A DNA stretch of 64,000 nucleotides from the IMG/VR virus record IMGVR_UViG_3300043567_000723; one strand, given 5' to 3'. Positions 1-64,000 of this stretch are shown here, one piece after another. The stretch is from a virus. Lineage: Duplodnaviria; Caudoviricetes. The number at the start of each line of letters is the position of its first letter. The stretch's first letter is position 1. A program made the translations under genes and the position numbers. The notes below the pieces were generated by a model that did no database searches, was not told where the DNA came from, and saw only the letters and a list, made by a program, of their open reading frames with translations.

Positions 1-2
1 AA

Positions 3-362
3 CTAGCCGACGCAACAGGTCTATCTGTTCGCCGTATTCGAAAAATACGCGCATTTAATCAGCCGGTCGCAGAAGGCATGACAACTCGTGATGTCGGCCC
101 GGATGATAATTATGGCGGCGACTCGGCCAGTAACATACCCGGCAGCACCCGCTCGGCTGATGCGTGGTTCAAATTTGTATACGAAGATTTGAGCCCCGTT
201 GACCGTCTGATTGCCGATATGACGCTAGGACGCAATGGCCGAAAAAAGACAAGCACGCAAGACATAGCGCGGCGTTTAAACATTACCCCCGGGGCAGTAA
301 GTCAACGCGCGGCAAAAATTCAAACAATGCTCGATAAGCAGTACACGCACGGCGGATTTTAA
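3..362 (+). CDS. Sigma-70-family RNA polymerase sigma factor, C-terminal part (5' end outside window)
   Basis: Frame is open back to window start: LADATGLSVRRIRKI (region-3-like HTH), then STQDIARRLNITPGAVSQRAAKI (region-4-like HTH). Confidence 0.7.
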   Translation, partial: LADATGLSVRRIRKIRAFNQPVAEGMTTRDVGPDDNYGGDSASNIPGSTRSADAWFKFVYEDLSPVDRLIADMTLGRNGRKKTSTQDIARRLNITPGAVSQRAAKIQTMLDKQYTHGGF

Positions 363-372
363 GGAGTAACAT

Positions 373-834
373 ATGGCCCCCGGAACAGGAACGTCAAAAG
401 GACAGCTCGACGGCAAATTCACCGCACGAATTGAAGAGCTAGAGCAACGCGCACAAAAAATGTCGGAGTCTTTCAAGACTACCGATCTGCGGCCGTGGCA
501 CACACCGGAGGACATGAAAGGTTACGACCTACTTGACGTGCCGGGCATACACGAGCCGTCTTGGAATCGCGATAACATTAATCAGCTGTATTCTGAGTCG
601 ATTTTGGCGGGGCCGGGGAAAACAGGTGGCACCACGGGCGATTTAATCGCTATGAAGTGGCAGGCTGATTTTATGGCCGCAGAAGAGCGGGCATGGCGCA
701 CACGGCACGCCAGTTTTGTTCGCTGCGCGTGCTTTATGCACGGCCGACTTGACGGGCACGGGAAGTCAGGAATAAGTGTGTTCTCGTTCTTCAAGGATGG
801 TGTAAACTCATACATTAAAGCCGGACAGTCGTAA
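373..834 (+). CDS. Hypothetical protein
   Basis: SD AAGGAG before ATG; operon spacing. Confidence 0.8.
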   Translation: MAPGTGTSKGQLDGKFTARIEELEQRAQKMSESFKTTDLRPWHTPEDMKGYDLLDVPGIHEPSWNRDNINQLYSESILAGPGKTGGTTGDLIAMKWQADFMAAEERAWRTRHASFVRCACFMHGRLDGHGKSGISVFSFFKDGVNSYIKAGQS

Positions 835-844
835 AGGTCTGTAA

Positions 845-1312
845 ATGAGCATAGCTGACTACGCAAATCGAAAATACGATTTTCTTGCTTTTCAAAACGT
901 CAACACGGCGCGCGAAAGCAAGTTAGGGCTCATGCTCTATGACGAGGACACGAGCGGTAAAATTTGCGTAGGTATACAGAAACTGGCACAGCGCTGGACC
1001 CTTGAATTTCTCACTGAAAAAGGATCCATGACCGGCTTATCGACCCGCGGCTGCGACTTTATGACGCTTGTGCGGCGCGGGCAACTTCACACACAGCTGG
1101 ATGTGACGCAAAGCTTTTACGCGTCGGCAATACGCATTCGATCAACACTGCAGGCCGAAGAATACGCTGGGATGCCTGACGACGAAAAACTATCTGACGC
1201 GGATTTAATCTCCGTAGCGATCCTTCCCGGATACATAAACATACGCGTTATGGTTGAGAGCGTAGCGGGGAATGAGCGCGCAATAATTCTACCAATAGAA
1301 ACACTGCCGTAG
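845..1312 (+). CDS. Baseplate wedge gp25-like protein
   Basis: GIQKLAQRWTLEFLTEKGS..RGCDF pattern, size, position directly before J-like gene. Confidence 0.6.
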   Translation: MSIADYANRKYDFLAFQNVNTARESKLGLMLYDEDTSGKICVGIQKLAQRWTLEFLTEKGSMTGLSTRGCDFMTLVRRGQLHTQLDVTQSFYASAIRIRSTLQAEEYAGMPDDEKLSDADLISVAILPGYINIRVMVESVAGNERAIILPIETLP

Positions 1313-1319
1313 GTGTCAT

Positions 1320-3032
1320 ATGCCGATTGAAATTTCCAGCTTAAAACAGCTCGACGAAGCGAAAGTACAGCGCATGGTCGCGACGCTTTCGCAGTGGATG
1401 GCGGAGCGCCACCCTGACGTCGAGCTGACCCGCGGCGTATTTCACGACCTTGTGTTGTATTTTGACGGCTTATTAAACGCAGCTATTCAAGAGAATATTG
1501 ACCGGGTGCGGCAAAGCAACAGCCTTTTAAAGATTAACGAAGACCCGACCCTTGCCGATACCGAGGTTGTAGATCAGGTACTGTCTAACTTCAACTTAAC
1601 CCGCGATAACGGTACGCCGGCAGTCGGTGTCGTTACTGTGGTGTTTAATTCGGCCACGCGGACAGCCATCTCGCTTGCTACTCGGTTTACGGCTGAGAAC
1701 GATCAAGTGGTATTTCTGCCGACAGAAGCTTTTATCGTCCTACCGCCAACCGCGACGGCAACCGCGTCTAACGAGCGTAAGATGATCGCCGTGGGCGACG
1801 GTACGTACGCGGCAAACATCACGGTAGTCGCTGCCGCTGTGGGCGCCGCTGGCAATATACGGCGCGGCACAAAATTAACACCTAATAGCGCGCTGAACAA
1901 CGTTGCGGATGTTTACGCTAACGCTGATTTTATTAAGGGCAAAGATCCCAGCACAAACGAAGCGTATCTTTCAAAGTTAGCACCAGCTCTCGCGGCAAAA
2001 ACAATCGGTAGCCGCCAGAGTTATTCCGCGGCTATTTTGAATCAGACAGCGTTTGCAAATATTCAGAACCTTTCGATCTTGGGCTGCGGCGACGCGGAAC
2101 AGCAGCGCGATCAGCACAGCTTATTTCCGATCTCTGGCGGTGGTAAGGTTGACATCTACGCGCAGACGAACGGTTACTCACAGGAAAAAGAACATTTACT
2201 TGAAGCCACGTATGTCGGACCGAATGCCGCATATAACCGTAGCGTGTCTTCTAACTGCAGCCCCGCCGGCTTAGGCAGCTCGACAACGCTGGGAACGATC
2301 TGGCAGGTAACAATTGCCCGCGACACGGCCCCCGGTTTTTACGAAGTCGTGCGAGTTGCGGTGCCGGGTGCGGATAACGACAGCGGCTACGGAATCGTTA
2401 GTGATGACCGCGGCGTAGATTTCTCTGACATTGAATTTGTGCCAGACATCCTCTACATCCCTGAAAGCGCATACACGCGATACCAGACGGCCATCATTCG
2501 ATTTGAAGACACGGACACACAGCCGTCCAGCGCTCTTATTCCGGGCGAGAGCAAAAAAATATACGCTGTGACAACAACTGGAATGCCGCTCATCGCTGAG
2601 TTGCAGGACTACATGAGTTCTCGCGACGTGCGTGCCCGCGGAACAGACGTTCTTGTAAAAGCTGCTGTGCCCTGTTTCACAAAGATATCATTTGAAATTA
2701 TGAAACCGGCTAGCGCGGCTGATCCTGACATTTCTGCGATTCAGCTAGCCATCAGTTCTGCTATTTCGCAGGTCGGCTTTTCGGGGCAGCTACACTCGTC
2801 AGTAATTAGCAATGTCGTACACAAATACCTGAGCGGCAAACAGGCGCTCGGCAGCATAGACATGTTTGGACGAATCAGGCGCCCAGATGGCTCGTTCGAT
2901 TATGTGCGGGATAACACAATTCTGTATATGCCGACAGACTATCAGCGCCTTGTCACTGGGCGCACAACTGCATTTTTAACAAGCCCGGAAGATGTGTCTG
3001 TATCTATCAAAGCCACAGATTTTTTGAGCTAA
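1320..3032 (+). CDS. Baseplate J-like (gp6-type) wedge protein
   Basis: LSNFNLTR..PAVGVVTVVF, VVAAAVGAAGNI, GGKVDIY motifs typical of Baseplate_J. Confidence 0.75.
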   Translation: MPIEISSLKQLDEAKVQRMVATLSQWMAERHPDVELTRGVFHDLVLYFDGLLNAAIQENIDRVRQSNSLLKINEDPTLADTEVVDQVLSNFNLTRDNGTPAVGVVTVVFNSATRTAISLATRFTAENDQVVFLPTEAFIVLPPTATATASNERKMIAVGDGTYAANITVVAAAVGAAGNIRRGTKLTPNSALNNVADVYANADFIKGKDPSTNEAYLSKLAPALAAKTIGSRQSYSAAILNQTAFANIQNLSILGCGDAEQQRDQHSLFPISGGGKVDIYAQTNGYSQEKEHLLEATYVGPNAAYNRSVSSNCSPAGLGSSTTLGTIWQVTIARDTAPGFYEVVRVAVPGADNDSGYGIVSDDRGVDFSDIEFVPDILYIPESAYTRYQTAIIRFEDTDTQPSSALIPGESKKIYAVTTTGMPLIAELQDYMSSRDVRARGTDVLVKAAVPCFTKISFEIMKPASAADPDISAIQLAISSAISQVGFSGQLHSSVISNVVHKYLSGKQALGSIDMFGRIRRPDGSFDYVRDNTILYMPTDYQRLVTGRTTAFLTSPEDVSVSIKATDFLS

Positions 3033-3033
3033 C

Positions 3034-4752
3034 ATGCACAAGCGCGTATTTGTATACCCCGGATCAGATCTTGACCGCAGTCGTAATATGATTGCGGCGC
3101 TGGGTAGCTTCTGGTCTCGCATATACGAAGGCTCAGACCAGATTTCGTCGTACGTCACTGCCACGGCATTACTGGCAAACCAGACGTACTTAAATCTGCT
3201 TGAAGTAGTTGCCGCGACAAGCCGTTACGACATACCGCTGTTTCACACAGAATACATTACGCCAATTGTTTTACGGCGGTCAGAACAAAACTCTGCGCGC
3301 ACAACAATTACGCAGTTCGATCGCAACGACAAGGTATTTGACGGCGACCTGCGGTTTGATACGCCGCCGACAACAGATCTGTTTTCGTTTCCGCTGCCGG
3401 AAGCACTCGCGAACGTCATGCATGTTTTCAACCGCATTACGTTCCCGACCGCGGTACTGACAAAGAACATCGGTTTCATAATAGACCGCGACCGGCACGC
3501 AATCGTATTTAAAGAAAATCCGTTCGACAACCCGAGCTTCTTGCGCCGGCCGGTTACAGATGCGCCAGAACCAGACGAAGAAATAACGCTATGGGGTTTT
3601 CGCGGTGAATTTGATTACGACTTTATCTTCGATCAATTTGCATACGCTGTTAGCCTTAAACTTCAAACCAGTCAGGGCTATAAAGAATTAACCAACGCCA
3701 TCATTAGCGGTTTAATCGAAGGCGGCGCTACATCTGCCATCCTCGACGCTGCGCTTGCTGCTATATGCGGTGTTCCAGTCAGCATTGACCCGCAAGAAAC
3801 AGTAGAAGCCATTGAGACTGATAATGGCGGCTTGTTTATTGCTACGGATAAAAATGTATATCGATTTGCCGATAATGCTATTCCGCGCGTAACCGTTGAT
3901 CAAGTAATACCGGCCGGAACGCAGTTAATTCAGGCCATTGAAATCAGCGAGTTTTTTGTCGGCAACGCGTACACACCCAATAGCGGGGAGCAGCGTGTTA
4001 TTTGTTGCCCGGCGCCAAACAACATCCTGTCCACGAATGTCTGGGAGGAGTTAACAACAGAAGACAGCGCCGAAATACTGCTGGATCCAAGTGACAAAGA
4101 ATGCACCGCGCGACGAAGCGTAACAGCCTTGGCGCTCGACAGCGGATTCTTAGCCGCCTGCTTTTACGGCAACCTTGTGTTCGAGAATAAGGTTGTGCCA
4201 CTTGAGATCGACACGGCGCACCCCAGCGGGCATACGTTTGTGAAGTTTAAAGTGGGCGGCTTACCCGCTGACGTAGACTGGTTTTTTGACGAGGTCCACC
4301 ACCGCGGTATTTTATCGGCACAGGCGCCCGCAGATAACTGCCACAAAAGGCGCAGAAAAGGGACGCTCGCGAACCTGCTCGACAGGCGTGTAAATCCCAG
4401 CGGAAATCCCGGCCCAGAGCACCTACCGAAAAACATTAATCCGCTTCGTTTTCTGATCGAAAACGTGCTGCGAAACAATGTATTTATTGTGCGTATTCTC
4501 GTTTCAGCGTTGGGGCAAAATAGGCTCGGCCTGTACAATATTAGACAGCTGCGACAACTTTTGCCGCCCCAAACGGCAATGATCACAATTTTCGAGCTTG
4601 ACGCCGGTAAAGATAGCATAAACGCCGAAAACCAGATCAGTGACGCTATAACGTACTTTAGAGGGATGACACCGATAGCTGACACGGTACCGGTGTCGCT
4701 AGTGCAGGATATTGGCGCGACAGCAAAATTAATATCTGGAACTTGCCAGTAA
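3034..4752 (+). CDS. Baseplate wedge/tail structural protein
   Basis: 572-aa ORF abutting baseplate J; N-terminal LGSFWSRIY pattern. Confidence 0.6.
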   Translation: MHKRVFVYPGSDLDRSRNMIAALGSFWSRIYEGSDQISSYVTATALLANQTYLNLLEVVAATSRYDIPLFHTEYITPIVLRRSEQNSARTTITQFDRNDKVFDGDLRFDTPPTTDLFSFPLPEALANVMHVFNRITFPTAVLTKNIGFIIDRDRHAIVFKENPFDNPSFLRRPVTDAPEPDEEITLWGFRGEFDYDFIFDQFAYAVSLKLQTSQGYKELTNAIISGLIEGGATSAILDAALAAICGVPVSIDPQETVEAIETDNGGLFIATDKNVYRFADNAIPRVTVDQVIPAGTQLIQAIEISEFFVGNAYTPNSGEQRVICCPAPNNILSTNVWEELTTEDSAEILLDPSDKECTARRSVTALALDSGFLAACFYGNLVFENKVVPLEIDTAHPSGHTFVKFKVGGLPADVDWFFDEVHHRGILSAQAPADNCHKRRRKGTLANLLDRRVNPSGNPGPEHLPKNINPLRFLIENVLRNNVFIVRILVSALGQNRLGLYNIRQLRQLLPPQTAMITIFELDAGKDSINAENQISDAITYFRGMTPIADTVPVSLVQDIGATAKLISGTCQ

Positions 4753-4761
4753 GGAAGCATT

Positions 4762-5391
4762 ATGGCTGCTGACAACATTAACCCGGAATTTGGCGTTAAG
4801 GGCCGCGTTACGCTCTGGCACGTTGACGACAAGACTGGATTAAAAATCCCTTTCTGGTCGCAGCCAAACCAGATCCAGTACGCGTGGGGTTATATTGCGG
4901 CAAAGCAGCTTGGTTATCGCCGGCAGGCCGATAGGCCCGACTACCACATTTCGGCCATGTACATTGAGTACGAGAATCAGGCAAATCCGGCCACGGTTAT
5001 CTCAACGCCTTCTTTCACCAGAAATATCGACATTAGTTATTACAACGATCTGGTGTCTTCGTCTACGCGTAATTATCTGCGCGTTCCTCTGAGCCTCGAA
5101 CCGGCACTCAGCGTCTCGACTGGTTACGAAGCCAATTTGCCTGTTAATCAGTCTGGTAATCAACTAACGTTTTTTGCGCAGACAGCCGCCGCGTCAGCTG
5201 TGTACTCCGGCGCTGGTCGGGCGTTTGATACAACCAGTAAAGTTTTTGCTGCCTGCCTTGTCGCTGCTCCAGTTTTTAGCGACCGGACGAAAGATGTCAT
5301 TTTTGCGCGGACGCAATTCAGCGGCTCAAATCAAGTAACAAAAGAGCCGTCGTCGCAAATCGGCATCACTTGGGATATCGCGTTTCTTTAA
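4762..5391 (+). CDS. Virion structural protein (baseplate/fibre-attachment candidate)
   Basis: Operon position; beta-rich composition. Confidence 0.5.
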   Translation: MAADNINPEFGVKGRVTLWHVDDKTGLKIPFWSQPNQIQYAWGYIAAKQLGYRRQADRPDYHISAMYIEYENQANPATVISTPSFTRNIDISYYNDLVSSSTRNYLRVPLSLEPALSVSTGYEANLPVNQSGNQLTFFAQTAAASAVYSGAGRAFDTTSKVFAACLVAAPVFSDRTKDVIFARTQFSGSNQVTKEPSSQIGITWDIAFL

Positions 5392-5420
5392 TCGCACAAT
5401 TTTACCGCCGGAGGACAAGG

Positions 5421-7529
5421 ATGTCCGGAAACTGGCTACATAACATCAAGCACGTCAACGCCGGGGAACCGGTGCAGGCTGGCATTGTATCGCGACCAGA
5501 TCGCACGCTTGAAAACCGCACTGAATATTTAAAAGACCGGCTTGACGCGGCAGCGCTCGGTCGCGCGCTGTTCGATACTGACGCGACGATTGCGCCTGAC
5601 GTTTTAGCGGGGCAACCTGTCTACTGGAACTACACAGAGAAACGTTACGAGCTGGCTATCGCTGCTGTAGCCGTTGATAACACTACACAAGCGTTAAACG
5701 TCCAACCGTCGTCTGACTGCGTTGGCTTGTGCTTGCGCAAAAAGTCTGACACGCGAGGCGACATCGTTTTGCGCGGTATCGTGGAGGTGCCGGATCTGGG
5801 CAACGCCATTAATGGCAATATTCAACCCGGACGCTATTACCTTTCATCCGCAGAGCCCGGCAAACTTGTAAAACAAAAACCGTCCGTGTCGGTAGCGGTT
5901 TGCCATGTGCAAGGTCCAAAAGACAGCTGCTCTGTCGTCCCGCGCGTATTGGTGATGCCGCATATCCGAGACTTCATTGACGAGCACGTGCATTACCGTT
6001 TTGATCTTGTTGCCCGCCCGGCTGGTACACACACCCCACCAAGCGGCAGCGGTATTCATACAATTAACCCGGCTAACGCCGCGCTACCGGGTTGGCTCCC
6101 CGCCAACAACGCTATTTTTAACGGTAAGGCACCTGCCGGCGCGCTATTTGGCTATAACCTCAGCCAACACACAGCGCTCGCTAATGTGTGGCCGCCGCTA
6201 CCGATTCAGTCTGTAGCCGTATTGTGGGACAAGGGTTCAAGCAGAGTTGGCGCTACGGAAGTTCCACTAGGCAGCCAAGGGTTAGTGGTGTGCGACACAA
6301 ACGGTATTTGGTGGATGAGCAATTGCTACGGCGACGTACCGTGGCCTACGACACTCGACACGACGGCTGTTGTTAGTTCTTCAACGCCGCCAGTCGCAGA
6401 GTGCCCGCGCGAGGAAACTGTGCGCGTATCTGTCGTGTTTCTACGGATGCTACTCGGCAACGACAGAAGCGCGGTAACAAGTTTAGAGCCGGACATTGAC
6501 GAGAGCCCTATTGTCGTTACCAATTGCGACGGGGCGCCTGCTACGACCGGCGACTTACGCCTTGATTTGAATATGCAGGTAACTCCCGGCGAGTCAATTG
6601 GCGGCCGGGCTGTAAAAGAAATCATCAGCGGTAAGAAGCTAAAAACTGGCGGTATTGCCGAAGGCGCATTTACGCTATCGAATCAGCTGCGAATTACGGG
6701 AACACAGGTCACGCCGACACGTACCGTAACGGTGACTATTGCAACGCCGGCTGTTTTCACAGTTGCGAATCACGGGTTTGTTGCGGGATCCGCCGTGCGG
6801 TTTACAACAACTGGCGCGCTGCCGACAGGGATAGTAAGCGACACAATTTATTTTGTTATCAGCGCTGGCCTAACGACAAATACGTTTCAGGTATCAGCTA
6901 CATCGGGCGGGGCCGCGGTTGCTACAAGCGGCGCACAAGCCGGCGTACACTCGGTTGATTACGTACGCCTTTTAACGGCGCAAGAAAAAAGCAAGTTTGA
7001 CATCTCTGGTCAAATTGAGCTGAAGCAGGGTGTACTGAAGATTGAATACACGGATCAATTTGTCGAACGAGAACTACAACCGCAAATAATCAGGTTAAGC
7101 GACACAGTTGAGCGGTTATACACAGACATTCCGTATATTGGATTTCCGGCCGGACAAGAGTCGTTAATTCGTTTGCGGTTTAATGTGCCGTATTCCAATA
7201 TGGGCGATAACCTCGCCATGAAAGTTCGCGTCCAGTATTTTGGTCGCGGTGCTGGCACAATTCCCGCGCTATATTTAACTCGGCGTATTTTACCGTCGCC
7301 GGTTGGAAACGCGCAGCAGCCATTAATTACGGCAGACACGGTTATGTCAAGTTTACTAGCCGTAGGTAGCATGACCGCAGATCAAGTAATACAACGCGAC
7401 AGTGAACCTTTCGCTGTAGCTGAGGGCAACACAGTACTTATCACGCTCGGCCGTGCGGCGAATTCCGCGGATGTTTACGGGGAGGTCGGCGTACTGCGGG
7501 TTACCGGCATTGTTTATAGCACTACTTGA
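5421..7529 (+). CDS. Virion structural protein with an inserted TIATPAVFT..NHG module
   Basis: GGAGG SD before ATG 5421 (ORF track starts at 5370); module common in phage tail proteins. Confidence 0.65.
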   Translation: MSGNWLHNIKHVNAGEPVQAGIVSRPDRTLENRTEYLKDRLDAAALGRALFDTDATIAPDVLAGQPVYWNYTEKRYELAIAAVAVDNTTQALNVQPSSDCVGLCLRKKSDTRGDIVLRGIVEVPDLGNAINGNIQPGRYYLSSAEPGKLVKQKPSVSVAVCHVQGPKDSCSVVPRVLVMPHIRDFIDEHVHYRFDLVARPAGTHTPPSGSGIHTINPANAALPGWLPANNAIFNGKAPAGALFGYNLSQHTALANVWPPLPIQSVAVLWDKGSSRVGATEVPLGSQGLVVCDTNGIWWMSNCYGDVPWPTTLDTTAVVSSSTPPVAECPREETVRVSVVFLRMLLGNDRSAVTSLEPDIDESPIVVTNCDGAPATTGDLRLDLNMQVTPGESIGGRAVKEIISGKKLKTGGIAEGAFTLSNQLRITGTQVTPTRTVTVTIATPAVFTVANHGFVAGSAVRFTTTGALPTGIVSDTIYFVISAGLTTNTFQVSATSGGAAVATSGAQAGVHSVDYVRLLTAQEKSKFDISGQIELKQGVLKIEYTDQFVERELQPQIIRLSDTVERLYTDIPYIGFPAGQESLIRLRFNVPYSNMGDNLAMKVRVQYFGRGAGTIPALYLTRRILPSPVGNAQQPLITADTVMSSLLAVGSMTADQVIQRDSEPFAVAEGNTVLITLGRAANSADVYGEVGVLRVTGIVYSTT

Positions 7530-7546
7530 TTATTGTGTGAGCCGCC

Positions 7547-8488
7547 ATGCCTATTGGAAATTGGAATTTACAGTGGCTCAACCACAACTCTCAGCGGTCA
7601 TACCCGCTGACGGAACGTGCCACAAAGAAAAGTATTGACGGGACCATTACGATCCCGGATAGCTTTATTGTCGCACTGTATTTACCGATTCATTCCGGTC
7701 TTTCTTTTGCGCCAAATAACTTTTTTATCAAAAGCCTGTTAATCGCGCCGACAGGTTTTAACATTGTTGTTGGTTATTCGTCGGGCGGTGTCGCTGTCGA
7801 CGCCGCGGCCGCGAACATTATTCGCAGTAATTACACGCCGAATCAATCGTATGCGCTCGGCGGCGTCGGAAATTTCGATGACTGTGTCGGTCGGATTGTT
7901 CTGGGCAGTCTTGACGAAATCGACAAACTGGCGCCCGGCTTTTACGAGTTTAATCAAGCTGGCGGCGAACTAGAAACAGACGCTATTCGGCCGATGATCC
8001 GCGGCGTTTCACGACTGCGCGTTTTGAACAACAACGAATACAGCGACGCTATTTACGGCGACGTAACGTTGGTTGCGGGTACGAATATTCGCATCACAAC
8101 AACAACGGTAAGTGGTGAGACTCAAATTCGTTTTGACGCGATTTCTGGGCTTAACCTAAACGAAGATTGTTTGTGTAATCCCACTGAGGGTGAATGCATT
8201 CGGTGCATCAACGGTGTCTGCAGCACAGACGGTGACTTTGTAATAGCGTCTGACGACTGCGTACAAATTACGACCATGACAAACGGAATCAAAATCGCGG
8301 ACACGTGTGCGCAGCCGTGTTGCGGTTGCACAGAACTAGACGCCGTCATCGATCAGGTTAATAGATTCGGCGACGGCGTTACTACTCTGCAAAATTTCGT
8401 GACGCGTCTGGGATCTGAAGTCACGCAAATGAGTCTCGTCGTACTCGGTAGCCGCCTTGGCGATTCTGGTTGTTCGAACTCGGGGTGA
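7547..8488 (+). CDS. Cys-rich baseplate/fibre-associated paralogue 1
   Basis: N-terminal SQRSYPL, C-terminal CINGV..GDFVI..DC and CAQPCCGC. Confidence 0.7.
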   Translation: MPIGNWNLQWLNHNSQRSYPLTERATKKSIDGTITIPDSFIVALYLPIHSGLSFAPNNFFIKSLLIAPTGFNIVVGYSSGGVAVDAAAANIIRSNYTPNQSYALGGVGNFDDCVGRIVLGSLDEIDKLAPGFYEFNQAGGELETDAIRPMIRGVSRLRVLNNNEYSDAIYGDVTLVAGTNIRITTTTVSGETQIRFDAISGLNLNEDCLCNPTEGECIRCINGVCSTDGDFVIASDDCVQITTMTNGIKIADTCAQPCCGCTELDAVIDQVNRFGDGVTTLQNFVTRLGSEVTQMSLVVLGSRLGDSGCSNSG

Positions 8489-8491
8489 TTT

Positions 8492-10207
8492 ATGACGTGC
8501 CCCGACTACGTAACATCTAAACGCGGCCGGCAGGGACTCGGCGTTGTTCAGCCGCAAAGCGGTTTGAATTACCCGCTTGTTGCGCCGTCAGCTGACATCA
8601 AATACCTGCTCGCGGATTTTTATTTGAGCTATGACGACGACGGCGAGTATTTTGCAGGTACAACGCCAGCCGTCCATCCGCTACGGATTAAATATCTATA
8701 CGGGGTGGGCTGCTTAGATAACACTCCCGCCAGCGGCTTCCCGGCGAACGTGCACGCGGCTGACGTCGTTATAGTCGACGCAAATGAACGCGTCATTTTA
8801 AACACGAACTCGGTTAACGTAAGTTTTAATGTGCAGCCGTGGGGCGACGATTACAAAATCTACGAGTGGAAAAGCAGCAAAGCTGTGTGCCGGCTCGTAG
8901 CGTACACCACGTGGCCGGATAACGACGGCGTATACACAGATGACGACACGCGCCGCAATTACAACAAGTCGCTTACACCAGCTAATGCAAAACTCGACGA
9001 ACGCGCTGTGTATAAAATGCCGCGGCGGTTGTTATCAATACGCGTTAAAAATGGCCAAACAACGACGGCACAATACCGCAATAAAATAACGTTTGTGAAC
9101 GGGTACAATTCCACAATTACACCAGCAACTGGCACAACAGTAGATTTCAGAAATAACACAAACGTGTTGTTTTCCACAGTAGCCGGTTCTGGTTTAGGAA
9201 AATACGGTGATTGCGGAGATACGACAACTACCGTTCCAATTACAAAAATTAACGGTGTATCAGGTAATGCCGGACACTTTTTAATTTCCGGCACAGATTG
9301 TTTGTGGGCGCGTCGTCCGGTCAACAGCGTAGGAGACGGCGCTGGGGGTGGCTCTACCGCGGAAAGACTACTGGCCGAAGATGGCAGTTTTCTTATTACC
9401 GAAGCCGCTGATTTTGATTATTGGGTTAATGAGACGAATACCAGCAGCGCAATACCAGATAACAACTCTAGTTATATCGTCAGCCCGTCCACAACAGCGC
9501 ACCAACAAATTGGCGCTGATTGCCAACCGTGCTGCGCATGTAGCGACTACTCAGATACAGCCAAATATCTAAATGATACAAGTTATCGATATAAGCTGAT
9601 CGGGCAGCGTGCAGAACGCGTACGAACTGAGCACGAAAATAATATTGCGCGTTGGGCTGACCAGCGCGCGTGCAGCGTTCAGCGACCTTTGCGGCTACTC
9701 TTGATCCCGCAGCGTTGCCCGTTCATGGATATTGTGATGCTGCTGTGCAATCCGTGTAAAAAATGTTTTAAACCAGCGGCGCTCTCCGTCACGCTAAGCA
9801 TCGCCGGAGCAGAAGGAAAAACTATAGTCCCACAACTAGAACGGGGTTATACAGAAATGTACGCCCCGGGAGTAAATAACAGCGTCGTACAGGTTAATAC
9901 CGTCACAAACGGGCTGACATACTCAGTAAACATGCCGGAATTAAAAGCTGGCGACTCAGCGTATGTAAAATTTAGGGTTCGATTCTCGGAAGTGGTGCAG
10001 TACAGCGACGACGCGTTTGGTGTAGAAAAAGCGCGCGGGCAGTATTCAGTTACTGGCACGCTAACTGGTAGTTTTCTCGGCGGCGGTGCCGTTCTTACAA
10101 ACTGCGGAGACAATTTAAACGACGGCGCGGCACCACCGGCCGCGACCGCTCAAACCACACGCGTATTAAATTGCAACTCTGCCGGTCAAACAATAGTGTC
10201 GCAGTAA
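8492..10207 (+). CDS. Cys-rich baseplate/fibre-associated paralogue 2
   Basis: GLNYPL; ITKINGVSGNAGHFLISGTDC; CQPCCAC. Confidence 0.7.
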   Translation: MTCPDYVTSKRGRQGLGVVQPQSGLNYPLVAPSADIKYLLADFYLSYDDDGEYFAGTTPAVHPLRIKYLYGVGCLDNTPASGFPANVHAADVVIVDANERVILNTNSVNVSFNVQPWGDDYKIYEWKSSKAVCRLVAYTTWPDNDGVYTDDDTRRNYNKSLTPANAKLDERAVYKMPRRLLSIRVKNGQTTTAQYRNKITFVNGYNSTITPATGTTVDFRNNTNVLFSTVAGSGLGKYGDCGDTTTTVPITKINGVSGNAGHFLISGTDCLWARRPVNSVGDGAGGGSTAERLLAEDGSFLITEAADFDYWVNETNTSSAIPDNNSSYIVSPSTTAHQQIGADCQPCCACSDYSDTAKYLNDTSYRYKLIGQRAERVRTEHENNIARWADQRACSVQRPLRLLLIPQRCPFMDIVMLLCNPCKKCFKPAALSVTLSIAGAEGKTIVPQLERGYTEMYAPGVNNSVVQVNTVTNGLTYSVNMPELKAGDSAYVKFRVRFSEVVQYSDDAFGVEKARGQYSVTGTLTGSFLGGGAVLTNCGDNLNDGAAPPAATAQTTRVLNCNSAGQTIVSQ

Positions 10208-10208
10208 C

Positions 10209-11945
10209 ATGTCTATTCGAAATCAAAACTGGTACAACCTGCAGTCCACGCGGCGCTATCCGCTTGACGACATCAGTACCGGTGTAGACGACGCGGGCGC
10301 GTTTATACGCGATGACATTATTGTTGATTGCCATATCCGTTTTCCGAATACGCTCGGTCAGTATTTATACGTACAGGGCGTAACTGTGTCAGCCGGCATC
10401 GTTACCGTTTTATTTGGTGTTGCCGGCTCTATAAACGCAACGACCGGCACAACGATTGCCGCTGTATCTGTAGCTAAACCTGTTGCGCCGTATGTGCACT
10501 ACAACATCTCTGGTCTTGTAACCGGCGTTTCGGGTTGGGTTGTTTTCGGCCCCGGAGTAACAGAAAACTTCGTAGGCCGATACACAACGCCAAAACAAAC
10601 CCTGCTACAACCGCGGTCCGCTCGCGCGTACAGGCCGCTACCAGTACCAACACTGGGTAAATTGAATTTAGGAACCGCGCTACAGGGTGTTGTGACAATA
10701 CTGGGCAGCACACCTATAAGTGCAAAATACGAAGTAATTACATACGGCGGTCGGACATATCCAGCAATTGTTTTTCGGCTGGACACAACTGATCTGTCGT
10801 TAGATTACAACCCGCTGTCGCAGTTTTTGGGCCCATGCAGCCCGCGACCAGAAAGCGGTACTTGTCCTAGAACGCCAATTGAGACGATTAACGGCATCGC
10901 GCCAGATTGCGATGGCAACATCAATATCTCGTTCGACGGGTTTGATTCCTACTTGTTCTCAAACTGCGGCGGCATGGACATTTTAACGCCGGTAAGTCTG
11001 GCAACTGTTTGCGATTCAAACAAACCAAAAAAACCAACTGAGTTTAGCGACGCCTGCTGCAACATCACAGGAGAATTAATATCGTCGTTTCCGTCTTTTA
11101 CAGACTTCCCGCTTGTGGGCGAAACTGGGCGACTGTATAGCGCGGCAGATACCAACAAAATTTATCGCTGGGAAACTGACAAATATGCGGTAACAGATAT
11201 CGTGGCCGACGAATACTGCTGGGGAGATCCGACGCTAGCCATTGACGAGTTTGTAGATGAGACACTCGATGAGCTTAATTATCCGTGTATAACAGTTCCG
11301 CTTTGCGTAGATTTTATTTCGTGCGACCCCGGTTTTTATTTTACGACGCTTACGGGCGCGTTTGTGCAAGGTAATACGCTAGCGCCTGAGTCGTGCGGTA
11401 ATTGCGCTAATACGACGTTTGTGCAGCTCGGCCCGTCTACCGCGCTAACGAATCACGGAACATATTTAACGTCTGGCATTGGTAGCGTTAACATTGCGCT
11501 CTTAAAAAATTGCGCAACTGACTGGGCTCTCGGGCATGCAGTGACTACCGAACTTAAAATAACACCCAACGGTTTAGCCAGAAACGGCGGGCTTGTTTTA
11601 AACTACGTCCAAACAAAAGAGCTAAATCAGGTTATTACGCGATATATCGCCGTAGTGATTGACGCAACACGGTCACGGATCCGTGTGCTGCGCTACACAA
11701 ATACTAACTTTGTCGAAGAGACGTCTGTTTATTACCCGGCAAAAGTCAACGCGTGGTATCGTTTATCTGCGTCGTTAAACTTGAGCGGTAATGCACTTAA
11801 CGTCAGTTTTTCTGTCGCAGAACTTGACAACACAAATCAGGCGTCTGGTTTTACGGCGCTGTCAAATCCCGGCGCGGTGACAGGCGCTGTTGGGCTTTTT
11901 ACAAATCAGGCTGCGACACACTTTAACAAGCTTACGGTGCAATAA
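10209..11945 (+). CDS. Cys-rich paralogue 3 with C-terminal ConA/lectin-like beta-sandwich
   Basis: STRRYPL; IETINGIAPDCDGNI; C-terminal WYRLSASL..GAVGLFT lectin-like pattern. Confidence 0.65.
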   Translation: MSIRNQNWYNLQSTRRYPLDDISTGVDDAGAFIRDDIIVDCHIRFPNTLGQYLYVQGVTVSAGIVTVLFGVAGSINATTGTTIAAVSVAKPVAPYVHYNISGLVTGVSGWVVFGPGVTENFVGRYTTPKQTLLQPRSARAYRPLPVPTLGKLNLGTALQGVVTILGSTPISAKYEVITYGGRTYPAIVFRLDTTDLSLDYNPLSQFLGPCSPRPESGTCPRTPIETINGIAPDCDGNINISFDGFDSYLFSNCGGMDILTPVSLATVCDSNKPKKPTEFSDACCNITGELISSFPSFTDFPLVGETGRLYSAADTNKIYRWETDKYAVTDIVADEYCWGDPTLAIDEFVDETLDELNYPCITVPLCVDFISCDPGFYFTTLTGAFVQGNTLAPESCGNCANTTFVQLGPSTALTNHGTYLTSGIGSVNIALLKNCATDWALGHAVTTELKITPNGLARNGGLVLNYVQTKELNQVITRYIAVVIDATRSRIRVLRYTNTNFVEETSVYYPAKVNAWYRLSASLNLSGNALNVSFSVAELDNTNQASGFTALSNPGAVTGAVGLFTNQAATHFNKLTVQ

Positions 11946-12720
11946 TGTCCGGCGCACGTATTTTATACCCAGAGTTTCGCGACGAGCAGTCTGACTCGCG
12001 GTACCCGTTCGCGGACTCGGCCACGCTTGTGAGCACGACAAACGCAGCAGCTGTGATCGCCGCAGACACGTTTATCGACGCCTCGTTTTTTCCGATTGGC
12101 GGTTCCCGGCTTTTGTATATCTCGTCTATTACCGTGGCGACACAAAAAATAACGATTACGATTGGCGACAGCGGCATGAGTCAACGTATTTACACAGAAT
12201 ACGACCCACTCGGCCCGCCAGATAACGGGTTGCTCACGTTTAATGACATGTATGGGCGCCCTGCCGGCACGCTGCTGTCGAGCCCGCTGAACCTTGCCCG
12301 CTTCGCTGTCTGGCCGCCGGGTACGTACGATTTCACCGCCGCGGCCACGTCCTTTGTCGCGAGCGTCGTTATACCGGCTAATGAGCCCGGCGTTCGCGCT
12401 GTGCAACCAGAAACAGCTGAGTTTATGACCGGCGACATCTGGCTTGTCGGCGATCAAGGTGTTGTTTTACGTCGCGAAAACATAAACACGATTCGAATTG
12501 ATATTATTGGCGTCCCGTTGTTCAAGCGCTTCTTGTGCGAGCCGCAAGCTTCTAACTTTCCGGCAAAAAGATATCTAAAAACGATTAACGGCTGCGGACC
12601 AGACGAATTTGGAAATTTTACGTTTACCGCGACTAACGAATTAGCGGAAGACTCTGTGTTGCGGATTTACCCCGATAACGGGACAATTGTTGTCGATACC
12701 GTCGGTAGGAGTACTGTGTA

Positions 12721-12721
<1 letters not shown>
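11945..12721 (+). CDS. Baseplate/fibre-associated paralogue 4
   Basis: SDSRYPF; LKTINGCGPDEFGNF. Confidence 0.7.
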
Positions 12722-17956
<5,235 letters not shown>

Positions 17957-17958
17957 AC

Positions 17959-18876
17959 ATGGATAACGAGCAATTAAATAGCGAGCCGGTCGTAATGGTG
18001 CCGTATGACGGCATGATAATGGCCGAAACAGCCGGCGGCTGCGGTATTTGCCCAGAAGGCCCTCCCGGTCCCGTTGGCCCTGCTGGCCCTGTTGGGCCGT
18101 CCGGACCCGCAGGCCCAAAAGGCGGTACCGGCACAAAAGGTAACACGGGCTCTAAGGGCGATAAAGGTGCCACCGGGCCAACAGGGCCAACCGGTAACAC
18201 TGGCGCTACTGGCTCACCCGGACGCACAGGCCCGACGGGACCAACGGGTCCAGCTGGCGCGGCAGGCGCAGTTGGCGCTACCGGCGCTAACGGACAAAAA
18301 GGTCAAACAGGTGTAACCGGACCAAAAGGCGATAAAGGCCAAACTGGCCCCACCGGTCCCGGTGGTTCACGCGGGCCTACCGGTCCAACAGGGCCAAAAG
18401 GCGATAGAGGTCCGTCTGGGCCCACAGGACCAAACGGCCGCACAGGCCCGACTGGTCCTACAGGCCCGTCAGGCGGAAAAGGCGACAAGGGGGCAACTGG
18501 TGTAACGGGTGTGACTGGCGCGACCGGCCCGTCAGGCGCGCAGGGTATACAAGGTGTACAGGGTATATCGGGTGTACAGGGACCAAGCGGCCCAACCGGC
18601 AAGACCGGCGGGAAAGGCGATAAAGGAGTTACAGGCGCATCAGGCCCTAGCGGCCCGAGCGGCGCTAGAGGCCCTACCGGGCCAGCAGGGCCTTCTGGGC
18701 CTTCTGGGCTCTCTATAACTGGTCCTACGGGCCCTTGCGGCAATACCGGCCAAACAGGGCCTACGGGGCCTACAGGGCCGGCTGGCGATTTAACGCTAGC
18801 GGGACTTATTGCGGCTATCAATACAAACGCAACAGTGCGCGCGGCTATTCGTGCCGCTGTTATTGCGTCTGTATGA
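17959..18876 (+). CDS. Second collagen-like fibre protein
   Basis: About 240 aa Gly-X-Y with one break (GLS-IT-G); C-terminal [11 protein letters not shown] shared with previous gene. Confidence 0.85.
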
Positions 18877-18924
18877 TTTTTTGCGACGCTGTTAGAATGC
18901 GAAAATACTAACCGCGAGGACACC

Positions 18925-19293
18925 ATGTCTCAACGTATCACGCGCATGATATCGTTAAACCGCGATAACATCATGCAGATTACGCAGCGCCCAGACTTCT
19001 TTGAAAAAATGCCGGCGCTGGCCAATTTAATACCGCTATTTGACGAATGCCGCGCGGCCTTTGACGAATCAGCAAAAAAGAGTGGCTGCCGGTGCCGTGC
19101 GGATACGACTGTGTTATTTAATTGCGTTTCGCCGTTTTTGGTCGCGCTGGAGAAATGCAAAGAAACAGACCCAGAAACAGTCCAACAATTCGTGCGCTAT
19201 ATCGCAAAAGATGAGAATGTCGAATCAACTGGCGTTACAATATACTATTCGGCGCCAAACGAGACCACACCGCAGCGATATATGTTTCCATGA
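18925..19293 (+). CDS. Hypothetical protein (possible fibre chaperone)
   Basis: SD GAGG; GCRC motif; resembles 20682-20984. Confidence 0.7.
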
Positions 19294-19565
19294 GCTATGT
19301 CAGCCCGACAAATTCAAAGATCCTATACGCGACGCAACCGCATGTGGCCGCGGACGGAACTACAGCAGCTGTCATAAAAGTAAGGCTGCGGGATCACGAA
19401 AATAACCCAGTAGCAAACCGACAGGCGCAGCTGTATAGCGCAAATACAAATATCACAATCACGCAACCGGGTTTGACCGACGTTAACGGTTTGGCGCTGG
19501 CCTATGTACGGTCTAGCACACCCGGACAAGTGACCATTTCAGCCCGCGTATTACCAGAGGCTTAA
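19290..19565 (+). CDS. Ig-like Big_1 (invasin/intimin-type) domain protein
   Basis: ADGTTAAVIKVRLRD..NPV..TDVNGLA..VRSSTPGQVTISA. Confidence 0.85.
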   Translation: MSYVSPTNSKILYATQPHVAADGTTAAVIKVRLRDHENNPVANRQAQLYSANTNITITQPGLTDVNGLALAYVRSSTPGQVTISARVLPEA

Positions 19566-19567
19566 TT

Positions 19568-20674
19568 ATGCCATCGAATTGCGACCCGACACCGATCGAA
19601 GGCATCATCGAGCTGCCTGATACGTTGGGTTTGAATTTTTACGACCCGGTTATTGCCGCACCGCCGCCCCAGCCAAATAACGGGCGACGTGTGCGGTTAA
19701 CGTGGCAAGTAAGCCGCTACAATTTTGAGACCACTGACGGCATTCGTGTGCGCATTACCGCCAGTGACCCGATGTTAATGCCAGAAAAGATCTTTGCTTA
19801 TTTGTTATTGCCCTTAAAGCCGGGAACCACAGAGCGGGTCGGCGCATTTGACCACGTCTGCTCGCCGACGGATTTAGAAGAGTATCCCGAAGACGATCCG
19901 CTACCGAATGCACGCCCAGAGTGGTTTCGACTGAACTATGTCGATGTTATTTTGCGATCGCGTGCCGAAGTAGAGACGTTTATCGGCGAAGTGCTCGAAG
20001 ACGTACAACGCCTCAAAGACACGCTGGATATCGCCGACGATTTATTACCCGGCGGCCAGTCGTGGGTTGGCGTGCCACCTGTAGCACCAGCAGCGCCCAC
20101 AAATCTAACGCGCAGCGCAGGAAACGGGCAGGTTACGCTGACGTGGACGGCGCCAACAAATACCGGCAACGCGCTGCTCACAAATTACACGATCCAGTTC
20201 AGCACAAACGGCGGAACTACGTGGACAACAATAAATCGGCCGGGAGTGTCTACGTCGACAACTGCGATTATCACCGGACTAGTAAACGGCACCGCGTATG
20301 TGTTTCGAGTTGCTGCGGTTAATGTTATTGGCGCCGGTGCCTATACCGCGGCGACAACCGCTGTCACACCTGTAACTACACCCGCCGCGCCGACTAACGT
20401 AACTGGAACAGCCGGTAACGCAAGTGTAGCGCTCACGTGGACAGCGCCAACTATTAATGGCGGCGCAGCTATTACAGACTACACGATTCAGTACAGCTCC
20501 ACGGCTGGCGCATCGTGGACTACCTTCTCAGACGGTACTTCCGCGGCCACGTCTGCAACAGTGACAGGATTAAACAACGGGACCAGTTATATTTTCCGTG
20601 TCGCGGCTACAAACAGCGCGGGCACGGGAGTATACTCAAGTTCTTCTAGCGCACGGACACCAGCAGCGACGTAG
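19568..20674 (+). CDS. Virion protein with two C-terminal fibronectin type III domains
   Basis: Two copies of PAAPTN..AGN..V.LTWTAP....Y.IQ.S....Y.FRVAA.N..G.G.Y. Confidence 0.9.
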   Translation: MPSNCDPTPIEGIIELPDTLGLNFYDPVIAAPPPQPNNGRRVRLTWQVSRYNFETTDGIRVRITASDPMLMPEKIFAYLLLPLKPGTTERVGAFDHVCSPTDLEEYPEDDPLPNARPEWFRLNYVDVILRSRAEVETFIGEVLEDVQRLKDTLDIADDLLPGGQSWVGVPPVAPAAPTNLTRSAGNGQVTLTWTAPTNTGNALLTNYTIQFSTNGGTTWTTINRPGVSTSTTAIITGLVNGTAYVFRVAAVNVIGAGAYTAATTAVTPVTTPAAPTNVTGTAGNASVALTWTAPTINGGAAITDYTIQYSSTAGASWTTFSDGTSAATSATVTGLNNGTSYIFRVAATNSAGTGVYSSSSSARTPAAT

Positions 20675-20681
20675 GTGTAAT

Positions 20682-20984
20682 ATGACAGAACTTACGGTAC
20701 TCGAAGACAGCACCATTATTTCGATGCTCAACGACGCTCGGTTTTCTGAAACTATTCCGTGTTTTTTCAACAAACGGGATCTTTTCAAAACAGGCAATAG
20801 CGGCTGCGGTTCTTGCGCCCGTAAGAAGCTTGAACGCCAGCGCGGAGCTATGGCGCAAATTAAGTCGTGTCTGGCGGGTATGAGTGTTGAGAAAAAGGCA
20901 GAGTTTAAACAACTGCTCAATACGGCAAAAGTGCGCATCGTATACGGGAACGCCACCGGATCTGTTGTGCAGCTGACATTCTAA
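20682..20984 (+). CDS. Hypothetical protein
   Basis: AGGTG SD before ATG 20682; GCGSC motif. Confidence 0.7.
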   Translation: MTELTVLEDSTIISMLNDARFSETIPCFFNKRDLFKTGNSGCGSCARKKLERQRGAMAQIKSCLAGMSVEKKAEFKQLLNTAKVRIVYGNATGSVVQLTF

Positions 20985-21166
20985 GCTGCGGCGTTAGCCC
21001 ATTCTAGAATATGGAAAACGCGCTGTAAGTCCTTACAGGGCCGGCATGTTCGCAATTCGCGAACACAGGACAGGCGCTAAATTTTGCGCAAAAGCGCGGC
21101 ATATTTAATGTCGCTACTGTGTTGTATCGGTAGCTCTCTTCAAACGCGTTACAAGGGAGTTAACGC

Positions 21167-21544
21167 ATGTCTTTTAGTGCCGCAGCTGAGGGTATCAAAC
21201 TGGCCGTCACTCGACGGTGTTCTAAACAGGCCCCTCAGTTTCAGATCGTGCCTGACAAAGCACAAATGCTTTTCGACAATACAGCAGAAAAGCATTCGAA
21301 GGATCTGAGCAAGATTAATGGCTTTTGGGAAAAAGCCGCTTATCTGAAAGAACGTGTTCTCGCTCGTACGACCAAGAGCTTGCGAGGAAACATGGCCCGC
21401 CTGTACCACGAGTGGACAGCGGCAATGTTGCGTGGCGAACTAGCATCAATGGATGATGACACCGTAATGCGGCAAGTCGATCCAAATATTGAAAAGATCG
21501 CGCAAGGCCATGCATGGCTTGCGTGCACGGCCAGCCTTAATTAG
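21167..21544 (+). CDS. Hypothetical protein
   Basis: SD AAGGGAG. Confidence 0.7.
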   Translation: MSFSAAAEGIKLAVTRRCSKQAPQFQIVPDKAQMLFDNTAEKHSKDLSKINGFWEKAAYLKERVLARTTKSLRGNMARLYHEWTAAMLRGELASMDDDTVMRQVDPNIEKIAQGHAWLACTASLN

Positions 21545-21560
21545 GCTGCGCCTTGTTGTC

Positions 21561-21630
21561 TGGCTGTGTAGCTGGGACGCATTCTGGTTTCTGTTTGACA
21601 GGACCGAATGTGATCCCGGCTACACAGCCA
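21561..21630. other. 70-nt rod-like intergenic hairpin
   Basis: TGGCTGTGTAGCTGGGA pairs with TCCCGGCTACACAGCCA (one G-U); inner GCATTC/GAATGT, GGT/ACC, TCTG/CAGG. Confidence 0.75.
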
Positions 21631-21669
21631 AACTTTAACCTGCCCCAATTTTCCTTAGCTATTGTACAA

Positions 21670-22143
21670 ATGGCACGAAAAAGCAAAACAAAATTAGATA
21701 AGCAACCGGCAGGTCCAAAACCTAAATTTGTGATGGCCGATCCAAATGACGACGCCGCTGCCTTTGGGTGGACGCTCGGAAAGTTGCGCTATTTGTCTGA
21801 GAACGAGGTTAACGGTGAGCACTGGCCCGGCCGCGGAGTATTTGATGTCCCGTACAGTTTTGAGACGCGGCAGGTGTACGGGCACATCATAGAGTTCATT
21901 AATCCGGCGTTTCTTCAAATCCAGTTAGACAGCAGCGAAGAAGTGCGTGCCGGGGCAGAGTCAGCTAGAAAAGCAGGCTACACGCCCGAAGCGATAGATA
22001 AACTGCGTAAAACAATCATTCGCGTGTTTAACGACAAAATAATTCCAGACGTCGCCGCGCGCTTCAAACAGGTAGCTGGAATAACCGCAGAATTCTATTG
22101 CGCCCGATTAGCGCATATAGATATGTTCGGCGTGGAGGATTGA
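21670..22143 (+). CDS. Hypothetical protein
   Basis: Likely start MARKSK downstream of the hairpin. Confidence 0.7.
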   Translation: MARKSKTKLDKQPAGPKPKFVMADPNDDAAAFGWTLGKLRYLSENEVNGEHWPGRGVFDVPYSFETRQVYGHIIEFINPAFLQIQLDSSEEVRAGAESARKAGYTPEAIDKLRKTIIRVFNDKIIPDVAARFKQVAGITAEFYCARLAHIDMFGVED

Positions 22144-22863
22144 GTGGCCGAAACAATTTCTGCGTACATGCAGTGCTACAACCACCCGCGAGCTGTCTAC
22201 GAAACGCTAAAAGCTTTTCGCGGGCATTATCCAGAGGTTGGTGTGTCGTTGGTGTCTGATGCCGGGTATGACTTTAAACCATTCGCAAAGTGCTTTGACC
22301 TACGCTACACACACGCCAACGAGCAGGTGCAACCCAAAGGTTACTTCTCAGGCCGTGAGTCTGCCGAGACATACCTAAAACGCGTATACGACCACTGTAT
22401 AAGCGAAACTAGCGACTGGGTTGTTTTGCTCGAAGAAGACGTAATAACAAAACGTCGAGCCTTACATTTCCCAGAGTCAGCCTGCGCTGGCGCTAGGTCC
22501 AACCCGTTCTCAGAGAAGCTGACCGCGTATTTCAACATACTGAGGCGCAGCGAGAACCGGCAATTCTATTACGGGCTATGCGGCGGTAGCTGTTTTAGTC
22601 GCGCCATATTTTTAGAATGCTACTCGCGTAACAGAGACTTGCGCCTGCTGCATCTTTTGGATGACAAGATCTATTACGCACCCGACGCAACGCTGACAAG
22701 TCTCTTTACGCTAAACGGCTACAACTACAGTGAGTGGGCCGAGGTCTCAGAACTAAGCTGGGCTAGACCCGAATGGTGTGTAATGCGTGACGGCGCGTTT
22801 GATCACGCCAATAAACAATATTACACAGCAGATTTCGATCCTTCGTTACTCCAAAAAAATTGA
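22144..22863 (+). CDS. GT-A fold glycosyltransferase-like protein
   Basis: N-terminal strand-helix, LVSD, DWVVLLEEDV (DxD-like) motif. Confidence 0.65.
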   Translation: MAETISAYMQCYNHPRAVYETLKAFRGHYPEVGVSLVSDAGYDFKPFAKCFDLRYTHANEQVQPKGYFSGRESAETYLKRVYDHCISETSDWVVLLEEDVITKRRALHFPESACAGARSNPFSEKLTAYFNILRRSENRQFYYGLCGGSCFSRAIFLECYSRNRDLRLLHLLDDKIYYAPDATLTSLFTLNGYNYSEWAEVSELSWARPEWCVMRDGAFDHANKQYYTADFDPSLLQKN

Positions 22864-22872
22864 GGTTACAGA

Positions 22873-23211
22873 ATGGCAAAAATATCAAAAACGCAAAAAA
22901 AGAGGCGCGCTTCGCGCGCCTCCGGTGGAGCAAAAAAGAAAGTACTGTCGCGGCAACAGCGCGAACAGGCGCACGCTATGTCAGGCTATCTAGTTGTCTG
23001 GCGACATGGAATGGATGACGTACCCGTCGGGCTGTACGACTCTTTTCTTGCTGCTATGTCCGTCGCAAAGAACATGAGCCACCGCGCGGGGTACGCCGCC
23101 GCTAAGAAACTCGATATCGACTGCAGCACTCCCGTGTGCTTTGCCGTTGTCGGATTTGACAAAGGCAAACCAGTGGAGATGTTCATCGCAGACCGAAATG
23201 ACGACGCCTGA
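22873..23211 (+). CDS. Hypothetical protein with basic N-terminus
   Basis: SD GAGG. Confidence 0.7.
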   Translation: MAKISKTQKKRRASRASGGAKKKVLSRQQREQAHAMSGYLVVWRHGMDDVPVGLYDSFLAAMSVAKNMSHRAGYAAAKKLDIDCSTPVCFAVVGFDKGKPVEMFIADRNDDA

Positions 23212-23490
23212 TCAGAGCGAGGCTAAGATAACAAAATCGCGGCGGTAGCCCGCGACCGGCCCGCGCTTGCCCATCATAAGCTCGTCGTCGGTCTTGCCGT
23301 TTTCGTCAACGGGATAAGGACCGCCGGCGTTAGATACGCCCGGGCGGTTCAAACCAGCCTCTGCAGCTTTTTGCAGTACCATGTTGGCGGTAGACGCCGA
23401 CAGCAGTTCCTCGATACCATTGCCGCTGACAACAAACTCAGCGCGACCCTGCGTGATGTTAGAAAGGTTATCGACGATGGAGACGGCCAT
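23212..23490 (-). CDS. Hypothetical protein (92 aa)
   Basis: GGAGG SD before ATG at 23490 (MAVSIVDN...); longer ORF-track start overlaps the opposite gene. Confidence 0.7.
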   Translation of the reverse strand: MAVSIVDNLSNITQGRAEFVVSGNGIEELLSASTANMVLQKAAEAGLNRPGVSNAGGPYPVDENGKTDDELMMGKRGPVAGYRRDFVILASL

Positions 23491-23527
23491 AGATACCTCC
23501 GAAGAAAAAAAAGACTTGACGTTGGAT

Positions 23528-24028
23528 ATGGTAATGCAGGTCGTGAAGCTTAGCAAGTTGCAAATACGCAATTTGTTTACAGCTGTGTTGAAAAAATCAG
23601 TACCGCCCGGTGACGGTATTTTTAGCCGCGATGACCTATTTTGCGTACTTGTGGCAGATATGCTGGAACGGCTCGCGTTTCTAAAGGCCGAACAGCGCCT
23701 GCTAATTGTCGAAGGTGTCTGGACGGTCAAAAGCCAGCCTTTGCCGCCAGACGCACCCTGCTGCCTGAACCAACTGGTTTTTGCGGACGGGCGCTACTGC
23801 ACGTGGACCGGGCATACCGGCTTCGTCGACCTTGAAACCGGCGACGAATTTCTGGGCATACTCCCCAGCCCGCCCCTAGAGTCGATAGCGTATAATCTAG
23901 ACGAGCTGTACCGCCGGGGCGTACTGCAGATCGAGAATAAGGCAGGGTTTCATGCCAAAAAATTTGATGCAAGAAGCTTGGACGAGTCAGGAGACGTTTG
24001 CGAGCGTCCTGCTGACGCTGTTCCTTGA
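23528..24028 (+). CDS. Hypothetical protein (start uncertain)
   Basis: Globular-looking sequence divergent from 23490. Confidence 0.6.
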   Translation: MVMQVVKLSKLQIRNLFTAVLKKSVPPGDGIFSRDDLFCVLVADMLERLAFLKAEQRLLIVEGVWTVKSQPLPPDAPCCLNQLVFADGRYCTWTGHTGFVDLETGDEFLGILPSPPLESIAYNLDELYRRGVLQIENKAGFHAKKFDARSLDESGDVCERPADAVP

Positions 24029-24626
24029 CCGGTTCGGTGTCGAGGCGCTTGACTGGGATCCGGCGACTATAACCCTTGAAATCGAAGAAGAATTTGACGT
24101 CGACCTGCCGCAGTTGTCGCTCGACAAGCTTGTGGTAGCGATTCAGATTTTAACGACCGATCGTTTCTTCAAGTCGATGCCTGACTTCATCGATTTCTGC
24201 AACGTTCTCGGTGGCGCCACATACCGCCCAGATATGTGGGACCCCGCTGACGCAGAAGAAGTCGCGTGGGGTATGACTGAGTCGTTGCTGCTATCGCCGC
24301 CCGATGACGACGACAACGAACCGTTTAGCGACGAGATTCGCGCGTATATCGGCTCCGTGCTGGATAGCGAGGGTATCATAAACCCGCCAGATATACTGCG
24401 CATAGCATTGCGCGTAGCTCGCGTGTCGCCAAACATGGCCGACTTTTCTGATGACCCGCAAATGTTTAGCGCAATCTATGACGTAGAAGCTGGCAAGACA
24501 GAAGACATTAACGCCGCCATACGTTTAAAAACAGAATTACTTGTTGCGCAACTTTCCGCGCTGAATCTGCAAAACGGAAATACGCAGCAGGTAGTCGCCA
24601 TGTTACGAAACGCGGGGGCAAAATAA
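23952..24626 (+). CDS. Hypothetical protein
   Basis: 224-aa acidic helical ORF, GCAGGG SD-like. Confidence 0.75.
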   Translation: MPKNLMQEAWTSQETFASVLLTLFLDRFGVEALDWDPATITLEIEEEFDVDLPQLSLDKLVVAIQILTTDRFFKSMPDFIDFCNVLGGATYRPDMWDPADAEEVAWGMTESLLLSPPDDDDNEPFSDEIRAYIGSVLDSEGIINPPDILRIALRVARVSPNMADFSDDPQMFSAIYDVEAGKTEDINAAIRLKTELLVAQLSALNLQNGNTQQVVAMLRNAGAK

Positions 24627-24637
24627 GGGGACTTACC

Positions 24638-24841
24638 GTGCTTGTTGTCTCGCGAAAAAGAGAGCAAGAAGTAGTTATCTGTATTGGTAACGGTGTTGTT
24701 GTGAAAGTTTTAGAGATCAACGGGGATCGCGTCAAGATTGGCGTAACCGCGCCGCCCACCATATCGGTGTTGCGCGGCGAGTTGCTTGACCCCAAGAAAA
24801 AGAAGAGAAAGAAAAATGGGCTGGAACGACCGGCTACCTGA
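24638..24841 (+). CDS. csrA: Carbon storage regulator CsrA/RsmA homologue
   Basis: MLVVSRK..QEVVI..GVVVKVLEINGDRVKIGVTAP..ISVLRGEL. Confidence 0.92.
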   Translation: MLVVSRKREQEVVICIGNGVVVKVLEINGDRVKIGVTAPPTISVLRGELLDPKKKKRKKNGLERPAT

Positions 24842-25085
24842 TGACCCGTATCGCCCGTACGCAAGCCAAGACGACCGCGATGCGTACGATAACTGGCAGA
24901 TGTATCTAGAACACTGCCGCCAAGAAGAACTGACGTCGCAGAATATAGACCCAGCAAGCGTCAATCAATTTCGGCCAGTAACTATGGTCGACATGTGTCG
25001 TGACTTGCTTTCCCGCTTACTAAAGAACAGCCGTGCCGACCAAAAAAAGCAAAAAGCCAGTAAAGAAAAAAGCCACAAAAAATAA
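24816..25085 (+). CDS. Hypothetical protein
   Basis: Likely start MGWNDRLP. Confidence 0.6.
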   Translation: MGWNDRLPDDPYRPYASQDDRDAYDNWQMYLEHCRQEELTSQNIDPASVNQFRPVTMVDMCRDLLSRLLKNSRADQKKQKASKEKSHKK

Positions 25086-25260
25086 AGAACGCGAAGAGAC
25101 GTTAACTGCGATTTATGCTGTTGTAGAGGCGCTAGATCAGACAACAGCTGCCGCGTCGATTGCGCGCGTGCCTCTTGGCGCTTTAAAGTGCGTATTGGGC
25201 GGCTTGTATTGCGCGCTGCACTTAATCAACGACTTTAATGTGCCGCCTGAAAAGAAGTAA
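25033..25260 (+). CDS. Hypothetical protein
   Basis: Short ORF with basic N-terminus. Confidence 0.55.
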   Translation: MPTKKSKKPVKKKATKNKEREETLTAIYAVVEALDQTTAAASIARVPLGALKCVLGGLYCALHLINDFNVPPEKK

Positions 25261-25263
25261 AAA

Positions 25264-25337
25264 TGGTGGAGGTTGGATTCGAACCAACGTCCTCTAGCTT
25301 ATGAGGCTAGCGAGCTACCGGGCTGCTCCACTCCACG
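25264..25337 (-). tRNA. tRNA with CAT anticodon (Met; initiator-like acceptor and D arm), CCA not encoded
   Basis: CGTGGAG-TGGAGCAGCCCGGTAGCTCG-CTAGC-CTCATAA-GCTAG-AGGAC-GTTGG-TTCGAAT-CCAAC-CTCCACC-A. Confidence 0.93.
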
Positions 25338-25343
25338 CCAGTA

Positions 25344-26528
25344 CTACTCCGAGAGCTGCGCCAGCTCATGCAGGCGCTCAAGCGGAAGTAGTGTTTCAAA
25401 AGCCGCGGCTTTAACAACCGCGCCCGCATTCTTTTCCTGCATTAAACGGTCTAATGTCGCCGCCATGCCGCGGTCCAGCGTCGGCACAAGTGCTGCCAGC
25501 TTATCGCGGTCCATGTAAACGCCGCCGGCGCTTACCGCTTCGGCAAAATCATCGCCGAGCCACTCGCGCACATCTTCAACCGCTAGCTTCTCAAGATCTT
25601 CTAGCGCGTAAACGTTACCGGTAGTAGTCTCGACGTTTTGACTCATAAAATCGCGGGCGACCTTTTCGGTAATCGCAAACAAGACTTCTTCCGGCCGAGA
25701 TAAACCGCCGGCATCGTACATGCGGTTTAAATTGGTGTTACGGTCAAAATCGTCGACCGCGCTCGCCAACTTTAGACGCATGTCAGTGTCCCGAGCCCTA
25801 TCCGGGTTCTGGTCAATGACTGCTGCTAACTTGGACAACTCAGCGGAAAGCGCCCCATGGCTGCGCTGCGTGAGCCGTACGCGATCTTTGAGCATTTGGC
25901 TGGCCACCTTAGCTGCACAAGCACCTAAGCCAGCGGCCAGTTCAAGCGCGCCGTCAGCGTCCGATACGTCGGCACTGTATTCGGCGGCCTTTTCAAGAAT
26001 TTTTGTGGCAATAACGTGACGGTCTGCGAACACAAAATTATCGCGGAACTCCCTGAAGTGCGCGGCAGCAAACTTTACTTCCGACGCATTTCGTAACGGC
26101 CAGTGACGTTCCTTACCGCCGACGTCGCTAACCCAGACGATAGCGAATTCAGAGTCAGGTAGGCTGTTTAAATCCTGCGCGCCAGCAGCGGCCATTTTCT
26201 CTTCCAGCTCAGCAATAGTGCCGGAAATGCCAAAATATTCGGCTGCTTGGTGTATCTTAGATTTAATGGCGGCGGCTTCCTGCGCGTCGAAGTTTGCTTG
26301 CTTGTCCATAAAGAACAGCGCAGACATCCATGTTGCGGGAGCCGTGTGACACGGATACAGTTTATTGCGCTGATCGGCGTACAGGTGTCGCGGTAAGGAT
26401 TCCGTGGCTGCGCCAGTTCTGTCTTGTGCGGCACTTTTAACGAATGTCGGGCACGGATAAAGCGTAGTAAGCCTGTGGGTCTCGCGACCACTTACATCGT
26501 GCGCCTGATCGAGCGAGATATTTGTCAT
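25344..26528 (-). CDS. Putative head/virion-associated protein with two LPDSxFA-like (DUF6582-like) motifs
   Basis: LPRHLYAD..KLYPCHT..A and LPDSEFA..RHWPLRNA..V..A..HF. Confidence 0.55.
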   Translation of the reverse strand: MTNISLDQAHDVSGRETHRLTTLYPCPTFVKSAAQDRTGAATESLPRHLYADQRNKLYPCHTAPATWMSALFFMDKQANFDAQEAAAIKSKIHQAAEYFGISGTIAELEEKMAAAGAQDLNSLPDSEFAIVWVSDVGGKERHWPLRNASEVKFAAAHFREFRDNFVFADRHVIATKILEKAAEYSADVSDADGALELAAGLGACAAKVASQMLKDRVRLTQRSHGALSAELSKLAAVIDQNPDRARDTDMRLKLASAVDDFDRNTNLNRMYDAGGLSRPEEVLFAITEKVARDFMSQNVETTTGNVYALEDLEKLAVEDVREWLGDDFAEAVSAGGVYMDRDKLAALVPTLDRGMAATLDRLMQEKNAGAVVKAAAFETLLPLERLHELAQLSE

Positions 26529-26565
26529 GGGTTTTCCTACCTGTTTAATCGGCCGACATCACCAT

Positions 26566-29157
26566 ATGGGCGCCCTATCGGCATTGGGCGTTGCGCCAGA
26601 AAACCCGTCTTTTCCGGCAGTCGTTCGTTGTCCAGTCTGTCAACAGAATACTTTACACCTGTTTGACGATTTAGTCACCGACGGTATCTGGCTGCACTGT
26701 AATTCGTGCTTAGCCCATGGAGATATCATAACCTTTGCGACGTCAATATGGAATACAAGCCTGCCGGACGCCCTTGACCGTTTTGCCGACTTAAACCTCA
26801 TAAATCGCGGCGAAAAAAATAATATGGCCGGCGAGATTGAACGATCTCACAGGCGGCAAACAGATCTTGACCATTTCTGGGTAGACGTGGAATCGCAGGT
26901 CTGGAACCACGGCGATGACGTTATTTCCTGCCGATTACGCGAACTGGGTGTGGCACACGAAATTAACGCTAACGGTTTAGTCGGCGTTGCGCACACAGAC
27001 CAGATCGCCAAGATATGCGCCGACCTAGGCCGCCCTCGCCCTAAAAATATTAGAGCCGGTGGCGCCAGCATTGTGTTCCCGTACTACGATCTGCCGGGTC
27101 GTTTTTCTGGTGTCTTGTTATCGCAGTACAGCGATGACTTTGACGTCCGACATACATATATCCCCGTGACAGGGTATAAACGCCGCCGACCAGAGGCCGG
27201 TTATTTTCTACTCAAAACAATGCTGTTGTCGCCGCCAGAAATATTAAAAAACACGCAATTTATTCTGGACGACCCGTGCTGGGTTCTGCAGTTACAGTGT
27301 GATCAATTAAAACGCGGGTTGTCGCTGCTGCCGTTAATTTCTAGTTACACAGGTAATGAAGCAAACAGTTACGGTAAAAACTGGGCGTCCTTCCAGCCAA
27401 TTGCGCGGTTATTTCAAAGCCGCAGCACATCCCCGGAGTTAATAAGCCGGGTGTGTACGGCGCGCGGTTACGTCTGTATCGGCGGGCAACGAAACCCGAA
27501 CGCACGCGACGCCAACGATGCAATTAAGCAGTTGGCTAAAATTCGCAAGAGCGCGGAAACGTGGCAAACAAGCTTAGCGAATACGCTCGGCCACATGAAC
27601 GAAATATCAGCGCATTCGTTTGCCAGCCGTTTAACAATATCGGCTGACAAATTGAGTCCTTTTCTGCAAAAAATCTCGGATAAGTTTTCTGCCGGTTTTA
27701 CAGATCGCGTGTTGGCAAACGCACTGATCTCGGCGCCGCTTGGTACCGTGCAAACCCCGCGGCGGTGGATGGTCACGCCGCGGTCTGACGGGTGGTGGAA
27801 TTGCGCAAACCACCGCGTGTGCTCGGCTAATGTTGTTATTCAAAAAATAGTGCAAGCTGACGACGGCGATAAAACATATAGCGGCGTTATACACCTAAAC
27901 GGCGAGCAATTTGAATTCTCCGACAACGCTAAAAAAATTGAAAGCATGGGCTTATTGGCTTATGCGCAAGCGTACATGGCGCCAAAAAGAAAGCTCTTGG
28001 TATTTGATCGCGCGTGGAATCGCCGCAGTCATTTGATATCAATTGAGTTAAATAACCCAGAACTCATTAGCGTGTCCAGCCGACTTGGTTGGGATGAGCG
28101 TTCCGGCGTATTCCGGTTTTCAAATTGCGAACTTACAAACGAGGGCGCAATTACACCGACAATAATTCCGGTAACTAAAAAACAACGAGTCGCATTTCCC
28201 GAACCAACGCCTGTTGCGCCGCCAGCAATCAGGCAGTTTTTAACGCCAAGCTACGAGAACGCATTTACATGGACGGTCTTTGCCGCCATTGCCGCTGAAT
28301 TGATAAACCCAATTTTGCGGCGCGATCCAGTAGCCACAGGAATACCCGGCCAGAACTTCAACACTGCCGCCAGAATCGGCGCCGCCCTTGGTTGCGAACA
28401 GACGCAATCGTCGGCGCTCAAGCGCAGCCACGTAAGCCGGCAGCTGTCTGAGGCCTCCGACAAAGCTGACTGGCCGTTATTCGCTGCCAGCCCGTTCGAC
28501 GACGCGAGCTACAGTGCCGTTGTTCCGAAATGCCACAACCGGTCGATTTTCGTAAAGATCAACCAGCTTAGTGCCGTAATTGCGCCCAGCTACAGCTGGC
28601 AGGTTATTCACGGGCGTGCCGCGCCAGCTACCACAGATTTTTCTGTTTTGCGGCACGTTTTACCGGCGTATATCCAGCGCGCTCTTAGATCCCGGATGCG
28701 CCTAGCGACACTAAATAAGAATACGACAATCGCCGTTTTGACCGACCTACACGCGTGGCTGCAAGAGACATACGAAGCTAGTTTCCAGCTGAATTACGCA
28801 ATAAACCAGTTAACGACGCCAGCGCAGGCACATATAGCTCTTATGGAGGAGCTACAGCGCGGGGTGGCCCTTGGTCAATTAGCGGTAGTACCCCATCCAC
28901 GAAAACACAGACAACCTGTAAACTATCTGGTGCGTAAAAAGGAACACTGGTGGTTGAACCAAAGAGGTATAGACCGCTATTTTTATATCGGTAAAACTGT
29001 CGTTCCTAACTGGTTGCTGATTATAGAATTAATGTCAAATGACGGTGTCTTTATTGCGGAAGAGCTTGTGCGTAATATGCCCGGTTTAATTATTAATACC
29101 CAATGGGGCGATAAGTACCTTTTAACGAGCACTAACGAGGCCCGCGAAATCGGATAA
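26566..29157 (+). CDS. Primase-like protein: N-terminal Zn ribbon, DnaG-like segment, DUF927-like C-terminal region
   Basis: CPVC..WLHCNSC..HGDII; IVFPYYDLPGRFSG; SRLGW; no clear Walker A. Confidence 0.55.
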   Translation: MGALSALGVAPENPSFPAVVRCPVCQQNTLHLFDDLVTDGIWLHCNSCLAHGDIITFATSIWNTSLPDALDRFADLNLINRGEKNNMAGEIERSHRRQTDLDHFWVDVESQVWNHGDDVISCRLRELGVAHEINANGLVGVAHTDQIAKICADLGRPRPKNIRAGGASIVFPYYDLPGRFSGVLLSQYSDDFDVRHTYIPVTGYKRRRPEAGYFLLKTMLLSPPEILKNTQFILDDPCWVLQLQCDQLKRGLSLLPLISSYTGNEANSYGKNWASFQPIARLFQSRSTSPELISRVCTARGYVCIGGQRNPNARDANDAIKQLAKIRKSAETWQTSLANTLGHMNEISAHSFASRLTISADKLSPFLQKISDKFSAGFTDRVLANALISAPLGTVQTPRRWMVTPRSDGWWNCANHRVCSANVVIQKIVQADDGDKTYSGVIHLNGEQFEFSDNAKKIESMGLLAYAQAYMAPKRKLLVFDRAWNRRSHLISIELNNPELISVSSRLGWDERSGVFRFSNCELTNEGAITPTIIPVTKKQRVAFPEPTPVAPPAIRQFLTPSYENAFTWTVFAAIAAELINPILRRDPVATGIPGQNFNTAARIGAALGCEQTQSSALKRSHVSRQLSEASDKADWPLFAASPFDDASYSAVVPKCHNRSIFVKINQLSAVIAPSYSWQVIHGRAAPATTDFSVLRHVLPAYIQRALRSRMRLATLNKNTTIAVLTDLHAWLQETYEASFQLNYAINQLTTPAQAHIALMEELQRGVALGQLAVVPHPRKHRQPVNYLVRKKEHWWLNQRGIDRYFYIGKTVVPNWLLIIELMSNDGVFIAEELVRNMPGLIINTQWGDKYLLTSTNEAREIG

Positions 29158-29162
29158 AAATA

Positions 29163-29513
29163 ATGCGCTATCTAGAGTCCGCATCATTTCGTCACGCAAG
29201 AAAAATAGACGCCAAACACGATGATGGTCTTGATGATGATTTCATCGAAGAGGCGTGGCAATTTGTGAATGACGATGACGATGACGATGATGATGACGAC
29301 GATAGCCTATTCAATTTACCGAAACCAAATTTCTTCATACCTGACGACGAGGATGAAGACGAAGATGAAGATGCCGAATATGTCGAAGATGATGAAGACG
29401 AAGAATACGAAGATGATGACGACGAAGAATACGACGAAGACGACGAAGATGAAGACGATCCGGCATACAATGAAGATTTTGACGTAGACAACGACGAATA
29501 CGATGATGAATAA
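29163..29513 (+). CDS. Hyper-acidic protein (about 63 of 116 residues D/E)
   Basis: Composition counted from the translation. Confidence 0.75.
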   Translation: MRYLESASFRHARKIDAKHDDGLDDDFIEEAWQFVNDDDDDDDDDDDSLFNLPKPNFFIPDDEDEDEDEDAEYVEDDEDEEYEDDDDEEYDEDDEDEDDPAYNEDFDVDNDEYDDE

Positions 29514-29521
29514 AAGGAGTT

Positions 29522-29986
29522 ATGCAAACTTTTCTACCGCTGCCCAGCTTTCGGGCTTCGGCGGCTTGCTTGGACAATAAACGACTTGGAAAACAACGGG
29601 TCGAGTGCAAACAAATTCTTTTGTGTCTGGGCGTTCCAATTGGTGAACACACGCCCGGTAAATCCAGCTGGAGAAATCATCCGGCTGTGCGCATGTGGGC
29701 TGGATCTGAAATAGCCCTGATCGCATACAGCGCCGTAATTTGCAGAGAATGGCGCCGCCGCGGGTTTCGCGATACACTGCACGCGCAGTTCATGGAAGCA
29801 TATGATCGCGAACGGGGCGGACTAATAGTTCCGTATCCGCGATGGTTTCGGAGTCGGCGCTTTCATTCCAGTCACCGTAGTAATTTGCTGCGCAAAGACT
29901 ATAATCACTACTCGCGTTTCGGTTGGATGGAGTCAATTGACTTGCCATACTATTGGCCCGTTAGTGACGTAGCAGTTAATGTTTAA
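29522..29986 (+). CDS. MSMEG_6728 / pyrimidine-dimer DNA glycosylase-like protein
   Basis: MQTFLP..F..SA..LD.KRLGKQRVE..QIL, HPAVRMW, SHRSNLLRKD. Confidence 0.85.
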   Translation: MQTFLPLPSFRASAACLDNKRLGKQRVECKQILLCLGVPIGEHTPGKSSWRNHPAVRMWAGSEIALIAYSAVICREWRRRGFRDTLHAQFMEAYDRERGGLIVPYPRWFRSRRFHSSHRSNLLRKDYNHYSRFGWMESIDLPYYWPVSDVAVNV

Positions 29987-29991
29987 TATAT

Positions 29992-30064
29992 GCCGGTGTA
30001 GCTCAGTTGGTAGAGCCACTGATTTGTAATCAGTAGGTCGTCGGTTCGAGTCCGACCGCCGGCT
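29992..30064 (+). tRNA. tRNA-Thr(TGT), CCA not encoded
   Basis: GCCGGTG-TA-GCTC-AGTTGGTA-GAGC-C-ACTGA-TTTGTAA-TCAGT-AGGTC-GTCGG-TTCGAGT-CCGAC-CGCCGGC-T. Confidence 0.97.
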
Positions 30065-30066
30065 TT

Positions 30067-30257
30067 ATGGCAGATACGCGGGGCGCGCGTTTAACGCTTG
30101 AAGTGATAAACGTATCGGGCTGATCCCCTGAGCGGACGAAGCTTGCGGACGGGGAAGAAATGCAGAGTTGATCGCTGCTGTTGTGTACCCGTATTAAATC
30201 CTGAAATGACAGGAAAACAAAAATTTATCACAGCCGGTTCGACTCCGGCCTGCCATT
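30067..30257 (+). ncRNA. Unclassified 191-nt tRNA-like RNA (acceptor stem + T arm + long insert)
   Basis: ATGGCAG/CTGCCAT 7-bp stem; GCCGG-TTCGACT-CCGGC T arm; GTGATAAA/TTTATCAC helix; starts 2 nt after tRNA-Thr. Confidence 0.75.
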
Positions 30258-30263
30258 ATTAAT

Positions 30264-30272
30264 TGGTATAAT
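30264..30272 (+). promoter_or_regulatory. Extended -10 promoter element (TGnTATAAT)
   Basis: TGGTATAAT followed by GGAGG SD and ATG 30299. Confidence 0.55.
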
Positions 30273-30298
30273 CCATAGTTAGTCACGGAGGACTTGCT

Positions 30299-30727
30299 AT
30301 GGATTTTCATATCAGCCTTAAAGATATCAATACATTAGCGCCAACTGAGATTGACGAGATATACAACCGGTTGTCTGTGCCGGGTCGCAATATGCGCGAC
30401 GAAATCTCTAAGCGTTATATCGAACGCTGGCCGGGTGAGCACGAAGCCATGACGATGGCGCTAATCCACCAAAACGGTTTATTTGTTGCGTGGGTTGGTT
30501 CTCGACCTTTTAAAGAAAAATTCAAAGGCAAGATGCTCGACGTTCAAACAGTCGAGTGTTTTACAGACCCAGAACTACGGCGCCGCGGTATTGCGCAGCT
30601 TGGTTTACAAGCGCTTATAAGTGCCGGCGTAATTAATAGAGACAAACCCGTGTCTGTGTACGAAAAATCTGTAGTTAAAATGGCGGAGCGCTGCGGATGC
30701 AAGTTCGTGGTGTTGTGTATTTCATGA
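30299..30727 (+). CDS. GNAT-family acetyltransferase
   Basis: VECFTDPELRRRGIAQ acetyl-CoA binding motif A. Confidence 0.75.
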   Translation: MDFHISLKDINTLAPTEIDEIYNRLSVPGRNMRDEISKRYIERWPGEHEAMTMALIHQNGLFVAWVGSRPFKEKFKGKMLDVQTVECFTDPELRRRGIAQLGLQALISAGVINRDKPVSVYEKSVVKMAERCGCKFVVLCIS

Positions 30728-30984
30728 AACGATATCACGACGAAAAACACATCATTGATAAACGCATTAAAAACTATCGGCTAATCAATGCTGGTTGGTT
30801 ATCTGCTGTAACAGATTCAAACAAAAAACAAAACGCTATACCCGAGGGTCGTTATAGAAAAACGGCGCGCTGTGGTGGCTGCGGTCGTGCGCGTTGCCAG
30901 CTGTGTCATCCAGAAAAATATCCAAAAAGAAAACCAACCAGAAAAGAAATTCAATTCAAAAAGGATGCTGAAACAAATGAGTGA
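30724..30984 (+). CDS. Small basic Zn-finger-like hypothetical protein
   Basis: CGGC..ARCQLCHP. Confidence 0.6.
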   Translation: MKRYHDEKHIIDKRIKNYRLINAGWLSAVTDSNKKQNAIPEGRYRKTARCGGCGRARCQLCHPEKYPKRKPTRKEIQFKKDAETNE

Positions 30985-31207
30985 GCCAGAATCTGTGCTC
31001 GATTTGCCTATCACTGATTTAAACCTGAGCGTGCGTTGCCGCAAGGCTGCGTCAAAGCTAAACGTGCTTACGATTGGAGATCTCACGCGCCGCAGCGTCA
31101 GCGATCTACTGGAGTGCAAGAATTTTGGCGTGACTAGTTTAAAGGAAATGCGCGAAAAGCTATCAGAACGAGGGCTTACGCTGAGCGGCGACAGTTTGCC
31201 GCAATGA
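30977..31207 (+). CDS. Stand-alone RNA polymerase alpha subunit C-terminal domain
   Basis: LDLPITDLNLSVRC..A..L.V.TIGDL..S..DLL..KNFGVTSL.E..EKL..GL. Confidence 0.9.
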   Translation: MSEPESVLDLPITDLNLSVRCRKAASKLNVLTIGDLTRRSVSDLLECKNFGVTSLKEMREKLSERGLTLSGDSLPQ

Positions 31208-31467
31208 TCACGCCACGCCACGTGTTCGACTCGTATCCGGGTTCGGATCTAGTCGGTATTGATCCGCCTACAGCAGAAGAAACATTTGCCGATTACATTA
31301 GGCGTGTTGGTCGCGGACCAATCCAGCGCTGCGGCGATACGTTGTACGCGTTTTTGTTATTTGAAATGGCGGACTCTGGTGGTAACGCAGAAGAAGCACT
31401 GCGTATGCTAGATACCGCAATTCGTGATGTTGAATCTGTTCGCAATTACATCAACTCAAGGAGTTAA
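31204..31467 (+). CDS. Hypothetical protein
   Basis: ATGA overlap. Confidence 0.7.
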   Translation: MITPRHVFDSYPGSDLVGIDPPTAEETFADYIRRVGRGPIQRCGDTLYAFLLFEMADSGGNAEEALRMLDTAIRDVESVRNYINSRS

Positions 31468-31469
31468 TT

Positions 31470-31781
31470 ATGGCTAATATGTCTAACGCTATTGAAACGG
31501 CTGCTGCGCGGTTAGCGGATGCCGTCGAAAAAGAAATGGCGCTTGAAGACACGCGGCACACGGTCAAGCTAGCTGCTATCTCGCGTATCATGCTTGGTGG
31601 CGAAAATCAGCTGACCGGTAAGCCGCACAGCTTCAGTTCCGCAGAAGCGGCTGTAAGCACTGATAGCGCCTACGCAGATCACCTAGAGCAACTGCGCAAC
31701 GCGGCGCGCGAGCGTATACTTGCGCGCGGCGGCTATGATGCCGCTGTGGCGGCCGCAAGACTACAGGAAAACCTCATTTAG
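31470..31781 (+). CDS. Hypothetical coiled-coil protein
   Basis: SD AAGGAG. Confidence 0.7.
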   Translation: MANMSNAIETAAARLADAVEKEMALEDTRHTVKLAAISRIMLGGENQLTGKPHSFSSAEAAVSTDSAYADHLEQLRNAARERILARGGYDAAVAAARLQENLI

Positions 31782-31788
31782 GTGCACC

Positions 31789-32241
31789 ATGTTTAGCGAC
31801 GAGTTTGAAGAAGACGGCGACGCCCAACATCACGTAGAAAATTCGATCGAGGGTTTGCGTGATTATGTACTGGGCATGTTCGGACATTTTGTCGGCAAGC
31901 TAAGCGACAATCCAAGCGCTGTTGACGACATCACTGAACAAAAGAAATTTCTTACGGTTCAGGAAGTTGAAAACATCATCGCTGATATGTGCGACGTCAA
32001 AGAAGACGGCCTGTACGCAATTGGCGCTGATTCGTTTGAAGAGTACAAAGAAAAAATGCTAGCGCTTTTTCGGGCTCTCTCTACGCGCATAATGTCGAAC
32101 GTCATGCAGGAAGGTGTTCGGCGAGGTTTAGTAGACGCTGAATACGATTGCGAAAACGATCGTTTTGACTTTGAATTAACCGAAAAGGGGAAACAACTTG
32201 CCGTCTTCGGATACGACGCCGACGTCGATAGTGAAGCTTAA
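31789..32241 (+). CDS. Hypothetical acidic protein
   Basis: AGGTG SD before MFSDEF. Confidence 0.7.
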   Translation: MFSDEFEEDGDAQHHVENSIEGLRDYVLGMFGHFVGKLSDNPSAVDDITEQKKFLTVQEVENIIADMCDVKEDGLYAIGADSFEEYKEKMLALFRALSTRIMSNVMQEGVRRGLVDAEYDCENDRFDFELTEKGKQLAVFGYDADVDSEA

Positions 32242-32542
32242 CGAGTTAATTGCCGCGTTTGAAAAAAAACAGCAAAAGTATCGCAGTTTTGGCGCAACAG
32301 ATACTGAACCTGACAGGATATTTCAGCGGCTGCTCTGCGATGCTGTTAACGGTGAGACGCCGTGGATTCCGCGCACGGCTGACGCGTGGGAGTTGTACGC
32401 CGACTCAATGAATTGCGACGAGGCGACCGCGGCACTAGAAAAGGCCGCCCGCGCAGTCGTGGACGCTATCGAGGCGGTCCCGATCAAGTCAGCGGGGCCC
32501 ATACGAAAGCGGATCAAGGAATACTGCTGGCGGTTGCACTGA
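32231..32542 (+). CDS. Hypothetical protein
   Basis: GTG start overlapping previous stop. Confidence 0.6.
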   Translation: MKLNELIAAFEKKQQKYRSFGATDTEPDRIFQRLLCDAVNGETPWIPRTADAWELYADSMNCDEATAALEKAARAVVDAIEAVPIKSAGPIRKRIKEYCWRLH

Positions 32543-32561
32543 AGACGCACAGATTCAGTTA

Positions 32562-34439
32562 TCAATATCCAAAATAACTAGATCCAATTGCGTCATCGGC
32601 CCAATCGTCATCATCAACAGGCGTTTGGGCTCTTACAGTGCGTTCGCTTAACCGCGCAACACCTGCAATCTCTGCAAAGTTGGGCCACGCGTTGTTTACA
32701 TGCCAAAGAGCTGAGCAGCCTAAATTGACAGCCTGCGCAAAGTCGTCTGTCAATAACGTATTGCGCGTAATCGTGTAAATGTCGCCGCCCAATCGCGACT
32801 CTGCTTTCTCTTCCACCAACGCAAGAAAATCTGAAATCAAACCCGGCGAATCTTGCGACGCCCAGTCGTACTGAAAGAACCGGACTTGTTTTAGTTTAAT
32901 AGCCTGACACGTGTACAACAGCGATCTCGTTTTATCGAGGCTGTAGTGCGCGCGATGGTTAATTTCTGTTGGTGGTTTATAGACCATCAAATCCTGCGAT
33001 GCGGAGCGAACAAGCCGCAACGCAAGGACTCGCTCAAGATTAAACCCAGCCTGCACCATGACCGTTTCACGGACCGTGCCGGCGCCAGTGTAATCGTGAG
33101 CGACAAAATCGCAATTAAACAAATTAGACCAGCGCATACACTCAACGGCTTCGGCTAAGTGATCTCCACCAATAAGGAGACGTTTAGCCCAAAGCACATC
33201 GATTGTTCCATCGGGCCGGAATCCCAGCACAGACAGCACGGTAAAACTGACACCTGCTTCTCCGCCACCGCCCCAGTCGATCGCTAAAATGCGGTGTTTG
33301 TAATGCGACAGATTTGTAAAACACTTGGGATCTGGTTCTTTTTTGTTTTCCCAGTCTAGCAGGCATGCAGCTTTCAAATCAGTTTCGCTGATGAGCTTCT
33401 GACCGGTATCAACACTTTCTCCCATAACTTCGTTGTAGAACTGGGCTTGGGTCATATTCCCAAAGCCCTCACGTTTCAACAAAAGCGTAGACCACTTTTC
33501 AGGGTCGGAGAAATGAAGTGGCAGAATCATCTGCGGTACATGATATCCGGAAAACTGCCAGCGGCGTTCGGGATATCTGTGCACCCAGCGACCGTGTCGG
33601 GGGCTTACAGGCTTCCGGCATTTCGCGCATACGGTGCCCGGATACTTCTCGCTGATTTGATCACTGTACGGGCCGATCATTGCGTCTAAATCATATTCAA
33701 GCGCTGGAATGTTCCAGTGCTTACATGAATGACACGGAATGAACCATTCGGCTTGTGATGACCGTTTATACAAACCATAGATTAAGTTATCTAGAGTTTT
33801 TGGTGTACCCGTGTAATAACTAGTTGCCCAGCGCGAGTAAGACATGGTTTCTTGAATGATTGGCACATGATCAGGATCCATGTCTTGAACTTCGTCAATG
33901 CATACGCGGTCTGCAGACACACCGCGAATTCTGTCCGAATCAAGCAACGCGAAACTAAACAACATCATCGAGTTGTTTTTGAAAGAGCGTTGCAACACAG
34001 AGTTCTCTGTTGACGTTCCACTCCACTGCGCTTTCACCGGCGACTGATCTATAAATGGACGCACATAGTTGTTTGAAAACCGCCTAATTTGTTCATACAG
34101 CGGTGTAATAAACAACGTCTTAAAAAACGGTATAGAGTTGGCAACTACAACTCCATGCGCTGCTAGACTGGTCGATTTTGATACCTGCCGACCCGTGCAC
34201 CACACTTGATTTTTAGGGGTGAGTAACCTAAAAAGGGGGGCAAACGGAAAATGGTTCTGGAGACTATATGGCCGCCCATTAAGATTCAGAACCATCGGCA
34301 AAATTGGCTCCAACGACGGAAACGCGTGTTGCTGAGCCAATTCCTTTAATACAACCGCGCGTGCTTGTACAGAAGCCGCGTCTGTTGGGTTGATTGAGAT
34401 TAATTCCTGTATGAGCGCTTGAACGCCGGCGGACGGCAT
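32562..34439 (-). CDS. terL: Terminase large subunit (GpA-like)
   Basis: Walker A GRQVSKST, Walker B VCIDEVQD, coupling GTPKT, WFIPCHSC Zn site, nuclease AIDWGGG and DDFAQA; start may be 34481. Confidence 0.9.
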   Translation of the reverse strand: MPSAGVQALIQELISINPTDAASVQARAVVLKELAQQHAFPSLEPILPMVLNLNGRPYSLQNHFPFAPLFRLLTPKNQVWCTGRQVSKSTSLAAHGVVVANSIPFFKTLFITPLYEQIRRFSNNYVRPFIDQSPVKAQWSGTSTENSVLQRSFKNNSMMLFSFALLDSDRIRGVSADRVCIDEVQDMDPDHVPIIQETMSYSRWATSYYTGTPKTLDNLIYGLYKRSSQAEWFIPCHSCKHWNIPALEYDLDAMIGPYSDQISEKYPGTVCAKCRKPVSPRHGRWVHRYPERRWQFSGYHVPQMILPLHFSDPEKWSTLLLKREGFGNMTQAQFYNEVMGESVDTGQKLISETDLKAACLLDWENKKEPDPKCFTNLSHYKHRILAIDWGGGGEAGVSFTVLSVLGFRPDGTIDVLWAKRLLIGGDHLAEAVECMRWSNLFNCDFVAHDYTGAGTVRETVMVQAGFNLERVLALRLVRSASQDLMVYKPPTEINHRAHYSLDKTRSLLYTCQAIKLKQVRFFQYDWASQDSPGLISDFLALVEEKAESRLGGDIYTITRNTLLTDDFAQAVNLGCSALWHVNNAWPNFAEIAGVARLSERTVRAQTPVDDDDWADDAIGSSYFGY

Positions 34440-34473
34440 CTCAAGCGCACTATTTGCATGATCTGGTTTAACC

Positions 34474-34641
34474 ATGACCAACTATAACAATTCGGGTAGC
34501 GAGTTTGAATTTCAATGGGTAGAGGAAGCCGTAAAATTTACAGGTTATGTGTTCCTTGCCGGCCTCGTTGGCCTATCGCACGCGGCTAGCTCGGCATACG
34601 AGATAGCCCGTGATGCGATCAAAGAAACAACTCGCAAGTAA
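34474..34641 (+). CDS. Small hypothetical membrane protein (55 aa, below ORF-track cutoff)
   Basis: MTNYNNSGSEFEFQWVEEAVKFTGYVFLAGLVGL..., divergent from terL. Confidence 0.45.
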   Translation: MTNYNNSGSEFEFQWVEEAVKFTGYVFLAGLVGLSHAASSAYEIARDAIKETTRK

Positions 34642-34699
34642 ACAGTTCGCGTCGGAGTATACTAAACGGTGACTCTGACGCTTACTCATAGGAGCAGTT

Positions 34700-34924
34700 A
34701 TGGCTACAGTTGGACGATCTGCCAAGCTCTATCAAGAGCGCAAACGCATTTACACAGAAGGTACCTTGCGCGGTCCCGGCCCGCAAATCTACCTTCCCGA
34801 TAACGCCGTAAACCATCTTAAACTTGAGGCGCCGTTGCCGCTACCCAAATTTCAAAATAACCCCAGCGCGCCGGACAACGCACTAACACAGGTGTGGCCC
34901 CACGGCGACAAATACATAACATAA
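34700..34924 (+). CDS. Hypothetical protein
   Basis: SD AGGAG. Confidence 0.6.
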   Translation: MATVGRSAKLYQERKRIYTEGTLRGPGPQIYLPDNAVNHLKLEAPLPLPKFQNNPSAPDNALTQVWPHGDKYIT

Positions 34925-34927
34925 TCA

Positions 34928-35113
34928 ATGGCGCAGCCTGACCCGAATACGACGTTTGCTGGTTACGCTGCTTTGCTGCTAATCGGCGGAATTATTGCAA
35001 TTCCGCAAATTGGCGCAGCCGGCTTGATTGCGGCTAGTGCAGCAATCTATAGTGGCGCATGCTTCATGCGAGGCTATAACGAACAACCGGTTAAACGAAG
35101 AAAGAAAAAATGA
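34928..35113 (+). CDS. Small membrane protein
   Basis: Two hydrophobic segments, basic tail. Confidence 0.65.
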   Translation: MAQPDPNTTFAGYAALLLIGGIIAIPQIGAAGLIAASAAIYSGACFMRGYNEQPVKRRKKK

Positions 35114-35454
35114 TCTCGGTATTGGATTTTCTTGCGGTCACGCTTGCTTCTGGCGCGGTAATAGACGTCTGGCACAAGGGCTCTATTTTCGAAACGCCGC
35201 GCGCATATGCGCAAGCTATGCAAGACATAACCCCACGAGAAACAATAAAGGGACGGCTGCTTGAGCTAATCAATTGCCCTTTTTGCAAATCGTACCATAT
35301 TCCCTTCTATCTGTTTTTAGCGCTCTTGGCAGGAAATTGGTTTGGGGGTATTGTGGGTTTTTGCGTGACGTTAGTGATCTACAGCTGGGCCGCGACCCGG
35401 CTCGGCAATATCGTCAACGGCATGCTACCGACAGACGCCCGCTACGACCAATAA
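35110..35454 (+). CDS. DUF1360-like membrane protein
   Basis: ELINCPFC motif between hydrophobic helices. Confidence 0.6.
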   Translation: MISVLDFLAVTLASGAVIDVWHKGSIFETPRAYAQAMQDITPRETIKGRLLELINCPFCKSYHIPFYLFLALLAGNWFGGIVGFCVTLVIYSWAATRLGNIVNGMLPTDARYDQ

Positions 35455-35472
35455 CACGTAAGGATTGACTAG

Positions 35473-35871
35473 ATGGCTTCAGAACAAATTCAAACGCAAG
35501 CTGAAATTAGTGTAGAGCGCCTTCCGTTTGATGCAGAGTTTTTTAAACGTAGCGAAGAATTTTGCAACGACGTATTGGCCGCGGTTCCTGAACTTTCTGG
35601 TATTGCATTAGTCCCGCTTTGGCAAAATCAACCAGAAAAAATGCCCGCAGGTCTTCTCAGGCTCCGAAACTCGCAACCGCCGTTTTTGGCTAGTTTGCTG
35701 GGTTTGCTCGGCCGACTCACTAGTTTTGGCGTAGACGTTCATAAGGATCTGATTGGTCAACTCAAGATGTACGACCAATATGCCGCAGAACTTGCAGAAC
35801 GCATTAAATCGCAAACTGACGAACTAAACAAACTCGCAGAGTCGGCAAATACAACAACTAATGAACAATGA
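35473..35871 (+). CDS. Hypothetical protein
   Basis: SD AAGGA; C-terminal coiled coil. Confidence 0.7.
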   Translation: MASEQIQTQAEISVERLPFDAEFFKRSEEFCNDVLAAVPELSGIALVPLWQNQPEKMPAGLLRLRNSQPPFLASLLGLLGRLTSFGVDVHKDLIGQLKMYDQYAAELAERIKSQTDELNKLAESANTTTNEQ

Positions 35872-36175
35872 TTTATCGGCAAACATTCCAGTAGATACAA
35901 CAAGACAAACGCTTATCAACGTTTTACGCGAACAATTTGCAACACGCGACGCAGAAGAATTGCGCAAATTGTTAGAGACGCAGTACGGCGAGCAGATGTG
36001 GGACAGCGAGCAGCTTCTTAACGAATTTGAAGTTTCGCATTTCGACCCGCCGTACGTTCACGTCATTAGAAAAGTAGACGGCGTTGCTGGTACCGTCGCA
36101 TTTAACGAAGAACCACGATTCTATTTCTCATTCAAACCAATAAAGGCCGAAAACCATGTCAGAGGGTCGACATGA
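35861..36175 (+). CDS. Conserved phage hypothetical protein
   Basis: FEV..F..PYV.V.RK.DG..GT..F...PRFYF pattern. Confidence 0.65.
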   Translation: MNNDLSANIPVDTTRQTLINVLREQFATRDAEELRKLLETQYGEQMWDSEQLLNEFEVSHFDPPYVHVIRKVDGVAGTVAFNEEPRFYFSFKPIKAENHVRGST

Positions 36176-36518
36176 GTACGATACCGGCGCTGTTCGTAGC
36201 GATGATTGCGATCAGGTACGTTACGATTTGATTTCTCCCATTGGTTTGCGCGCGTTAGCCAGAACGTACGACGAGGGCGCAAAAAAGTTTGGGCCGTACA
36301 ACTGGGAAAACGGTATGCCGGTTGCGGATCTACTGAATCACGCAATTGCGCATATCTTCAGTTTCTTGAACGGCGATCGCACAGAGGAACATTTGGCGCA
36401 CGCCACATGGAATCTAATCGGCGCTGTCCACTCATACGAAAAGTGGCCAGAACTAAACGCCGGTATGCTGCGCGACGCAAAAGGCGATGTTCCGCCCGCC
36501 TATAAAACAAGCAAGTAA
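36156..36518 (+). CDS. dATP/dGTP diphosphohydrolase-like (DUF5664)
   Basis: RYDLI..L..LA..Y..GA.K.G..NW..G....HA..H......EEHLAHA.WN. Confidence 0.85.
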   Translation: MSEGRHEYDTGAVRSDDCDQVRYDLISPIGLRALARTYDEGAKKFGPYNWENGMPVADLLNHAIAHIFSFLNGDRTEEHLAHATWNLIGAVHSYEKWPELNAGMLRDAKGDVPPAYKTSK

Positions 36519-36621
36519 CCGGCATATTTTGTCGGGGGTTGCTTTTGATTTTGGGCGGTGTATTTTTCATTTAGCCGCGCGAACTGATTTGTTTCGGTCG
36601 CGGCATTACTAGGAGGAAGTT

Positions 36622-37503
36622 ATGGCTAAAGCTGATGACTTTATCAGCCCTGCGAATTTGTGGGGTAAACCGCTCCCCGGTTCCATGAGCAAATCCGCAG
36701 CCACGGAAACTACAAAGAAAAAGGCGACAGGGATGAGAGCCGAAGACGAAGATTACGAAGACGACGACGAGACCGCACAAGAAGTTGACGACGCTGAAGA
36801 AGACGTTGACGTAGAACTTGAAGACGCTACACCCGTAGCAGAACTCGACGAAGTGGATGACGAAGAAGCCTATGTCGAGGCCGAGGTAACGGAAGAAGAG
36901 GAAGAAGACGACGACGAGACGGAATATGCGCCCGAAGAGGGCGATGAAGACGATGTAGAAATTGCGGCAGAAAACGAGGAGGAAGTCGACGCCACTGTGG
37001 ACGCCGACGAAGAAGAAGTTTCCGAAGAAGCAACTGCGCCGGTTAATTCCGGCACTACAAAGAAGAAGGTGCGAGATATGGCTACTAAGCTGAGCGGTGC
37101 TGATCACATTCGTAATGAAATTGCGAAGCGGCAGGAAACTGGCGCATCGCTTCGCGGCGTTGATATCGTGGCCGCACTGGCCAAGAAGAACATCACGGTA
37201 AGTCCGGCACAGGTGAGCCAGTTGCTGAAGAAGTCTGGCGCGCCGGCCAAGAAGCCCGCGGCTGCAAAGCCGGAGGGTAAGAGTTTTGTAGCAGCGCGCG
37301 TTGGTAGGAAGACGGCTGAAGTTGAGCAGCCGCGGAAGGCGAACCGCACGCCCGCTCCGGCCGCTCCCGCGCGGTCGACAAATCTGCCGATGACGCAGAT
37401 CAAGGCCGCAGGTGCGTTTCTGGAAGCCTGCGACGGTTGCTACGACACAGCGCGCGATATCCTCAGCGCGCACAAGCAGCTCGCCACAGAATTCGGCGGC
37501 TGA
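36622..37503 (+). CDS. Bipartite protein: acidic N-terminal half plus basic Planctomycete-type nucleoid-like domain
   Basis: GGAGG SD; E/D-rich aa 35-140; IVAALAKKNITVSPAQVSQLLKK. Confidence 0.75.
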   Translation: MAKADDFISPANLWGKPLPGSMSKSAATETTKKKATGMRAEDEDYEDDDETAQEVDDAEEDVDVELEDATPVAELDEVDDEEAYVEAEVTEEEEEDDDETEYAPEEGDEDDVEIAAENEEEVDATVDADEEEVSEEATAPVNSGTTKKKVRDMATKLSGADHIRNEIAKRQETGASLRGVDIVAALAKKNITVSPAQVSQLLKKSGAPAKKPAAAKPEGKSFVAARVGRKTAEVEQPRKANRTPAPAAPARSTNLPMTQIKAAGAFLEACDGCYDTARDILSAHKQLATEFGG

Positions 37504-37516
37504 GCCGTTTTCGGCG

Positions 37517-37600
37517 ATCTACCCGCGCGGCGTTAGTCAGGGAGGGCTAACGCCGTAGCGGGGTAGATAATCTCTTCGTATCCGCTACGCTAGCGGATAC
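37517..37600. promoter_or_regulatory. Two tandem intergenic hairpins
   Basis: ATCTACCC..CGGCGTTAG/CTAACGCCG..GGGTAGAT; GTATCCGCTA/TAGCGGATAC. Confidence 0.65.
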
Positions 37601-37617
37601 CCACCACGGAGCACGAT

Positions 37618-37911
37618 ATGGCTACGGCCAACGTATGCCCGTTGCCAACGGTTAGGCTCCAGCGAGCTTTCGTTATGCCAGCGGGCACAATTAAACGGGT
37701 TCACGTCAACCAACACATCGTCAGAGCCAACAAAAAAACCGGAGCGCAAGATTCGGTCATTACAGTGCAATGGCGAAATAAATCATACACGGCCAAACGT
37801 TTAAAAATTCTTGGCGAGTCAACCGCAATTTACTCACCAGAGAAGCCGTTGAAATGCGGAGCACACGTGTGGATTGAAACCACAGCACCAATCGAGATTG
37901 ATAACCGATGA
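37618..37911 (+). CDS. Conserved phage hypothetical protein
   Basis: RVHVNQH..R.N.K..VITV...YSP.KPL.CGA.VWIET. Confidence 0.75.
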   Translation: MATANVCPLPTVRLQRAFVMPAGTIKRVHVNQHIVRANKKTGAQDSVITVQWRNKSYTAKRLKILGESTAIYSPEKPLKCGAHVWIETTAPIEIDNR

Positions 37912-38228
37912 GTGCTTACGACGACCCAAAAGAAATAGCAGCTGATCGCGAACGTATATTGACCGCGCTAGATGCATTAAACAATTTACGCGAACGTTAT
38001 AAAGACGTTATTGCAATTCCCGAGGTCGTCGCATTGCACGACATAACGGAATACCACTTAGACACGCCGCGCGGTCCAAAACAGTTTAAAAAAATCTACA
38101 ACAGAGCAGCAGCCGTTGCTGTGCTTGAATATTTTGCGGGCACTGATTACATATCGCCCGAGCTATTTGAAAGCACAATCATGTGCGCACTACAAGATTA
38201 CCCACAAAGAAAGGTTAACAAAGGCTGA
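37908..38228 (+). CDS. Hypothetical protein
   Basis: ATGA overlap. Confidence 0.7.
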   Translation: MSAYDDPKEIAADRERILTALDALNNLRERYKDVIAIPEVVALHDITEYHLDTPRGPKQFKKIYNRAAAVAVLEYFAGTDYISPELFESTIMCALQDYPQRKVNKG

Positions 38229-38231
38229 CCC

Positions 38232-38594
38232 ATGAGTCACATTGTTCAGATCAAGACGGAAGTAAAGGACGGCGCCGCGGTGCAGGCGGCTTGCCGTCGA
38301 CTGGGGCTGAAGGAGCCGACCAGCGGTAAGTTTCGCGTGTTCTCGGTGGAGCGCGAAGGTCTCGGCGTTATGCTGCCCGGCTGGCAGTACCCGGTTGTTT
38401 GCAACCTGACGTCCGGCGCCGTGGATTTTGATAACTATAACGGTTCGTGGGGCAAGCAGGAGGAGCTGGACAAGTTCCTGCAGGCTTACGCCGTTGAGAA
38501 GGCCACCTTTGAAGCCCAGAAGGGCGGCTACTCGGTGTACGAAGAAGTTCTGGCTGACGGTTCGATCAAGCTCAACCTGACCGGAGGATTCTAA
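38232..38594 (+). CDS. DUF1257 (Ycf35-like) protein
   Basis: MSHI..IKTE.KD..A...AC.RLG..DNYNG.WG..L..FLQ.YA.E....EA...GY.V.E...DGSI.L. Confidence 0.85.
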   Translation: MSHIVQIKTEVKDGAAVQAACRRLGLKEPTSGKFRVFSVEREGLGVMLPGWQYPVVCNLTSGAVDFDNYNGSWGKQEELDKFLQAYAVEKATFEAQKGGYSVYEEVLADGSIKLNLTGGF

Positions 38595-38596
38595 TT

Positions 38597-38788
38597 ATGA
38601 CGAAGACTATCGAAATCACGATCACGCCCAAGGGCGAAACCAAGATCTCAACCAGCGGGTTTAGCGGTAGTTCGTGTCAGGACGCCACGCGCGAACTCGA
38701 AAAGGCGCTAGGCGCGCAGATTGATGAGCAGCTGACCGGCGAGTATTACGCCGCCGCAAACGAGCAGCAGATCGAAACGCAGAACTAA
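38597..38788 (+). CDS. DUF2997 protein
   Basis: IEITI.P.GE.KI...GF.G.SC..AT..LE.ALG......T.EYY. Confidence 0.85.
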   Translation: MTKTIEITITPKGETKISTSGFSGSSCQDATRELEKALGAQIDEQLTGEYYAAANEQQIETQN

Positions 38789-38801
38789 CCAAAGGGAACA
38801 C

Positions 38802-40286
38802 ATGTCGCTCGACAAAGAGATCAAAGAACTTGTGTGCGCTGGTTTCAGCGGTATCTGGATCGAATCGCAGGAGTGCGACGATGCAATTGCGACGGTGAAG
38901 GCCGCCGCCGAATCGAAAGATTGGGGTTTTGATATCTGGGACATTGATCGAAAGCTGTATTCCGGCACGTTCTCGGCGCCCGGCCCGCTGCAGGCGCTAC
39001 AGTTTCTTGATCAGCCAAAAATGAAGCCGACCTCGTTGCTGGTCCTAAAGAACTTTCACCGGTTCTTGGGCAACCCGGAGGTTCTGCAGGCGCTGGCCAA
39101 CCACGTCGTTAAGGGCAAGGGCGAGGGCCAGCACATTATCATTGTGGCCCCGGTGCTGCAGCTGCAGCCCGAGGTAGAGAAGCTGTTTACGGTTGTGCAC
39201 CACGAACTCCCTGACACGGAGCAGCTGAAGTCGGTGTGCAACGCGTTGTTTGAAGAAGAGTCGGCGTTCGCGAAGCCGACTGAGGAAGAAGTCGCGGCGG
39301 TTGTTGACGCGTCTCGTGGCCTAACGCGGCTGGAGGCGGAGAACGCCTACGCGCTGTCGTTGGTGCATAACAACAAGTTAGTGCCGGATACGATCTGGGG
39401 TATCAAGGCCCAGACGCTTGAAAAGAGCGGCACGATGACGCTATATCGCGGCGACGCTAACTTTGAAAACCTTGGCGGCCTTGAAAACCTCAAGTCGTTC
39501 TGTCTACGCGCCATGCGGCGACAGGGCGAAACAAACGTGGACAAGCGCCCCAAGGGTGTACTTTTGCTGTCGCCTCCGGGCTGCGGCAAGTCGCAGTTTG
39601 CCAAGGCGTTGGGCAATGAAGTCGGTCGGCCGACTGTCATGCTAGACTTCGGTAGCTTGATGGGTAAGTTCGTGGGCGAGTCCGAGGGCAACATGCGTCG
39701 GGCGCTCAAGCAGGTTGACGCGATGGCGCCGTGCGTGCTGTTCGTCGACGAGATCGAGAAGGGTTTGGCTGGCGTCGGTAGCTCCGGCCAGACTGACTCT
39801 GGCGTATCTGCTCGCCTGTTCGGTACGTTGCTGACGTGGCTCAATGACCACACCAGCGACGTGTTCTTCATCGGCACCTGTAATGACGCCAGCCAGCTGC
39901 CGGCGCCGTTCGCGCGTGCTGAGCGTTTCGACGGTGTGTTCTTTGTGGATCTGCCGTGCGCCGAGCAGCGCGCGGCAATCTGGAATATCTACATGACGCA
40001 GTTTGGTATCGAAGAAGCGCAGGATAAGCCTGACGACACCAACTGGACTGGCGCCGAGATCAAGTCCTGCTGCCGACTGGCGGCGTTGCTTGAGATCCCG
40101 CTTGTAGAAGCTGCTTTGAATGTTGTGCCCGTGTCTGTAACGTCAGCCGAGCCAATTGAGAAGCTTCGCCAGTGGGCAGAAGGTCGGTGCCTCTCGGCTG
40201 ATAGTCGCGGGATCTACAGTCGCGTGGGAAAGGCCGCGGCAACGGCTAGCGGCCGGCGCCGTGTGGCGTCGCCGTCGAAAAATTAA
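38802..40286 (+). CDS. Ycf46-type AAA+ ATPase (degenerate N-terminal AAA + active C-terminal AAA)
   Basis: Walker A SPPGCGKS, Walker B VLFVDEIEK, sensor GTCN, Arg finger RAERFD. Confidence 0.92.
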   Translation: MSLDKEIKELVCAGFSGIWIESQECDDAIATVKAAAESKDWGFDIWDIDRKLYSGTFSAPGPLQALQFLDQPKMKPTSLLVLKNFHRFLGNPEVLQALANHVVKGKGEGQHIIIVAPVLQLQPEVEKLFTVVHHELPDTEQLKSVCNALFEEESAFAKPTEEEVAAVVDASRGLTRLEAENAYALSLVHNNKLVPDTIWGIKAQTLEKSGTMTLYRGDANFENLGGLENLKSFCLRAMRRQGETNVDKRPKGVLLLSPPGCGKSQFAKALGNEVGRPTVMLDFGSLMGKFVGESEGNMRRALKQVDAMAPCVLFVDEIEKGLAGVGSSGQTDSGVSARLFGTLLTWLNDHTSDVFFIGTCNDASQLPAPFARAERFDGVFFVDLPCAEQRAAIWNIYMTQFGIEEAQDKPDDTNWTGAEIKSCCRLAALLEIPLVEAALNVVPVSVTSAEPIEKLRQWAEGRCLSADSRGIYSRVGKAAATASGRRRVASPSKN

Positions 40287-40292
40287 GTTATG

Positions 40293-40339
40293 GCAACACT
40301 GCGGCTGCGGGGTGTAAAAACCCCGCAGCTGTGGGTTGC
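40293..40339 (+). other. Intra-operon hairpin without U tract
   Basis: GCGGCTGCGGGGT-GTAAAA-ACCCCGCAGCTGT, extended by GCAAC/GTTGC. Confidence 0.65.
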
Positions 40340-40360
40340 TGAAAAACACAAAGGTAAAAA

Positions 40361-41305
40361 ATGTCTACAGTAGAAATGTCGGATACAGAAAACCAGTCGG
40401 TTGCGCAGACGGCCAACGAACTGCGTCAGACAATGGGCGCGGTTAAGTTATCATTCTCGTGGCTTGGAACGCAGCGAAAGCTTTCTGACGCGCAGACAAA
40501 GCAGGCTGCAGATACTTTTGACGCGGCTACAGATCTTGTTACCGCGTCCAAGCGCTTGATCGATACCAAGCATCCGGCGTATCGCGCTGCCACAGCCATC
40601 AAGAGTCAGGCGTCTGCTTTCTGGCGCGGTATTACGTTGCCGTATCCGCAAGAGGGTACGCGGCTAATCAAGCAAGACGACATTGCGCGTTTTGAAGAAA
40701 CGATGAGCGGCTACAAGGAACAGCTCGCAGCGGCTGTTTCCAACCTGCAGCTTGAATACGAGACGATCAAAAATGCTGCCCGCGAAAAGCTTGGTAGCCT
40801 GTATAACGCGAATGACTACCCGGCAACGCTAGAAGGCGTTTTTGATATCTCTTGGGAATATCCGCCGGTCGAGCCGCCGCGATATCTTGTAGCCTTGAAT
40901 CCCGGTGTATATCAGGCCGAGCAGGGTCGCGTACAGCAGCGTTTTGAGACGGCGGTCGCCATGGCCGAAAACGCGTTTGCGGAAACACTGCAAGAGTTGG
41001 TCAGCCACCTTATTGAGCGGCTAACCGACGAACCTGACGGCACAAAGAAAACATTCCGTGCCAGTGCTGTCGAAAACTTCAAAGAGTTTTACGACAATTT
41101 TCGCCGCATGAATGTGCGCTCAAACGCGCAGCTTGAGCAGCTGATTGAAAACGCAAACGCGCTTGTCGCTGGAGTCGACCCCAAGGAGTTGCGCAAAAAC
41201 GAACAGCTGCAAACCCAGCTGCGCACACAGATGGGCGACCTAAAGAATTCGCTGGATAATTTGATCACCAATGCGCCTCGTCGGCGTGTTATGCCGATGG
41301 AGTAA
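40361..41305 (+). CDS. DUF3150-like helical protein
   Basis: Helical 314-aa protein after the AAA gene; SKRLID..HP.Y, LPYP..G.RLI. Confidence 0.6.
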   Translation: MSTVEMSDTENQSVAQTANELRQTMGAVKLSFSWLGTQRKLSDAQTKQAADTFDAATDLVTASKRLIDTKHPAYRAATAIKSQASAFWRGITLPYPQEGTRLIKQDDIARFEETMSGYKEQLAAAVSNLQLEYETIKNAAREKLGSLYNANDYPATLEGVFDISWEYPPVEPPRYLVALNPGVYQAEQGRVQQRFETAVAMAENAFAETLQELVSHLIERLTDEPDGTKKTFRASAVENFKEFYDNFRRMNVRSNAQLEQLIENANALVAGVDPKELRKNEQLQTQLRTQMGDLKNSLDNLITNAPRRRVMPME

Positions 41306-41307
41306 GT

Positions 41308-42291
41308 ATGTTGTTAGTAGACATGGAGCCAAACTTAGAGGTAAAAGCAGCCGCGGTGACAGGAGAAGTCACGCCGGCTAAACCCAGAAAGAAACGCGCA
41401 TCTAAACACGACTTTAAAGACGGTTGCGGTCGCGTGTTTGCGCATCGACATATAAACGGCGGTGGTTGGGTTGCAGACACCGCAGTAGTAGACGATAGAG
41501 TCGAAGTAGACAAAATGGCGCAAGTGTATCATTTCGCCAAAATTACCGGCAACGTAAAAATCAAACACAGAGCGAAAGTTGGCGGAACAGCTGTGTTGCG
41601 CGATTCTGTGCAGATCTTAAACCGTGCAGAAATTTTCGGAACTGCGCGCATAGAAGAAGAAGTTGTTGTCTCAAATAACGCGTCTGTTTTCGGCGGAACA
41701 ATCTGCGGAACGACGCAAATCAAAGAAAACGCGCAGATTCGAAATAAGCCGCTTATTCGTGACAGCGTGATTAGCGGATCAACGTCGATCAACGGATACG
41801 CGTCGTTGTTTGAGGTAACGTGCGAAGAGAATGTATTTATCAGCGGAGCTGCATTTATCGCTCATTCTGGTTTGCGTGGTTATATTTCTGTCGGCGGCGA
41901 TGCACGAATAATGTATAGTCAGCTTCGGCACAGTATTTACTTGCGTAATGATGTACCAGAAGACGATCAACGCTTAAAAGTTTGTGAACACGCAACAATT
42001 TGTTCGTGTGAACATATTAACGGTTATATTGCATTTACTGGTCATTCAAACACAGTTAATTGCCATATTGCGCTTTTGGCGCCAAATAATATCCGGTTAC
42101 AAACTGACGAGCAGGCATTTTTTGCCGGGCTGCGAATAAACACGCCGGCTATGTTTAACACGTATAACGTGCCGCCAAATGCGCGACCAGCTATGGGTAG
42201 TCAGCCTATGCAGCCGCTCAACAGACCAGTCGACATGTCGGTACTTTCTCCTCCGCGTCGTCTAATGTCCGCTAACGAGGCCCCGGTATGA
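41308..42291 (+). CDS. Hexapeptide-repeat (LpxA-like beta-helix) protein
   Basis: HINGGGWVADTA.V followed by A.V.G.A.I-type hexapeptide periodicity. Confidence 0.75.
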   Translation: MLLVDMEPNLEVKAAAVTGEVTPAKPRKKRASKHDFKDGCGRVFAHRHINGGGWVADTAVVDDRVEVDKMAQVYHFAKITGNVKIKHRAKVGGTAVLRDSVQILNRAEIFGTARIEEEVVVSNNASVFGGTICGTTQIKENAQIRNKPLIRDSVISGSTSINGYASLFEVTCEENVFISGAAFIAHSGLRGYISVGGDARIMYSQLRHSIYLRNDVPEDDQRLKVCEHATICSCEHINGYIAFTGHSNTVNCHIALLAPNNIRLQTDEQAFFAGLRINTPAMFNTYNVPPNARPAMGSQPMQPLNRPVDMSVLSPPRRLMSANEAPV

Positions 42292-42551
42292 ACATCTTTA
42301 TCCGACCAAACGGAAACGCACAATGTTTATATGGCGAAAATATCAATCTCGCCAAGTTGGGGCAACTGGATATCAAACGTGCAAGTCACGTAGAACCAAA
42401 CGAAAACAAACCCGGTGAATGGATTGCAGACTTAGCCCCTGTGGGCGGTCCGCTTTTTGAGGGTTTTGATTCTCGTGCCGCGGCTCTTGCGGCGGAAGAA
42501 AAATGGCTCAACGCAAAAATGGCGCAGTTTAATATACATGTGGTGACGTAA
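42288..42551 (+). CDS. Small conserved protein of the DUF1257/DUF2997/AAA cluster
   Basis: CLYGE.I.L..LG.L.I.RASHVEP..W.ADL.PV.GP...GF..R..AL.AE..WL. Confidence 0.7.
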   Translation: MNIFIRPNGNAQCLYGENINLAKLGQLDIKRASHVEPNENKPGEWIADLAPVGGPLFEGFDSRAAALAAEEKWLNAKMAQFNIHVVT

Positions 42552-42946
42552 TGCACCCTGTAACGTGGACTGTCGAAGATTCGTCGACCTCTAATCCGCT
42601 TGGGAAGTCAGGCGAATTTGAATTTGAAGTCGATTTTATTTTTGAGCCAGAAGAACAACAAGTTCGATATGACAGTGATCTTGGTGGTTATCCGGGTAGT
42701 CCCGCGCGCGCAATTGTCTCTGACGTTTGTTGCACGCACGTGTCTTTAACTGGCGAAGAACCAAGAGAACCCGAAAAGGTAGAAAATAAAAAACTGCAAC
42801 AGTGGTTTTTTGATTGGCTAGAACAACATCCAAAAGAAGAGAACGCGTTGTGCTCGCGTGCACTTAAACTCAATGACCCGTCTAACGATGTGACAGACTG
42901 GGAAATAGAGGCTGAAGAGCGCGACCGCTTAGATGATTATTTTTAG
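42551..42946 (+). CDS. Hypothetical acidic protein
   Basis: TAATG overlap. Confidence 0.7.
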   Translation: MHPVTWTVEDSSTSNPLGKSGEFEFEVDFIFEPEEQQVRYDSDLGGYPGSPARAIVSDVCCTHVSLTGEEPREPEKVENKKLQQWFFDWLEQHPKEENALCSRALKLNDPSNDVTDWEIEAEERDRLDDYF

Positions 42947-43123
42947 TTTTGGATACCCCGCCGGTAGGATTGCCGGCAAATTTGGGGTTGCATAAAAATT
43001 CGAATCGGCTATACACATGTAGCCGTGCAATACTGCGACGCACACTTGGTGGAACCAACGTGCGCCGCATTTGAAAAACGGACGCGTGTCCGTTTTCAAT
43101 GTTCGGTGGTTTTAAAGGAGTTC

Positions 43124-43459
43124 ATGATGAAGTCTTTCTTTGCTGCTTTTGTTCTTTCTTTCGTCTCGTTCGTTTCGGCGGCCTCTGCCGGCGAGGGCCC
43201 GCAGAGCGTGCTCCAGCAGCCAACGGTTGCTGAGTCCGTTGCTGCGGCTCCGGCCTGTGAGACCGTCGTTGCGAGCCAGCCCGCCGTGGTTTGCGCTTCT
43301 GGCAACTGCCAGCGGCTCTACACCGCGGACACCAAGTCCACCGAGAGCTGTCGGAATCGGCTGTTCGGTGGTAAGGTGGTGAAGAAGGTAAGCCGTACGG
43401 TTGTTCGTCCGGTTCGTGAGCGCGCTCGCGACTGCGGCGGCAACTGCGCTTGCCGTTGA
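43124..43459 (+). CDS. Secreted Cys-rich small protein (Sec signal peptide)
   Basis: AAGGAG SD; MMKSFFAAFVLSFVSFVSAASA signal; C-terminal DCGGNCACR. Confidence 0.75.
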   Translation: MMKSFFAAFVLSFVSFVSAASAGEGPQSVLQQPTVAESVAAAPACETVVASQPAVVCASGNCQRLYTADTKSTESCRNRLFGGKVVKKVSRTVVRPVRERARDCGGNCACR

Positions 43460-43488
43460 ACATCTGACAGCATTTAGGCAGTACGCCA

Positions 43489-43527
43489 AGGAGGGCGTCG
43501 AGCTTGCTCGGCGCCCTCCTGCTTTTT
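43489..43527 (+). terminator. Rho-independent terminator
   Basis: AGGAGGGCGTCGAGC/GCTCGGCGCCCTCCT then GCTTTTT. Confidence 0.85.
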
Positions 43528-43540
43528 ACAAGGATACAGA

Positions 43541-43765
43541 ATGAAATACTACTGCGTGCGAATCAATGTGACGTCTACGGAAGAATATCTAGTTGCCGCT
43601 GAAGATATCAATGCAGCCAGTTTGATTGCCGGCGATCTTGACCCTAGAAACGCCAACGACGCCGACGCATTTATGACACGCGAATACCAAAATACGAGCA
43701 CAGATATTTCCGAGGTTGACAGCGCTGTGTGGGAAGAAGAAAAACTCAATCGGGGGATCAAATAA
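43541..43765 (+). CDS. Hypothetical protein
   Basis: SD AAGGA. Confidence 0.65.
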   Translation: MKYYCVRINVTSTEEYLVAAEDINAASLIAGDLDPRNANDADAFMTREYQNTSTDISEVDSAVWEEEKLNRGIK

Positions 43766-44274
43766 TGGGTATTGATATTTATTTGGAATGGGACAACATG
43801 TCCGAAGAGGACCGGAAAGCGCAAGCTACCGGATTTTCGATCACATCTGGAAATGTTGGCTATTTGCGAGAAGCGTACCACGGCGGGCCATACGCCACGC
43901 GTATCCTTGTGCGTGAAGCGTTTGAGGCCGACAACTGTAAAGCGCCTATTCCAGCCGCAATAATGCGCGAGCGGCTAACCAGCCTGACAGAACCTGATTA
44001 CGGAGCTACCGGCGGACACAAGCTTGCCGCCGCGGTAGTTGAGCTACTCAGCAGTATGAACGGGCCAGACGACAATCACACGTTTGTTCAAGCAGATACG
44101 ACACGCCCGATGAGCGTAGAAGAAGCTGTACGCGAACGTATGCGCCGGTTATACCCCGACGCTACACCAGACTTTGTCAACGAGGTTGTTGAGTCGTTTC
44201 GTGCGTTTGTCGCACTCGCAGAAGACAAGGAAAAAAAGACTGGCAAACCATGCACCGTGTTGGCGTCTTATTGA
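43765..44274 (+). CDS. Hypothetical protein
   Basis: TAATG overlap; MGIDIYL..GYLRE.YH phage-type motif. Confidence 0.7.
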   Translation: MGIDIYLEWDNMSEEDRKAQATGFSITSGNVGYLREAYHGGPYATRILVREAFEADNCKAPIPAAIMRERLTSLTEPDYGATGGHKLAAAVVELLSSMNGPDDNHTFVQADTTRPMSVEEAVRERMRRLYPDATPDFVNEVVESFRAFVALAEDKEKKTGKPCTVLASY

Positions 44275-44280
44275 GCAATC

Positions 44281-44730
44281 ATGGCAAAAACTAAAACAAC
44301 AAAAACCCCGGTTGAGCAGATTAAAGATTTTTGCACTGTGCTTCATGCGTTTGGCGTTTCACGCGTTGAAGCTGAGTACTGCGGCAGCGGAGACTCCGGC
44401 GATTTTGACACGATAATGTACGACTTTAATGATACCTCTGCCGCAAATACATCGCAGATAAGAGACACGGGCGTGGCTCCGCACAATTCACCACTGCGAA
44501 TGGTGCACAAGGACGGTCTCCTAGAAAAATTAAATAACCCCGGCGGAGACATCATTACAAAAAAAAAGTTAGATGTGTTCGAAAATAACTTGTTTCATTT
44601 GCTGCCCGGTGGTTGGGAAATAGATTCCGGTAGTTTTGGCAGCATTGTCGTCGACGTGGCAAGGAAGACAATTCACGTCCATCACAACGAACGAATCGAA
44701 GAAGTAAATTCAACAACATATGATTTCTAA
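44281..44730 (+). CDS. DUF6878-like protein
   Basis: L...GV..VE.EY.GSGDSG..GWEI..GSFG.I..DV. Confidence 0.7.
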   Translation: MAKTKTTKTPVEQIKDFCTVLHAFGVSRVEAEYCGSGDSGDFDTIMYDFNDTSAANTSQIRDTGVAPHNSPLRMVHKDGLLEKLNNPGGDIITKKKLDVFENNLFHLLPGGWEIDSGSFGSIVVDVARKTIHVHHNERIEEVNSTTYDF

Positions 44731-44975
44731 TGCCACGTAAATTTTCGCCTGACCTGCATTGCGCTACGGTCACAGTTCTTGAGTTTATTCGCGTTGCGGT
44801 AACGCATTTTCCGAAAACAACGGACAAGATCCTTACACATATGGATCTATCCGACGAGGGTTTTGACGAAGAAATCGACGTGCTCGAAAACATGCTGGCG
44901 GCCGCTGACGAGAAGGACAAAAAGCACGAACGAATTGTGCCGCGGCTGGCAGAGCAAAAAGAGGACGAAGATTAA
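44730..44975 (+). CDS. Hypothetical protein
   Basis: TAATG overlap. Confidence 0.6.
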   Translation: MPRKFSPDLHCATVTVLEFIRVAVTHFPKTTDKILTHMDLSDEGFDEEIDVLENMLAAADEKDKKHERIVPRLAEQKEDED

Positions 44976-44995
44976 ACAAGAAAGACAACACAACC

Positions 44996-45271
44996 ATGAC
45001 ACCCGGAACACAGTATCGCGTAATCAAGCCTGATGCTCGATTGCAGTGGTGGAAGCCTTGTGGGCCCAACTGTCAGCAGGGCGCAAGCCTAAAGCTGGCC
45101 GTCGGCGACATCATTACATACGAACGTAACGCGTATGGCGGCGGGAGCGACGACGTTAATTACGACTACTTCAGCAAAGACGGCAAGTGCGGCGCGTTCT
45201 GGCCTAACAACTGGGGCTCGTGCGACAAGAGTTTCTTTGAGCCCGTAGATGAACCTGTCGGTGCCGCATGA
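44996..45271 (+). CDS. Hypothetical protein
   Basis: Operon spacing. Confidence 0.65.
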   Translation: MTPGTQYRVIKPDARLQWWKPCGPNCQQGASLKLAVGDIITYERNAYGGGSDDVNYDYFSKDGKCGAFWPNNWGSCDKSFFEPVDEPVGAA

Positions 45272-45477
45272 CTATAGACGACGCAATTAGAAACCTAGAG
45301 TCGGCCAAACGCGGCGGCACAAAAAGCATCATCCTTGCGTGGTGGTCAGCCGATATGTTTGACCGAGAAGATAACGACGAATGGGAACACGCCACCGAAG
45401 TCGTTGAGGACAAAATGGATTGGTCAGCTGCGCACAGCGATTTACATCAAGTTCTTGACCTTTACACAAACGAATAA
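45268..45477 (+). CDS. Hypothetical protein
   Basis: ATGA overlap. Confidence 0.65.
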   Translation: MTIDDAIRNLESAKRGGTKSIILAWWSADMFDREDNDEWEHATEVVEDKMDWSAAHSDLHQVLDLYTNE

Positions 45478-45947
45478 TGAACGTGCACAAACAACTGTGC
45501 ACACCAACTGGCGTGCAAGAAGCGGCTAAAGAATGGTGGGATTGCAACGTCTCCACAGAAATAGCAGAAAAGCTCAGCGCAAAGTACGTAAAACAGCGCA
45601 AAAAACCGATGGAAGCAAGTATTAAAACCGGCAGCACAAATAGCGCGTTGGCCGGCGGCCACCTTGTTTGGCTTAAAAATATGTTAAACGAAGCCGGTTT
45701 ATTGCCGGTGTCGGGCTCGCCGCCGCCGGACGATAAAGCTGTTGCCGTGACAGCTGTTTTGCACGTTGGTTTTATTACGCTTGCTGAAACCGAAAAGATG
45801 ATTGAGCGACTTCAAAACGAAGAACAGCTTGAAGAAACAAACGCGCCGGCCAGATCAAAGATATTTAAAACAGCACAAAAACAAACAATCACACCGATTG
45901 ATGCAACGGCTAGCATAGTGACGCACAGTACGCAAGAAGACAAATAA
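45477..45947 (+). CDS. Hypothetical protein
   Basis: TAATG overlap. Confidence 0.65.
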   Translation: MNVHKQLCTPTGVQEAAKEWWDCNVSTEIAEKLSAKYVKQRKKPMEASIKTGSTNSALAGGHLVWLKNMLNEAGLLPVSGSPPPDDKAVAVTAVLHVGFITLAETEKMIERLQNEEQLEETNAPARSKIFKTAQKQTITPIDATASIVTHSTQEDK

Positions 45948-45957
45948 AGGACGAATA

Positions 45958-46341
45958 ATGGCACACCCATATCACCACGCACTGTCGTCAGTACGCAAGT
46001 GGGGCGGCTGCGTAGAAGACTACCAGCCAATCCACGACTGGTTCGATGAGTCCAAAGCGCACATGGCTGATTTCAGACACAGGGCGCTCAGGCATCATTC
46101 CGAAGGGATTTTCTTATCAGAAAAAATCTTTGGCAAAACAATCACAAATAGCGACGGCCGCGTTGTGCCCGTCCGGTACGTTGGCGAGCAACACGTAAAC
46201 GAAGACCTTGGTCGAATTCCGTCAGTCGCGGACTGGCTGCGCTGCATTCGTCCTAGCGACGACGCCGCGTGGATGTTTGGTCGCGGTAAAAACCTAGAGA
46301 AGGAGTTAGCTGATGCCGATTTGTCGGTTCAAAGCGTCTGA
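45958..46341 (+). CDS. DUF6915-like protein
   Basis: MAHPYHHA.SS..KWGG..DY..IHDWFD.SK...D.RHRALRHH.EGIF..E..FG. Confidence 0.85.
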   Translation: MAHPYHHALSSVRKWGGCVEDYQPIHDWFDESKAHMADFRHRALRHHSEGIFLSEKIFGKTITNSDGRVVPVRYVGEQHVNEDLGRIPSVADWLRCIRPSDDAAWMFGRGKNLEKELADADLSVQSV

Positions 46342-46777
46342 GCTAAAGCGCTGCATTAATCACGCCCGCGCATCGACAGAATGGGAAATGGGTTACGAAA
46401 ATATGACTGACGAGCAGTTAGCAGAAGTTGGTTTACCGCCAATAGCGAATCGCACGCCAGTCGGCCCGTGTCTTTTATTTGTGCACGATAGCGGTGTGTA
46501 CCTGATGAGCAACGGTATTCCGCGAGACTTAGATGAAAGCGAACGGCGAGAAAAGTCATACGCTGTATACGCCGAAGATTGTAACCCGATACACAACGAA
46601 GACTGCTGGGAAACTAGCCGCGCATTAGTTGGCGGCGACGACTTTGTGGAAACAATTCCGATTCCTAAAAGCTGGCTAGATGCCTGCGATCAGTTTGAAA
46701 CGTTTGAAATTAAGATTGACAACGCCGTCATAGATTGCGGCTTTGCTGACCCCATCCTTTCTTCTCCAACTAATTAA
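46313..46777 (+). CDS. DUF3085-like protein
   Basis: LLFVHD.GVYLMSN..YAE.CNP..GGDDFVE. Confidence 0.8.
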   Translation: MPICRFKASELKRCINHARASTEWEMGYENMTDEQLAEVGLPPIANRTPVGPCLLFVHDSGVYLMSNGIPRDLDESERREKSYAVYAEDCNPIHNEDCWETSRALVGGDDFVETIPIPKSWLDACDQFETFEIKIDNAVIDCGFADPILSSPTN

Positions 46778-46778
46778 C

Positions 46779-48206
46779 ATGAAGTCCAAAATTTCCAAGG
46801 CTCACCGCGCAATTGTACGAAACACGCTTGATCGCTGGGTGCAGAACTTAACAGACGGAACGCCTGACGTTCATAAAGCTGAAGAATATCTTCGCGCTGG
46901 TTACAACAACGGTATTGGCTCGTTTCGCCGAGACAAATACAAGAAAATGGACGTGGATTTTCATGTAGTCCCGTCACCTATTGCATTTATGATTGCCGTA
47001 ACTGTAGCGCGTGGGCGTATGAGCAAACGGGCAGGAAAAGATCTGTGTCACGAGCTGGGCATTGAGTCCGGGTTTCTACGAGATATTCACCGAGACTCGT
47101 TGCTGAAGTGGAACCCGGAGACTAGCCGTTGGCGGCAAGAAGCAAACAACGAATTTACGCGTACGTGGCTCAGGGCTATTCGAGAAGAATATTTGTCTGA
47201 CGAACAATTGGTAGCGTCGGTCAATGGCGTAGCGCGACGATGGTGGCGAAATAGCAACCGGGATGACAATCTTGTGCAGATGATGTACCGCACAAATGAC
47301 CTAGCGCAGGTTATACCAATACTGCACTCGCTTCTTAATGACTCTCTTGGCTTAGAGAAAGTAAATCAGACTGCGCGATCGTGGGACGGTCGTCAGACTA
47401 CTTTCCAACGTTCCAAGGCAGAAAGTCGCCGCAACGAGCTAGTTAATAAAATCATCTGGGACAGCGGTACGACCAGAGGATCGCTTGGAGAGTTGCGGCG
47501 CGCTGTCGATATAAACGATCTTATGCGGGCGGACACAAGCGATAACGTAAATCCGTGGTTAGGTTCAGTGCCGAAAGCTGTTGACGCAGAAATCCTCTGC
47601 AAAATTCTAAAGATTGACGACGCTGAAATGACGTGGGAGCATGAAGTGTTTCATCACTGCACAGCTTTTGCAGCGTTTCAGCGGTCGTGCATTGTTTTAT
47701 CCGCGCGTCCGCAACTCAGCATGAACGAAGAAGGTAATTTGCATAATACAACTGGCCCGGCTGTGTCGTGGGCTGATGGCACACAGCTCTGGTACAACGA
47801 CGGTCACTACCTCAACGAATGCGGCAAGCGTATTGTCGCTGAACCACATAAGCTGTCGACGGCGCATATTCTTGAGATTAACAACGAAGAAACACGCCGA
47901 GTTGCCATTGAAAAGTTTGGATGGGATCGTTTTATCGCAGAAGCTGATTGTCCAGTTATTGATCGCCGTGTAAATGACATTGATAACACAATCGAAATGC
48001 TGGTCGGCCCACCCCGCGCTGATGAGGGTCGCGCCCGTCAAAACCGAATGGTTCTGTTCTGTCGGTCAACCGGTCGCCGTTACTTTTTAGGCGTACCGCG
48101 AAACGTTGAATCGTGCGAGGCGGCTCAGACGTGGATGTCTGATTCTGGTAGCAACCCGCTTATTCCCTATTCGGCCATGCCAATGCGGCTGGTCGGAGCA
48201 TCGTGA
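46779..48206 (+). CDS. DUF6745-domain protein
   Basis: LHN.TGPAV.W.DG..LWY.DG..I..I.N.E.RRV.IE.FGW. Confidence 0.75.
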   Translation: MKSKISKAHRAIVRNTLDRWVQNLTDGTPDVHKAEEYLRAGYNNGIGSFRRDKYKKMDVDFHVVPSPIAFMIAVTVARGRMSKRAGKDLCHELGIESGFLRDIHRDSLLKWNPETSRWRQEANNEFTRTWLRAIREEYLSDEQLVASVNGVARRWWRNSNRDDNLVQMMYRTNDLAQVIPILHSLLNDSLGLEKVNQTARSWDGRQTTFQRSKAESRRNELVNKIIWDSGTTRGSLGELRRAVDINDLMRADTSDNVNPWLGSVPKAVDAEILCKILKIDDAEMTWEHEVFHHCTAFAAFQRSCIVLSARPQLSMNEEGNLHNTTGPAVSWADGTQLWYNDGHYLNECGKRIVAEPHKLSTAHILEINNEETRRVAIEKFGWDRFIAEADCPVIDRRVNDIDNTIEMLVGPPRADEGRARQNRMVLFCRSTGRRYFLGVPRNVESCEAAQTWMSDSGSNPLIPYSAMPMRLVGAS

Positions 48207-48226
48207 TTTTCACAGGAGTTTTAGAC

Positions 48227-48844
48227 ATGAGTACTGCAGTTCTCGACGATCGCACCATCAACCACCCGGCTGTCCTCGCTTTGCGTGAGGCGCAGGCTAC
48301 GGTGGAAAGTATTAAGAATGACGCGCCGCAGTATTTCCCGGAGGCTGCGAGCGTTGGCGACGCCGTTCGGCAGGGCGACATCTATATCCAGCTCATCGAG
48401 CCGGTGACCAAGACGCCGTTTTTATACCGCAACGCCTTTCCAACGTTCCCAATGCAGCTGGCTGACGGTAACACCAAGGGCAGCCGACACTGCCTTGCGC
48501 GCGGTAACGGCGTTACGGTGTACGCCCCGGTTGGCGTTAACAGCTTAGAAATGCTGTCGGACGTTGCTGCGCAATTTGGTATCAAGCCGTCAGATGTCGA
48601 CTGGACCACAAAGCTACGCAACGCCGAGTGGGAAGAACGTCGTACGGCTTCACCGCAGAAGAACACACATACCGTGAATGCCGCGCAAATGCTCACGTTT
48701 GCCGGACCGATCTTCAACCTGACGGAAACTAACACTGTAACGCACCCTGAGCACGGGGACTGGATTCTGCCGCCCGGCTCATACCGTGTCACTTATCAGC
48801 GAACCGTGGCGCGTGACAACACGGTCACGCGAGTCCTCGACTGA
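48227..48844 (+). CDS. Conserved partner of DUF6745 proteins (His-rich beta-barrel-like)
   Basis: RQGDI..LA.G..GSRH..THPEH..I.LPPG.Y.V..QR. Confidence 0.7.
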   Translation: MSTAVLDDRTINHPAVLALREAQATVESIKNDAPQYFPEAASVGDAVRQGDIYIQLIEPVTKTPFLYRNAFPTFPMQLADGNTKGSRHCLARGNGVTVYAPVGVNSLEMLSDVAAQFGIKPSDVDWTTKLRNAEWEERRTASPQKNTHTVNAAQMLTFAGPIFNLTETNTVTHPEHGDWILPPGSYRVTYQRTVARDNTVTRVLD

Positions 48845-48855
48845 TAGATATCTAA

Positions 48856-49293
48856 ATGCAACCACACCCGGACGGTAGCCTCAAAAACTACCGTCCGGGT
48901 TTATCTAAGAGTAGACGAATGACAAAAACAGAAATGCTTTGGACAGACGTATCGCCGGACGTAGTAAAAGCAGCCGCAGAACTGTGTGACGGGCACAGCA
49001 TCTTTGACCCGGAAGCGCTGCGGGAAGTTGGCGTGCCACCAGCACTAGTCGAGCGCTTTACCGAGATCTTTGAGAGCGATTTCAGCAATCCAAAGGCCAC
49101 GATCTTTGATAACAAAACCGGTAAGCCGGTCAATCAGATGAGCGGCGTCTACGGCTACAACGTGCTGTCGGGAATGGTTCGCGACTTGCAGCTACTGTGT
49201 GCACCAAAGTTTGGGCGCGGGTTTCAAGCTGAAGTATGGAAAAAAGCAATTTTTGACTACTGTGACGGCGCAAAGCCGGCGGAGAATTTATGA
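48856..49293 (+). CDS. Hypothetical protein
   Basis: Operon spacing; start uncertain. Confidence 0.65.
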   Translation: MQPHPDGSLKNYRPGLSKSRRMTKTEMLWTDVSPDVVKAAAELCDGHSIFDPEALREVGVPPALVERFTEIFESDFSNPKATIFDNKTGKPVNQMSGVYGYNVLSGMVRDLQLLCAPKFGRGFQAEVWKKAIFDYCDGAKPAENL

Positions 49294-49757
49294 ACGAGGC
49301 CGACCTGCAACTGCAATACATGGTGGCGAATAAAGAACCCGTAACAGCAGAAGTTATAGAAGCATTAATCTTGCGAGCTTTTGCGAATCACTTCTGCGAC
49401 GTGGATAACGCAGAGACGGCTGGCAACGTTATTTCCAGTTTATGCGGCTGCCTGTGCGACATGCGGCTTGGCGAAGCTTACGCAGCCGGCGAAGAACAAG
49501 AAACAGTTGTTGAGACGCAAATCCTAAGTGGCTCAGACGCAGAAACATGCTACTGCAACGAAGTTATTCGGCTGTACTGTGAGCGCGGGTTTGACAGGCT
49601 GTACGCCGAAGAATCTGCATCATGGCCAGATGTACTTCCAATGAGCAGCGAATATCTAGAAAACACGCTGCACAAGCTGGCAGCACTAGAAGTTGGGCAT
49701 GACCTTATCGTGCTTGATTACCTTCGCGCAACGGCAGCACGTAAACGTAAAGGTTAA
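49290..49757 (+). CDS. Hypothetical protein
   Basis: ATGA overlap, GGAG SD. Confidence 0.7.
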   Translation: MNEADLQLQYMVANKEPVTAEVIEALILRAFANHFCDVDNAETAGNVISSLCGCLCDMRLGEAYAAGEEQETVVETQILSGSDAETCYCNEVIRLYCERGFDRLYAEESASWPDVLPMSSEYLENTLHKLAALEVGHDLIVLDYLRATAARKRKG

Positions 49758-49759
49758 AA

Positions 49760-50032
49760 ATGGTCTCGATAAATAGTAATTTTGAATTAGATCATCCGTC
49801 TGACGACGTTTTGGAATTCTGCAAAAACATCGTGCGCGTTATTGCGGACGGCGGTGTGTGGGGAATTCCAAGATCTAACACAATCTTTCGTTTAGACCAC
49901 AAAAACAAACGACTGGTACTTATAAACGCCGGCAACGACGATGACGCAGATTTTCTTGCAACGCAGCGAGTATTTAAACACATTGGCTGGGACGTAGTAG
50001 AAAAAGAAGACCATGGAACAACAAAATCATGA
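49760..50032 (+). CDS. Hypothetical protein
   Basis: Operon spacing. Confidence 0.65.
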   Translation: MVSINSNFELDHPSDDVLEFCKNIVRVIADGGVWGIPRSNTIFRLDHKNKRLVLINAGNDDDADFLATQRVFKHIGWDVVEKEDHGTTKS

Positions 50033-50543
50033 ATTGCTTGGTCTCGTTGTAGCCCGGCAACGCGCTCTTTGTGACGCGCTACGAAATACAGAGAAGAAAG
50101 AAGAAGACCAACTAGCTTTGCGGCACGCAGCGTTTATAGATACATGCCTGCCGCAAATATGGAATAGCATAATCGCGCTAGACATTCTTGTGCCGCACTA
50201 TAATGACGACAGGCGCGCGCTTACAATCCCGGCGCGGCGTTACGGTCGTTATGTACGCGCAAATGACGTCATTGTTGGGATTACGCTTAAACGGCACGGC
50301 GGCGGAGAAGCCACGTGGAAATGTCGTCGAACCAAGAGCGGCGAGATTAAATATATGGGCGATCTTGTAGAGGTTGACGACCGTTTAGAGTGCAACAAAG
50401 AATTTACAAAACAGCAATTTGAGCAGACGTTTATAAATCACGTCGCGCAGATTATCCCAGTTGATAAGCTGGAACACATCGAACCAGTTGACACAATTGA
50501 AAAGAAAGGGCGGCGTCGCGTTTTAGCGCCGCTAGCGCAGTAG
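50013..50543 (+). CDS. Hypothetical protein
   Basis: Operon spacing. Confidence 0.65.
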   Translation: MEQQNHELLGLVVARQRALCDALRNTEKKEEDQLALRHAAFIDTCLPQIWNSIIALDILVPHYNDDRRALTIPARRYGRYVRANDVIVGITLKRHGGGEATWKCRRTKSGEIKYMGDLVEVDDRLECNKEFTKQQFEQTFINHVAQIIPVDKLEHIEPVDTIEKKGRRRVLAPLAQ

Positions 50544-50544
50544 C

Positions 50545-50817
50545 ATGAAACTGACAGAGCAAGAAACGCAGTTAGTTTATCAATTGTTGCGCGTTTCAAA
50601 TGCAGCGGTAAGCAAACACAAAATCGAGCTAATCCGCCAATACATTAAAGACACCAAAAACGACGAATGCGCGGATTCAGCGGAATTAGACGCCACATTT
50701 GACTTCCACGAAAAAATATGGCAACTTCTCCAAAAAGTTGAAAAACGCGTAAAAAACAGCGACAAAAAATCGTTGAATAAGAAACCAAGGAACGGTAATC
50801 GTGAGAGACGAACTTGA
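50545..50817 (+). CDS. Hypothetical protein
   Basis: Operon spacing. Confidence 0.65.
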   Translation: MKLTEQETQLVYQLLRVSNAAVSKHKIELIRQYIKDTKNDECADSAELDATFDFHEKIWQLLQKVEKRVKNSDKKSLNKKPRNGNRERRT

Positions 50818-51265
50818 GCAGCAATTGGTCACGAAGTTTCCTGAGCTGTTTGGAGATCGGGACAAACCGCCCACGGAAACGCTGATTTGTTTTGGCTGCG
50901 AGTGCGACGACGGCTGGTTTGACCTGATCTACACAGCCTGCCACGTGATTCAAAATCACATGGAATACAAGCCTGAAACTCCGCAGTTTCGGTTTAGCCA
51001 AATCAAAGAAAAGTTTGGCGGACTGCGGTTGTACTTCTACGGCGGCGATGACTACACACGCGCGGTGTGCGTCGTGGCTGAAACTATGTCGTACAAGATC
51101 TGCGAGATCACTGGCGACCGCGGGCAGCTGTGTTCAACCGGATACTGGCTGCGCACTTTGTCACCAGCAATGGCAGAAAAACACGGATACAAGCTGCTGT
51201 CAAAGGATGACGACGATGACGAAGAAAAAAACAATAGCGACAGCGCCGAGCAAACAGAAAAGTGA
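50801..51265 (+). CDS. Conserved phage hypothetical protein
   Basis: EC.DGW..LI..QIKEKFGGLR.Y..CE..G..G..W..TL. Confidence 0.75.
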   Translation: MRDELEQQLVTKFPELFGDRDKPPTETLICFGCECDDGWFDLIYTACHVIQNHMEYKPETPQFRFSQIKEKFGGLRLYFYGGDDYTRAVCVVAETMSYKICEITGDRGQLCSTGYWLRTLSPAMAEKHGYKLLSKDDDDDEEKNNSDSAEQTEK

Positions 51266-51596
51266 GCGGGCTCCGCGCGTGTCAGTGCCCGAGCTATTTC
51301 GGTTGTGGCACGAAGAAATAAACACAACCGATATCTGCGTGCGGCTTGGTATTAGCAAATCAGCTATTAGCCGGCTAGCTAAAAGATACGGATTGCCAAA
51401 ACGAAAAAACGGCAATAACGGAAAAACTAAAAACGTTGACCCGTCGCCAGAAGAAATAGCAAAGTTGGCACTTGAAACACGCGCAAAATGGTCGGATAAA
51501 GAACTAGACGATCGCTATCAAGGTCCGAGTCGCAAGAACTGGTGCGCGCCTGCGTATACGTATAACGCTAGCAGCGGCAGCTTTTTACCAAAATGA
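51207..51596 (+). CDS. HTH DNA-binding protein (GcrA-like N-terminus)
   Basis: LFRLW...ICVRLGISKSAISRLAKRYGL; DPSPEEI motif; start uncertain. Confidence 0.6.
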   Translation: MTTMTKKKTIATAPSKQKSERAPRVSVPELFRLWHEEINTTDICVRLGISKSAISRLAKRYGLPKRKNGNNGKTKNVDPSPEEIAKLALETRAKWSDKELDDRYQGPSRKNWCAPAYTYNASSGSFLPK

Positions 51597-51605
51597 GCAA
51601 CGCAA

Positions 51606-51839
51606 ATGACACTACCTTACGAGCGTTATCGCGCGGTGCAACACGCCCGGGAATTGCTGCAAGACTTACTAGACGCAAAGAAAACGCCAAAAGTACCAAG
51701 AAAAATTCGCCTGCGTGCGCTCAGTGTGTTGCGGCACTATCCGTATAAATATGACATGGAGAATGCGGCACAAGCAGCGCCAGACGTATTTGCAGTAACA
51801 AGCCCGCTGTGTAAAGGAGACACGCGCGAAGATGCTTAG
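51606..51839 (+). CDS. BPSL0761-family-like protein
   Basis: MTLP.ER.RAV...RELL..L.....P.VP..IR..A...LRHYP. Confidence 0.75.
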   Translation: MTLPYERYRAVQHARELLQDLLDAKKTPKVPRKIRLRALSVLRHYPYKYDMENAAQAAPDVFAVTSPLCKGDTREDA

Positions 51840-52161
51840 AACAAATAAAAAGTACGACGGTTACGAACCGTCAGACCAAGATATTGTTATCAATAACTAC
51901 AGGCTCGTCTGTACGTGCCCCGCGTGCCCTGAGCAATATGACGTATTTGACGATACCACTGGCGGGCTTATGGGCTACCTGCGTTTGCGCCACGGCGACT
52001 TTCGCGCTGACTGCCCAGACGTTGGCGGCGAAATTGTCTACTCGTCAAATCCAAAAGGCGACGGAATATTTGACGAAGACGAACGGTTACCAGAACTCAT
52101 AAAAGCCGTAGTGGCAATAAAAAACTGGTGGGACAAACTTAAGGAGGAGCAAAATATATGA
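51832..52161 (+). CDS. Conserved phage hypothetical protein
   Basis: TC.ACPEQYD..GYLRLRHG.F. Confidence 0.7.
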   Translation: MLRTNKKYDGYEPSDQDIVINNYRLVCTCPACPEQYDVFDDTTGGLMGYLRLRHGDFRADCPDVGGEIVYSSNPKGDGIFDEDERLPELIKAVVAIKNWWDKLKEEQNI

Positions 52162-52421
52162 AAAAACAACACGACGATGCCGGCATTTGGTCGCTGATGG
52201 CAATAGTGTTTATTATCGGCACATTTGTATCTATGGTAATCGGCGGCGTTACAAATACAAGCAGCACGCCAACTCCAATGTTCAACCCCGACGCAGGCTC
52301 GTTTGAGCATCGGTACGTCAAAGAGCGCGTCAAGTTAGAAGGCTATAGCGACAAAGAAGCAAGCCAAGCCGCAGACGCGATCATGAAGTTTCACAACGCT
52401 CAACAGGCGCGCAAGAAATGA
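52158..52421 (+). CDS. Small membrane-anchored protein
   Basis: AAGGAGG SD; N-terminal TM helix. Confidence 0.7.
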   Translation: MKKQHDDAGIWSLMAIVFIIGTFVSMVIGGVTNTSSTPTPMFNPDAGSFEHRYVKERVKLEGYSDKEASQAADAIMKFHNAQQARKK

Positions 52422-52555
52422 AAACGTACATTGTGTACGACCCCAAGGGCGATGAGATGCCCGAACTAATTAAAGCGGCAAGCCATAACGCAGCCGAAAA
52501 GAAAGCCGTAAAAAAATACGGCGCAGGTTCAAGCGTCTCTTACACTGAGGTTTAA
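52418..52555 (+). CDS. 45-aa hypothetical protein (below ORF-track cutoff)
   Basis: ATGA overlap; MKTYIVYDPKGDEMPELIKAASHNAAEKKAVKKYG...; fills the gap exactly. Confidence 0.6.
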   Translation: MKTYIVYDPKGDEMPELIKAASHNAAEKKAVKKYGAGSSVSYTEV

Positions 52556-52556
52556 C

Positions 52557-52883
52557 GTGACCCAGAAATACAAATATCTGGACAAAGGATTTCTCAACCG
52601 CATCAATCGCATGTCGCGCGACGTGCTGCAGTACAACAGGTCGCTACCGCAGTCGCTAGTAGACGCGCTACCAGAAGAGCGGTTTTACGTTATCACGTGG
52701 TCAATGTTGCACGAGCACATTGCCGGAAAGCCGGCTGACCCGCATATGCGCTGCCTGATCTATGGCGGCCCAGACGTACCAAACCCACTAATCCTCGATA
52801 TGGAAATGGGATTGTACGAGATTCTGCCTGAATACGAAGTGCGTGAAAAAGAAAACGGCGAAATTGAAACCGTGCAAGTTTAA
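52557..52883 (+). CDS. Hypothetical protein
   Basis: GAGG SD, GTG start. Confidence 0.65.
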   Translation: MTQKYKYLDKGFLNRINRMSRDVLQYNRSLPQSLVDALPEERFYVITWSMLHEHIAGKPADPHMRCLIYGGPDVPNPLILDMEMGLYEILPEYEVREKENGEIETVQV

Positions 52884-52896
52884 TGAAAGGATTTAT

Positions 52897-54324
52897 ATGG
52901 GACGAGGGAGCAATAAGCGAATGGCCAAGAAACGCGCTGCCCGGCAAGTTGCGGCAGCAAGAAATGAAAGCTATCTAGACGCGCAAGACGTAGATCTTGA
53001 CGACGAAGATATGGTTGTGGCAAATGTTACAGTCAAGCCAAAGCAGTTGTCGTGGAAGCACCGCAAGTCTGGAGAGACGGGTGTATTCGCAGCGCTGTTT
53101 GAAGAAGTGCTATACGACGTACCAGAAGGATTGAGCGCTACACCGGCGACACGTATTGCAAAATACAACGCCATTATGCGGGCTATTAATTCAACGCCGG
53201 CAAACGCGGACAAGACTGGAACCATCACAGTCCGCATTCCGTGGACGATGTTGGACTTCCCGCCAGACGGCGTGGGCCGTGAGGTGCGCGTTAATAAAGG
53301 CCACATCGGCCATATTGTGCGGCATTATCACGAGCCAAGCTGGTGCCCGCCAATGGTTACAATGCTGCCAATCTATGACGACAACGGGCAGCTTATTACC
53401 GTGCGCTTTTATGTACCAGATGGCTGGCATCGCACACGTATCCGGCTAGAGATGCATTACGCGCAAAACCCGGAGAATCTGCGCACAGGTAAAAATCCTG
53501 TCGAGATCGAAGTGAGTGCGGCGCCAGTAAAGTCTATTGTTGAAGTAGCAGAGGCGTTTGCTGCTGCTAACGGCAAAGGCACGCAGCCGATGGCCGGCAG
53601 CGATTCGTGGCGCAACGACTACATTGCCGGCGAAGAAAACGTTGTCAAGGCAGTTGAGCTGGCGGCTGAGTATGGGCTTGATGCATCTGCGTCCCCAAAC
53701 AAGCGCGGTTGGCCGCGGTTTACAAACGGCAAGATCATCATGCATATGTGCAATGGCGCGCGTTATCATTTTCCGTGGATCACAGAAAAAGACGTACGCC
53801 GAGCACTGCAGCTGATTACAGATCCGGCGTGTGAAGGGCTGTACGGTCACAAAGACGCCTTGAAGCAAAACTTCTTTGGCGGACTGTGCCACCTGATTGC
53901 TTATTACGAGCGACCGGGTTACATGCACGACGCAGGGCTAAAGCACGTGTTCTCTCGACCTGACGTTTTGTCGCGCGTCGAAGAGCTGGCCAAGGAAATG
54001 TCGCCAGCGTTGCTCGTAGTTGAAATGCAGATTCCAGAAGCGTCAATCTCGCGTGACGAGTCAAAGCGCTATCACAACTACGCTGCGGCAATGCGCCGGC
54101 TATACTTAGCCAGCGTACCGGCACCAAAAGCGCGCAACAGCAACTGGATGGAATGCCCGCCAGAGCTGCGACAGTTGTTTCACGTAGCGCCCGGCATTCA
54201 AGATGAAAACGAGCGTAAGCGATTCATTGCCGAAATGAACGCTGCGCTTATTAAGAAAACAGGACCCAAGAAAAGGGCCAACAAGAGCAAAATTACCGAT
54301 GAAGATAAAAACTTCACACGGTAA
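52897..54324 (+). CDS. ParB/Srx-like (DUF6551-like) domain protein
   Basis: I..IVRHY..P.V...FYVPDGWHR, resembling the ParB-like DG.HR motif. Confidence 0.55.
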   Translation: MGRGSNKRMAKKRAARQVAAARNESYLDAQDVDLDDEDMVVANVTVKPKQLSWKHRKSGETGVFAALFEEVLYDVPEGLSATPATRIAKYNAIMRAINSTPANADKTGTITVRIPWTMLDFPPDGVGREVRVNKGHIGHIVRHYHEPSWCPPMVTMLPIYDDNGQLITVRFYVPDGWHRTRIRLEMHYAQNPENLRTGKNPVEIEVSAAPVKSIVEVAEAFAAANGKGTQPMAGSDSWRNDYIAGEENVVKAVELAAEYGLDASASPNKRGWPRFTNGKIIMHMCNGARYHFPWITEKDVRRALQLITDPACEGLYGHKDALKQNFFGGLCHLIAYYERPGYMHDAGLKHVFSRPDVLSRVEELAKEMSPALLVVEMQIPEASISRDESKRYHNYAAAMRRLYLASVPAPKARNSNWMECPPELRQLFHVAPGIQDENERKRFIAEMNAALIKKTGPKKRANKSKITDEDKNFTR

Positions 54325-54338
54325 AGTAAGATAAACGC

Positions 54339-54383
54339 GTAGGGGCGGGTGTAATAACCCGCCCCTACCGTTTCTTTTCTTTT
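54339..54383 (+). terminator. Rho-independent terminator
   Basis: GTAGGGGCGGGT-GTAATA-ACCCGCCCCTAC then TTTCTTTTCTTTT. Confidence 0.9.
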
Positions 54384-54588
54384 GATATCAGCAGCTTGTC
54401 CGGCAGCTTCCTGTCCAGTAAAGCCGGGCTCACTTGTCTGTTCTACGTGCTGTGTTCACTTCCACAGAAAACAGACTGGTAATCCCAAACGCGTGTCACG
54501 ATAGGTTCATGCCCTATTGTGTGACTGTGCAATTCAGTCGTTGGGATCTTTTTAAAAACGTGTAGTACCTACAAAGCTACAACAACAA

Positions 54589-54750
54589 ATGACCAGAGAA
54601 CAAGCAATAAAGTTTATTCTGCGCGTTTTAAACAGCCGAATGTCAATCTTGAGTCCAGACAAAGCAAAAGCATTACAACTAGCAGAAGAACACAAAGTAA
54701 CAACTATAGAGTTGATCGAAGCGTACGAAAAAATAGCTAAACAGATCTAA
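54589..54750 (+). CDS. 53-aa hypothetical protein (below ORF-track cutoff)
   Basis: MTREQAIKFILRVLNSRMSILSPDKAKALQLAEEHKVTTIELIEAYEKIAKQI, amphipathic helical. Confidence 0.5.
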   Translation: MTREQAIKFILRVLNSRMSILSPDKAKALQLAEEHKVTTIELIEAYEKIAKQI

Positions 54751-54985
54751 GCTGTCATCTAAAAAATAATCAAACAGCCCCCGATCATCTAATACCCTTA
54801 AAAACGCTTAGAGAGCCTTTTTGGCTCTAAGCTCCGTGTAGGCAAAGCCTACACTAGGTCCGCGTAAATCGGACAAGATTTGTGTTTTGCGCTTGCTCTA
54901 AGTCTTTGGTGCGTAAGACTTTGAAGCGCAATTTTGGGTCATTTTACCCCCTTGGTTTTGCCCTCGCACCAATTTAAATATCAAA

Positions 54986-55876
54986 ATGTCAGATCTCACT
55001 CTTATGCCCGCTAGAAAAAAACGGGCTGCAACGATAGGCTCTGTCCAAGTAGCAGTCAAAACTGTGACGGGCAAAGCGCTACGAGCCAGAAAAAAACGAC
55101 AGCAGCGCCGGCAGACAGCTTCCGGGTGCGTTCTGTACCGCGGGCCGAGCCCGTGGGCGTTAGACGGCCTCCCAGAAGCTGACAGGGCCATTGTGATCCT
55201 GCTGACGTTCTCGTCCACGAACCGCAAGACAGGCGACACGTGCCAGCTGTGGCTTTTTGCCGACAAGCTCAAGCCCACCGAAGCCAAAGCTGCTGGGCTG
55301 AACCAGCTGGTCTGTGGCGACTGCGCGCTGATGCAGGTCTGCTACGTCAAGCTGCATCAGGCTCCGCGCATGATCTGGAACTCCTACAAGAACGGAAACT
55401 ACCCAGATTACCAGCCAGACCAGCACGATTGGATTATTGCTGAGAAAGGCGTTCGGTTCGGCGCCTACGGCGATCCAGTTCTGGTACCGATTGAATTGGT
55501 CCAGCATTTTGTTAGAGTTTCAAATCACAACTACACCGGGTTCACAGAGCAATGGGCCAAACCCGAGTACCAGATGTACCGGCCGTATTTCATGGCCAGC
55601 GTTCACCGCGACGAAGATATTCCCAGAGCCACGGCACTGGGTTGGCGCCACTACAGGGTTGGCACTGACGGCCCGAAAGCCGGCGAAGTCTTGTGCCCGC
55701 ACCAGAACGAAAAACTTACGCAGGTTATTCAGTGCAGCACGTGTCAGGCGTGCAATGGCGCCAGCAGACCAGTGGGCCAGCAGCAGCGTCACAGTATTTT
55801 TGCCTATCCGACTGGCACAAAGTACATCAACACGCGATGGAAGAAAAACCTCGCAAGAACTCAACTAGAAAATTAA
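54986..55876 (+). CDS. Cys-rich GP88-like / radical-SAM-like phage protein
   Basis: N.KTGD..Q..CGDC..CY; VRFGAYGDP; FMASV; LCP..C.TC.AC. Confidence 0.6.
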   Translation: MSDLTLMPARKKRAATIGSVQVAVKTVTGKALRARKKRQQRRQTASGCVLYRGPSPWALDGLPEADRAIVILLTFSSTNRKTGDTCQLWLFADKLKPTEAKAAGLNQLVCGDCALMQVCYVKLHQAPRMIWNSYKNGNYPDYQPDQHDWIIAEKGVRFGAYGDPVLVPIELVQHFVRVSNHNYTGFTEQWAKPEYQMYRPYFMASVHRDEDIPRATALGWRHYRVGTDGPKAGEVLCPHQNEKLTQVIQCSTCQACNGASRPVGQQQRHSIFAYPTGTKYINTRWKKNLARTQLEN

Positions 55877-56057
55877 TCAAAGAACTAAAAATGAACAACA
55901 TTCATTTTGATCCGGTAGCCGTTATTGACCACCCAGAATTATTGACCTCTGAGCTAGGTAAGGTATGCTGCGCAATATTTTGTATGCGCGATAGCTTTAA
56001 AGACGACTGCCGTTTGCCTAAAGAATAGGCCGCGTACGTTTTAACACGGAGGTTTAT

Positions 56058-56588
56058 ATGAGTTTGATTCGTGGCAACATGTCTGTTCGACGCAACGATA
56101 AATGCCCGTGCGACAGCGGCAAGAAATATAAACATTGCCACTCGCCGGAAGCGTCAAAGCATCCAAACAGCCACATGAAGCCGGTGAAGTACATAGACAG
56201 CGGCGAAGAAGCTGTGAAGTACGTAATCGGCGATAGTACAGGCGTAAAATTCTTCTCCGACAAAGATAACAATATCCTTGTCTTTGCCTCGCGCGAAGAA
56301 GCCACGGCAATTGCGCTGCTCGAAGACTTTGCTGACCAAGCGCCCGGCGAGATTAACGTTGCCGGCGTTGGGCAAACCAAGTGGGAGCATTTGCAAACCA
56401 AGCTGCCGTATGTAGAAGTTAAAAGTGTTGAGCACGCCGCGAGCCTCATTCGCGAGCGTATTGAAATTCAAGCCGCCAAACTGGAGAGCATGTCTGATGA
56501 AGTCGACCAACCAGAAGAAGAAAATAGTTCCAAAGAAAAAGCCCAGCCGGAAACCGCAAGCGAAGAAAACGAAATCAACGCGCAGTGA
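56058..56588 (+). CDS. SEC-C motif protein
   Basis: RRNDKCPCDSGKKYKHCH near N-terminus; ACGGAGG SD. Confidence 0.85.
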   Translation: MSLIRGNMSVRRNDKCPCDSGKKYKHCHSPEASKHPNSHMKPVKYIDSGEEAVKYVIGDSTGVKFFSDKDNNILVFASREEATAIALLEDFADQAPGEINVAGVGQTKWEHLQTKLPYVEVKSVEHAASLIRERIEIQAAKLESMSDEVDQPEEENSSKEKAQPETASEENEINAQ

Positions 56589-56883
56589 TGCCGTTGACGT
56601 AGTCCTTCTTGAAACGCTGGACGAGTTGGTGTCTGTATTGAAGGGTCACCGGGAAGTGCTGGCCGACCTGCAAAAGCATGTAGCTGCGTTATATGCGCGC
56701 AGTAAATACGATAATCAGCCGCAGCAGCCGCAGCCGCAACAATGGCCTAGCTGGCCGTTAGCCGGCAAAGGCACATACACATATGCGGCGCCGTATTACG
56801 TCGACTGCACGAACGGTTCGCAGCATTTGTACGGGTATATCGGCAACCAGCCAGCGGGTTCAAACCAACCTAAGAACAAATAA
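56497..56883 (+). CDS. Hypothetical protein (start uncertain)
   Basis: Coiled coil then Q/P-rich tail. Confidence 0.45.
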   Translation: MKSTNQKKKIVPKKKPSRKPQAKKTKSTRSDAVDVVLLETLDELVSVLKGHREVLADLQKHVAALYARSKYDNQPQQPQPQQWPSWPLAGKGTYTYAAPYYVDCTNGSQHLYGYIGNQPAGSNQPKNK

Positions 56884-56885
56884 CA

Positions 56886-57182
56886 ATGGACCTTGAGCCT
56901 ATTTGGGCCGGCGACAAGCAGGCTATTCGGCTTGCCATGGGTGAGTTGAGCGCGCAAGAAATGCGTAGCGTTCTTGCGTTGCTCAATCTTCTTCGCCCAG
57001 AGCACGAGAAGCTGCAATACAAGCTGCGCGAGTATTCATTGGAATTACTCGCGCTGCACGATCAGGCACTATTAACTCAGATGGCTTACCTCAAACAACA
57101 AGGATGCTGTAATGACGTTTCACGAACTGGAAGAGAAGGTGCTGCAGTGGGCGATGGACCGGAAGATCATTCCCAACAGTAA
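56886..57182 (+). CDS. Hypothetical protein
   Basis: Operon spacing; 3' end overlaps MazG-like gene. Confidence 0.55.
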   Translation: MDLEPIWAGDKQAIRLAMGELSAQEMRSVLALLNLLRPEHEKLQYKLREYSLELLALHDQALLTQMAYLKQQGCCNDVSRTGREGAAVGDGPEDHSQQ

Positions 57183-57420
57183 TCCCACAGCGCAACTCAT
57201 GAAGACAATGTCGGAGTTGGGCGAGTTAGCCGACGCCACGCTCAAGGGCGATGACGCCGGCATTGTGGACGGCGTAGGCGACGTGCTGGTGACACTGATT
57301 CTGTACTGCAAATTACAAGAAATCAGCGTAGCGGCATGTTTAGGTCGTGCCTACGATGAGATTAAAGATAGAAAAGGCACTTTAACACCAGAAGGTATTT
57401 TTGTGAAAGAGACAGCATGA
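57112..57420 (+). CDS. MazG-like NTP pyrophosphohydrolase
   Basis: W..DR.I..QL.K..SELGELA.A......DG.GD..VTLI. Confidence 0.85.
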   Translation: MTFHELEEKVLQWAMDRKIIPNSNPTAQLMKTMSELGELADATLKGDDAGIVDGVGDVLVTLILYCKLQEISVAACLGRAYDEIKDRKGTLTPEGIFVKETA

Positions 57421-57722
57421 TCGATCCAAATAAAGTAATAAGTGACTGCGAGCAAGCCGATCATATTATGCAGGATCAACGGGCCGAAATTGATCGGCTC
57501 AAGGAAGCCCTCCGCCGCCTCGCTGACCAAGACGCCACGCTCTCGGTGTGCAACGGCAACGTAATTGTGACGATGGACGCCACGCTCACCGACGAGGAGT
57601 TGGAGGCGGTGGAGTGGTCGATTAACGATCAGATTGCCGGTGGGCATCAAGATCACCCAACTGTTAAAGCCGTTATCGTCACCCTGCGCGGCCTGCTGGA
57701 GCGGCTTGGAGGTGACAAGTGA
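57417..57722 (+). CDS. LTDEER-family small protein 1
   Basis: LTDEELEAVEW...TLRGLLERL. Confidence 0.75.
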   Translation: MIDPNKVISDCEQADHIMQDQRAEIDRLKEALRRLADQDATLSVCNGNVIVTMDATLTDEELEAVEWSINDQIAGGHQDHPTVKAVIVTLRGLLERLGGDK

Positions 57723-57970
57723 GTGACATCGTTTTCGACGGCATGGTGTTTGACAGGCTCCGCGAGATAGGCGACCAGAGCGACAGGATTGCATCGCTGG
57801 AGTCAGAGATCGCCCGCCTGCGCCTCACCGACGATGAACGGGAGACGATCAAGCGGGCGATTGACTCGCAGCAGGACCGGGCTGCCGAAATGCACAGTAG
57901 ATCATGGGACGCAGCCGCCATCGACGAGGACTGCGACACGCTACGCGGGCTGCTGGAACGACTAGGTTGA
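57719..57970 (+). CDS. LTDEER-family small protein 2
   Basis: LRLTDDERETI...TLRGLLERL. Confidence 0.75.
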   Translation: MSDIVFDGMVFDRLREIGDQSDRIASLESEIARLRLTDDERETIKRAIDSQQDRAAEMHSRSWDAAAIDEDCDTLRGLLERLG

Positions 57971-58013
57971 GAACACCGAAGATCAACAGCCGCGAACTAG
58001 GAGGGCGGCGACT

Positions 58014-58337
58014 ATGAGCGATACGAATGAGCAGTCTGTTGCATCGAATGGTTCTCACGGGGAGCCAGTCGCGTGGGGTGTGTTTTACGGCGATGGAAAA
58101 CTTCATTCATTATTGGACTCGCACGCAAAGGCCGAATGCACGGCGTTGACAATGCGAAAGTTCGACCATCTCGGCGTCTATGTTTCGCCGCTCTATTGCC
58201 AGCCAACGCTCACCGAAGCGGAGCAACTCGCAGTTGCATGGGCGGCGAGAGAGGCCGACGAGTGGGACGAGGAAGACACCCCAGAGGTCGCTGCACACGC
58301 CGATGCGTTGCGCGGGTTGGCAAGGCGACTATTCTGA
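58014..58337 (+). CDS. LTDEER-family small protein 3
   Basis: LTEAEQLAVAW...ALRGLARRL; EPVAWGV motif. Confidence 0.75.
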   Translation: MSDTNEQSVASNGSHGEPVAWGVFYGDGKLHSLLDSHAKAECTALTMRKFDHLGVYVSPLYCQPTLTEAEQLAVAWAAREADEWDEEDTPEVAAHADALRGLARRLF

Positions 58338-58375
58338 GAACGAACAGGATCGCGTGGTTCTGGAGACACACACAC

Positions 58376-58543
58376 ATGACAATCACTCAAATAATCGGCG
58401 CTGCACTGATCTCATCACCATTTGCGGGCGTTGCTGTGTTGTGCCACATGCACGGCGGCTGGCCCGCCGTTGCTGTAGTGTTTGGTGCGAGCGGAGCCGT
58501 TGTTGCTGCTATCGCACTTGGGTGTCGACTTCTGGTTCCATAA
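58376..58543 (+). CDS. Small two-TM membrane protein (55 aa)
   Basis: GGAG SD; MTITQIIGAALISSPFAGVAVL... Confidence 0.6.
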   Translation: MTITQIIGAALISSPFAGVAVLCHMHGGWPAVAVVFGASGAVVAAIALGCRLLVP

Positions 58544-58568
58544 CACGCAGGATCAGGAGCGGCGAACA

Positions 58569-58763
58569 ATGAGCGATGACAACACGCACATGGCTACGGC
58601 AAAGCTGGCTGCCGCGAACACATGGCTGCAAGAAGAAATCAAGCGGTTGCGGCTCACCGACGCGGAGCGGGAGGCGGTGGAGTGGGCGGAAGAACTCGCT
58701 GGAAACTGCGAAGAGTTTGATCGCGTTGACACGCTTCGCAACCTACTGGAGAGAACGAAGTGA
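58569..58763 (+). CDS. LTDEER-family small protein 4
   Basis: AGGAG SD; LRLTDAEREAVEW...TLRNLLERTK. Confidence 0.75.
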   Translation: MSDDNTHMATAKLAAANTWLQEEIKRLRLTDAEREAVEWAEELAGNCEEFDRVDTLRNLLERTK

Positions 58764-59008
58764 CTAAAACACAATGTCAAGTTCCGTCGCAAATAAACGT
58801 GACGCTCACAGACGAGCAGCGAGAGTCATTGCGGGCGTCCTTGTCAGGCGGTGCAGGAGGCCCGCTGGTTCATCCACCGCAGCCCGCGCTCACCGACGAG
58901 GAGCGTGAGGCGATACAGCGGCTGATTGAAGATTACGAACAAGACGGCGAGCCAGCGAGCGCAGTCTGTGTTGCCACGCTGCGTACTTTATTAGAAAGGC
59001 TGAAATGA
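58760..59008 (+). CDS. LTDEER-family small protein 5
   Basis: VTLTDEQRESL and PALTDEEREAI...TLRTLLERLK. Confidence 0.75.
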   Translation: MTKTQCQVPSQINVTLTDEQRESLRASLSGGAGGPLVHPPQPALTDEEREAIQRLIEDYEQDGEPASAVCVATLRTLLERLK

Positions 59009-59448
59009 ATCCAATTCGAGAAAACACTATTCCGCTCAACGAGTGTCGCAACGGCTGGGTGTATAGATTGTCCAGTCGAAATCTTGGCTTTGGCGTTTTC
59101 GTGCAGGCCAGCAATGGTTTTATCGGCATCCGCGAGAAATTTAATCACAAATATCTATTCACTGAGTACCACCGTGATACGGGTGTGCCGTTTGGAACAG
59201 TGTGCCCCAAGGAAGAACTGGAACCTGCTCCACCCGGTTTAGTATTGAAAGAAAACGGCCCGCTTATTAATGAGGAAAACGGTCGCGTCGTCGTGCTCGA
59301 AGCGGGAACGGAATATCCGTCACCGCGAACCTATCGGTACGCCGATACATCAGAGATCTGCGATCCGGGTGAAATTGTGTGGTCGTGCAACCAACCGTTA
59401 CACGACTATATGTTGTTAGTTGAAAACAAATATTGCAATAAAACATAA
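59005..59448 (+). CDS. Conserved phage hypothetical protein
   Basis: SRNL..GVF..GFIGIREKF...YLFTEYH.D.G.PFGT. Confidence 0.7.
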   Translation: MNPIRENTIPLNECRNGWVYRLSSRNLGFGVFVQASNGFIGIREKFNHKYLFTEYHRDTGVPFGTVCPKEELEPAPPGLVLKENGPLINEENGRVVVLEAGTEYPSPRTYRYADTSEICDPGEIVWSCNQPLHDYMLLVENKYCNKT

Positions 59449-59674
59449 AAGAGAAAACGACGTGAGGAGCGACCCCAACGACTGCGACGAGACCGTCCTT
59501 TTGACCGCCGAGGTGCGGCGATTGCAGGCGATTATCGCCGCAAGTGATCCTGTACTCACCGACGAGGAGCGGTTCGTCTTGCGAGAGGCGCGAGACTTTT
59601 ACGCCGACGTTGACGATGTCAGGTGCAACGAAATAGCGGCGGTCATCGACGGGCTGCTGGAGCGCACAAAATGA
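59420..59674 (+). CDS. LTDEER-family small protein 6 (start may be GTG 59462)
   Basis: VLTDEERFVL...IDGLLERTK. Confidence 0.7.
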   Translation: MKTNIAIKHKRENDVRSDPNDCDETVLLTAEVRRLQAIIAASDPVLTDEERFVLREARDFYADVDDVRCNEIAAVIDGLLERTK

Positions 59675-60282
59675 ACGCCGACATCCCGACGTTTCGCTGC
59701 TGGGTCAGACTTCCGCACATTTCTCGCCGTGACGGTGTTGAGGAAGCGTATGCCTTTGCAGTTCAAAGCGTTAAGGGGCGGGCGTTAGGATTTCATTGCA
59801 TGCTCAAGTCAGGTGCGCATTATAGAAACGTGCCGATTCACGCGCTGTCTTTGTACCCCGAAGTTCCAGAGCGCCGGTTAGGCGATTTGCAACTTTGGGA
59901 TTGTTTTTCAAGCAAACCAGTTGTCCATGTCTTTGATTACCTCTGCAACCATGAGTGCATCTGCTACTTGAGAAGCGGCGAACAGGCGGAAGGAACATAC
60001 CAATTCACTGTAGATTGGCTGCCTGATTCGCGAGAGTCGCCCGGGTTTGTGCTGCGCCCGGAGCAAAACAAATGCGCGCATATTATTGCCTTGGCAGATG
60101 GCAACATTTGCGCTCTGCCGACAAACCGGATCGCGTGGCGGGATGCGTATTTTATTGGCCGGAACCCAGACCCGAAGTCGGCAGGATATTTAGTGCAGGA
60201 TCTTGTCTACCAAGCAGAAGATTCTCGCTGGGATTTCAGCGGAGACGACGGCGGGTATATGTATGAACCAAAACAAATCTAA
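59671..60282 (+). CDS. Conserved phage hypothetical protein
   Basis: GRAL.FH..L..GA....PIHAL..LQLWDCFS..Y.FTVDW..KC.H...L..GN....P.NR. Confidence 0.75.
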   Translation: MNADIPTFRCWVRLPHISRRDGVEEAYAFAVQSVKGRALGFHCMLKSGAHYRNVPIHALSLYPEVPERRLGDLQLWDCFSSKPVVHVFDYLCNHECICYLRSGEQAEGTYQFTVDWLPDSRESPGFVLRPEQNKCAHIIALADGNICALPTNRIAWRDAYFIGRNPDPKSAGYLVQDLVYQAEDSRWDFSGDDGGYMYEPKQI

Positions 60283-60387
60283 AAATTGCAACGCTCCGCG
60301 CGTTGTTGAATCGTTTGATAACGCAGACATTAAATAATGCTGTGTCCGGTATAAACGACACAAACAAACACAGGTGAAAGATTCCCT

Positions 60388-61473
60388 TTGAGTGTATTTG
60401 ATTTTGTTGCGCATGTTCGGCGCTACAAGTTGCGCCCGTGGCGTGTAGCACGCGTTGGTCGACGAATGTCGCAGACGTTTGCGCAACAATTCGGGCTGCA
60501 CTTAGATAGCATAAAAAGCTACAAAGTAGTTGTGGCGCGTACAAATGCTGTACGCAATAAATGGGCGATGCGGTTGAAAGAACTGGCTTCGAGAAACCTA
60601 TGGTTTCCGCATTCAAAAAACCTGAACCCGTATTCCGCCGATTTTGACCTTAAAAAATTTACGCTTACGTTTCAGCGTTGTTTATTCTGCCGCCCGTCGT
60701 ATTTGTATTTTTTCTGGAAGCGTACAAAAGTTTTTAGGCCGTGTAACCGATCGTACTTCTGTCCGTTTTGTTTTGCTCGCGTCAGTCAGGCGCAGTACGT
60801 TCACGTGCGCAAAAAAATACGGGCTATTGGCAATCAGAACTCCAGTACGCCACTTATTGCCACATGTCGCGTAACCAGTCGGTTTTTGCCGGCGCCTGAC
60901 TTTGATCTGATATCTGGCTGCGACAACGATAAAGTCTCGGAGTACTCGCGGTTGTTATGGGGCGAGTTACGGCGAGAGCGTGCCGCGTATCAAAAACTAG
61001 TTAAACAATTGAATCGAAAAACGCGCGGATCTATGTGGCGGCTAGTTGTAGTGCCGCAAGACACCGGCTGGATTATTGAGACGCGTCAATTTCTGTTGCA
61101 TCAGCCAAAAATAAAGATGCCGTTTGTGCGACCCAAGAATGGCAAAGTGGTGTACCTGAAATCTATCAAAGCCGCTGTTTGCTATAACCAGTCCGACACA
61201 GAATTTTATTTTATGCTGGGGCAGTTCAATCGGTATCCAGTCGAGCTATTGACTGGCTACGCTGAATTGACCGCGGCATATCTGCGCGCCGTCGACGGGA
61301 TGCACACTATTTCAGGTACCGGTATTTTTCGCCGGGCTGGGCGGTCGCTTGTTGAGCTTTTCAAAGCGAGGCACGAAACACATGGCGAAGGCGAGAAGAG
61401 GCAGAAAAACAACGTACGCCCAGTACCGGCGGAAAATGCTGCACGACGATCAGCCGTGGCGTCAGCGCCTTGA
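60388..61473 (+). CDS. Basic Cys-motif protein, possibly a degenerate HUH/Rep-like fold
   Basis: CLFC..PC.RSYFCPFC; G.MW...GWIIETR. Confidence 0.55.
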   Translation: MSVFDFVAHVRRYKLRPWRVARVGRRMSQTFAQQFGLHLDSIKSYKVVVARTNAVRNKWAMRLKELASRNLWFPHSKNLNPYSADFDLKKFTLTFQRCLFCRPSYLYFFWKRTKVFRPCNRSYFCPFCFARVSQAQYVHVRKKIRAIGNQNSSTPLIATCRVTSRFLPAPDFDLISGCDNDKVSEYSRLLWGELRRERAAYQKLVKQLNRKTRGSMWRLVVVPQDTGWIIETRQFLLHQPKIKMPFVRPKNGKVVYLKSIKAAVCYNQSDTEFYFMLGQFNRYPVELLTGYAELTAAYLRAVDGMHTISGTGIFRRAGRSLVELFKARHETHGEGEKRQKNNVRPVPAENAARRSAVASAP

Positions 61474-62569
61474 GTATGTTTGTGCGCAGCTTTTTAACAG
61501 CAGTACGTACTATTTTGCCCGCGGCATCGAATTAGACGTAACGCACGTTAAAAAAGTTTTAACTAGCGAGCGCAGCGTCACGGTTAAATTCTTAGCGCAG
61601 GTTTTAAGTCACACGGCTGTTCGAGCTGACTGGTTAATTTGGGGCAACGGCCCTATGCTGTACGCTGAGACTCCGGGCGTATTATCTGTTCCGGCAGATT
61701 TTCAAAGTCTGTACCCGGTTTTTAATACGCTTACTGCAACCATTCCACCGGTGCAAATTATGCCGCTAGCACCAATAGACACGCACACCGAGTTGTCAAA
61801 AAACCATGTTGCAGCAGCAAACGCTATTCACACCGCTCGTTGCGCGAATAGTCGCGTAATGTTGTTTGTTAGCGCGCCGGCCGTATACGCTGGCGCTGGT
61901 ATTGTCGCTGCAGACATGTTGCGCAAAAAATACCTCACGTCTGTTTCAACAACCGGCACAGGTTTGCTGGCTGATATTGAAATGGCTCAAACGCCGCAGA
62001 CAGTTGATTTGAATTACGTGGCGCGGTTAGCTGCAGGGCAGGGCGTTGGCTATGGCGAAGCTGTTGGCCGCTGGGCGTTCAATGCAAAAGATATCAAAAC
62101 GCGCAGTTTGTTCTATACGGCGTATTCGCTTGGTGTGCCGGCTACGGCGCACGTAGAGATGGGCGAACTACGCGCGCATACTGGACCGTCGGCCCGCGGC
62201 GCTGAGTTAGGCGCGGCTATCGGCGCCGCGAGCTATACCGACTTGCTGGTATTCACAGAACAAGTCCGGCAGCTGTGTGAAACAACAACCGGCGTGTTCA
62301 TTTTTGTCGGCGACACTGGCCGCGGCTTGCAGTTGTTCTTGCAGGCTCGCGCAGCAGCTGCAGGAACCGCAAATGAGTTTATTGCAATTTTTATTGACAG
62401 CTACGTTCAACCTGAAACACAAGACTACGTTAAAAGTCAGGGAGGACAAAGCTACACACTGACTGGTACATACCGGTCAAACTTGTCAAATCTTTTACGC
62501 GCATGCGACGCTATTTTTAGCGGAAAGAATCCACATGATGATCAAACAGCAATTATCGACAATTGTTAG
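61382..62569 (+). CDS. XRE/CI-type HTH fused to a degenerate deoxyhypusine-synthase-like domain
   Basis: N-terminal ..RADWLIWGNGPM; C-terminal G.GYGEAVG, SL.Y.AY..GVP.T.HV..G, GA..G.ASY.D...F...V..L..GV....G. Confidence 0.6.
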   Translation: MAKARRGRKTTYAQYRRKMLHDDQPWRQRLEYVCAQLFNSSTYYFARGIELDVTHVKKVLTSERSVTVKFLAQVLSHTAVRADWLIWGNGPMLYAETPGVLSVPADFQSLYPVFNTLTATIPPVQIMPLAPIDTHTELSKNHVAAANAIHTARCANSRVMLFVSAPAVYAGAGIVAADMLRKKYLTSVSTTGTGLLADIEMAQTPQTVDLNYVARLAAGQGVGYGEAVGRWAFNAKDIKTRSLFYTAYSLGVPATAHVEMGELRAHTGPSARGAELGAAIGAASYTDLLVFTEQVRQLCETTTGVFIFVGDTGRGLQLFLQARAAAAGTANEFIAIFIDSYVQPETQDYVKSQGGQSYTLTGTYRSNLSNLLRACDAIFSGKNPHDDQTAIIDNC

Positions 62570-63680
62570 GAAGTTTTTGAATGATTTTGAAGGCGTAGAT
62601 ACAGCACACAAACTTGTCCTTGCCGCTTGTACGTTAGAGTTATTTCGGCAGGCGCAGACTCCAGAAAAACGTGCGCCCTTTTTTCGGGCATTGTCTGAGT
62701 TTGCAAAAAATGCTCACGATGTAAATTGGGGCGCTGTTCCGTTTTCGTTTACAAAATACGCGCTGACAGACGGCCGCCGGGTTGCCGTGGAGTATGGCGC
62801 AGATCCCGAGCAGATCGACGACATCTTGATTGAGGCGTTAGCCGTATTTTCAGATTTAATCTGTGACGGCTTTGCAGATTCGGATGTAAAACCCGAAGCG
62901 CTTTTTGACGCCGTTATCGCTGAACTAACAGAAGCAAAAAAGACGCAGACGGTAAAGACAAAATTTAATGCTCCCGAGATTCACGCAGAGCGTATGTTGT
63001 CGCGAGTATTTAAACCGGCTGAGTTCACAGACGACGTTGCAAAAAAGTCTGGCGCAAGCCTTGTGACCTTTCGAGACAGTCTCCCAAACGGCGATCCCGG
63101 CCCGTCTTTGCGCGGTATCGCGTTTGACAACGGAACGAACCAGTGGCTCGTCTTGCTTGAAACAGGCGAATTCGTGCGCCGGACGAAAGGCGACGAGTCA
63201 ATTACGGCCACAAACACGGCTGAAGATTATGCGGCTGTTTGTCCGGCGTTGCTGTTGTTTGTTTACGTTGCCGCCAAAGAACTACATACGTGGGCGATAC
63301 TAGACGACGCGCAGTATGACTTCATATCAAAACAAGCTGGCTTTGGGTCGCTCGTTAAACAGCACGCTGCTGTAGTGGCGCGGCAAGAAATGGTCGCGTC
63401 GCTTGAAAACGTTATTGACGCAGCGACCGAAGACGTTAATCTAGGCTTAACTGGTGCCACGGGGCCACACGGCGCGTCCGTTCGATTTGCGGTCCCCGAG
63501 ACTGATTTCGTAATTGTGCTTGACGCTATGACGTCTACTACAGGCCCATACGTCGTTGCTCGACTTATGCAGCATGAGCGTGTCTTAATGCGGTTGGAAC
63601 ACCCGCGGCAATTCTCTACGCGCGGTGTGTATTTGTTCCCGCTTGCCGGCCATGCTGTCTCCCTCACCGTAATTCACTAA
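62535..63680 (+). CDS. Hypothetical protein
   Basis: 381-aa ORF, operon spacing. Confidence 0.75.
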   Translation: MMIKQQLSTIVRKFLNDFEGVDTAHKLVLAACTLELFRQAQTPEKRAPFFRALSEFAKNAHDVNWGAVPFSFTKYALTDGRRVAVEYGADPEQIDDILIEALAVFSDLICDGFADSDVKPEALFDAVIAELTEAKKTQTVKTKFNAPEIHAERMLSRVFKPAEFTDDVAKKSGASLVTFRDSLPNGDPGPSLRGIAFDNGTNQWLVLLETGEFVRRTKGDESITATNTAEDYAAVCPALLLFVYVAAKELHTWAILDDAQYDFISKQAGFGSLVKQHAAVVARQEMVASLENVIDAATEDVNLGLTGATGPHGASVRFAVPETDFVIVLDAMTSTTGPYVVARLMQHERVLMRLEHPRQFSTRGVYLFPLAGHAVSLTVIH

Positions 63681-63688
63681 GGTATTAA

Positions 63689-63961
63689 ATGACTAACTTT
63701 GATTTTGGCGGATTTCTCAATGAAGAAAATCCCTACGTGCACGAAAACGAAGAGTCTGGTTTTGAAGAGTACTTAACCGTCAAGGCGTTGCTGTGTTTGA
63801 AATTTGGCGACGTTCGCGGCGGCGCTATTTATCGCATGCTGACGACGTATGCGAAGCGCGCCACGAAAGGCATGTCTGGAGAACCCGGTATTTTGTTTAA
63901 CGGGGAAGGCGGTGAGTTCGTGAGCTTTAACGACAACGCTAGAACCGCTGACGACGAGTAA
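63689..63961 (+). CDS. Hypothetical acidic protein
   Basis: AAGG SD. Confidence 0.65.
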   Translation: MTNFDFGGFLNEENPYVHENEESGFEEYLTVKALLCLKFGDVRGGAIYRMLTTYAKRATKGMSGEPGILFNGEGGEFVSFNDNARTADDE

Positions 63962-64000
63962 CTTGCATACCGGTCAAACAACACCGCAAGGAACGCGCAT

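Follow-up and report, generated by a model that had tools for sequence, protein, structure and literature searches.

The nearest precedent for the gene described here is species 1 RNA (rnaC) of phage T4, a stable phage RNA of unknown role (PMC3014915, PMC9697503). Its 139-nt gene lies at the end of the T4 tRNA cluster (NC_000866, 70908-71046). Together with species 2 RNA (rnaD), it represents the tRNA-like stable RNAs of phage tRNA clusters, which have been known for fifty years and whose purpose has never been found. From mycobacteriophage DS6A, an RNA that consists of a tRNA-like domain only (TLD-only) has been described, and inhibition of tmRNA by a similar molecule does not depend on whether that molecule is chargeable (PMC4131195; PMC11915505). 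Finally, immunity that targets tRNAs is well documented (for example PMC12851939).

The gene studied here lies in a window of 64,000 nucleotides, the whole stretch of DNA that was analysed, from a virus of the Caudoviricetes (IMG/VR record IMGVR_UViG_3300043567_000723). The element-bearing phage is ~207 kb in size and comes from lake-water metagenomes, the longest contig on record measuring 207,520 bp, and the runs that contain the element region are lake-water and freshwater metagenomes. A first-pass annotation, made from the letters of the window, had proposed an unclassified, conserved tRNA-mimicking phage RNA, placed so that tRNA processing would release it, and our sequence comparisons are in agreement with that proposal. 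The element does begin 2 nt past the end of tRNA-Thr(UGU), as the annotation had stated. The comparison with Rfam and ARAGORN that it had suggested gave no match on the element: cmscan against all families of Rfam 15 and ARAGORN both reported the neighbouring tRNA alone. By contrast, the structure model R1 scored the element at 209 bits (E 1.5e-63), with no other strong match in the window. We conclude that the gene is a real, uncatalogued structured RNA that lies outside Rfam, ARAGORN and the annotation of the record. The features of the locus are collected in Table 1.

Table 1. Positions of the RNA element, its structural parts and its neighbours in the window.
Feature	Position	Strand	Remarks
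Collagen-repeat tail fibre	13625-17956		
denV-like pyrimidine-dimer glycosylase gene	29522-29986		upstream of tRNA-Thr(UGU)
tRNA-Thr(UGU)	29992-30064	+	called by ARAGORN; Rfam tRNA model 72.4 bits; 5' of the element in every lineage
Spacer UU	30065-30066	+	2 nt between tRNA-Thr and element
Whole tRNA-shaped RNA gene	30067-30257	+	190 nt plus discriminator; CCA not encoded
Acceptor stem, 5' strand	30067-30073	+	pairs with 30250-30256; 7/7 canonical in all 8 sequences; 4 double-changed pairs
Connector AU	30074-30075	+	invariant
D-like hairpin	30076-80/30086-90	+	5 bp, ACGCG/CGCGT; 100% paired; A-U to G-C double change
Spacer strand	30091-30102	+	12 nt, from D-like hairpin to P2; contains PK1 and PK3 strands
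PK3 (possible)	30091-94/30194-97	+	UUAA/UUAA; compatible in all lineages; A-U to G-U change only
PK1	30096-99/30139-42	+	GCUU/AAGC; crosses P2; 4/4 pairs in all sequences
P2 helix, 5' strand (GTGATAAA)	30103-30110	+	8 bp with 30224-30231; in the place of the anticodon stem
Hairpin Ha	30111-30134	+	pairs 30111-12/30133-34 and 30115-19/30127-31; all canonical; stacked on P2
PK2 (loop-loop contact)	30122-25/30170-73	+	Ha loop with Hb loop; 4-5 bp
Joiner GACG	30135-30138	+	invariant; followed by the PK1 partner AAGC
P3 helix	30149-53/30188-92	+	encloses Hb; 38/39 cells canonical; 4/5 pairs double-changed
Hairpin Hb	30162-30178	+	GCAG/CUGC; UUGAUC in loop; inside P3
UUAA	30194-30197	+	invariant in 8/8; includes the TAA first taken for a stop codon
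Hairpin Hc	30199-30214	+	3-5 bp, variable 6-nt loop; core 3 bp canonical in all; one double change
P2 helix, 3' strand (TTTATCAC)	30224-30231	+	pairs with 30103-30110
T arm	30233-30249	+	5-bp stem; 40/40 cells canonical; 2 double-changed pairs
Acceptor stem, 3' strand, with discriminator U	30250-30257	+	discriminator U, G or C by lineage
TGGTATAAT box	30264-30272	+	extended -10-like promoter box of the GNAT-like gene; kept with and without the element
GNAT-like gene	30299-30727		downstream of the TGGTATAAT box
Large terminase	32562-34481	-	

The tRNA-Thr is presumed to be the upstream partner of the element within a dimeric precursor. The base at position -1 of the element is U in seven of the eight sequences compared and C in the remaining one, and we infer that U(-1) adjoins the predicted RNase P cleavage site. 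On the other side, the TGGTATAAT box forms the 3' limit of the insertion/deletion polymorphism of the element; a simple two-hexamer promoter scan does not call this box. Pfam and PHROG annotation revealed no RNA-related partner among the neighbouring genes.

Using the glycosylase gene as bait, we collected 80 related IMG/VR loci. In most of them, the promoter box and then the GNAT gene come right after tRNA-Thr, and the element is absent; intact copies were present at L009/L010 and at L040, the latter sharing its sequence with L088. Searching ENA, JGI and Logan assemblies by protein cluster yielded further copies, namely the close variants L109 (identical to L110) and L111 (identical to L112), and the diverged intact lineages L125 and L126 (the latter identical to L127 and L170). 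The complete set comprises eight distinct element sequences from six lineages, three of which are close to one another. The element measures 187-204 nt, discriminator included, and directly follows tRNA-Thr in every copy, while the flanking glycosylase is just 61-70% identical between lineages. In L126, the T arm of the element is identical to that of the adjoining tRNA-Thr. Exact-motif scans covered IMG/VR, JGI metagenomes, 185,579 prokaryote genomes and 50,697 phage records: no further members were found in IMG/VR, JGI metagenomes returned the known lineages only, GTDB genomes gave chance matches in GC-rich genes only, and INPHARED phages gave matches to tRNA-Thr only. An nhmmer search over all loci found no new members either, and R1, run on five whole phage records, matched only ordinary tRNAs and the 3' end of tmRNA. 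Within the databases scanned, the family thus appears to be restricted to one clade of freshwater phages.

The structure was derived from RNAalifold on the eight sequences, combined with our own pair counts. Over the 48 modelled pairs, 381 of 383 pair cells (99.5%) are canonical across the six lineages, and 19 pairs display compensatory double changes. In controls in which the partners were slid by 1-3 columns, 32-40% of the cells were canonical and 0-6 pairs carried double changes, and none of 2000 shuffles matched the observed pairing. Since the fold of the single element sequence is barely better than that of its shuffles (z = -1.9), the case for structure rests on this comparison with relatives.

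In all eight sequences, a 7-bp acceptor stem stacks onto a 5-bp T stem whose loop is of the UUCRANY type, as in a tRNA. Both parts had been recognized in the window, where the acceptor-like stem is indeed perfect (ATGGCAG 30067-73 with CTGCCAT 30250-56, discriminator T at 30257) and adjoins a canonical T arm (GCCGG 30233-37, TTCGACT, CCGGC 30245-49). The 5' strand of the acceptor stem occurs as ATGGCAG, GCGGTAG, GCAGCAG or GCGGCAG, and the T loop UUCGACU is invariant. The loop of the D-like hairpin reads GGGYG, with an invariant GGG. This hairpin, with its 5 bp and 5-nt loop, and the 12-nt spacer behind it are atypical for a tRNA body, and we counted them against the tRNA-scaffold reading. The anticodon arm is replaced by the 8-bp P2, which carries a compact domain of ~112-125 nt and is separated from the T stem by a single A (30232). 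The element contains neither a 5-bp anticodon stem nor a 7-nt anticodon loop, and neither the tRNA covariance model (RF00005, E up to 10) nor ARAGORN matches it, whereas the adjacent tRNA-Thr reaches 72 bits.

P2 had been proposed as an 8-bp helix, and it exists and covaries (63 of 64 cells canonical, four pairs with double changes), but it had been placed incorrectly: GTGATAAA lies at 30103-30110, not at 30093-100, and the inner coordinates were 10 too low, CGTAT lying at 30111-15 and TTTATCAC at 30224-31. The hairpin proposed between TCCTG and CAGGA is retained as a stem of 3-5 bp. Two further helices, ATACG/CGTAT and TCCCC/GGGGA, did not survive the comparison, as each pairs only in the close relatives of the window and is broken in the other lineages; ATACG belongs instead to the D-like hairpin. 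Within the core, Ha displays a U-A to G-C double change at 30115/30131, and its loop (YURAUCN, 30120-26) varies between 5 and 7 nt. A stem is found at the position of Hb in every lineage, and its sequence differs in each deep lineage (CCGG/CCGG, GCGGG/CCCGC and GCUUG/CAAGC in addition to that of the window).

The loops of Ha and Hb are in contact through PK2, and PK1 connects the spacer with the joiner that follows Ha. PK1 becomes GCGU/ACGC in L109, where the pair 30098:30140 changes from U:A to G:C on both sides; the same sequence disfavours a GGCU/AGCU helix suggested by an early RNAalifold run, which was rejected in favour of PK1. PK2 consists of GAUC:GAUC in five sequences, of a G:U variant in L040, and of AAUC with GAUU in L125 and L126, so that the pair 30122:30173 is G:C in five sequences, G:U in one and A:U in two. 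PK1 and PK2 thus carry one double change apiece, and the possible PK3 carries none. Two other candidate features were discarded: a small open reading frame from ATG 30206, whose ATG is missing in L109 and L040, and CsrA-type GGA repeats, of which the second GGA is, by eye, not kept in L040.

The element starts 2 nt past the 3' end of a tRNA, where theta ribozymes sit (PMC10879173), and has a doubly pseudoknotted core, which raises the question of whether it is a self-cleaving or processing RNA that would help to mature the 3' end of tRNA-Thr, in the manner of the HDV-like theta ribozymes. We consider this very unlikely. The 5'-terminal strand of the element pairs with its extreme 3' end beside the T arm rather than forming an internal P1 with P1.1, P4 and P2, and the insert matches no Rfam intron or ribozyme family (E up to 10). 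Moreover, phages that are free of the element retain the same tRNA-Thr. An HDV-like or theta ribozyme was rejected on two grounds: the nested double-pseudoknot topology is lacking, and no HDV-type model matches.

The distribution of the element bears on its function. The element is absent from L104-L108, L119, L120 and L122, in which the GNAT and glycosylase proteins belong to the same 90%-identity clusters as those of the window. The junction reads GGCT-TTTAGTTGGTATAAT without the element, as opposed to GGCT-TT, the element and then TATTAATTGGTATAAT with it, and one lake metagenome contains a contig that fuses 30064 to 30263. Because near-identical phages lack the element, its function is inferred to be accessory. 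Two further loci, L013 and L173, carry clearly degenerate copies, with one common internal deletion between the two UUAA motifs, and have since lost the T loop and acceptor pairing. Since the loss of the core was followed by decay of what remained, the tRNA body would not be maintained in its own right, which suggests that selection acts on the whole RNA rather than on the tRNA body alone.

The same observations could be taken to mean that the element is a tRNA gene in decay, or else a tRNA interrupted by an intron or insertion, functionless by itself. It stands in tandem with tRNA-Thr, its T arm in L126 copies that of this neighbour, many relatives do without it, and L013 and L173 are degenerating. 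This explanation is nevertheless very improbable, being contradicted by the covariation in our alignment: compensatory pairs, some of them inside the insert, persist across lineages that have diverged as far as their glycosylases indicate. Splicing would have no anticodon stem-loop to restore, the insert matches no intron or ribozyme family of Rfam, and true remnants look different, as they lose pairing and T loop.

The first-pass annotation had likened the element to a half-size tmRNA and envisaged ribosome rescue with a non-degron tag. According to this reading, a miniature tmRNA would be charged, enter stalled ribosomes and encode a short tag between 30133 or 30162 and the TAA at 30195. Its layout does resemble a tRNA-like domain that closes a P2 helix with an insert, and its positions 8-9 are AU, as they are in E. 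coli tmRNA. The proposed frame from GCA 30162 to TAA 30195-97 is present in the window but is not conserved, even in 95%-identical copies. Similarly, a frame opening at the conserved NCG-GAC-GA block reaches the conserved TAA in only two of the eight sequences, those of the window and of L040; in L111, 1-nt indels disrupt it in spite of 95% identity, four sequences run to their 3' end without meeting a stop, and the encoded peptides show no relation to one another.

The acceptor end argues in the same direction. Recognition by AlaRS requires G3:U70, and in most synthetase systems the discriminator plays a part. In the element, the 3:70 pair is G-C in seven sequences and A-U in one, never G:U, and 1:72 is A-U or G-C; the pairs 1:72, 2:71 and 3:70 and the discriminator all differ between lineages. 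With G3:U70 absent from all lineages and a discriminator that may be U, G or C, it is unlikely on comparative grounds that an aminoacylation identity has been conserved. The tmRNA models (RF00023 and permuted) match only 17 nt of the T loop, with 16.6 bits where the gathering score is 47, and the ARAGORN tmRNA search finds nothing on the element.

Furthermore, these phages already encode tmRNA. Genuine tmRNA genes of related phages were first met as R1 matches to their 3' ends, and all eight near-complete records searched contain a tmRNA, which is 344-357 nt long and reaches 97-150 bits with the RF00023 model. It displays the acceptor GGGGGCG/CGCCUCC with G3:U70, an A discriminator and ALAA-type tags, such as the GAHAPALAA called by ARAGORN in some records. 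One record, G001, which is 98% complete, contains both the genuine tmRNA and the element. The element and the phage tmRNA have the T arm alone in common, and homology between them was accordingly rejected. Taken together, the frame, the 3:70 pair, the discriminator and the co-resident tmRNA all speak against the tmRNA reading, which the comparative data refute; we regard a charged, tag-encoding miniature tmRNA as the least credible of the explanations weighed here.

A related idea is that the element inhibits or modulates ribosome rescue, its tRNA-like domain acting as a decoy that titrates SmpB or another tmRNA partner. The TLD-only RNA of DS6A, for which a role of this sort has been proposed (PMC4131195; PMC11915505), is a precedent for such a molecule, the element has an acceptor/T/D body plus a P2-like helix, and these phages clearly invest in the tmRNA pathway. 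However, no SmpB gene was found in five related records, and for a phage with a functional-looking tmRNA and no SmpB of its own, titration of the host SmpB would be self-defeating. Apart from the T arm, nothing in the element is similar to the TLD of tmRNA, and the conserved 120-nt knotted core is left unexplained. This idea is therefore improbable, although less so than the tmRNA reading itself.

A third proposal starts from the tRNA body, which is conserved, with an acceptor stem that is free to vary in sequence. As a decoy or sponge, the body might occupy a defence system or enzyme of the host that recognises tRNA bodies, for instance nucleases that recognise the acceptor end or elbow, the CCA-adding enzyme or EF-Tu. 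The accessory, patchy distribution is typical of counter-defence genes, and immunity directed at tRNAs is well known (PMC12851939). One version is impossible: because the anticodon loop is absent, the element cannot decoy anticodon nucleases. In addition, the element has no linked gene for defence or counter-defence, and the strongly conserved core would be superfluous for a simple body decoy. Such a tRNA-body decoy is one specific form of the ligand-binding idea discussed below, and we rate it as unlikely, yet as a more serious candidate than inhibition of ribosome rescue.

The explanation that we favour, and hold to be somewhat probable overall, is that of a stable, non-decoding RNA that is scaffolded on a tRNA body, matured by tRNA enzymes, and equipped with a knotted insert as its effector, which probably binds a ligand. 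The element would be co-transcribed with tRNA-Thr; RNase P would cut at U(-1), thereby also freeing the 3' trailer of tRNA-Thr, and host enzymes would trim the 3' end and add CCA. These maturation steps are predicted from the substrate rules that have been established for RNase P, for 3' trimming and for the CCA-adding enzyme. The tRNA body would then supply maturation and stability, and the knotted insert would be the working part, whose ligand is probably a protein, of the host or of the phage, or some other molecule. The RNA would neither be aminoacylated nor enter the ribosome as a tRNA or tmRNA. As to expression, one metatranscriptome mapped to the region gave reads over the generic tRNA-like part only, and two further RNA runs contain only 14% of the sampled sequence words.

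A bolder version, which we put forward tentatively and consider unlikely, is that the knotted core, with its invariant GACG, UUAA and GA joiners, its loop-loop contact and its pairing to the spacer, constitutes a new ligand-binding or catalytic fold on a tRNA chassis. Such a core could serve, for instance, to capture a defence protein of the host or a signalling molecule. If so, natural "tRNA-scaffolded aptamers" would be a strategy of phages in general, with T4 rnaC as a further case.

Whatever its function, the element family offers a comparatively well-supported new example of the tRNA-like stable RNAs of phages, in which a full tRNA body carries a compact knotted core. Such genes escape genome annotation altogether; R1 provides a defined structure model for searching other viromes, and natural knock-outs of the element occur in the same lake populations. 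The presence of the element in the same phages as a genuine tmRNA suggests that these large freshwater phages have more than one means of manipulating the tRNA and translation machinery of their host. An entire class of phage tRNA mimics could be explained if the ligand of the element were identified.

Compared with known systems, the element is closest to T4 rnaC, which is also a stable-RNA gene beside phage tRNA genes, with non-tRNA hairpins between the arms and a T arm (CCGGG-UUCGAAU-CCCGG) set directly against the terminal closing stem. The two differ in that rnaC has an imperfect closing stem, no evident D-like hairpin and an interior of two long hairpins, as opposed to P2 with a pseudoknotted three-hairpin core, and nhmmer with the element profile detected no homology in the T4 locus (L113). 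In tmRNA (SsrA, RF00023), likewise, an acceptor stem and T arm close a long helix in the place of the anticodon arm, with pseudoknots in the insert, and the T-arm sequence of the tmRNA of this phage clade is nearly identical to that of the element. The element is nevertheless half the size, has a true D-like hairpin, lacks G3:U70, the A discriminator and a conserved tag frame, matches no tmRNA model and co-exists with a real tmRNA.

None of the remaining systems fits as a family. In YrlA (Y RNA-like) RNAs, the 5' and 3' ends are reportedly located in the Ro-binding stem and the acceptor-like stem is capped, whereas the ends of the element lie in its acceptor stem, and the element matches no family of Rfam 15. 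Like the element, YrlA RNAs are non-coding and have tRNA-like T and D arms, and some of them are encoded by phages (PMC4201824). The theta ribozymes are small pseudoknotted RNAs immediately 3' of a phage tRNA gene (PMC10879173), as is the element, which is however ~3x larger, has another pairing topology and a T arm, and matches no ribozyme model. The TLD-only RNA of DS6A shares with the element a tRNA-like domain without a coding part and a proposed role in partner binding rather than decoding (PMC4131195, PMC11915505), but the element has no homology to tmRNA and contains a large conserved core. Finally, engineered tRNA scaffolds keep the acceptor, D and T arms, carry their insert at the position of the anticodon stem and are thereby processed and stabilised by the tRNA enzymes of the cell (PMC3753655). 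The element resembles them in design, and differs in being natural, in having a 12-nt spacer that pairs into the insert, and in having one nucleotide in place of the variable loop.

Near-identical phages from the same lakes were polymorphic for exactly the tRNA-like unit, which was either present or absent (loci L104-L108, L119, L120 and L122, which lack it). In one metagenome contig, position 30064 of the window was joined to 30263. Two further related loci, L013 and L173, carried degenerate remnants of the element with mutated T loops and unpaired acceptor strands, and shared one internal deletion, located between the two UUAA motifs (window 30091-94 and 30194-97).

The surroundings of the tRNA-Thr/element cassette also varied, with small ORFs inserted near it in some lineages (L040, L009 and L123; see table). 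These insertions look like homing-endonuclease-type traffic. At another related locus (L126:1295-1563), the T arm of the element, GTCGG-TTCGACT-CCGAC, was by eye identical to that of the adjoining tRNA-Thr, hinting at gene conversion, or at birth of the element from a tRNA-Thr duplication.

Downstream of the element, the start of the GNAT-like gene lies in a hairpin, with the Shine-Dalgarno sequence within the loop and the ATG within the 3' strand. By eye, this hairpin is retained in relatives despite differing stem sequences, suggesting that the GNAT-like gene is under translational control. The 76-aa protein encoded nearby was positioned by offset from L110:965-1195, and its domain was taken from the precomputed annotation of related loci. 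The related complete records each carry 8-9 scattered tRNAs.

Features of the window and of related phage loci
Feature	Location	Strand	Details
RBS hairpin of the GNAT-like gene	window 30273-30302		stem CCATAGTTAGTC / GACTTGCTATGG, loop ACGGAGG
76-aa protein, two genes downstream	window about 30977-31207		RNA polymerase alpha C-terminal domain (PF03118)
tRNA-Met(CAU)	window 25264-25337	-	second phage tRNA in the window
Element remnant	L013:3514-3605		degenerate
Element remnant	L173:1014-1101		degenerate
80-aa ORF	L040:3516-3758		between tRNA-Thr and element, then tRNA-Thr-3'-end-like sequence
145-aa ORF	L009:3527-3964		between glycosylase gene and tRNA
HNH endonuclease gene	L123:1-900		directly upstream of apparent 3' part of glycosylase gene
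tmRNA	G001 181274-181630	-	locus L145
Further tmRNAs	L146, L147, L153-L157		related records

Outside the 64-kb window, a full-length, genuine tmRNA is encoded in all eight near-complete phage records of the clade (8/8). In these eight records, the tmRNAs are 344-357 nt long and score 97-150 bits against RF00023. They display G3:U70 and a discriminator A, and in some records ARAGORN called tags ending in ALAA. Genes for tRNA-Leu(UAG) and tRNA-Glu(UUC) adjoin the tmRNA gene, and no SmpB gene was found in the five related records searched for one. Few cases of phage-encoded tmRNAs are known, in mycobacteriophages and in Bacillus phage G.
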